Assembly (NCBI GenBank): GCA_000934665.2
Contig: JYFJ02001487.1
Location: 1 to 64,000 of the forward strand
Length of the DNA: 64,000 nt
Source of the DNA: Catajapyx aquilonaris
Lineage: Eukaryota
Direction of reading: 5' to 3'
Part shown: positions 1 through 64,000 of the stretch, one piece after another
Layout of the letters: the number at the start of each line of letters is the position of its first letter
Numbering within the stretch: the stretch's first letter is position 1
The notes under the pieces: model-generated
The model's input: the letters and a program-made list of their open reading frames with translations, nothing else
Database searches by the model: none
What the model was told of the DNA's origin: nothing
Position numbers and translations under genes: made by a program

Positions 1-1273
1 GGCATATCTTTGTGCTGGGAGAGCAGGAAGTTTATCAAAAGAAAAAGTGGTTCGATGCCTCTTGCACAATCTTGCATTGGGTGGGGTGGAGTGGGGTGGG
101 TAATGATGTCTAATTCAATGCGTATGTGATTTGAGTTGACGTTGACGGATTAGAGGGACAGGAATGTTCATATGCGCGCTGCATTAACTGGTTTTCCTTG
201 ACTTGTTTTTTTTTTCTTCTTCTTCTCTGGGATCGCATTCCTTCTGCCAACCTAGATCATGATATGCACTGCCAGACTAGCCCCTTCCTTGTATACACAA
301 TTTTGGCGCCTGCCTCGAAGTGTCAACATTTTATGCAGCCTTGTCGAGCCAAGCGATCCAGCTGTGGACTTTCATATAAACAAAATAACCCAAAGCCCCG
401 TTTCATAGGAAGAGAGTTATGGATTGTTTACTCCGGCAACAACCAGTTTTCAAAAGACGACAAGTGGTTCTGCACCCCATGCACGTTGGTGATGAGACAC
501 TTCGCGGACAAAGTCCACCAGGGTGCTATACTGCTGTCCTCTAATAGGTAGTAGCTTTCACTTTTCCCCGTTCAAACAATTAGAGGACAGTAGTATGTAA
601 CACCCTGGTGGACTTTGTCCCCGCAGTGACTCATCACCAACGTGCATGTAGTACTACTTTCGCCCTGTGAGTGGCAGTTGTGTGCAGAGATACAGCATAT
701 GCGTCAACTGGTAGTAGCGTATGTCCAACGAGGGGGTGGGCCAAGTGTTGCCAAAATTTGCCGACGGGTCCGGTACTAGTAGCAAGAGTTAATGCTAGTA
801 GTAAATAAATAAACACTGCAGTATCTAGGAGTAAATATATCCGTAACTTTATCCTTTCCTAGCCCCTCTGCAGATAATATAGGCACAGTATCGGACGTCA
901 TGAGGGAGGGCAGAAATTGTGGGTGCCAAGGGGATTTATTTTCTACTTATGCTGCATTTTTGCGCAATGCAGGATATATGCAAGACCTACTGCCACTTTG
1001 CCGAGAAAATGCCGGGGCCAATTTCCGGACAAAAATAATGTACTCTTCGTGCATAATAACCTTACAAGAGGCATTTTCTGTAACGCGACATTACGTGAAA
1101 CATGTGCATGTACTGCAACTTATTGAACTGGTGTGCTGCAATGTAATCCGAGTATGGTTTTTGGGGATTATTTATTTCATACATGTACTACTCTGAAACG
1201 ATTTGAATAAATAAGTCGATTCAGTTCTGTATACATCGCTTTCTCTAAAGACACGTTTCTGTTACCTCGGCAG

Positions 1274-5076
<3,803 letters not shown>

Positions 5077-6216
5077 ATCGACAAGGCATGAATATCACAG
5101 CAAAAAAAAAAATTTAGGCTCGATGCCTAACTCAAATCCATCTTTCCTTTTCTTCCATTGCACTTACCATTAATTCACATCATACGACAGGCGCTTCTCT
5201 CTCTATTAAAGACAAAATAATAATAATGCTACATATTAGGTCTCTAATAAGGAAAATAATCTTGATAGGATACAGGCTAATATTTTATGACTAAGACATA
5301 GCCACAGAGTTATCAGGAGGGAGGTGGGAATGACGACCAGTATGGACAAAAAAAAAGAGAAGAAAGCTAATCCCACTTGAGCATGGTTGGATTGAGTTGT
5401 ATGTTTCCAGTGCGATTGTGTTTTATAATAACTGTAAGTTTATTGAGAAGCATACCTTTTTCTAGGCAAATTTTTTGTATGCAGTTGAAACAATAAGCAG
5501 GGTAGCCCATTGTTTTAGTGGTGAGACTCATACAGGGTCGTACGATATTTGGATTTGTTGTTGTCGTCTCTCCCCTCCAGCGTAGCTGTTGGAATGTTTT
5601 TATTTTAAATGGGAAAATCTCAGCAAAGGGTGGCTTTAATGAAAGGTCTAAATAATGCAATGTCAAGTAATGCTACTGATCTCCATAGTTTGTAGGAAGA
5701 CAAGTAGCGTATTGAGTCGTTGCTTGTTGAGTATGTAACTGACCAGAAATAGGTGCAATGCCTGTGGTGTAGAAATGACGAGTGGAATGTCTCAAAAGAA
5801 AGAAAGAAAGAAAAAAAAAAAACCCTTGCCTTCAATTTTTGACCATGCCAGATAAGTCCAGTGTGAGTGTATTTTTTTGTAGGGTCTTTTGTTGTTCATG
5901 GTTTGTGAGATTTGCATGTTATTCAGACAGCTCCCGGTGAAGAAACACCAATAACTTTGTACATAGCACTTTGGACATTTTATATTTCGATGTTCATGGA
6001 TTTGTTGTGTTCTTGTTTATAACTGATCCTGGTTTCTGTAAGTTTTGGGAGGAAGTGGGAGGTTGGGAAGACAAAGTTACTGTAAAAAAAAAAATTAATA
6101 AAGGTGAGGAAAAAAAGAGACCTGTATTGTCCTTTAGAATGTCACTAGGTTACAAAATGAAAAAAAAAAAAAAATCAATAAGTCTGTATGTGGAAGGCAA
6201 GTATCGGAAAATGAGT

Positions 6217-8858
6217 TCACCACGTCTCCACCTTGACTGGAGCCTCGGAAATCTCCCTCAGCATGGCACTGACGGACAGTGCGGATCCACCTGGGGTCTG
6301 CACGTCCCTCCCGTTGACCATCCCTCCATTAACCAAAATGACCTCTCGCTGACCTCCCTTCCTTACTGGCGGCGGAGGTGGTGGTTCCATCCCGGGAAGC
6401 ACCCTGTATGCACTGATGTAACCCTTCATGCGCTCCACCCTCATTCTCTGCACGAAATCAAGGAAGCGCAGTCTGTTCGAAGTATTCAGTCCAGTCGCCT
6501 CCACCAGTACAATGTACATAAAGAGGTCCATGTCGTCTGGATCGACCCTGTGGTAGAACCCAATCCGACGGAGGCCAAACTCATCCTTCAGATTGAGGTA
6601 CACAAAGCGAGCTCCGGACCACTCTTTCCAGGTGCGTTCCAAGAGTGAATCGAAACTCCGCTCCAAGCTCTTGTACCCAATCATTATGTACGCACGCTGG
6701 CCTCCGTCAGGTGGCAACGGGCTCATCGGCTGCTCCTCTGGGGTTATGCTTTTCACTTCTTTGTACAACCCTGCGGATGAAAAGCAGTACATCAATGTCT
6801 GCAGTGTTGGCTATAGCAACAAAATGTGCTAGTGAGACACTGTACACTTGCGGCATAAAAATCAAATCCGAGGGAGCTTGTGCTGGACAGCCAAAATGAA
6901 AGGGGCTTTTACGAAGGGAGGGTCAGGCGGATATCGACCCCCTGCAATTTGCAAGCCAGTACACACGTTGGATCGGACCTTCTCCGCCTAAAATTAACCT
7001 TTCGACTTTATCGAGCTGACCAGGGGTTTGCCATCAAAACTTACAAACTTGGCCCTCTATTTTCCAAGCCAGCATCTCATTTGCATTACAAGGTGTCAAT
7101 GAACAAAAAAAAAAACATGTTTACAGTTTGAACACCTGGATTTGCCACACTACACTGATCAGAAAAAAAATCGATCCTCTCCTCTCTCATCATAACGCCT
7201 TAAATAATTGAGCTGGGTTCATGCCCAGGTGCCAGTGTACAAATTCAAGGTTATCGGGTGCACCTTCATTTGCAGACCATTTACCTCTGTGCAAATTGAA
7301 GCACTCTCCGAAGACATTGTCCTTTTGGGTCAAACCCAGTGCAATCCTGTGCTTCACAGCAACTGGATGGAATATGTGGTGCACCATCGGGAAGAGAACT
7401 GCATAAAACAAAGAAGAAGAAAAACATATGTTAATACCCACACCTGCTGGAAAAGCGTACAAAGAAAAGTGGCATAAAATATTTATGAGCCTTCTCGAGT
7501 CAATATTTTCGTCAAGTACTTCGCCAACTTCGCATACAATTTTATGGTCACTGTACGTTTAAAAAAAAAAGAATATTAGCACGTCCTGAGCGAACTGCAA
7601 ATTAACTGTTAGCACCAACTAGTGGCCGACCCCAAATGTTTGTAAACACTGTTGTCAACTAGGTGCAATCAATAACCGGCGACTCGCATTAAACATCTGA
7701 GAAATTCCTATGGGGGAGCTTATGTATCAACATGTGGTCCGCATGTATTGATCGTCATATGCACGAACATGACATAATACTTCATGCGGTATACTTGGAA
7801 AGAAAAAAAGTTAATTAATTGCCAATTTTGGCCTCTTCATTAAACTTTTTCGAATCAATAAGTGTGCTCTCTTTCTATAGGTTAGATTTAAAACTTCTTG
7901 TCAGCTTTCCAACCACCTAATTTAAGCTTCTCCGTCCTTGACTCAATCAATTATCAAATCGAACCGTTCAATTAAACAGCAAGGGAGGCCGCATGACGCC
8001 ATATTTTTTTTCTTCTTCTTCTAAGCAAGGCGTGATTCAGATCACCCAGATCAAGTCATGAATGGCAGGAAGTATCTCTTAACCTTAAGACTCTCACCAC
8101 CATCACGCTTTTATTCTGGCCACTCCCTTCACCTGCTTAAGAGTTTTTTTTTATCATCGCCATTCATTTAGGCGCGCAGTTTTTCCTTCCAAGGACGTCC
8201 GCAAACCAAGAGATGACTTGATCATTGGACATTTTTGCAATGAGGAATTTTTTTAAAGTGATGTAACTTGTGGTGGCACGTTTTTTTTTAGGGTCGTAAG
8301 AATGAGATGACTTCATTCATTCAGCTTAACAGGATGCTGCTAATCTGGGCAGCTCCTGTGGTTTTTCTTCTCCCGACTGTTCAAAAACAACTGGCGGTGT
8401 GTCATTGGCCCTTCTGAGAAATTTTCGACACTTGAATGGGTGCAGCTTTCTTCAAATTGTTTTTAAAAAATAAAATATAAATACATGTTTTCTGGTGCTA
8501 GTTTGGTAGAAATATTATACCTGCTGGCGAGGCAAGATCGAACCTCATTATGATATTAATGTACAGCATTTGGCACATTATGCACGAACGCATTTCCTTT
8601 TCCGCCGCGGCCCCCTCAAGCAAATTCGACAAAAATGGGCATGATTTTACCTCCATTTTCCATCGTGTCTAGGACCACTCCATCGCCGAATGATCCGTTA
8701 AGATTCAGCGATTGTCTCACACGTTCTTGCTGCTCTCGATGGCACATGTTCTTGTCTTTTGGCGACAGGAAGGTGAATACAGCGTATGAATCAGGCGCCT
8801 TCGTCAGTGGAGACGACGACGACGACGATGGACCGTTGTTTGGTAGGTACCCGTTCAT
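6217..8858 (-). CDS. Uncharacterised conserved invertebrate protein (DUF7153-like)
   Basis: Three exons, 8858-8651, 7398-7285 and 6770-6217, are joined by two phase-1 GT-AG introns into a continuous frame: MNGYLP...DTMENG|VLFPMVHH...LHR|GLYKEV...ERTWKEWSGARFVY...FMYIVLVE...GYISAYR. The DUF7153 assignment is from memory of the W..WSGAR motif and is unverified. An acceptor at 8871-8872 implies a further upstream exon. Confidence 0.8.
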
Positions 8859-11800
8859 ACTTTGGTCCGTCTGCACAGGATAAGAAACCAGGACTGATGA
8901 GAGCCGTGAGAGAAAAAAGAGGCGCGGTCTTTTTCTTGTCACGTCACCCGGGGAATTACGTGGTGAATGCATTATCTCAATCTATTATTCACAACTTATT
9001 CGCCTTAGGGGCTGCCACCAGGCACGAAACTAATACACGCCAACAAATTGTGTGTCCCTTAAATATTTAAAAAAATTATATAAAAAAGCAGCCCATGTTT
9101 CTTTTTTCATTTTTTATTTTTTTTAAAGAGGGTGAAAAACATGCTTTTTGAGTGTGACAACCGCATGTTGATGGCATCTCTGGAGAAAGGATGAGGGGCT
9201 GTCAGAAGAGCAGCTTTTCTGGCTAACTTTAGAAGATGAGAGGGGGGATGCTGCAGAATGGGCCTGGGAAGATACTCAGAAGAAAGGCCTTGAGATTATG
9301 CACCACATGACATGGGCAATGAGGAAAGATCCAATTTGGGCACCTGTCTGACCATGCATACACTTCAAATGTCGGTCATCGTACCTTACTCCCAAGGATG
9401 CCGAGAGAGAGATCCCTTATATGACACTCTCATAAAACTGTCGTAATCAGTAAAAATATACAAGCTACCTGTGGACACATCACCTTGACTTAATTCGTCG
9501 CACGTACCGACTAATAAATACCAGTTTTCGACACAGAAAAAAAAAATTATCTACCAAGCTTTTAGCAGTATCTTGTGTTTGCTGCAGTAAATATTTTAGA
9601 GTGACTCTTGCGTAAAAACACGCGTTCCCTGAAAGGAAAAAAAAAATCATGTCGCCCAAAAAAACCACGGGGGAAGACTATCAGCTACGGTTTTCCAGGC
9701 ATCGGAAATTGTCACTTCAAAAGAGAAAAGGGCCGACGGTATCATATTTCAAGGCACCATTACGTGACTCAACATCAGCGATACTATATCCTCCGTGTCT
9801 CAGTGACGGACCCCCCTTGCTTTCATTTCCGTCTCCCATCTTTATAGTGCATGGAGGGGGGACCGTACCCAATTTTTGTCACCATTTCAGATGATTAATG
9901 TCACAAGGTCAACGACACGACAAAATCCAGCAACTGTCCTGAACTTATGAATTACATGTCTTAAAGAAATAACGAGTGTGCAATTAGCGACCCAGACACA
10001 CGATTGCAGTCACGTACGTTGCGGTAGTTCACAATTGACCGTAATGCGGTCGTCAAGGGCAGCCTTGTTTGTGTGTACGATTTTGCGTTTACCCTTAGCA
10101 ATACCATTACTTATGCAGACATATCAGATTAACATCGATCAAGGGATATGCCCTAAATTACCATAATATTTAATCAACATACGCGGCGGTATCTAAGCAT
10201 CCTGAATGAGAGTGGTGTATACGTATAGGCAATTGCTGGTCGTAAATGTTTCCCAAGAGATGAGCTGATCTAATCTACTCGGATGGGCAGCACAACAGCG
10301 CAATTATTACGCGGCTCTTGTGGGGATTTCAACAGGTAAAAATTCAAAACTTGCTCCAAATTGCTCCAAATTAACACAAGGGCTGATGCACACTGTCCAC
10401 CAGAGTAATCTCAAATATTTCGTTATGTATACTTTCGGCGTGACGTTAACAACAGAGGAATTTCCTGGTTTACAACATTCCCAGTTTCAGCAACTACGGA
10501 AATTCCACAGCCAACGTTATGATTATAATAAAAAGTGACATTTTGCCCGGTCTTTCATCCAGATCGGTGTAAATGGTTGAAGGAAAATTCTGCACAGACC
10601 TCTTATTTTGAGTCCTTCTTTCACTTACTTGTTAGCTCTTTCTCCAATTGAAAATGTACCCCAGTGATTTTTTGGAAAAAAAAACATCACCGACTCAATT
10701 CTAAATTTGTTTGTCGATTTAATGTATCCTCACTTTTACGCACAATTCAATTATGAGAAATCCAGCACAGAACTACCTAAAAATCACATCAAACTCAGCA
10801 GAAACACACTCAAATTTTTTTCTATATAGATCACCAAAATACCTCGATGTAGCACAATACCACCACAAATCTTTCGGGACACTTCCACACCTCCAACACA
10901 GAACTGACACGAACCGATTTCCAATCACTCCATTGTACTGACCACCATGAAAAGAGCACTCTATTACCAACGCAACAAAAGCATGCGAGAAAAAAAACAC
11001 TTCTGTATAATCCATCCAAAAAAAAAACCCTATCTTTTTTAGTTTCAATAATAGGAACAAAAAAGTAGGTCCCTTCTATAATGCGGACCTAATGACCTTA
11101 GACACGCCAATCCCTGACTTACCTGACGTAACTTTTCGTCTCGAAAAAAAATTAAAAAAATAAAAGAGAGACCCTGGTCCGCCCTTTGAATGTGCGACGC
11201 GTGCGGTCCCCGGCTTCCGACTAAACACGCGTCTCATCGTATATCTACTACACGGCCTGGAAAAGTGTAGGCGGCGCCAATAAACAGCTCCAGGGTTCGT
11301 GTTGGTGGAAAAGCCCAGCCCCCCCCTCACAACCAGGCCCCACTTAATGGCATAAGGATATCCCCAGACCGTCTACAGTATATACACCTCCGCAATCTAT
11401 TTTTTGATTTCAATTGGACATGAATTCCTTATTTGTAAGGTGTGTAATGACTGTAATTCAATGAGTTCGATCCATGACTGGCGAGGTCGTTACTTGCATT
11501 TCCGTTCCTTAGTTTTTTTTTAACTGTCCATTTTTATTTTTTTTCCTTCCACGGAAGCAGGGTGTGTTTAAGGCCTGGTTTGGATATAAGCACCATATGG
11601 CCCCAGGACCTGTGTGTTCATAGAACCAGGAAAATGCGTATAGCAACGCCGCAGAAAATGTCAGTGAACCTAAAACGGCCCATTAATATTTTCTAGGGAA
11701 CTAATTAGCAGCACCCATCCCCCAAAAACATGCGATTATCACTGCAAACTTGCGTGGTTCACAGTTCAAGAGTATAGGACTGGAGAAGTTCTTTCAGCAC

Positions 11801-13056
11801 TTGAAATCCGCTTGAAAGCCAAGCATTTCTCTCTTCAACTTCGGTTAAATCATTTGCTAAAGAGCATCTCAAGTGGAAGATCGAAAAACAATTCAAAATA
11901 ACGTACGATTTGCCCTTGAATTTGACCCAGCAACCAAACTTTAATGAGAAGCAACATGGCCAGGTCAAATTTCGATTCGCTCTTTTGCCACCATCGGCTC
12001 GTGGCTCCACAAGTACCATTGGACATGGAGCTGACCATTGGCCTAGTTTCTTCGAATTAATGCGCATACAACTGACCATCCATCACCACGACGCGACGGT
12101 GGGGGGGAAAAAATGTGTGCAGAGCAAGCTTATAACATAAATTGCCAATCACACCTGGACGTGATCATCCAGCACGTTTTCAGCGAACCCTCGACATCAA
12201 GTTTCCCCCTCGCAATGCCCATAAAATTGTAATAATCTCTTGTAATCTCCTAGTGGCACCCAACCCTCCCCTACCCATTCAATATAAAAGGCCTTTCGAC
12301 ACGATTCCATGGGCAATTCGCAGAACAACTATATGATGATGGGGAGGTCAGCGCCCTTTTGGTGGTCCTATCGCATGCCAGACACGAATATAATCTGACT
12401 CACTGGAAAGATAGATTTTTTTTTTAAAGGTAAATATAGGGTTGCCTCGACGACATCTTATAAAAGTAGCCATGAAAATAGCTCGAGTTCGATTGCCCTA
12501 TTTGGTTTTTAGGTCAATTTGGATACACGCCTATCGACAAGAAGGTTATCGTATTAATGGCCGGTTGTACGAATTAGGAGGAAATTCTTCCAATATGCAT
12601 TATGAAGGTCTATAGACAACATCTGTGATTTTATCTCATTTGTTTTCGCACAACTTAGTCGGCTATGTGCCAATTAGAAAAAATCTATGATTATGTGTAA
12701 TTCACAACAGAGAGCAATCCTACATAATCTGGTTACAAATATATGGCCCATCATATTAGTATGGGGAGCTATAAATTTACACAAAAAGCTAATCGACATG
12801 GGCTCAAATTATTGAGAGTTCACAGCGAAGCAATTTAACAAATAATTTACACCGCACCAGACCACGTCCAAAATCAGCGACAAAAGCACAATACTTATTG
12901 GCGCACGCCGATTCAACATGTGATATACTGTGCTAGGAAATGTCAAAAAGTGTTATTGAAATAATAATACAGAGTACAGCAATCCCATTCCGTATGTCAT
13001 GTTGATGCTACTACGTGCAGCCAATCAACTCCTGAAAAATTTATGGAATAACTCAC

Positions 13057-16000
13057 CTATAATAACGTTGACTTGGTTGCTGTAATTCCGTAGCACCTTG
13101 GAGACGTCACAGGATCGAACAACCTGACAAGATGGGCTTCGGAAACGCTATCCTTGAAGGACAAACAGAAAGAAAAAAAAATTGTTATATAGTGGTCCCA
13201 GAAGAATAGTAAAGCCGATATTTTTACTGTATGGTAACCCATCAAAACTTACATCTTCGAGCAAAAAAGCCAATCGATCCAACAAGATGAGTCCTTCGAT
13301 AACTGGGGCCAGCACCGTCCTAAGTTGAAAGAACAGGTCGAGCTTCTTCTGGTACGGCAAGTATTGCTCCAACAATTTGGTCGCATCGACACCTTCAGGC
13401 TGTAACAAAATATAACACTGTTAAGCACATATTTCCGCAAATGATGTCACAGCTTAATTATTTGAATTCGTCTCCCTTTCACCATCTCATCATTTTTTTT
13501 TAACACCTTGTTTTCCATGAAGAGTCGGAAAACTTGTTCTGATAATAAGGTCAAATGCTGTCAATTCTATAAATTGCATAAAGTTGATGGCGTCATATAA
13601 GCTCACCTGTTTCAACTTCAACTTATCCATCGCCCGTCTAAGGTAGTCAGGAAAATCTTTACTTTTGGCAGCAATTCTTCCAACGTGAAATTCCGCCACC
13701 TGGTCCCCATAATTTTCCCTCAGTACCACCTGAAGCAAGGCTCGGTAAAACAAGGATTTGCTTGGCACCTGAAAAATTAATTACCATGCCATGTAAACAT
13801 CCGCAAAATCCTGTCAAAGGTCAAGTTCGTGCCAGTCCTTGACTGCACCCAGCAATGGCATTTAATTAATCACACCTTGCCATTACACAATTAATAATTA
13901 TTTTTTTCCTTCATACCGATTGAAGTTGTCGGATTCTCTCGAGAGGCTGTGCAGCCAACATCCTCGCGTTTCTTCCCAGGCAGCACCTTTTCTCCTTGGC
14001 GTATTTGCTCATTGGGAAACCAGATCCTTCAGAAGCCTCGTGGTCCTTCCAAAACTCGGGCAGTTCAAACTCCTCGTCCAGAAGGTGGTAGCAACACCCA
14101 ACGACGCACATCCCTTTGGCCTCTTTGCACCTGGCAAACAGTCTCAACATGTGAGGACCCAAATTTCCACATGTGTGAAGCCCAACAAGGACCATGCTTT
14201 CGGGATGGTCACCAAATTCGGATGACACGAGAGCAGGAAGATCTGTTCGGTCTGTGACGTACGATGTCACTCGCTTGTAGTTGTCAGATGATGCCCAATC
14301 AGCACCGCCCCAAATCCTCTAAAAAATAATAATAAAGCAGGTGAACCCCGAGAAAACCCACGCCACCGACTGGTACACACAAAAAAAAATCCCAGAATCA
14401 GACGGTAAAAATACCGACCCTAATTATACCTGCAATATTCAGGCCTGCTTGTCAGCGAAACCAAAATATGAATGACATTTGGTCATTTGTGTGCATGCAA
14501 TGTCAACACACTGAAAGCTTGTCATTCTGCGATTGTTTCCGCGTGATTTCGTGCGTGATCGTACAACCAGTTTTTATATATATAAATCCACTTGTTGTGA
14601 ATCGATCATCGCCTTTTATAGAAGGCTATTCGATTCGTTGCTATAAAATTTGGGTATGAAACTTCAGATGGATGTGTGGCACGCACTATATACAGCATAT
14701 GCACAATATGAGCATCGATTACCAAGGCTCGTATAAGGAAATTGACCCCGTCTTATCACGTTATTATTCCCGGAGCACACCCTTTCATCGACCCCCTGCA
14801 CTTTTCTTACGTGCTCCTTTGGGGTCAACTTCTGTTTGTTTTTTGTTTTTTAATCCGGTGTAATTCCACACCCAGCACCTGAGCACTTGACTAATCACGT
14901 AGAGTGCGTGCGTACCGTTGTATGTATAATCCCTTTGGCTAATGAGAGTTGGACTTGTAGAAACCTTTCTCAGAATTAGCTTAACTGCACAGCGCAAATT
15001 GTGTGAAATAAATAAATCCGCCTAAGTGCCAAATTTGACATTTAAAAAAAATAATGTGTGAAGTAGAACGGCTATTAATGGGCGTTATTTCGCTATTCAA
15101 GGTGGCGGTTGTAAAGCAAGTAATAAAATAAGTGCGTAGTTCGTTAACAATAAATATTTCGGGCTGTCCCCTCCCCTCTGGGTGACCTGGGCGTCAAGCA
15201 AGTACTGACCTTACACCATAACGAGGTGTTGTGGCTTCCAGAACGGCCTTGCAATCTATCGCACCCATGACCCCCATAACCACTGGTACAACAAAGTGCA
15301 ATTAAACTTCAACTTAAAAAGGGGGGGAAGAGAAAATATGAAACCGCAGACTCGCCCAGTTGTAATTGTTATGCCTGCAGGGGCAACGTGCTTTCAAAGA
15401 CGTAACTATAGCTGGTAGGTCCTTGGAGTCATAAGCGCAAAATAATAATAAGCAGGCGGAGCAACATGCCAGCAGGACAAGAGTGCACGATTAGTATAAT
15501 CAGTACGTGTATTAATAATTATTTTTACTCACTACATGATAGTTGCGTAATTCATCGACATAAAAATGTGTCAGGTATCGAATAAGTCACATGTTACAGG
15601 TGGATGAGCTGTAAGACTACTAGGAATACAAATGTCGATAATACCTATAGGAAATTATTGAGAAACTCTGTACATAATAATAGCCACTCACTGTACAGTA
15701 TTTTTTTGTGTAATTAACTCACTCCACTATAGTGCAAGATTACAATGCACATATGCAACATTTCAATATAAATTATTAATTGCAACTCATGGGTGGGACA
15801 GTAAGAGGAGGGCATTAGGATAATGATATGTGACATAACCGGGTTAGAGCTATGAACACGCACATACCTACATGTTTTATTAACTGATAATAATAGTTGC
15901 ATACTTCCATATATGAAATAGCTTGCGACACATTTGGCATACCAAGTATATCCCAGTAGACTCCTAATTACTATTTAAAAAAGGCCTTCTTAAAAATAGC

Positions 16001-17435
16001 AGCAAAATGTCAATAACGTAATTGAACCAGAATTACGCAATGAAAATGAAAATTATACTGTTGTGCTATTATTATTAATACAGTCGAACCCCGATTATTA
16101 TGTCACCAACAGGACTGGGGCATAATCGGATAACCGAAACGGTAGGGGAATCCGTGGAGTAAAAAAACTTTAATAAAACACAATAAAAAACATATAAAAA
16201 CATGAAATAACGTACAAAATTATTGTTTTCTAAGAAATAGTGAAGTATTTATCTTTTACACCCACTCTACTGTACTGTATTTACAACTTAACTACAGCAG
16301 AACAAACAAATGTGTAGAACGTGACAGTATGTAATGAAAAAAAAAAACAGATTTATAGCCGGAGCGGGATGGTCGGATAAACAGAGGAGTCGGATAATAA
16401 TCGGGGTTCTACTGGACCTCAAATTGAAAATATTTAAATATATTACACATAAAATCTGTTATGTGCTGCAACAATGTGTAGCTAATTTGGGGCACACTGT
16501 CCTGAGAAACAATGGCCTTCAAGGATTTTGTGCCGACTCAATAATAATATCGAGAGTCTCTATTAATAATGAACCTGCACACTGGCAATGAGTTATGTAT
16601 GAGATCGTGCATTATTTATTAAAGCACCAGGAACATTCCCAAATGTCTGTAAGACGATGTCACTCTCACTACGATGGCAAGCAGAATCAACCATGAAACC
16701 TGAACCTGCAGGATTTAATTGACATCAGGTTAGGTTAATTATTTTTAATCACATAGCAAGGGTTCCTCGGCTACTTGTAGCACCTATCAAATTAGGCACA
16801 TCTTTAGGAGAGGAGCCCTATGGATGAGCCTCTTCTCTTTCAACCCTATCAAAATTCCGTATAATGGACGGCTACCATCATGCAATGCACACGAAAAAAT
16901 TTGTACTCACCTGCAATTTTCCAGCCCTCTTTTCATCTCCACTGGTGTTAACGACTGATGAATCAATTCCCATGACTCTCAGTCCGTTCTTGATGGACAG
17001 GAAAGTACTGAGATAACCCTTCCCACTTCCGATGTCAACCACAACAGTAGCTCTGACCTTCCCGACCAGTCCGTTCACCACAGGACTCATCACCTCTACC
17101 TCATGAGCCTTCTTCTCTGACATGCACGTGTCGTATCTACGCCAGTCTGTATCACCCTCACACAAGAAAGCACAATCGGCCAGATTGGTGCACATTCCAA
17201 GTCCTTGCAATGTGTGATTCTGAGCAGCACTCACAAACTGCCCTGTGTACGGCAATCTTGACTCATAAATTGACTCGGATAACACGTCCAGCTCAGATTT
17301 GATGTCGTGAGGTACTAGGTTGTTCCAGTGATCATTCGTAATAAAGTCCACCATGTGGCAGTTAGCGATAGGGAGATACGGCTCCAGAAAGAGGACAACA
17401 CGCTCTATCGCAGCATAGATAGAGTTAACTGCCAT
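13057..17435 (-). CDS. METTL25: Methyltransferase-like protein 25
   Basis: Exons 17435-16911, 14318-13917, 13768-13607, 13399-13253 and 13152-13057, with all introns phase-0 GT-AG. Motifs: ANCHMVDF, MSEKKAHEV, SAM motif I VVDIGSGKGYL, VGLHTCGNL, VGCCYHLL, RNARMLA, LFYRALL, LILLDRLAFL, LFDPVTSPR. The ATG is in a good context (CAAAAATGG). Confidence 0.93.
16081..16414. mobile_element. Tc1/mariner (pogo/Tigger-like) MITE in METTL25 intron 1
   Basis: Terminal inverted repeats CAGTCGAACCCCGATTATTAT (from 16081) and ATAATAATCGGGGTTCTACTG (ending 16414), with 1 mismatch. Left flank is TA and right flank is GA (degenerate TSD). The interior is AT-rich and non-coding. Confidence 0.8.
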
Positions 17436-17511
17436 TTTTGGGCTAATGTCACGCACTTGCACTTTTGAAGCACCTTATCCTAATCAGTCTCTTTATTATT
17501 ATGTCTGGTGT

Positions 17512-18045
17512 TTAGAATGAGAGTGTGTCTTCCCCATAAACCGGCACTAGCATCTTCATCTGTAAGAATGCCGTCCTGAACTTGGCCCTGATGTGCCTCA
17601 TCATCTTGACTGTATCAACCTCCTTGATGTTCTCTCTTGGAAACGCCTCGATCATCGCCAGCAGTGCCTCCAGAGTCGCCTTCACCCTCGAATTGTTCAC
17701 AGTAACATTTGGATTGTCCGCACCACTCTCGGCCCCCTTCACCTTCGAGTTGTCTGCCTTCAACTTTAAGTTGTCAGTCTCAATCCACGTGAGAAGAACA
17801 CGTGCCATTCCCTCATAGTACCCCAGCTCTCCTCCAATCTCCGCTCCTTTACGATGACCAAGTGCGTACCCCTCCTCCTCCCCTTGCTTTCTACCCAAGA
17901 CCAATCCTTCCTCGTAACCCTGTCGTACGATGTGATCCTCACTCATCACAACGTCGTCAAACGCTGCATTCACATCATCTTCTGGCCGTTCCTCTGGTGC
18001 GTTGGGTGCTCCGAGTGGCCCTAGCCAGCTGGTCCCTTCCGCCAT
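17512..18045 (-). CDS. LTO1: LTO1/ORAOV1 homolog (Yae1_N deca-GX3 motif; ABCE1 Fe-S maturation adaptor)
   Basis: Single coding exon with ATG at 18045: FDDVVMSED..GYEEGLVLGRKQGEEEGYALGHRKGAEIGGELGYYEG (GX3 repeats)...IEAFP..N...IRAKFR. A 5'UTR intron 18054-18252 is likely (GTAAAT donor, TTGCAG acceptor). Confidence 0.9.
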   Translation of the reverse strand: MAEGTSWLGPLGAPNAPEERPEDDVNAAFDDVVMSEDHIVRQGYEEGLVLGRKQGEEEGYALGHRKGAEIGGELGYYEGMARVLLTWIETDNLKLKADNSKVKGAESGADNPNVTVNNSRVKATLEALLAMIEAFPRENIKEVDTVKMMRHIRAKFRTAFLQMKMLVPVYGEDTLSF

Positions 18046-18336
18046 TAATCCAACTGCAATGTAATAAGCACATGCTGCATTTAGAACAACTGTCTGCATG
18101 CTCAAGGTACTGTTCATGCCAAAGCTACATTACATTGTCTTTAACTGGTCTTTAACACACATCATACTTGCCCCTATTGGACCGGGCAGAACACTACCCA
18201 ATCCTACAACCACCATAATAATAATTTAACATAAATCTAGAACGCAATTTACCTTAAAAATGACTCAAAATATTCATATTTTCTGCAGCACACGTGAAAG
18301 AGCAACAGACGGCTGCGACCGAAATAGCCACGCCGC

Positions 18337-18373
18337 TGTGACGTCACATATCCTGTCACTGTGTGACGTCACA
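18337..18373. promoter_or_regulatory. Bidirectional promoter core with two perfect palindromic CRE sites (TGTGACGTCACA x2) between the LTO1/METTL25 unit and the THAP gene
   Basis: Identical 12-bp palindromes at 18337-18348 and 18362-18373 lie in the ~200-bp gap between the LTO1 5'UTR exon donor (18252, -) and the THAP ATG (18454, +). Confidence 0.65.
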
Positions 18374-18453
18374 GAAATTAGACGCAGCCAGCCGTGCAGC
18401 ATTGCCGTGCACGGCGTGCAGGGTTGGGTACTTGTTGCTTTTTTATTTTAATA

Positions 18454-21362
18454 ATGAAGTGTGTGGCTTTGGGATGTCCCAACAAAGGAAGCCATCGTTT
18501 TCCACGTGATCCGTCGCTGAAGGAGAAGTGGCTGGCGGCACTTGGAAGGGAAGCTTATACGCCCGAGTCCAGGGTGTGCCGGATGCACTTCAGAGACGAG
18601 GACTACAGGAAGGAAGGATATGCATCTGGTGTGTGTGTTTTCATATGTATAAATATTTGATGACGATTTATTGTACATTGTGGCCAGCTTCTTCTGTGAA
18701 AATTGTTGTCAATGTCCCAATATCCCCCCAAAAAGGGTACTGCCCTCGAAAGGGGTTTCGTAATAAATAAATAAATTGTTGTCAACGCCACAAATAGAAA
18801 GTATAACTGCTGATTCATTACCATATACATCTGTTTCTCAGGCCACGTCCTTGAGAAGAGAATACTGAACACAGGTGCAGTTCCATCAGTTTTCTCGTTG
18901 AAGAGGATATCAAGTCATGCTGTGGTTAATGGTCGGGTAGCGAGGAAGCCCAAAGAGAAGAGAGGTGAAGTCAGGTGTTATCAGAGCAAATCAACAGTGC
19001 CTGAAACTCAAACCGTAGACCTTGGAGCTCTAAGGTCTATGACTCAAACAACTGAGGAAGAAGGATCTGCAAGAACTCGTGGTGTGGTTTATGGTCGGGC
19101 AGTGAGGAAGCCAGAAGAGAAGAGCGGTGAAGCCAGGTCTAATCAGCGCAACACCATCACAGTGCCTGAAACTCAAACAACTGCGGAAGAAGGATCTGCA
19201 AGAAATCGTGTTGTGGTTTATGGTCGGGCAGTGAGGAAGCCAGAAGAAAAAAGAGGTGAACCCAGGTGTTATCAGCGCAAAACCACAGTGCCTGAAACTC
19301 AAACCATAGACCTTGGAGCTCTAAGGTCTATGACTCAAACAACTGCGGAAGAAGAATCTGCAAGCATTCGTGCTGTCGTTTATGGTCAGGCAGCGAGGAA
19401 GCCAGAAGAGAAGAGCGATGAACCCAGGTGTTATCAGCGCAAAACCACAGTGCCTGAAACTCAAACCATAGATCTTGGAGCTCTAAGGTCTATGACTCAA
19501 ACAACTGCGGCAGAAGAATCTGCAAGAACTCGTGCTGTCGTTTATGGTCAGGCAGCGAGGACGCCAGAAGAGAAGAGCGGTGAACCCAGGTGTTATCAGC
19601 GCAAAACCACAGTGCCTGAAACTCAAACAACTGCGGAAGAAGAATCTGCAAGCGATCAGGCTGTGGTTAATGGTAGGGCAGCGAGGAAGCCAGAAGAGAA
19701 GAGAGGTGAAGCCAGGTCTAAACAGCACAACACCATCACAGTGCCTGAAACTCAAACGACTGCGGAAGAAGNGCAAGAACTCGTGCTGTGGTTTATGGTC
19801 ATGCAGCGAGGAAGCCAGAAGAGAAGAGTGGTGAAGCCAGGTGTTATCAGCGCAAAACCACAGTGCCTGAAACTCAAACAACTGCGGAAGAAGAATCTGA
19901 AAGCATTCGTGCTGTCGTTTATGGTCAGGCAGCGAGGACGCCAGAAGAGAAGAGCGGTGAAGCCAGGTCTAATCAGCGCAACACCACAGTGCCTGAAACT
20001 CAAACACCTGCGGAAGAAGAATCTGCAAGCAATCGCACTGTGGTTGATGGTCAGGCAGCGAGGACTCCAGAAGAGAAGAGCGGTGAAGCCAGGTCTAACC
20101 AGCGCAACACCATCACAGTCCCTGAAACTCAAACAACTGCTGAAGAAGAATCTGCAAGCGATTGTGCCGTGGTTTATGGTTGGGCAGCGAGGAAGCCAGA
20201 AGAGAAGAGAGATGAAGCCAGGACTTATCAGCGCAAAACCACAGTGCCTGAAACTCAAACACCTGCAGAAGAAGAATCTGCAAGCGATCATGCTGGGGTT
20301 TATGGTCCGGCAGCGAGGAAGCCAGAAGAGAAGAGCAGTGAAGCCAGGTCTAAACAGCACAACACCATCACAGTCCCTGAAACTCAAACAACTGCTGAAG
20401 AAAAGTCTGCAAGCGGTTGCTGTATTTACTTGTTCCTTGCTGATTCATGTGTAGACGTTTGTGAGGTTGACGTGACATATGATCCAAATGCGCAATCAGA
20501 ATCTCATGACAATATCTGCAATGTGCTTTCTCTTCCGATGAAAATTCAGAGTGAAAGTAGTGTGGAAGTTACTTCAGTGGGTACTCAAACAGTTTTCAAA
20601 GCTTCAGTTTCTTTTGATAAGTTGAAGGACACACCGTCGTGTGTGAGTTATTACACAGGTTTTGAAGCTTTTGACAAATTACAGCTTGCTTTACGTTCAC
20701 TGGGGCCAGCAGCATATGACTTGACATATCGATATGATTCCATTGTCCAGGTTTCTGTTGAGGACCAGTTCCTACTGACTCTGATTAAGTTGAGAAGGGC
20801 CATTCCTGACTTTGGGCTGGCCATGATATTTGATGTTAGTGAAAAGATTGTGCAGAACATTGTGATCACTTGGTTAAATTTCATGTACCATGAATGGACA
20901 AATTCAGCATTTCAGAAAGCAACTTTCAGCAAGTACAAAAAGAGAACTAGATCGAAAGATTTAGGTGGAACGACACCAAGTGGGCTCATTACCTGCAGTG
21001 ATCATTCATATTCAGGTTCTGCTAGTATGATTGTTGAGAGAAGTGACCTTCGTGAAAAGTGTGACCCATCAGCTGATTCTGTCATGTCAGACAGAGATTT
21101 GAATGTTCAAGATAGCATTGCACCCAGTCACATGACATTTAATATGCCAGCTTTTACCAAAGGAATGCGTCGGCTGCCTGGTCTCCCCGTTCGCAAAGGT
21201 AGAAAACGGTCCAGGAAAAGGGTCCGCATTGAGATAATCACTGAACTGACTAATACGTACAAAATACTGAAATGTAAACTCCGCCCTCCTTACGCAGAGT
21301 TAGGGTCGGAAATATTTTTTGTATGCTGCACCCTTTGCAATTTTCGTGAGGGTGTTGCGTAG
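18454..21362 (+). CDS. THAP zinc finger + tandem-repeat linker + HTH_Tnp_4 + degenerate DDE_Tnp_4 (ISL2EU/PIF-Harbinger-type transposase-derived protein)
   Basis: Exon 18454-18628 (MKCVALGC..HRFP..W..RVCRMHF), then phase-1 intron 18629-18841, then an exon from 18842 with GAVPSVF completing the THAP domain. Repeats follow, then YYTGF, SVEDQFLLTLIKLRR..LAMIFDVS..WLNFM (transposase HTH) and QKATFSKYK..TPSGLI..SGSAS..IVERS..SVMSDRDLNVQD..KRVRIE..YKIL..CCTLCNFR (DDE_Tnp_4-like). The only frame break coincides with an assembly N at 19772. Confidence 0.8.
18915..20414 (+). repeat. Minisatellite of 11 units (126-165 nt) in frame within the THAP gene
   Basis: The core T(G/C)CCTGAAACTCAAAC starts at 18998, 19163, 19289, 19451, 19613, 19742, 19864, 19990, 20119, 20245 and 20374. 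The spacings are 165, 126, 162, 162, 129, 122 (contains the N), 126, 129, 126 and 129 nt. A typical unit reads RAVVYGQAARKPEEKSGEARSNQRNTITVPETQTTAEEESAS. Confidence 0.95.
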
Positions 21363-21727
21363 GATCTCACACATAATAATTAATAAGTTATATTATACCG
21401 AACCATTAGCTCTTGATGACTGAACCAAGACTGACCTGATTGTTATTATATTTCAGTCATGCCCTGTGTGTCAGGTGTGAAAATATTACCTCATTACTTG
21501 CAAAATAATCTGTTAATATTTTGTACACTTACAAATTCTATATATTTGCATTGAAAAATAAATATGTTTGGCATGTTCCCGATAACATGAAATACCTTCA
21601 TTACACAACAGCAACTTATCTATGATACAAAAAATAAATAAATGGAAGGTCCATTTGCAACAGTTTTTTTGTAGGTACATTTTTGATTTTATATATAAAT
21701 GTGCGAAATTCGCGCCACATTGTGGTC

Positions 21728-22206
21728 GCGCATGCGCTCTGTGCTGCTCCAACTTCAATGCTGCAAAAAAAAACAATTATTACGATAATTGCTCTACATT
21801 ACCATCCCCCGATTCAGTAATCAAAGTTTAAATTAGGTTTAAAAGGCTTTTTCGCGAATACACGTTTGCAACTTCACGTATGCCTCTTCAATACAATGTG
21901 TAGTACGCACGCGCAAGATATTACGTTGAACTGATTGCTTCATACTCAGCAATCAAACAAATTAATCAGCCGCACTAATCAACCTTTTTTCCAATCACCA
22001 AACGATATCACTAATCACCAAATTCGGCCGCCCCCTCCAATTTACACATAACCAGTATCCACCTAGTGCGCATGCTCCACGTTCCTTCCGGTATTCCCAT
22101 TGGCCAATAATAACCAGCTCTCTAATGGCGACTAGCACGTCAAATAAGTGGCGCCTGATTTTAATTAAATATTAATGATGGTGCTGTAGGTAGCGCCATC
22201 TGGTTC
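21728..22206. promoter_or_regulatory. Putative OAT upstream elements: NRF1/Ewg-type GCGCATGCGC, a second near-match, CCAAT boxes and a CTCF-like site
   Basis: GCGCATGCGC at 21728-21737, TGCGCATGCT at 22067-22076, CCAAT at several positions, and TAGCGCCATCTGG at 22191-22203 (reverse complement CCAGATGGCGCTA). These are motif matches only. Confidence 0.35.
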
Positions 22207-22358
22207 CGACCGGTGCGGACTGGTTCCACGATCGGTCGGGTGGGCGGTTCAAAAACCTGATTGCCAAGTCCTACTTTGCTCTCCTTTCATTCAAGACCAA
22301 CCAGTCCGTCTCGGTGGCAGCTCCGGAGTGCACGTCTTTGTCTCGTCCTCCAGCAACA

Positions 22359-24686
22359 ATGGTGCCTGTCAGCAGCTCCCTTCTTCTGAGGACGGTGCAG
22401 CGAGCCACTCGGTCATTGTCCACATTAACCTCACAGCAGGTCTTTGACAGGGAGGCCACATACGGAGCGCACAACTACCATCCGCTGCCTGTCGCACTAG
22501 CAAAGGGAAAAGGTATGACCCAGCTTCAATCGTGCCGTACATGTTTTCACATAATAACACAAAACAGGTGTGTTCCTGTGGGATGTGGAAGGACGCCGGT
22601 ACTACGACTTCCTCAGCGCATACTCAGCCGTTAATCAGGGACACTGCCATCCACGCATACTGGAAGCATTGAAGAAGCAGGCCGAAGTACGCATTTTGTC
22701 AAGGATAAATCACCATTAGACGTCACAATGCCATTATCACCCAACAGGTGCTGACCTTGACCTCACGAGCTTTCTACTCCGAGGCGCTTGGAGAGTATGA
22801 GGAGTTTGTGACCCGCCTTTTCGGTTATGATAAGGTACTGCCCATGAACACTGGCGTCGAGGGAGGGGAGACGGCGTGCAAGATATCCAGGAAGTGGGGC
22901 TACCACCAGAAGGGAGTGCCGAGGAATCAGGCCAAGATCGTGTTTGCGGCCGGTAATTTCTGGGGGAGGTCGCTGGCGGCGGTGTCAAGCTCAACTGATC
23001 CGACGAGCTACGAAGGGTTTGGGCCATTCATGCCTGGATTCATGGTGGTACCCTTTGACGACCTGCTCTCTTTGGAGGTAAGGATACGAGAAAAATACTC
23101 AGCATTACATTTATTATAGCCACTGCTGACAAGTAGCGCCAGGTAGCGCATATTACAACAACAATTCAGCTCCGTAATTGAGCTGTCATACTGTGCAACG
23201 TGGCACGTAATAAACATATTTGCATACTGGCATACCATCTAGAAATGGAATCTCCAACTTGCGCTGACCCAAGTGTTATCGTAGGTGCCAGTGGCGCTTG
23301 GGAATGTCGTAAGCCACAAGAGTCCGATACACTAGTAGTGTAACATTGTTGCACAACACCCTAATGTTATCCTTGGCCCTTATCTTGCACCGATGTCTCC
23401 AGAATGTCTCCATCATCTAGTTATCTGAGGTCATGGGATGCCTGACTCGTAGTCATTATTTGATATCCTCATTAGTACAGACATCTTGAGTCAGGAATAT
23501 TACTTTTGAGTCAAACCAGTTGCACATTAGATGACTATGTACTTAACAATGTAGTAATCAGCATGATTAAATTGCTGAAGAATGATTGGAATGAAATGTG
23601 CAGTCAGCAAATTACATTATGATGAAGTACAATTTACGGATAGAAAAATTATGCATTAAAAAAAATTACGCTTTGAAATATTTCTTACGTGTATAATTAT
23701 TTCCATGGTACCATGCCTGAAATGCAGAACTTAGCACAAATATACATCTTGTTAAACCTCTTATCGGCTTTAGTTGTCACATTCGGATTTCCATAGTGGG
23801 TGGGATTAAGATAAGGATGTTGCTAGTAGCAGCTTTGCAAAGCAAAAAGGGACGACTAGCACATGATATATTGGAGAACCTGAACTTACCTTCGCTCTAA
23901 TTTCAGACTGTACTGCAAGACCCAACAGTTTGTGCGTTCATGGTAGAGCCCATCCAAGGTGAAGCTGGTGTAGTGGTCCCGTCTGACAACTACCTTCGTG
24001 AAGTCCGCCGCTTATGCACCAAGCACAAAGTTCTGTTTGTGGCCGATGAAGTCCAGACTGGTTTGGGGCGCACTGGGATGCGCCTTGCCTGCGACTATGA
24101 GGAAGTCCGACCTGACATACTGGTGTTGGGGAAGGCCCTGTCTGGAGGAACCTACCCGGTCTCCGCTGTGTTGGCAGATGATCCCATAATGCTATGCATC
24201 AAGCCAGGGGAGCATGGCAGTACCTACGGAGGCAATCCGTTGGCTTGCAAGGTTGGGGTGGCTGCTCTCCAAGTGCTGGAAGAAGAAAGACTGGCTGATA
24301 ACGCAGCAAAGACGGGAAGATTGCTTCGAGAAGAGTTGAGGAAGCTGCCAAAAGAAGTTGTCACAGCCGTTCGGGGGAAAGGATTGCTCAATGCCATTGT
24401 CATCAACAAGAGTAAGTATATTTTTTTGTGAATTAGGCAGATTCTACTTCTATTTTGTGAAACACACATTTGCATTGAATAGTGTATCTCACTATATTTC
24501 CCTAATGCTATTTCTGTTTCAGAATTTGATGCTTGGGATGTTTGTGTGCGTCTAAAGGAGAATGGACTCTTAGCAAAGCCTACTCATGGAGATATCATCC
24601 GTTTTGCACCTCCACTGGTGATAACTGAGGACCAAATCCATGAATGTGTTGATATCATCAAGAAAACAATGATGTCTTACATGTAA
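22359..24686 (+). CDS. OAT: Ornithine aminotransferase, mitochondrial
   Basis: Exons 22359-22512, 22568-22686, 22748-23077, 23907-24411 and 24523-24686. Arg/Ser-rich targeting peptide, then [59 protein letters not shown] lysine [17 protein letters not shown] and [22 protein letters not shown] signals lie at ~24996-25018. Confidence 0.98.
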
Positions 24687-25420
24687 CATGTCCATTCAAT
24701 TACCGTACTGATATTGACATTCCCATGGAAGTACAGCATGTACTGTGAGGTCCATATTCAGTGCAGTTATGCATTTGGACAGCATAATTTTATTATTCCA
24801 GAGGCTGGGGTTGTCTTTCCTGACATCAAAAAGTTAAGCTTGTGAGCTGTGGCCATCAATATGACAAACTGCCAAGACTGAGAAGGGATCATTTCATGTT
24901 CCCACCTCCCTTCTTTGCCCGGACGGAAAGTTTTGTGAAATTGGTTCTATTTTCTCTATGTATTTTTTACATTGAAGTTTCACAAAAACCATTCCAATAA
25001 ACAGCGAATAAAAATAAAGAGTATGAACTGTCACCTTCTCCGATTTGAAGAAATGAAATGATCATGAAAATTGAGTTTAATATGGTCCCCAAAGGCCAAT
25101 GTGTCCTATGGTAACATTTCGATAGCGAAAGCACAGCCACCTTGAGTGTTGAGATCTTTATGAAAAAATTACATACCATCATGAAATCACTCAAATATGG
25201 CTGATCTGTATTTCAGAACCTCATTTGCATGTGAGCAAAAGTAGCCAACACAGAGGACTTGTACAAAACACCATACTAACAGACATGTCTATTTTAATAT
25301 AAACGATATCAAATGTAACACTGATCTTCATTGGATGTAGTTCTGTAGAATGCTTAAGTTTTTCTCAGGTTGGTATGTTTGCACTTTACATCATTTAGGA
25401 AAATAATGGGTGGAATTTTC

Positions 25421-25484
25421 CCACTACTAGTTACTGCTAACTTAGCATTATCAGTGTTGGCACTGGCACTGCTAAGTTAGCAGT
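25421..25484. repeat. Short hairpin element (15-bp perfect arms), with a related copy at ~50517-50560
   Basis: ACTGCTAACTTAGCA (25433-25447) is the reverse complement of TGCTAAGTTAGCAGT (25470-25484). The CCCACTA..GTTACTGCTAA..TAGCA segment recurs at 50517-50544. Confidence 0.55.
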
Positions 25485-26242
25485 GCAGCGAAAATACTAC
25501 CCAATATTTTCTTCTTTCCCCCATCAGTTAGTGGCCATTTTTGAAGGCTGACTGAGGTTTTTAAATATCAATAAGTATGAGTTTTTCACACTACTATCCA
25601 GAAATATGGAGGAAAACGTCACTGTGGATGAAAGATGGTAATTATTAGCACGGAAGGCACTGCTGGGCATAAGAGCCGGCAATTCACCTGTATAAATTGT
25701 CTGAGCAACACATTCCGCAGATGGCATATTACGTTCAATAGCCTGAAACGTGATGTGTTTAACATACTCAACCACACTGCAAGCTTTAGACCAGGCTTAC
25801 TGGGAGACACAGAATTCACATCTACTGTACTGAGGTGGCACATTGTTGGACTAAAAAAGGTGACACGATACCGGTAGCTGTTCCTGTTTGGATCCTGTGA
25901 GTTGAGCGTCAAAGGCGCCAAACATGAACAATGTTTCGCTGGGATTCCTCACATAGTGCAAATTTCCGATGATAAGTCTGGCAGACTCCGAGTCTGTGAA
26001 TCACGCGGACATCACGATCCAACTGCACTAGTTTCCTGCTGAACAGACAACAAACAGCATGAAGGCCCACCTGCCACAAGATACGTCCGATATAATTGCG
26101 AGGCCAGCCGTGATGGACTTTGGTCCTCTTCTCTGTCGGCCAATCCTGCGCACCGCTGCAACCCTCCCACCACATACGCACACACCCACCAGTGATTTCC
26201 AATGTCAGAAAAAGCTGTTGTTATCTGCTAGTTGGGGATAGG

Positions 26243-31374
<5,132 letters not shown>

Positions 31375-34057
31375 CAATTACAAGTCGCAGATGTAAATAT
31401 CAATCAATGCAGCTAAACATTGTAATGATGGGAAAAGTCTCCTGGAAGTTACTCGAGGATTCAGCAGCTGTAATGAAATGACTGATGCCCACTGCTGATA
31501 ATTATTATTGAAAATAATTAACTTACCTGCTGGCCGACAGCTGTAAAAATAAATGTGGAACACTAATAACACCACAATGATCAGAGAACCCATCAATTTA
31601 TCATCTCCTGAGTTATGTACAGCTGAAACCAGCCATTGCAACATGCCCCAGGCAATAACCATTCATGTCAGTCACATGGCAGAACAATTATTTCTTCAAG
31701 TACAATTCTCCAAGTCTGCCACATTAGAAACCAATCGCATGGTTGTACATTTCTAAATTGCTTTCCATAGGTCCATGACTGTATCTGATTTACACCTGGA
31801 TCCCAAAAAACAAGGATATAAATAACAATGACGAGCAAAGTGAATCACCATTGGAGGGTAGCATGTTGCTCTCAATTTTCATGACTTTACTACATAATTA
31901 CACTCTTATTTCCTAAATAATGGAAACCTTACATCTTAAAATTAACTTACATGCATAAACTTTTAAAATACAGGCCCATTATGGGTCACAACTACAATAA
32001 TAATATATAACAGGACTTTTTTTTTTTAAACATCTTGTACTTCTACTCACCTGGACCTACATGCTCACGTTTTTTTTTCATGTTTTTCTAGACTACATTG
32101 GTCTCCAAGATATGAACCTTAAACTGTCTTTGGCTAACACATGTTTGTAGAAAGCTCTTTTTTTTTCGCTCTAACTGCATTGTCCCCTGTACAGTACATT
32201 TTCATACTCTCAACACAATATTCATTTCTGACTCAGTTCTTTACTAATGCATGTCTACAGAAAAATAAAGAAAATAATGAACTCTCATACACTCTCAAAA
32301 TACCTTCACTTTGTTAGTTTCATTACAGGAACCCAAATAAATATTTCAACAAAACAAATGCAAATCTCTTCCATTACATAACTGAAGACAATTCACTATT
32401 CTTTTTAAAAACTCCTTTTAAATATGCATGCAGGAACATTAATGCTTAAGTTGTGCATTGGATGAATTCTATTGATATAAAAGGAAAAAAAAAATTAAAT
32501 GGAGATTGCATTACACTAAAATGAGATATGCCCTCCAGGTGGCCAAGTTGAAGGAAAAAATGGCACAAGTCTTCATTGTGTGTTTTTTTTAAAGAGTGAT
32601 TAGTGAAGGTCACAATGCCTAATGCAAATTCTAATAATAATAATCCCAAGTGGATCTTGACTACAATCAACGTGCCAGTCTCAAAAATTAAGAGTCAGAT
32701 GCCATTCCATTGACAATATCTGGTGGACTGCTCAAGGGCACTGCATGGGGCTTTGGAAAGTAACAAATACGTGGACTACTACAGGTATCCAAAAAGTATA
32801 CATCCAAATTTCTAATATTGACAATACAACTTTCACAATAAAAATGTTGGCTTAACACATTCACATACATCGAACTGGCAGTGCCTGCCAGGTTCAGAAA
32901 TTATAGTCTTTGTTTACATATAGCCCAAAATAAAGCCACCTTGTGTAGATGAGCAATACGAATTGTCTTCTACTATAATAACTGTTGGAAAAGTAACACA
33001 AAATGTATAGCAAACTAACTTCCCAATTGTAATGCACGTTCCTGCCTTACAAACTACTACTGGAAAGACCACACTTATTGCCCACCCTTTTTAACAACCT
33101 GGTTCCTTACCCTCCCAACAATCTGACTCATTCATTAATAAAAAAATATGACACTTGACTACAACATGGCACCACTGCAGAACTTTGCTCTGCTCATTTA
33201 CTTAAACTCCACTGAACCCACTTCGAGGGAACATGAAAGTGAAGTGTAACGAATTTGTACTATGTTAACTTACAACCTCGCTACCACCCACAATCTTCAC
33301 CAACTTCTCCTAATGCTCTATGTTTTGTTCCGTGCGTTGAATGGTAGTTATTTACACATGGCATAAAGATGAAGAGAAAATTGGAGTTGGTGGGATCTAA
33401 ATTCTTGACAGGAGAGAGATGTCAGTGCCTACAGAGTTGGATCATGCTAACTTCTCTCTGGCGAGCTACTTTAAAAAGGTCAGACCTCAGATCATAATAA
33501 TTCATTTAGCCCAAATGCGCTGACAAAAGTGTTAGAACTGAGATTTATCTACTACAGGTTAGGAGGGGGACTAATAATTTACTGGTTTTTAAATCAAGTA
33601 CCGAGTTCAATTCACAGCCAGCTAAGCTACAACAAAATGGCAAAACCAGACCCACGTCTAGTTTCTTCAACATTTCTGAAGCTCTCAGGAATGGAGAGTT
33701 GACGCTCTCTGCCAAACATCTTCTGAAGAAACCGACAGCCTTGTGCAGTAAGATGGTCTTGACATTTCATCATAGACTGGCTGGCAGCTAATGCAATAAC
33801 TGTCTGCAGCCACACATGACTAAATTCAGTCGTGGTTTTCTATGAATCCAAAAGGCCACAAAGTTAGTCCACCGTATGAGTTCATTGGGATGTGGGGGGG
33901 GTGAATCCAAAATCGGCATAATTTCGATGCGCCACCACTTCTTTTGATTAAACCAAACACCAAACCAAAAAACGCAAGGAACTACTCACATCAGAAATAA
34001 ATAACCTGACTTGTAAACCTCAATGGAAATACTCATCTAATTGCAGACTAGGAATCG

Positions 34058-50001
<15,944 letters not shown>

Positions 50002-53000
50002 CGCTCGCCTGGCCCCCGTATGGAACGAAGAACGGTCTAGACCACAGCGCCCTCCCCCCGGAGGCTATAGCCATAGACTTCTATCGGCTGGAGGCGACAC
50101 CTGCCCCAGCAGACATGCAGTCTCAGGCGGGCATCTGCGAAAATGGAACACAAGGAAATTGTTCGAATTCCATTGTCGATTGTCTGGACCCTGTCTAGAC
50201 TGAACATGTCTCGTCAGGTCGTACATGTACTGTACCTGCTGCACTGTTGAGCACAAGATGACTGTTTGGCTGGTAGAAAAAGCAGAAGTGTTTACACTCT
50301 AGAGGAAGCTGCTGACATGACATCAGCAATGCAGCATCATGTTGCAGTTTATTGCTGATTAGGCTGCTATGCCAATTACATGGAGGCAAAGAAGCTGGCT
50401 GTATAACGCGTCAAACATTGCTGACAATGCTATCTATACCATATGTGCATTGACCCTTTCTTATTGTCAACACTAAACAGGCAAATCATGTGCCCAGGAA
50501 GGATGACGGCATTTGCCCCACTATAAGTTACTGCTAATGTAGCAGTACCGTACTGCTAAGTACTTCCACACATGTCGGACGCACTTCTTGTTTTAGTTGA
50601 TTAAATCCTATGGATAATGGGTGTTGTGCAGGTGCAACAGGCCGTGGGAATGGCAGCGTAATAAAGACACGGTCAAGGCTGAATGTCAACCAAAGCGACG
50701 GAGACTCCCTGGTTGGCGGTGGGGTTATCTCCAGCCTGGTGTCAGGTGATAAGCAGCAATTTTTATATTAATTCACATGTCATCCTGTGCGAGAATATTA
50801 TTAGCAGCCTTACTGCCAGATGATACGAGCCAAAAGCTGTAATAAAGTATAACGTTGAGGATACGTAACCAACTCGGTGGAGGCACATAAAATACTCCAT
50901 ACAACCCATACACTAATTAACACTGACTTTATTACAATATCTTTATGTGATTGATCTTAATTGCCCAGCTACTTCAGCCTTTACAAACATTAAATGCAAA
51001 GCTGAAGTTTTTGAAAGCTCAAAAAAAGTATTGGACCTCAACATGAGTAAACTGTACAATATCACTTTGATCGCCACAAGAATAAATTTGACACATCATA
51101 AGCCATAATACACAAAATAACATAATACAACATTTGAATACAAGTGGAAGTAGGATCTTACATTGAATTCTTTAAGTACTGACACATATCATGCTGGAAC
51201 AAGGTTTGGTCCCCTTGGAATACATGGCCACAAGTGGAAGGCATTACATTATTTTAGTAAACGTGGCACTTTAGGAAGAATTCGAGTAATGTGAGTCATA
51301 CCTTAAAATTGGATCCGGTAAAGAATAATACACCCAAATGTCGTAGGATATCAGCACAAAATATTCTCAAGACACTTTCTGGTCCTTTTCTTACGGATGA
51401 ATGTCTGCAATAATTCTGTGCCGAGAGTACCTGAGTAAGTACCTGTCACATGACTGATGGCTCATGTCTTCTGTCCTGCCCGTATCTTTCAGCCAAGCTG
51501 TTTTAGAGTACATTCATCGATACTTTTGGAGATACACCAGTTTAGGAGTGTTTCCATGAAAGGGATGTCAGCAATGTCAAGGTGTAGTATAATTAAAATT
51601 GTGGTGATCCAGGGCAGTAGCATGTGACAAGCACTCACTCAAAATTCCTACTCGAGTAACAGACGTACATAAAATGGCAGCCTTTGGTGGCAGACAACAA
51701 TATTAATATTGAGCTGGAAAAACGAGGAGAAATGATAGATTGTAAATGACAAATGAACACACCCTTGCTATGGAACTACGACTAGGTACAACTTTCAAAA
51801 GAGATTCGCAGTTTTAGCCGTAACATGACTTGTTATAATATATATTATGTATATGCTAGTTAATGATCTTCAATTAAGAACTATTCGCCCTATGGACACA
51901 ATAATACCAACCTCTTGGGAGAGGCAGCAATGATTGATTTTTGCAACCATTATCACATGTTTTCACCATAAAACTAGTCACCTAAAAATACAAACTAGCT
52001 TTGGCTTTGTCGCATCATATATCACTAATAAAACAATTTGATACCGTAGTTGGAAAAAAAAAATGGCCCCACTTTTGCACTCCTCCCGGCAAATTAGACT
52101 AGATTGTGGCAAAGTGTGAAGGATTGGACACTGATACACGAAAACAAACAAACACACAAGATACATGATCCGTTCCCCCCGTTCTCTTGCCAACTGCATG
52201 AGGCCCAATTGCAATATTCTTTCAAGAAAGCTCATCACATACATCAGGTTAGCACATACACGTCTGCGTGCAAGTTTCTCCAAATTTTCAACAACATCTG
52301 TCAGTGCAGAAGTCAACGCGGTAGAAAACAAATCAGTAAGAAAATGCATTTTACGAGTATATGTATTTCAAACCCTTGTTCACAAGAGCGCAGTAGCTCT
52401 TCAGTCTGATGTTCTGCTTTGCTCCTATTCTATGAAACATTTTCTCGTGATCTACCCGGATCTACCACTATCTCAGCTACACATACTTTCCCTGTGAGCA
52501 GGAAGTGACTGTTACACTGCAGCTGTCAAGGCCAGTCATAGAGCCAAGCCTAATATGAATTCTCAGATTACCGTACAAATCAAATGACACTGCCCATGTA
52601 CTTTGAGGTTTTTTTTCCTCGTTACAACATTACGAAATCAACATGGCCGTTGGAAGTCAGATTACCAGAATAAGAAAATAGTCTGTTTCCTAAGTACTAG
52701 CCTACATTTTGTGGACGAATGTAAACTGAACTGTAAGTCTACTGATAAAATCATGTAAATTTGCCATAAATATTTTTCTGATCTTTTCATAAAGTTGCAA
52801 ATAATGCGCCTCTACACACCATTATTGCACATCACATATTATAAACCACTATCTCCGCCATCATAATTCATATGGCCCACTTGGCTTTGTTCAATTGAGC
52901 ACCATTAAGTTGGCAAGTGAAGGAATGGGATACACACTACTAAACACACCTTACCAGACTATCGAGCCTCCAATTGGTGCACAAGAATGTTTCAAAATTC

Positions 53001-53745
53001 ATCTCTTGACAAATGGTAACCAAATTCTCAGGGTTACAATGTCGAGTTACAAAAATTCAAACAAGCCTGTGGCTCACAATTAGTTTGGTGCCTTACTACG
53101 TGTGTCATTAACAGAACTCATCATTGTCATGGCACTACAACAAGCTCATGTGCCTGCTTCAGGCATTGACGTTATTTATTGTTGCCATAAAAATTGGTTT
53201 TGAAAAATTAATGCCCCAGGGTTGATTTGATCAATACCTTCAGCTCTCTATTAAAATATATCAAGTGAATTTCTTATGTTACAATTGATCAGAACCATTT
53301 GAAACTGAACAAAAATACGTCAAAATTTCATCGTGTTGAGAGAGCATACGTATATTTTTCGTTGTGTAACTCCTGTTATACCGGATTTAGTTACACAACT
53401 TTGTTGCACACTTCCCTTCACGCTATGCCAACAAAAACGCCAGAAATGACTGCATTTACAAGCATATAAGACAAGCCTATCCTGTAAAATTAAAATTTTA
53501 AAAGTTCTAGTATGAACTACTACTTTGCAGTACTGCACTACTGCTTCAGGTAATCAAGTGCGCAGCAGGCAAGCATTGGAAAATGCATCGGACAAAATAT
53601 ATGCATCTGCCACTAATTTCTGGGTGAAGTAACCAGCGATCACCCATCGCACTCTAAAAAGTGTATCAATGCAGGCTTTCAATATAAAAATCGTACGAAT
53701 GTCTTACAAAAAAAAAGTTGTCTTATATGCAAGTAAATATGGGAA

Positions 53746-55664
53746 TTAATTCCCATTCTTGTTAACCATTGCATACTCTGACTCATTGCACTTGTAATGC
53801 AGCAGGGATTCCTCGGTTGGCTTGGCACCAGGGGTAGGCTTGTTGATAGTAGCATAGCCAGCGTGTGAGTCGTCAGCTGGCCTGCAGCTGCTCAGCCCTT
53901 CCTCCTGGAAGCTGGCATATTCGTATTCATCAGACTGCTTCCACTGCTGCTGGTTCGAGTTCACCCTGCGGTAAATGTGTCCGCTTGAGGTGGACGCATC
54001 TGCTGAGATTGCACTGGCAAAGGCAGCAGCCTGAGTGGAGAACGAGCCCCCAGGGCTTACTGGAGTTGTTGGAGACTGCACTCCAAAGTGCTGCAGGTGG
54101 TCATATCCTTCTTCCGTGTGAGGTGGTTTGGTTGATGAAACAAACTTGGTGCCCTCAGGCTTTGGAGGGATGAATGTAAGTGAGGAATCAGGGGTCGTGG
54201 TGGACGAAAGGAGTGAGGAAGTGGTGAGGGTTAAGGGAAGCTTCCGAACTGGGGCACTTATTTGCTCCTGGTTGAAAAAGAAAATCATGAAGGTAGTAAA
54301 CACATCATGATAATTATATCCGTTGAAACACCAACTGCGGCTGTACCAACCTTCTCAACATGAAGTACTTGATCCACTCCCATGGTTTTCCATGCCTCAG
54401 TCCTGACCTCAACCAAGTCGTAAGTGTGAGAAGTCTCACCACGTCTTGGATTGGGCAATGGAGGCCTTGGTTTGGCTAAATCCTCGGTTGATGCAGAATC
54501 CGTGGGAATTGATTTCTTGGATGACAACACGTTCTTCCGAGGAGGTTTGGCTGGTTTCTTTTTTACGGACTCTACAGGCTTAAGCGTGTCTGGCAACTCT
54601 GGCACATCCACACTTGTTTCCTTTGACATGAACGACGATTCTCTTGATGTAATAGAAGGTACCTCCATCTCCCCTGTACTCATCCGTTCAATGTTCCTCA
54701 GTGTCTCACCCAAGCAGTGGTGTATCTCCTGGCTCTTTGGGTGTGAGAATTTGAACACACCTTCGCCCGACTGACAATGTCGACCTGCTTCAAACTGGAA
54801 CCGAGATCCTCTGTGACCATATTTGCGTATATGCTGGTATGGCCATGTGCACAGTATGCGTCCGTCATCATCCCCTCCTTGAGCCCTGAGGGTTTATGGT
54901 AAAAATTAAATCAACACCAATGGCAAACACTGTATTTTTCCCTGGGACATTTCAGGGACGTTCAATAAACATATGAAGCAAAGTATGCAGATTTGGAAGA
55001 TGAAGCTTTTTACCGTAGGATTAATGCATTGCGACCAAGGACCAAGGTGAAAGTTCCTCGCATGCCGCATCGTTCTGATGCCTCCGTCTCCACGATCTCC
55101 ACACTGAACACCCCACTTTCTGTGGAGTAGTACAGAACATTCTCCTCCTCGCAGTCCTCTTCCGCGTAGTGGAAATAGTGGACAGCACCTTTCCCACCGA
55201 AAGCCACTTCTTGCAAGGAGCCAATCCATTCCGACATTTCCTGAGCCGTTGTTGCTGACAGGTGATACGACTGTGTCTTTGTCGTGATCTATTAAAAATT
55301 GACGGTGATTAATACTCCCATTAGTCACCCTGCTGGTAAACTTACGAGGAACACATGAGGCTGGTGCTTCTGCGGATCCTCCGTGATTTTGATGCATTCT
55401 TCTAAGGCAATTATCTTGGCCGAGGAAGTCCTGGCTACCTGCTCCTCCGACTCGAATACCTCCAGTCGATCCACACCCTGATTGCTAGCATTATACAGCT
55501 GGCAGTACTTTTTCTGCCATTTCTGAAAACAATTGTTGTTATCATTGTTCCGGTAAAACTCTGTGCATACGTAGTTCCCCTGCAACAATCACCTTGAGCT
55601 GGCTGAGTATCCCATGCGGAGGGAACAGCAGGTACCCTTCCTTAACCGACGCACCAGACTTCAT
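53746..55664 (-). CDS. Dok: Docking protein Dok (PH + IRS-type PTB adaptor with Tyr-motif tail)
   Basis: Exons 55664-55593, 55522-55346, 55288-55014, 54885-54351 and 54267-53746 are phase-consistent. PH domain: VKEGYL..KKWQKKYCQLY..GVDRLE..EMSEWIGSLQEVAF. Linker: EENVLYYS. PTB domain: WPYQHIRKYG..FQFEAGRHCQSGEGVFKF. Tail motifs: YDLV, YDHL, YRRV, YATI, YAMV. Confidence 0.92.
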
Positions 55665-57468
55665 CGAATCGCCACTGCAACAGAAAATGCATTACAATCC
55701 ACACAAAAAGGAACACCTTTTGTTGTACTTACATTCCAATACTTCTGTAGTGTTTGGCTGCTTATTCCTTTTTGCAAAATAATAAAAAAAAAGAACAGGG
55801 TGTTGCCTCTCTTCCTCCTCCCCCCTTTTCCAGACCCTTTTTTTCCCCCCTCTCTTTCCTTCTTATCCTTCCTTACCCCGCCCTGAGTATTTAGTCCCCC
55901 CAGTTGTTTTCCTGCTTCAGCTGCAGATAAGAGCTGACCTTGGACTGGACGCCGCCATGTTTTCCTCTGAAGGGATAACCACAGACAGTGGTGCCAACTG
56001 GTACGGGTCAATACAAAAACGTGAGATCTTGCAACACATCACGTTTTGAGCAAACCGCATTTTAACTCACATTCTATTACGGAATTAACGCATAATTAGT
56101 ATTCTAATAAGATTATAATGCCAATTTACATATGTATGTTGGCCAACAGTAGAAGACGCTGATTGCAACGATTGGCTGCTCGGTACAGAAGCCTGCTACT
56201 GATTGGTTGAACTGATTGCGCGGTTGGTACATGTAAACCGGTGTAAACGCGATGTGTTGGCCAATGAGAATGTTCGGTCCTTGTAATAAAAAAATTTACC
56301 TGTTGCATGGCCATCGGGAAGTCTGCCCATGTTTCCGCCCCTGGTTCTGCCCCGGGGCCGATTTTCCGCGCTGTTGTCCCATTTAAAAAAGAAAGACCTT
56401 GTTTTTCTCCACAGATGTTTAAAATGCAAACTGTAATAATTGTCACCAATGTTAAATTGGTCAAATGCAACAACGTAAGTAGCATGCTGTCATGGATGTT
56501 TTATTCAAACTCTAAAAATTAAATATGTATTTATAATCACAAGACTGGCAATGTTTTGTCAATACAATACTCTAATGCCACTAGACAGGAAAATCATTTT
56601 TAATATAGAATATTCAACCAACTTGTTAAAAATATCAGTATAGTCTCTTCAGACTTTTAACGTTTCAGTGCATGTGACTATTGTTTAGGAATCGCAATTT
56701 TAATGTTACCATTATTTATGCAACCAGATAATGGTACACCGAAGTAATTAATAATAAGAGACTGTGCACTGTGGCTTTTATTAGTAATGAAAGACTGATT
56801 TAGAATGTCTGTACCTTTCTGTGGATGTATATAGGTGATGTTGTAGGTGGCAAACTCATTTCGCATTTGTCATTTCTGATTCTAATGAAATCCCTTGATG
56901 GAATGAGACAATTTTATTGTACTGTACAGTTCAATAAATATATTTTAGGGGCGGTAGCCCCTAAGCAATACCGTACAACAATTTTCAACTATGAATTTTT
57001 CAACATCTTGTTGTTGTTGTTACGCTTTTTTTTATTCGCCCTAACTCAAATTCAGCTGCATGTAAAGCTTCCACATTTTGAACACAGATCCCCACCGTTG
57101 TGAAGTGCATTCCTACCATTTACAGCTAAACCCAATTCCTCTTCACAACACCGCAAAAAAAATAATTTAAAAACCCTAAAAAATACGTTTCTATTTTATT
57201 TATTTTTTGCTCAATAACTATTCAGGATTTGGTTTCTTCATCAAAGGGACGAATGCGCAGTAGGATGTGCGGATCAATGTTCAAAACCTCGCAGTTCCAC
57301 CTGCTGCAGGATTTAAGTTCTGATTTTTTTTTCACCAATTTTTTCTGTCAAATACTTCATTTTGTTCATGATTCCATCACCTAGCAATGTCAATTCCTAT
57401 TTACACCTCGCCATATTGTTAGCGAAATGTTACCCCGCTGCTCTGGGGTGAGCGGATTGTACTTTTTA

Positions 57469-57894
57469 CAGTTTAATCCAGATATAACAACCTCGGCTAT
57501 AACTACAGACTTTTGGTTATAAAGGCAGGTCCTGGCATGCTTCCATAAGGCCCTGTGTATATTTCACTCCTGACATACATACTCATTTTCACCTCACCAC
57601 TGGTCATTTCTTGGCCCTCGGTGGGAAAAGATAGTTTTCCAGGCACAAAATTCGCACAAAGGAGACGGAAGAAGAAAATTTCGGATATTTTGGTCCTTCA
57701 TAATTCTCGGGTGAGCTAATAGTGCATTTTTGACACATTTCATTAATCCGTATGTAGTCTAGTAGTGCATATTGAAGCCATATGGAAAGCAGAAATCTCT
57801 GTTTTCATTACGTGACGATTTGGCTATAACAGACCTCGGTTATAACAGACTTTTTCCGCGCTCTCTTGAAGTCTGTTTTATCTGGATTCAACTG
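57469..57894. mobile_element. Tc1/mariner (pogo/Tigger-like) MITE
   Basis: Left TIR CAGTTTAATCCAGATATAAC versus reverse complement of the right end CAGTTGAATCCAGATAAAAC (18/20 match). TA flanks both sides, and there are subterminal GGCTATAAC/GGTTATAAC repeats. Confidence 0.85.
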
Positions 57895-58881
57895 TAGGCT
57901 ATCCCTTCGCTACCTGCTATATCGCCATCGCCAAGTATTACCGGCCAACTCTTAAGCTGATTTAATTCTAAAATTATGCTAGGCCTACAGTATATGCGGA
58001 ATATCTACCTTGTGAAATGTTCCAGACGAATTTTCTGAAATCGTCGCATTTCGCTAATAAAGGAGTTTGGGAGTTTTCAGATGTGACGGAGGCAAGCGGC
58101 AGGTAAGTATTGATTGAATTCTTGCAAAGTACCACGATTTCAGAAAATTCGTCTGGTACAGTTCTCAATGTATATATATTCCGTATATTTTAGCGTGTAG
58201 GCTATTTCATAATTAAGACTAACCGTTGTCTGGTGGCACTCAAGTTTGGTTTTTTTACGACTCTCTCTGTGAAAATCATTTTAGGAACTTAAGCGACAAA
58301 AAATCGTCTCCAATACATTCATAGTGCAGAGCATAAACGTGTTAGTATGATATGATACGTATATCACTGTAGCTGTTATTATTTGTAAAATATCTTGTCC
58401 TTGTCTTCAGAGTACGAGTAAGCTACAACCTACGTAGGCGATGGTGGTACATCTGACATTGCGAAGAGGTTTTAAAAAATAACACTTAAATAAGAGCAAA
58501 AACATTCCCTCCAGCGAAAAAAAATGGTAGTGAGACCTCCGTGGTGGAATGAAAGTACTGAAACAAGGCAGGCGCACGTAAGACCCCTCACCAATTAAGC
58601 TGTACCATAGGTCTTACTCAAGCAATTCTCTAGTACTGTATGGAACGGCTCGTAAAAACTACTGCTGCAAACTACTCACAATGTCAGAGCAGTAGGTAGG
58701 ATTTTATTTTGAAAAGAAAAAAATTGGTAAAAAAAACTCGAAAAAAACTAAACCCATCCTAACAGACTATAGGACATTTTCGTTCCTGAAAATGCAAACT
58801 CCAATCGAAAAAGACCCTCTAAAATTCACCAATTAACGTTTACATGTGAAAAATTAAACATTAGAGTTAAAATCAGCATCT

Positions 58882-59110
58882 ACCGAAGCAGTATAGTGGA
58901 TATGGTGTCCGACTGTTAATCGGGAGGTCCTGGGTTCGAATCCCGGAGGCCGGCGATCCTGACCTTGGTTTTCTGTGGTTTTCCAAGGTCACCCCAGGAA
59001 TAATTTCCGGGATCGTACCGTAAAATAGGCCACAGCCGCTTCCTTCCTTTCCCTGTCCTGGAGGAGGTGCGGGTCAGTGGGGGATTTCTTACTCGCATCT
59101 AGGGGTCATC
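58882..59110 (+). mobile_element. tRNA-derived SINE (Asn-GTT-like head, insect-type SINE core)
   Basis: A-box-like CAGTATAGTGG, anticodon arm TCCGA-CTGTTAA-TCGGG and B box GGTTCGAATCCC, but no proper acceptor stem. It is followed by GGTTTTCTGTGGTTTTCC..CCAGG..CCGGGATCGTACC..AATAGGCCACAGCCGCTTCCTTCC, which resembles the core of widespread insect tRNA-SINEs. The 3' end is approximate. Confidence 0.8.
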
Positions 59111-59759
59111 TTGGCGATGCCAATGCATGATAAATTTCGAGTAGGCCTACTCCCGAAATTAAGGCGTCTAAGGTCCCACGTCACGGTCACATACTTCCGC
59201 ATTTGGGGTCCCTGGACAACTTCTTCCCAGCGTGCCCATATGGCAAGACGGCACTGGGTGTGTAATGGTGCTCAATTTTTTACCTGCATTACTGATTCTT
59301 TGCCCATCTACATTTTGGCAACAAGAGTGGGTCAGAGTAATTTTTGACAACAATTCTGTCGCCTTCCAGCCAGCACATGACCCTTATTATTACCATACCT
59401 CCATTACTTCATCTGTCACAACAGCAATTGCAGAAGTTACCAGGCAGTGCCTGAGGAGCCAGTGCTGTTATTGTTGGGCCAGTGTGTCTTCGGGGATCAT
59501 CCCAAGGCTCCCAAGTGGACATAAACCCATCTTCCATGAGCTGCTCGTTTTAGGACAGGTGGCTGGTAAATCCCCTCCTCCTAAAATTCAACCAGCAATG
59601 TTCAAATTGCTGCGAAAATGGCTCCCAAATTCACCAACATGTGTATATGAATGATGTTAATCACATTTACCGACGAGCCCGCGGGAAGCGGCGCCACCAA
59701 CATCCTCAATTTTTGAATTTTTGAATATATAGTTTTTAAATTTTGAATTTTTGAATAAA

Positions 59760-59957
59760 TATTTGGATTTTACATTGGATTTTTTGAATAAATTAATATT
59801 ATTGTGAATTTTACATTGGATTTTTTGAATAAATTTATATTATTGTGAATTTTACATTAGATTTTTTTGAATAAATTAGTATTATTGTGAATTTTACATT
59901 GGATTTTTTGAATAAATTAATATTATTGTGAATTTTACATTGAATTTTTTGAATAAA
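59760..59957. repeat. AT-rich minisatellite, ~5 copies of a 41-42 nt unit
   Basis: Units of TTACATTGGATTTTTTGAATAAATTAATATTATTGTGAATT start at 59770, 59811, 59852, 59894 and 59935. Confidence 0.9.
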
Positions 59958-60287
59958 ATGAAGACTGTCTGTGAATAATTTTTTTTGCGTCAACCAACAT
60001 AAGCAATAATTATACGCACCTGTGAATGGGTTAAATTCGCGAAAAATATGCAAACAGACGGGTTTTTTTCCACTTTAAATTCAAATAATGGCGCGTCCAC
60101 CACATTGGCATTTTGGAATTTACACTAATAAACAATTAAATCTAGAAATGCTGCCATTTACTTATAATTTTTTTTACTTCATTCTATTTCTTTTTTAAAT
60201 ATTAAAAAAATGTGCCAACTTCCCCCCCCCCCCCCCATTCTCCACCCTCTCCTCTTCCCCCCACCTGCCCCCACCACCACGGGACCA

Positions 60288-60322
60288 GTGACGTCACGTC
60301 CATGTGACCTCCAACATGGCGG
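60288..60322 (+). promoter_or_regulatory. Putative PI4KIIalpha core promoter (CRE, E-box-like site, YY1-type CAACATGGCGG)
   Basis: GTGACGTCAC at 60288-60297, CATGTGAC at 60301-60308 and CAACATGGCGG at 60312-60322. They follow a C-rich tract and lie ~240 nt upstream of the first coding exon. Confidence 0.45.
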
Positions 60323-60556
60323 AATGCAGATAAAGTGGTGCGGAGGTGGAGAAGGTAAAATAATACTGGCCAAATCTCATTCCAAGTCTCGGCCTCCCCC
60401 TTGTGATTAACTCAATGCTTTTTGGGGTTCAGGCTTTGTCCATCAGCTTTGAGGGTACAGGAGCAGGGCTTGTGAGAAGGGCAGGGGAAGGGATATCTCG
60501 AAGGAGGAGAGGGGGGATATCCTCTGGTATAGGGAGAGAGCCTGTAGGGCAGGCAG

Positions 60557-63986
<3,430 letters not shown>

Positions 63987-64000
63987 TAGCAAGTTAAGTA

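Follow-up and report, generated by a model that had tools for sequence, protein, structure and literature searches.

The genome of Catajapyx aquilonaris carries LTO1 and METTL25 side by side on the minus strand, with 76 nt between the LTO1 stop codon and the METTL25 ATG. We lean slightly towards reading this pair as a local copy of an old arthropod dicistronic unit, co-transcribed from a promoter common with a THAP gene. Co-transcription in C. aquilonaris and the mode of METTL25 initiation are both matters that we infer. Because the same arrangement occurs in many insects and a fly pair is listed as sharing one messenger, LTO1-METTL25 probably adds just one more ordinary case to a known type of two-gene unit.

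Organization of the locus

The original prediction placed a candidate shared-promoter or dicistronic unit at this locus. On re-reading the sequence, its coordinates for the stop, ATG, spacer, AATAAA, AG dinucleotides and GT donor (18252-18251) were all correct. Positions below refer to the window, the whole 64-kb stretch of DNA that was analysed.

18339..18371, no strand assigned: two palindromes of the CRE/ATF type, TGACGTCA, separating the LTO1 leader from the divergent THAP gene
18253..18330, minus strand: putative non-coding leader exon, predicted from the donor AAG/GTAAAT at 18252
18054..18252, minus strand: putative leader intron, predicted from GT 18252-18251 to AG 18055-18054
17512..18045, minus strand: LTO1 CDS, ATG 18045, 177 aa, single exon, TAA 17514-17512
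17436..17511, minus strand: spacer between the two cistrons, 76 nt long, 42% A, ATG-free and unstructured
17492..17497, minus strand: AATAAA hexamer 14 nt past the LTO1 stop, candidate LTO1-only polyadenylation signal
16911..17435, minus strand: METTL25 exon 1, 175 aa, ATG 17435-17433, start context AAAAATGG
13917..14318, minus strand: METTL25 exon 2, 134 aa, HTCG and GCCYH motifs
13607..13768, minus strand: METTL25 exon 3
13253..13399, minus strand: METTL25 exon 4
13057..13152, minus strand: METTL25 exon 5, stop TAG 13059-13057, C-terminus aligning with the C-termini of relatives

The putative leader exon contains a 7-codon uORF (ATG 18277), and retention of the leader intron would extend the LTO1 ORF through in-frame ATGs at 18117 and 18099.

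Identity of the two genes

The upstream ORF is an orthologue of the iron-sulfur assembly gene LTO1, also called ORAOV1, which encodes a CIA adaptor. An exhaustive phmmer search returned 487 matches at E <= 0.001 and 72 at E <= 1e-10, with named relatives that include 'protein LTO1 homolog' (Anthonomus) and 'oral cancer-overexpressed protein 1' (Bemisia). Searched with LTO1, a near-length word index yielded no match at E <= 0.001 and PDB sequences gave chance matches only (E ~1). The Pfam model Yae1_N (PF09811) scores 24.6 bits on the ORF against a gathering cut-off of 27.5 (E = 2e-5). Residues 43-79 form a deca-GX3 motif, with glycine at every fourth residue and ten in all (GYEEGLVLGRKQGEEEGYALGHRKGAEIGGELGYYEG), and the protein ends in LSF, which matches the Lto1-type C-terminal W/F; the C-terminal residue is F or W in 121 of the 150 relatives listed among the 487 matches. 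In its excerpted text, Paul 2015 defines the deca-GX3 motif, treats the C-terminal W/F of Lto1 as its distinction from Yae1, and describes LTO1 as serving Fe-S cluster delivery to ABCE1/Rli1, in agreement with what had been stated of LTO1 in the original prediction. An excerpt of PMC10245660 gives the C-terminal tripeptide as [LIM]-[DES]-[WF]-COO-, which LSF fits.

The downstream five-exon gene is METTL25, a methyltransferase. The PF13679 (Methyltransf_32) model scores 37.6 bits on exon 1 and 48.2 bits on exon 2, with a cut-off of 27, and the SAM-binding GxGxG motif is present as VDIGSGKGY. Named proteins among the 62 search matches are 'methyltransferase-like protein 25', and by these the gene is nearer METTL25 than its paralogue METTL25B/RRNAD1; RRNAD1/METTL25B proteins occur only at the weak end of the matches to a fused LTO1-METTL25 query (E = 2e-16 to 9e-8). 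Both predicted gene identities are thus upheld, LTO1 by its phmmer relatives, deca-GX3 motif and LSF terminus, and METTL25 by PF13679 and its named matches.

Conservation of the adjacency

Judged from gene order in public sequences, same-strand adjacency of LTO1 and METTL25 is conserved across insects beyond chance. With the fused query, 17 of 64 METTL25 relatives in public annotations proved to carry LTO1 as their front part, and these 17 span five insect orders: Coleoptera, Hemiptera, Diptera, Lepidoptera and Phasmatodea. The dipteran case, from Pseudolycoriella (P0217), speaks for such an arrangement in flies generally.

These 17 predictions, among which is a RefSeq isoform from Maniola jurtina, are also what would speak for a single LTO1-METTL25 fusion protein produced by readthrough, frameshift or splicing, a reading to which we give almost no credence. 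Their LTO1 join points are scattered from HMM position 72 to 151 of 159, a variation typical of gene-finder chimeras, and by this pattern chimeras are what the 17 annotations are. In the window, METTL25 is in a different reading frame from LTO1 (18045-17435 = 610 = 1 mod 3) and the LTO1 frame meets a second stop 20 codons beyond the TAA. This rules out a readthrough fusion, just as the original prediction had argued from the frame. Moreover, LTO1 is described in the excerpted Paul 2015 as requiring a free C-terminal W/F, and the LTO1 stop is retained in 11 of the 11 metagenome loci in which the pair is found.

Those 11 loci, with an LTO1 ORF directly upstream of METTL25 on the same strand, come from 61 metagenome METTL25 loci. 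LTO1 is upstream in all seven loci whose identity to a named insect METTL25 reaches 59% or more. Upstream sequence is sufficient in 26 loci, and the 16 of these that are without LTO1 are all distant (<=33% identity). Spacers in the LTO1-bearing loci measure 15, 17, 28, 66/87, 69 and 77 nt, the termite-like loci having 28 nt. On one contig of 2198 nt (L001), LTO1 is followed after a 77-nt spacer by a METTL25 ORF that runs for 485 aa without interruption; the contig is probably a transcript from a relative that spans both ORFs. What gives the 76-nt same-strand spacing its weight is that it recurs in relatives, and the tight linkage that had been noted is borne out across insects by both the fused annotations and the metagenome loci.

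The original prediction further named the Drosophila genes CG13175 and CG33964, the presumed orthologues of LTO1 and METTL25, as an annotated dicistronic pair. The listing holds: FlyBase has the pair as 'all di/polycistronic', with 15 nt from stop to start (Crosby 2015, PMC4528330, File S1). In PMC9604107 the two are termed 'overlapped genes'. Our literature search returned no paper that ties CG13175/CG33964 to LTO1, ORAOV1, Yae1, METTL25 or methyltransferase, and none that names LTO1 together with METTL25. CG33964 appears in the literature mostly as part of the iso-1 reference strain genotype. Like the fly genes, the pair described here encodes two unrelated proteins on a single strand, the second starting shortly after the stop of the first. 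The fly pair has one transcript extent and no monocistronic alternatives. The spacer described here, unlike the 15 nt of the fly pair, is 76 nt long and carries an AATAAA. LTO1 and METTL25 are distinct ORFs, each conserved and both on the minus strand, and their gap falls within the -34 to 319 nt that the excerpted text of Crosby 2015 (PMC4528330) reports for obligate dicistrons in FlyBase.

One promoter or two

Two of the three copies of the TGACGTCA palindrome in the window sit at 18339..18371, 25 nt apart, where 0.61 copies are expected window-wide. The CpG observed/expected ratio near this pair is 1.05 versus 0.65 window-wide, a weak promoter hint because the profile windows are small and noisy. 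The region is likely to be a bidirectional promoter, putatively common to the THAP gene and the LTO1 leader. Neither a CpG rise nor a CRE promoter signature was found near 17.5 kb by the profile and motif scan. The promoter-like CRE pair upstream of LTO1 and the flat CpG profile near 17.5 kb argue for a dicistron, as do the ATG-free, unstructured character of the spacer and its length within the FlyBase range. The spacer folds no better than its shuffles (z = +1.13), which gives no support for a structured IRES within it. Its AATAAA and its absence of ATG are each not significant when taken alone, because shuffled spacers contain the hexamer in 15% of cases (P = 0.15) and are ATG-free in 23% (P = 0.23).

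The locus could instead produce two mRNAs, with LTO1 polyadenylated past the AATAAA, METTL25 transcribed from a start site in the 3' LTO1 CDS or the spacer, and the linkage left as a relic of an ancestral dicistron. We consider this unlikely, though several features that count against a dicistron point to it. The canonical AATAAA (17497-17492), which could end an LTO1 mRNA, is followed by a GT-rich stretch (gtgcaagtgcgtg); the spacer is long compared with the 15-28 nt of several relatives, exceeding both the fly pair (15 nt) and the termite-like loci (28 nt); LTO1 shows no ATG depletion; and an Inr-like TCATTC (17520-17515), a single motif match without statistics, lies at the LTO1 stop. One metagenome METTL25 contig (L002) begins only 53 nt ahead of its ATG. 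Set against these are the chance frequency of the hexamer in the shuffles, the missing CpG/CRE promoter signature around 17.5 kb, and relatives with similar 66-87 nt spacers, one of them on the probable transcript covering both ORFs. The long-kept adjacency also speaks for a common transcript.

Alternative splicing from a common promoter and leader, which we regard as quite doubtful, would join the donor at 18252 either to the LTO1 exon (18053) or to an acceptor before METTL25, yielding a monocistronic METTL25 mRNA in a ChAT/VAChT-like manner. The two spacer AGs (17481-17480 and 17444-17443) that the original prediction called weak acceptors are indeed weak, with 35-40% pyrimidines in their tracts versus 55-85% in the real introns of the gene. 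Better acceptor-like sites are CAG 17507-17505, with 65% pyrimidines over the preceding 20 nt and therefore inside the range of the real introns, and ttacAG 17561-17560 (55%), on a score that is crude and considers the motif only. Splices that disrupt one coding region do give rise to some monocistronic alternatives, according to the excerpted text of Crosby 2015 (PMC4528330). The fly pair, however, lacks monocistronic alternatives, and spacers of 15-28 nt in relatives leave little room for an acceptor. The likeness to ChAT/VAChT would lie in a promoter and a non-coding first exon that the two genes possibly share, spliced to alternative acceptors; unlike in that nested, shared-leader arrangement, METTL25 lies outside the LTO1 introns, and the support for splicing consists of motif scores.

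A proposed dicistronic messenger

In the dicistronic reading that we favor, transcription of both genes would start at about 18.3 kb, at the promoter common with the diverging THAP gene. The spliced mRNA would consist of the leader exon, the single LTO1 exon, the 76-nt spacer and the five METTL25 exons. LTO1 translation would terminate at its own stop, as it must because LTO1 cannot function unless the aromatic residue at its C-terminus is free. METTL25 would then initiate at the first ATG past the LTO1 stop, in the strong context AAAAATGG, which ribosomes may reach either by scanning resumed after termination or by internal entry on the unstructured, A-rich spacer. Reinitiation following a 177-codon ORF is normally inefficient. 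The AATAAA 14 nt past the LTO1 stop may additionally yield an LTO1-only mRNA.

Leaky scanning, which the original prediction had offered as one route to METTL25, is unlikely: with 13 internal ATGs (7 in frame) against 11.5 +/- 3.2 expected, the LTO1 CDS shows no depletion of ATGs. Wall et al. in 2005 reportedly described leaky-scanning dicistrons in Drosophila, stoned and Snapin. A dicistronic LTO1-METTL25 mRNA would resemble these in having two ORFs, the second begun by ribosomes from the 5' end, but their upstream cistrons are ATG-free. One relative (L016), with no ATG in the 417 nt of its upstream cistron, does fit the leaky-scanning type. The original prediction is supported in part, by the gene identities and the conserved tight linkage, while leaky scanning and the two spacer acceptors are weakened.

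A possible link from LTO1 and ribosome recycling to METTL25 expression

LTO1 is needed to load the Fe-S clusters of ABCE1, which removes ribosomes at stop codons, so the LTO1 stop could act as a built-in sensor of LTO1/Fe-S/ABCE1 activity that drives METTL25 reinitiation. We advance this hypothesis as a long shot. When LTO1, Fe-S clusters or ABCE1 run low, more ribosomes would stay on the mRNA past the LTO1 stop and restart at the METTL25 ATG. Such ribosomes would clear the four downstream exon junctions and shield the dicistronic mRNA from nonsense-mediated decay. Young et al. in 2015 are said to have described ribosome entry into the 3'UTR and reinitiation when ABCE1/Rli1 is limiting. Zhu, Zhang and Mendell (2020, PMC7433747) describe the same effect of limiting ABCE1/Rli1, which PMC13530914 reportedly covers as well. 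The parallel is that unrecycled ribosomes in ABCE1-limited systems pass the stop and can restart downstream, and that LTO1 matures ABCE1; in yeast and human cells, however, such reinitiation is a general failure mode and is not known as a designed route to a second cistron. If the sensor hypothesis is true, the pairing is no accident: under iron or oxidative stress the unit would both restore LTO1 levels and induce METTL25, a logic that would have held the pair together from early pancrustaceans onwards.

Dicistronic mRNAs in arthropods are an accepted exception that is poorly understood, and the question of how their second protein gets made is best approached through pairs of unrelated genes that have been conserved. 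The LTO1-METTL25 pair seems to have been retained all the way from a non-insect, pancrustacean-like genome to five or more insect orders. Its spacers range from 15 to 87 nt and its upstream cistrons are ATG-free or ATG-rich depending on lineage, so the pair would provide a natural series in which to compare leaky scanning with reinitiation. Because LTO1 feeds the ribosome-recycling factor, the pair also suggests a specific regulatory idea that may be tested in flies.

Gene anatomy and protein identities

We inspected the minus strand from 12800 to 18600 and rebuilt the LTO1 and METTL25 models by script.

18252-18251, minus, GT donor of a putative leader exon (motif only)
18045 (ATG) to 17514-17512 (TAA), minus, LTO1-like open reading frame (ORF), 177 aa
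17497-17492, minus, AATAAA in the spacer
17481-17480 and 17444-17443, minus, AG dinucleotides in the spacer
17435-17433, minus, METTL25 ATG, the first past the LTO1 stop, 76 nt on
17435-16911, 14318-13917, 13768-13607, 13399-13253 and 13152-13057, minus, five METTL25 exons

The anatomy in the original prediction (stop, start, 76-nt spacer, AATAAA and GT at 18252) was correct at every coordinate. A sequence scan found no ATG in the spacer, which is 42% A and unstructured (folding z = +1.13). In shuffles of the spacer, AATAAA arises in 15% and ATG is absent in 23%; each feature alone is of little weight. The spliced METTL25 model encodes 443 aa and every intron is in phase 0. Because the two ORFs lie in different frames, and the LTO1 frame reaches another stop 20 codons past the TAA, readthrough cannot fuse them; a fusion protein was rejected on these grounds.

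Several local features are of separate interest. A 7-codon upstream ORF (ATG 18277; 18254-18277, minus) ends 1 base short of the putative leader-exon donor. The LTO1 linker (17680-17755, minus) contains a 19-codon direct repeat (ACAAcTCGAaGGTGAAGG / ACAAtTCGAgGGTGAAGG, 57 nt apart), which is part of the surplus length of this protein (177 aa versus 134-150 aa in insect-like relatives). The METTL25 stop, TAG, directly abuts a consensus donor, GTGAGT, and AATAAA and ATTAAA are absent from the 750 nt 3' of this stop (region 12300-13059, minus). Either the 3'UTR is likely to contain an intron or the poly(A) signal of METTL25 is non-canonical.

Domain matches, named relatives and a deca-GX3 motif agree with the predicted gene identities. 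LTO1 scores 24.6 bits against Pfam Yae1_N, just below the curated cut-off of 27.5 (E = 2e-5), and exhaustive phmmer returned 487 relatives at E <= 0.001, 72 of them at E <= 1e-10. Names were found for 6 of 20 relatives looked up by cluster from the matches listed, including 'protein LTO1 homolog' (Anthonomus grandis) and 'oral cancer-overexpressed protein 1' (Bemisia tabaci). Residues 43-79 form a perfect deca-GX3 motif, as defined by Paul et al. (2015), who also distinguish Lto1 from Yae1 by a C-terminal W or F. The C-terminal L-S-F matches the reported client motif, [LIM]-[DES]-[WF]-COO- (PMC10245660), and F or W is C-terminal in 121 of 150 relatives among the matches listed (487 total). This free C-terminus gives LTO1 functional grounds for terminating at its own stop codon.

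METTL25 exons 1 and 2 match Methyltransf_32 (PF13679; 37.6 and 48.2 bits). The exon 1 search matched 62 longer proteins, of which those named are 'methyltransferase-like protein 25' from sharks, fishes, marsupials, abalone and a shrimp; in local BLAST, alignment of the spliced model to relatives continues across exon junctions. Within exon 2 (13917-14318, minus), H-T-C-G and G-C-C-Y-H are invariant in 11 aligned relatives (alignment A2). Paired conserved cysteines of this kind resemble those that act in catalysis in m5C/m5U RNA methyltransferases; alternatively, they could make up a metal site. METTL25 function is described as unknown in one report (PMC8662637).

Conservation of the LTO1-METTL25 arrangement

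Two independent lines of sequence comparison, fused predictions and metagenome loci, indicate that LTO1-METTL25 adjacency is conserved. It shows as a fused prediction in 17 of 64 proteins (five insect orders) and as neighbouring ORFs at 11 of 61 loci. The proteins were retrieved with an alignment of two long LTO1 relatives, from a beetle and a water bug, that bear both Yae1_N and Methyltransf_32. An LTO1 HMM (141 sequences, 159 positions) matches the N-terminal part of those 17, and none of the 62 proteins from the METTL25 exon 1 search. The 15 named fused proteins are from Lepidoptera (9), Coleoptera (3), Hemiptera (1), Diptera (1, Pseudolycoriella) and Phasmatodea (1). In the 15 of the 17 with a mapped junction, the LTO1 part stops at varied points, HMM positions 72 to 151, which argues for chimeric predictions rather than genuine fusion proteins. 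Such breaks are typical of gene finders that bridge a stop and short spacer by an invented intron, and the chimeras betray same-strand adjacency. Separately, nine Lepidoptera, including P0220 (Maniola jurtina RefSeq 'isoform X2'), join a near-complete LTO1 (HMM 146-151/159) to the METTL25 start; butterflies may have a real splice producing a fusion.

Scanning metagenome contigs with a METTL25 alignment gave the 61 loci; the 11 have an LTO1-HMM ORF immediately upstream on the same strand (weak in L017, broken in L036). By count from the table, 26 loci retain the METTL25 N-terminus and at least 500 nt upstream, and LTO1 is present in 10. The other 16 are all distant (best identity 24-33% to named METTL25s or the window), with METTL25B the best match in three and Dictyostelium in one. 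Seven loci, cockroach-like L004-L008 and leafhopper-like L001 and L010, share 59-67% identity with a named insect METTL25, and LTO1 lies upstream in every one of them.

Stop-to-start distance between LTO1 and METTL25 at metagenome loci
L017, 15 nt
L003, 17 nt
L004-L008, 28 nt
L010, 66 or 87 nt
L016, 69 nt
L001, 77 nt

The 76-nt spacer of the window falls inside this family range. L001, a 2198-nt contig, comprises LTO1, the spacer and an unbroken 485-aa METTL25 ORF. Exon 1 is followed by an intron in L016, in the cockroach-like loci and in the window, so L001 probably represents an assembled transcript spanning both cistrons. Among the five near-identical LTO1 copies of cockroach/termite-like type, L007 (5496-5948) has an in-frame stop within deca-GX3 (…GYH*GAE…); a sequencing error, allelic variation or a pseudogene could account for it.

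The suggestion that Drosophila CG13175 and CG33964 are a dicistronic pair is borne out by their entries in Crosby et al., 2015 (PMC4528330), which give both the same extents (2R:12182639..12185506) and read 'all di/polycistronic', proteins 'unrelated' and '15 nt bet. stop/start'. This spacer compares with 76 nt in the window. The genes are elsewhere termed 'overlapped genes' (PMC9604107), and one Gal4 stock carries both names (PMC6660218). Our literature search found them nowhere tied to the names LTO1 or METTL25; a dipteran chimera (P0217) shows that the arrangement is present in Diptera. An annotation of the fly counterpart thus apparently exists already. The D. melanogaster iso-1 strain that was sequenced has a marked allele, CG33964[iso-1] / [R4.2], in its genotype (PMC5097952, PMC5998138), so the reference strain seems to have a lesion in one gene of the pair.

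Probable transcription and translation of the unit

The promoter would most likely be a region common to LTO1 and the diverging THAP gene, whose domain starts at 18454 on the plus strand. Two of the three TGACGTCA palindromes in the window lie at 18339-18346 and 18364-18371. CpG o/e there is 1.05, versus 0.65 overall and 0.55-0.68 near the start of METTL25, but with windows this small the evidence is weak. Splice motifs make a putative leader exon and its intron plausible, with a donor at 18252 and an acceptor at 18054. The THAP exon itself (18454-18660, plus; PF05485, E = 4.6e-11) points away from the LTO1 promoter, and after it comes an open frame of 546 aa (18814-20454, plus) built of tandem ~45-aa units (…RKPEEK.GE.R.YQRKTTVPETQT…). 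These repeats shift frame past a single N at 19772, which suggests an assembly indel.

Separate mRNAs, with LTO1 ending after the AATAAA and METTL25 starting within the LTO1 3' region, would suit the GT-rich stretch after that AATAAA and an Inr-like TCATTC overlapping the LTO1 stop; we consider this unlikely. Alternative splicing from the leader exon to an acceptor before METTL25 strikes us as quite unlikely. Both spacer AGs originally proposed are present and as weak as stated (35-40% pyrimidines), but better acceptor-like sites, CAG at 17507-17505 (65%) and ttacAG at 17561-17560 (55%), are on par with the gene's real acceptors (55-85%). Use of ttacAG would leave a 15-codon upstream ORF.

Leaky scanning, part of the original prediction, is an unlikely route to METTL25 in the window: LTO1 is ATG-rich, with 13 internal ATGs (7 in frame) versus 11.5 +/- 3.2 in shuffles. 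Counts elsewhere are 11-14 in cockroach-like loci, 11 in L010, 7 in L001 and 0 in 417 nt of L016, and internal methionine is absent in 50 of 150 LTO1 relatives among the matches listed. With LTO1 ATG-rich in some loci and ATG-free in others, no single solution seems to serve the whole family. In the window, METTL25 starts in a strong context, AAAAATGG; the corresponding LTO1 context is TTAATGG. An ATG-free, A-rich, unstructured spacer before a strong start fits reinitiation past LTO1 termination or internal entry without structure, either of which would initiate METTL25. On balance we lean toward co-transcription with such non-scanning initiation. The earlier interpretation is partly supported: gene identities, conserved adjacency and the dicistronic listing of the fly pair stand, and leaky scanning is unlikely.

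A dicistronic mRNA would hold four exon junctions past the LTO1 stop, which makes feedback through ribosome recycling conceivable; fly NMD operates largely without dependence on exon junctions. As the original prediction held, a role for LTO1 in Rli1/ABCE1 maturation is established (Paul et al., 2015). When ABCE1 function is lost, ribosomes are reported to enter 3' UTRs, to dislodge exon junction complexes there and to dampen NMD (Zhu, Zhang and Mendell, 2020, PMC7433747); a 2026 title credits ABCE1 with 'suppression of aberrant reinitiation' (PMC13530914), and a role in NMD is reported for LTO1/YAE1 as factors of that pathway (PMC12458808). We consider such feedback very unlikely.

The LTO1-METTL25 unit belongs with arthropod dicistronic-type loci. 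What is new here is the breadth of its conservation, together with an ATG-rich upstream cistron in the window that counts against textbook leaky scanning.

What the first reader, a model, noticed from the sequence alone, without database searches (positions are those of the whole stretch)
18454..21362. Candidate domesticated ISL2EU/PHIS-type transposase: DNA-binding modules kept, catalytic core deleted in frame
Seen: an intact C2CH THAP finger with AVPS box, an intact transposase HTH and an open DDE_Tnp_4-like C-terminus. Compared with my recollection of the family consensus, ~40 aa containing the first catalytic Asp (the IIDxTE strand) are missing between WLNFMYHEW and TNSAFQKATF. The GSASD Asp is also lost, and ADKGF has become SDRDL. 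The frame stays open for ~300 codons after the repeats. I see no TIRs and no neighbouring YqaJ-type second gene, and the ATG lies ~200 bp from the LTO1 5' exon. Inference: a non-mobile, possibly host-recruited chromatin or DNA-binding factor, analogous to (but independent of) HARBI1 and other THAP proteins.
Basis: partly seen in the sequence, partly recalled or inferred. Interest (0 to 1): 0.7.

Follow-up and report, generated by a model that had tools for sequence, protein, structure and literature searches.

The report
Disarmed jumping-gene enzyme, probably kept
An animal gene descended from the cutting enzyme of an ISL2EU jumping gene has lost its cutting core and its element ends but keeps its DNA-binding parts, an open reading frame and a transcribed 3' end, so it is probably a young host-kept DNA-binding protein, which is a known kind of event.

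Summary
The two-exon gene (about 899 aa) is THAP, then 11 coding repeats, HTH and a DDE_Tnp_4 remnant. An in-frame 123-nt deletion removes the first catalytic Asp and its whole beta-strand. Corrections: the second catalytic Asp and the Glu are kept; the intron is inherited from ISL2EU elements; one assembly N (19772) interrupts the frame in the repeats. Relatives are ISL2EU elements with YqaJ partners; this locus has no YqaJ gene and no TIR above chance. A spliced run from a second study holds the 3' end, stopping 20 nt after AATAAA. Decayed copies 85-89% identical exist in the same sample's reads, one keeping the deleted segment, so the event is young. For selection: an open frame where neutral decay predicts about 4-12 breaks, and only in-frame indels. 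Against: no significant dN/dS signal, conserved residues lost as often as in the dead copy, no ortholog found. Best reading (0.55): a young, catalytically dead DNA-binding neogene, most likely a repressor at ISL2EU-type sites; rival (0.3): a transcribed relic. The scan noted a similar domesticated ISL2EU gene in another genome (e1-7468902).

The parts
18255..18453 (.). Putative shared (head-to-head) promoter with the LTO1-like gene; two TGACGTCA palindromes at 18339 and 18364
   Evidence: CpG observed/expected 1.17 against 0.65 for the window; 2 of the 3 such palindromes in 64 kb lie here. Function inferred; 'CRE' as a name for the motif is recalled.
18454..18628 (+). Coding exon 1: THAP zinc finger, all four zinc ligands (C3, C8, C42, H45)
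   Evidence: Pfam THAP E 4.6e-11; human THAP1 structure 2ko0 E 0.0006; alignment with 20 relatives
18629..18841 (+). GT-AG phase-1 intron splitting a Gly codon; inherited from the transposon
18842..18921 (+). Start of exon 2: THAP C-terminal part with the AVPS box at 18877
18922..20423 (+). Eleven coding tandem repeats of 126, 129 or 162 nt (42, 43 or 54 aa), charge-balanced and low in hydrophobic residues; they start where relatives have a basic segment after THAP; THAP-to-HTH linker about 592 aa against 83-215 aa in 35 relatives
   Evidence: all 10 fully read units are multiples of 3; 18 synonymous and 42 non-synonymous variants, as expected without amino-acid constraint
19772..19772 (.). 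Single N (assembly gap) that shifts the assembled frame; true repeat number uncertain
20616..20897 (+). Helical domain with HTH_Tnp_4 (Pfam match about 20751-20891)
   Evidence: E 1.2e-10; pLDDT 85-97 over residues 31-120; 1 of 15 conserved columns changed
20897..20900 (+). Junction of the in-frame 123-nt deletion: two short helices and the whole first catalytic strand with the first Asp
   Evidence: strand E218-229 in the intact control model; a decayed copy in the same sample has 125 letters in place of 2 here
20901..21362 (+). DDE remnant and stop: second Asp (21090) and Glu (21231) kept, 2-codon deletion after 21026, 1-codon insertion near 21070, C-terminal helices kept
   Evidence: 13 of 44 conserved columns changed, median 2 in 56 intact relatives; pLDDT 36-63 over residues 131-230 and about 90 over 241-270
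21192..21227 (+). Gained basic patch, 9 Lys/Arg in 12 residues; candidate nuclear localisation signal
   Evidence: Highest of the 54 relatives scored, whose maximum is 7 in P0003 and mode 5; function inferred, found post hoc
21363..21582 (+). Putative 3' UTR with AATAAA at 21557
   Evidence: 505-nt contig of run X5 covers 21078-21582 with 1 difference

Best explanation
An ISL2EU transposon inserted between the LTO1-like and ornithine aminotransferase genes, lost its ends and its YqaJ gene, and its transposase gene came under a head-to-head host promoter. It is now a young, catalytically dead neogene kept in frame by selection. SHOWN: ISL2EU ancestry; loss of the first catalytic Asp with its strand; intact THAP and HTH; no element ends or partner; 3' end in a spliced run. 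INFERRED: the protein enters the nucleus through the gained basic patch, binds DNA with THAP and HTH held apart by a long disordered repeat linker, and cannot cut. Most likely job: occupying ISL2EU-type end sequences or sites derived from them, and so damping transposition or nearby transcription, in the manner of internally deleted P-element repressors. Selection seems to act on having a full-length DNA-binding protein more than on exact residues. I give 0.55 to 'functional kept gene' and, within that, about half to the repressor role against a host-gene regulator role.
For: No stop or frameshift in 1191 nt of non-repeat CDS. Neutral models give P(0) 0.014 to 4e-6 at 5-10% divergence with 0.05-0.1 indels per substitution, and 6e-4 to 2e-5 using the decay I counted by hand in the two relics. 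All five indel types are multiples of 3: 123, 6, 3, and 36 and 3 in the repeats. The 89% identical relic has five gap events in 325 nt and the second relic a stop. Run X5 (another sample and study) skips a 55-nt GT..AG intron of the neighbouring gene, has no depth over 21608-22244, and holds a contig ending 20 nt after AATAAA. HTH 1 of 15 against DDE remnant 13 of 44 conserved columns changed. The model keeps the HTH and loses the RNase H core, whereas the intact control has pLDDT above 90 over most of it and matches transposases and integrases at Z up to 9.4.
Against: Against the relic, 11 of 29 listed differences are synonymous, P 0.05-0.18 against neutrality. By outgroup residues about 5-7 amino-acid changes fall on this gene's branch and about 5-6 on the dead copy's (my reading). 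The HTH-versus-DDE contrast has Fisher P 0.09. The repeats show no amino-acid constraint, and their lack of stops has P 0.07-0.13. With stops alone and 3-5% divergence, P(0) is 0.10-0.25, and the locus was picked because it is open. No ortholog found; best identity 50-55%. RNA support is one low-depth contig of unknown strand for the last 285 coding nt only. The two models used alignments of different depth (16 and 35 rows).
Confidence: 0.55

Rival explanations
1. A transcribed relic: a dead ISL2EU copy read passively from the neighbouring bidirectional promoter, drifting neutrally or nearly so, whose frame has stayed open by luck and by the frame-keeping nature of repeat slippage.
For: No significant synonymous excess against the relic; near-invariant residues changed in the HTH region, such as Val to Ala at position 55 and Phe to Val at 28; neutral-looking repeats; the intron is inherited; no ortholog.
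Against: Sister relics at the same distance carry indels and a stop within a few hundred bases; expected disruptions about 4-12; THAP ligands, AVPS box and splice sites all intact.
Confidence: 0.3
2. An old domesticated gene, orthologous to the unnamed protein P0003; the 85-89% copies are then dead duplicates of the host gene made before the deletion.
For: P0003 is the top hit among 1.84 billion representatives, groups with this gene at 89/90 support, is also degenerate in the DDE part (11 of 44 columns, Glu to Asp) but not in the HTH (1 of 15), and also has a 1-residue insertion and a basic patch at the same places.
Against: The branch is not starred and dissolves in the HTH-only tree; both are long branches; the inserted residues differ; rare shared residues number 5, no more than with ordinary relatives (4-7); P0003 has no intron gap and no repeats; its neighbours could not be read.
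Confidence: 0.1
3. A still mobile non-autonomous deletion derivative, or an assembly artefact.
For: One N in the array; no whole genome was held to count copies.
Against: The junction is continuous in separately assembled contigs of three runs of one sample; no TIR above chance; no near-identical second copy was laid, apart from a 118-nt variant over 21339-21456 in two runs that reads as an allele.
Confidence: 0.05

Closest known systems
ISL2EU group of the PHIS superfamily (PMC4482050 and PMC4122938, passages read)
   Same: THAP + HTH + DDE transposase; 5 of the 7 shared residues of the published motif kept (K, second-last D, P, R, E by my mapping onto P0001); same THAP intron as related elements; nested among insect ISL2EU transposases in the tree.
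   Different: First catalytic Asp and strand deleted; no YqaJ gene, no TIR; linker about five times longer; not a mobile element.
KP element and stationary P-element neogenes of Drosophila (KP as self-encoded repressor: passage in PMC8700633; domesticated P in the montium subgroup: passage and reference title in PMC8434751; further details recalled)
   Same: THAP-bearing transposase derivative that has lost catalysis and mobility; the model for the proposed repressor mechanism.
   Different: Different superfamily; here an internal in-frame deletion leaves the C-terminus in place; repression is untested.
Domesticated PIF/Harbinger transposases: HARBI1, DPLG, APLG, LPLG, BPLG, ALP1, HDP1 (PMC9710019, passages read)
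   Same: DDE_Tnp_4-type transposase gene without TIRs between host genes.
   Different: Those are old, syntenic across species, have dN/dS 0.04-0.33 and are often co-domesticated with a Myb/MADF partner that supplies nuclear import. This gene is THAP-bearing, young, has no partner nearby, has related relics in the genome and no shown orthologs.
THAP + HTH_Tnp_4 + DDE_Tnp_4 genes listed as host THAP factors (PMC13228809 and PMC10027918, passages read)
   Same: Same domain set.
   Different: The passages I read class them by domains only and do not describe a catalytic-core deletion or repeat expansion.

Membership tests
ISL2EU transposon (autonomous) | Transposase with THAP, HTH and DDE domains | tested here: met
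   Pfam hits for all three
ISL2EU transposon (autonomous) | Transposase falls among two-gene ISL2EU elements | tested here: met
   20 of 20 related loci tested (picked from the 32 of 80 loci of at least 3.5 kb) carry a convergent YqaJ ORF; the closest of them, L001, sits next to this gene's clade
ISL2EU transposon (autonomous) | Intact DDE triad | tested here: not met
   First Asp deleted; second Asp and Glu kept
ISL2EU transposon (autonomous) | Second ORF with YqaJ exonuclease | tested here: not met
   13 YqaJ proteins, best E 0.032 far from the locus; OAT begins about 1 kb downstream
ISL2EU transposon (autonomous) | TIRs usually starting GG and AT target duplication | tested here: inconclusive
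   Nothing above shuffles, but TIRs can be as short as 6 bp (PMC4482050) and my exact 13-mer search found arms in only 3 of 32 long related loci, so the test is weak
Domesticated transposase gene (criteria of PMC9710019) | Intact coding region | tested here: inconclusive
   Open on both sides of the N at 19772; continuity across it inferred
Domesticated transposase gene (criteria of PMC9710019) | Syntenic orthologs in other species | not testable with these tools
   No animal genomes to search; protein searches found nothing above 50-55% identity over the domain
Domesticated transposase gene (criteria of PMC9710019) | Purifying selection (dN/dS significantly below 1) | tested here: inconclusive
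   Only against a dead paralog over 89 codons: 11 synonymous, 18 non-synonymous, P 0.05-0.18
Domesticated transposase gene (criteria of PMC9710019) | No related copies in the genome | tested here: inconclusive
   No near-identical second locus, but two decayed pieces at 85-89% in contigs of the same sample; only the 3' half was laid
Domesticated transposase gene (criteria of PMC9710019) | Transcription | tested here: met
   3' 505 nt in run X5, judged RNA from a spliced GT..AG joint; one run, strand unknown
KP / P-neogene-type repressor (works-like comparison) | Binds cognate element ends and lowers transposition | not testable with these tools
   Needs binding and excision assays
HARBI1 / PIF-derived genes | PIF/Harbinger transposase with Myb/MADF partner | tested here: not met
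   THAP present and relatives pair with YqaJ

The most novel reading that the evidence does not exclude
ISL2EU transposases are repeatedly turned into host-encoded repressors by one route: loss of the YqaJ partner and of catalysis, gain of their own nuclear signal at the same spot before the catalytic Glu (here and, independently, in P0003), and retention of THAP and HTH. This gene would be a very young case caught beside its dead sisters, with an 11-fold amplified charged linker as a new effector or spacer.
Probability: 0.15. Interest if true: 0.65.

Novelty: new member of a known kind. Interest (0 to 1): 0.36.

Why it matters
Transposase domestication with loss of catalysis is well known, so the type of event is not surprising. 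Three full-text searches listed no paper whose title or abstract start describes a domesticated ISL2EU transposase; that library lacks most subscription papers and I read only passages. The value of this locus is as a young, datable case: dead sister copies at 85-89% identity give a built-in neutral control for the first steps of domestication, and the gained basic patch gives a direct test of whether ISL2EU transposases depend on their YqaJ partner for nuclear entry, as PIF transposases depend on Myb-like partners (PMC9710019).

Tried and rejected
No whole genome is held for this window, so copy number and synteny could not be tested directly. The run search listed no holder on record as RNA (no RNA holder listed); X5 was judged RNA only after laying it. 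X5 has no cover over 20425-21077; this is not used either way. Only 20425-23150 was laid, so the THAP exon, intron and repeats have no read evidence. A search with the THAP exon among longer proteins found nothing (weak). The longer-protein search with the C-terminal part gave only a chimeric ant-like model, P0183. Exact look-ups of three LTO1 readings and of the C-terminal ORF found none in the collection, so the distance to the nearest sampled species is uncalibrated; the Atlas gave only family-level hits. No solved structure matches the transposase by sequence; Foldseek gave no match at E 0.001 and VIA-align only HTH-type rows at Z up to 5.0, which excludes no fold. The bacterial promoter scan found nothing and does not apply to an animal. 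One paper on Harbinger nuclear import could not be opened; I rely on its account in PMC9710019. Searches for P-neogene papers gave reference titles only. No supplements were read; the family tables of PMC4482050 might bear on which ISL2EU family this is. Rejected: the intron as evidence of domestication (ancestral); loss of the second Asp (kept); orthology with P0003 as shown. Rows left out: the first tree used 43 rows after 9 of 46 chosen proteins failed my trimming pattern and is a quick tree; the second used 19 chosen rows; the conserved-column count used 56 of 82 intact-triad relatives; the relic comparison used the 29 of 34 differences that one search lists.

Full report
Setting. The window is animal DNA with spliced genes; the closest named relatives of the transposase come from ants and thrips, so an arthropod is likely, but I did not establish the species. 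The gene lies on the plus strand between an LTO1-like gene (minus strand, Yae1_N hit) and ornithine aminotransferase. No whole genome is held.

Anatomy. Exon 1 (18454-18628) encodes most of a THAP finger (Pfam E 4.6e-11). A GT-AG intron (18629-18841) joins it in frame to the AVPS box. Eleven tandem units of 126, 129 or 162 nt follow (18922-20423); the ten fully read units are multiples of 3 and free of stops, and the sixth holds the window's only N (19772), which shifts the assembled frame. If the N stands for the 5 nt seen in the other units the protein is 899 aa. The repeats begin where relatives have a basic segment after THAP and stretch the linker to about 592 aa against 83-215 aa in 35 relatives. 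Then come HTH_Tnp_4 and a DDE_Tnp_4 match that starts at profile position 16.

The deletion. In an alignment with 182 proteins, 150 span both sides of the junction; 115 have 42 residues there, none fewer than 21, and this gene has 1. In the AlphaFold model of the intact relative P0001 (mean pLDDT 81.5, above 90 over most of the core) the missing part is two short helices and the strand 218-229 that carries D223. That model matches ISCth4, piggyBac and Tn5 transposases at Z 9.3-9.4 (rmsd 4.8-5.6, 211-246 residues aligned) and integrase cores at Z 8-8.8. The model of this gene keeps the helical HTH domain (pLDDT 85-97) and the C-terminal helices (about 90) but not the core (36-63), and gave only HTH-type rows at Z up to 5.0. 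The two alignments differed in depth, so this is supporting, not decisive. That these three are the triad follows from their positions in the model and from my knowledge of RNase H-fold transposases; the underlining that marks the triad in PMC4122938 was not visible in the text. With one metal ligand and its strand gone, cutting activity is very unlikely (inference).

Family. A scan of metagenome contigs returned 80 related loci. Of the 32 that are at least 3.5 kb, I tested 20 with a long convergent ORF and all 20 encode YqaJ, the arrangement that defines ISL2EU in the passages read from PMC4482050, PMC4122938 and PMC9179366. Here there is no YqaJ trace and no inverted repeat beyond chance, though the TIR test is weak. 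The intron is ancestral: 22 of 25 spliceable loci have it at the same Gly codon. This makes the predicted splice very likely, and removes it as evidence of domestication.

Reads. Laying four runs on 20425-23150 gave three results. First, contigs of the three runs from the likely source sample cross the deletion junction with no difference. Second, the same runs hold a 3319-nt contig with 34 substitutions and five gap events over 325 nt, which has 125 letters where this gene has 2, so it keeps the deleted segment and is frameshifted; a second piece (16 differences in 104 nt) carries a stop. The family therefore had copies in this lineage recently, and the deletion arose after the split from the first relic. 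Third, run X5 from another sample and study skips a 55-nt GT..AG intron of OAT, breaks off at two further OAT exon ends, has no depth in the intergenic stretch, and holds a 505-nt contig over 21078-21582 that ends 20 nt after AATAAA. I read this as a polyadenylated transcript of the gene's 3' end. The tool warns that contigs cannot show ends, strand or level, so this is one modest line of evidence.

Selection. For: 1191 nt of non-repeat CDS without a break, where neutral decay at 5-10% divergence with 0.05-0.1 indels per substitution predicts 4-12 breaks and the relics' own hand-counted rate predicts 7-11; five indel types, all in frame; HTH 1 of 15 against DDE remnant 13 of 44 conserved columns changed, where 56 intact relatives have a median of 2 and only two exceed 13. 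Against: Fisher P 0.09 for that contrast; 11 synonymous of 29 differences from the relic (P 0.05-0.18); about as many amino-acid changes on this branch as on the dead copy's, some at near-invariant sites; neutral-looking repeats; the divergence and indel rates in the models are assumed; and the locus was chosen for being open. No ortholog turned up in three word searches or in an HMMER scan of 1.84 billion representatives, but I could not calibrate how near the nearest sampled species is.

P0003. The top hit is an unnamed protein on a 12.3-kb contig that is also worn in the DDE part and also has a basic patch before the Glu position. It joins this gene at 89/90 support in the full tree and is unresolved in the HTH-only tree. 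Orthology is not shown; parallel decay or parallel recruitment is as likely.

Mechanism. The simplest account is promoter capture: the ATG lies 200 nt from the LTO1 5' exon across a CpG-rich stretch with two TGACGTCA palindromes. The product has two DNA-binding modules, no working active site, a long charge-balanced linker (72 Lys+Arg, 76 Asp+Glu in 459 residues) and a new patch of 9 basic residues in 12, the highest among 54 relatives. PIF transposases often need their partner protein to reach the nucleus (PMC9710019, passages); a self-made signal would free this protein from its lost partner, though whether ISL2EU enzymes need YqaJ for import is not known to me. All of this mechanism is inference.

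Verdict. A real, immobile, catalytically dead ISL2EU-derived gene, probably transcribed, probably but not demonstrably kept by selection, and young. It works, at best guess, like a P-element-type repressor neogene; it is not a member of the autonomous ISL2EU elements nor of the HARBI1/PIF-derived genes. It is a new member of a known kind. I found no printed ISL2EU domestication, while this scan has noted such cases in other genomes (e1-7468902, e1-7319971; unchecked). Interest 0.36.

Noticed in passing
window 19014-19041, 19305-19332, 19467-19494: The 36-nt extra block in three repeat units is a 28-nt near-perfect palindrome flanked by an 8-nt direct repeat. It may be a tiny element footprint with an 8-bp target duplication, or the other units may have lost it by hairpin slippage; 28+8 keeps the frame. 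No other copy in the window.
   Followed up: partly
window 18339 and 18364; 21728 and 22068: Two TGACGTCA palindromes in the LTO1/THAP intergenic stretch, and two GCGCATGC motifs (NRF1-like, name recalled) upstream of OAT; both stretches have CpG observed/expected near 1.2.
   Followed up: partly
window 13911-18253, minus strand: A METTL25-like methyltransferase gene (Methyltransf_32) starts within about 40-100 nt of the LTO1-like stop codon, so the two may share a transcript or be very tightly packed.
   Followed up: no
window 27875-31047 (+) and 37379-46958 (-): Two paralogous genes that look like CNNM/unextended metal transporters (names recalled from the ORF translations) face each other.
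   Followed up: no
window 21339-21456: A minor variant with 3 substitutions and 2 indels just after the stop codon is seen in two runs of the source sample; contigs drop simple variants, so the lack of coding variants is no evidence.
   Followed up: no
window 21751-21791: A 41-nt piece upstream of OAT matches another contig of the same sample at about 80%; possibly a small dispersed repeat.
   Followed up: no
P0003, P0090, P0099, P0107, P0162: Several database relatives keep THAP or HTH and the C-terminal helices but have a worn DDE core and long branches; they are candidates for further independent ISL2EU-derived genes.
   Followed up: partly
window 59760-59957: AT-rich 41-nt tandem repeat, about 4.8 copies.
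   Followed up: no
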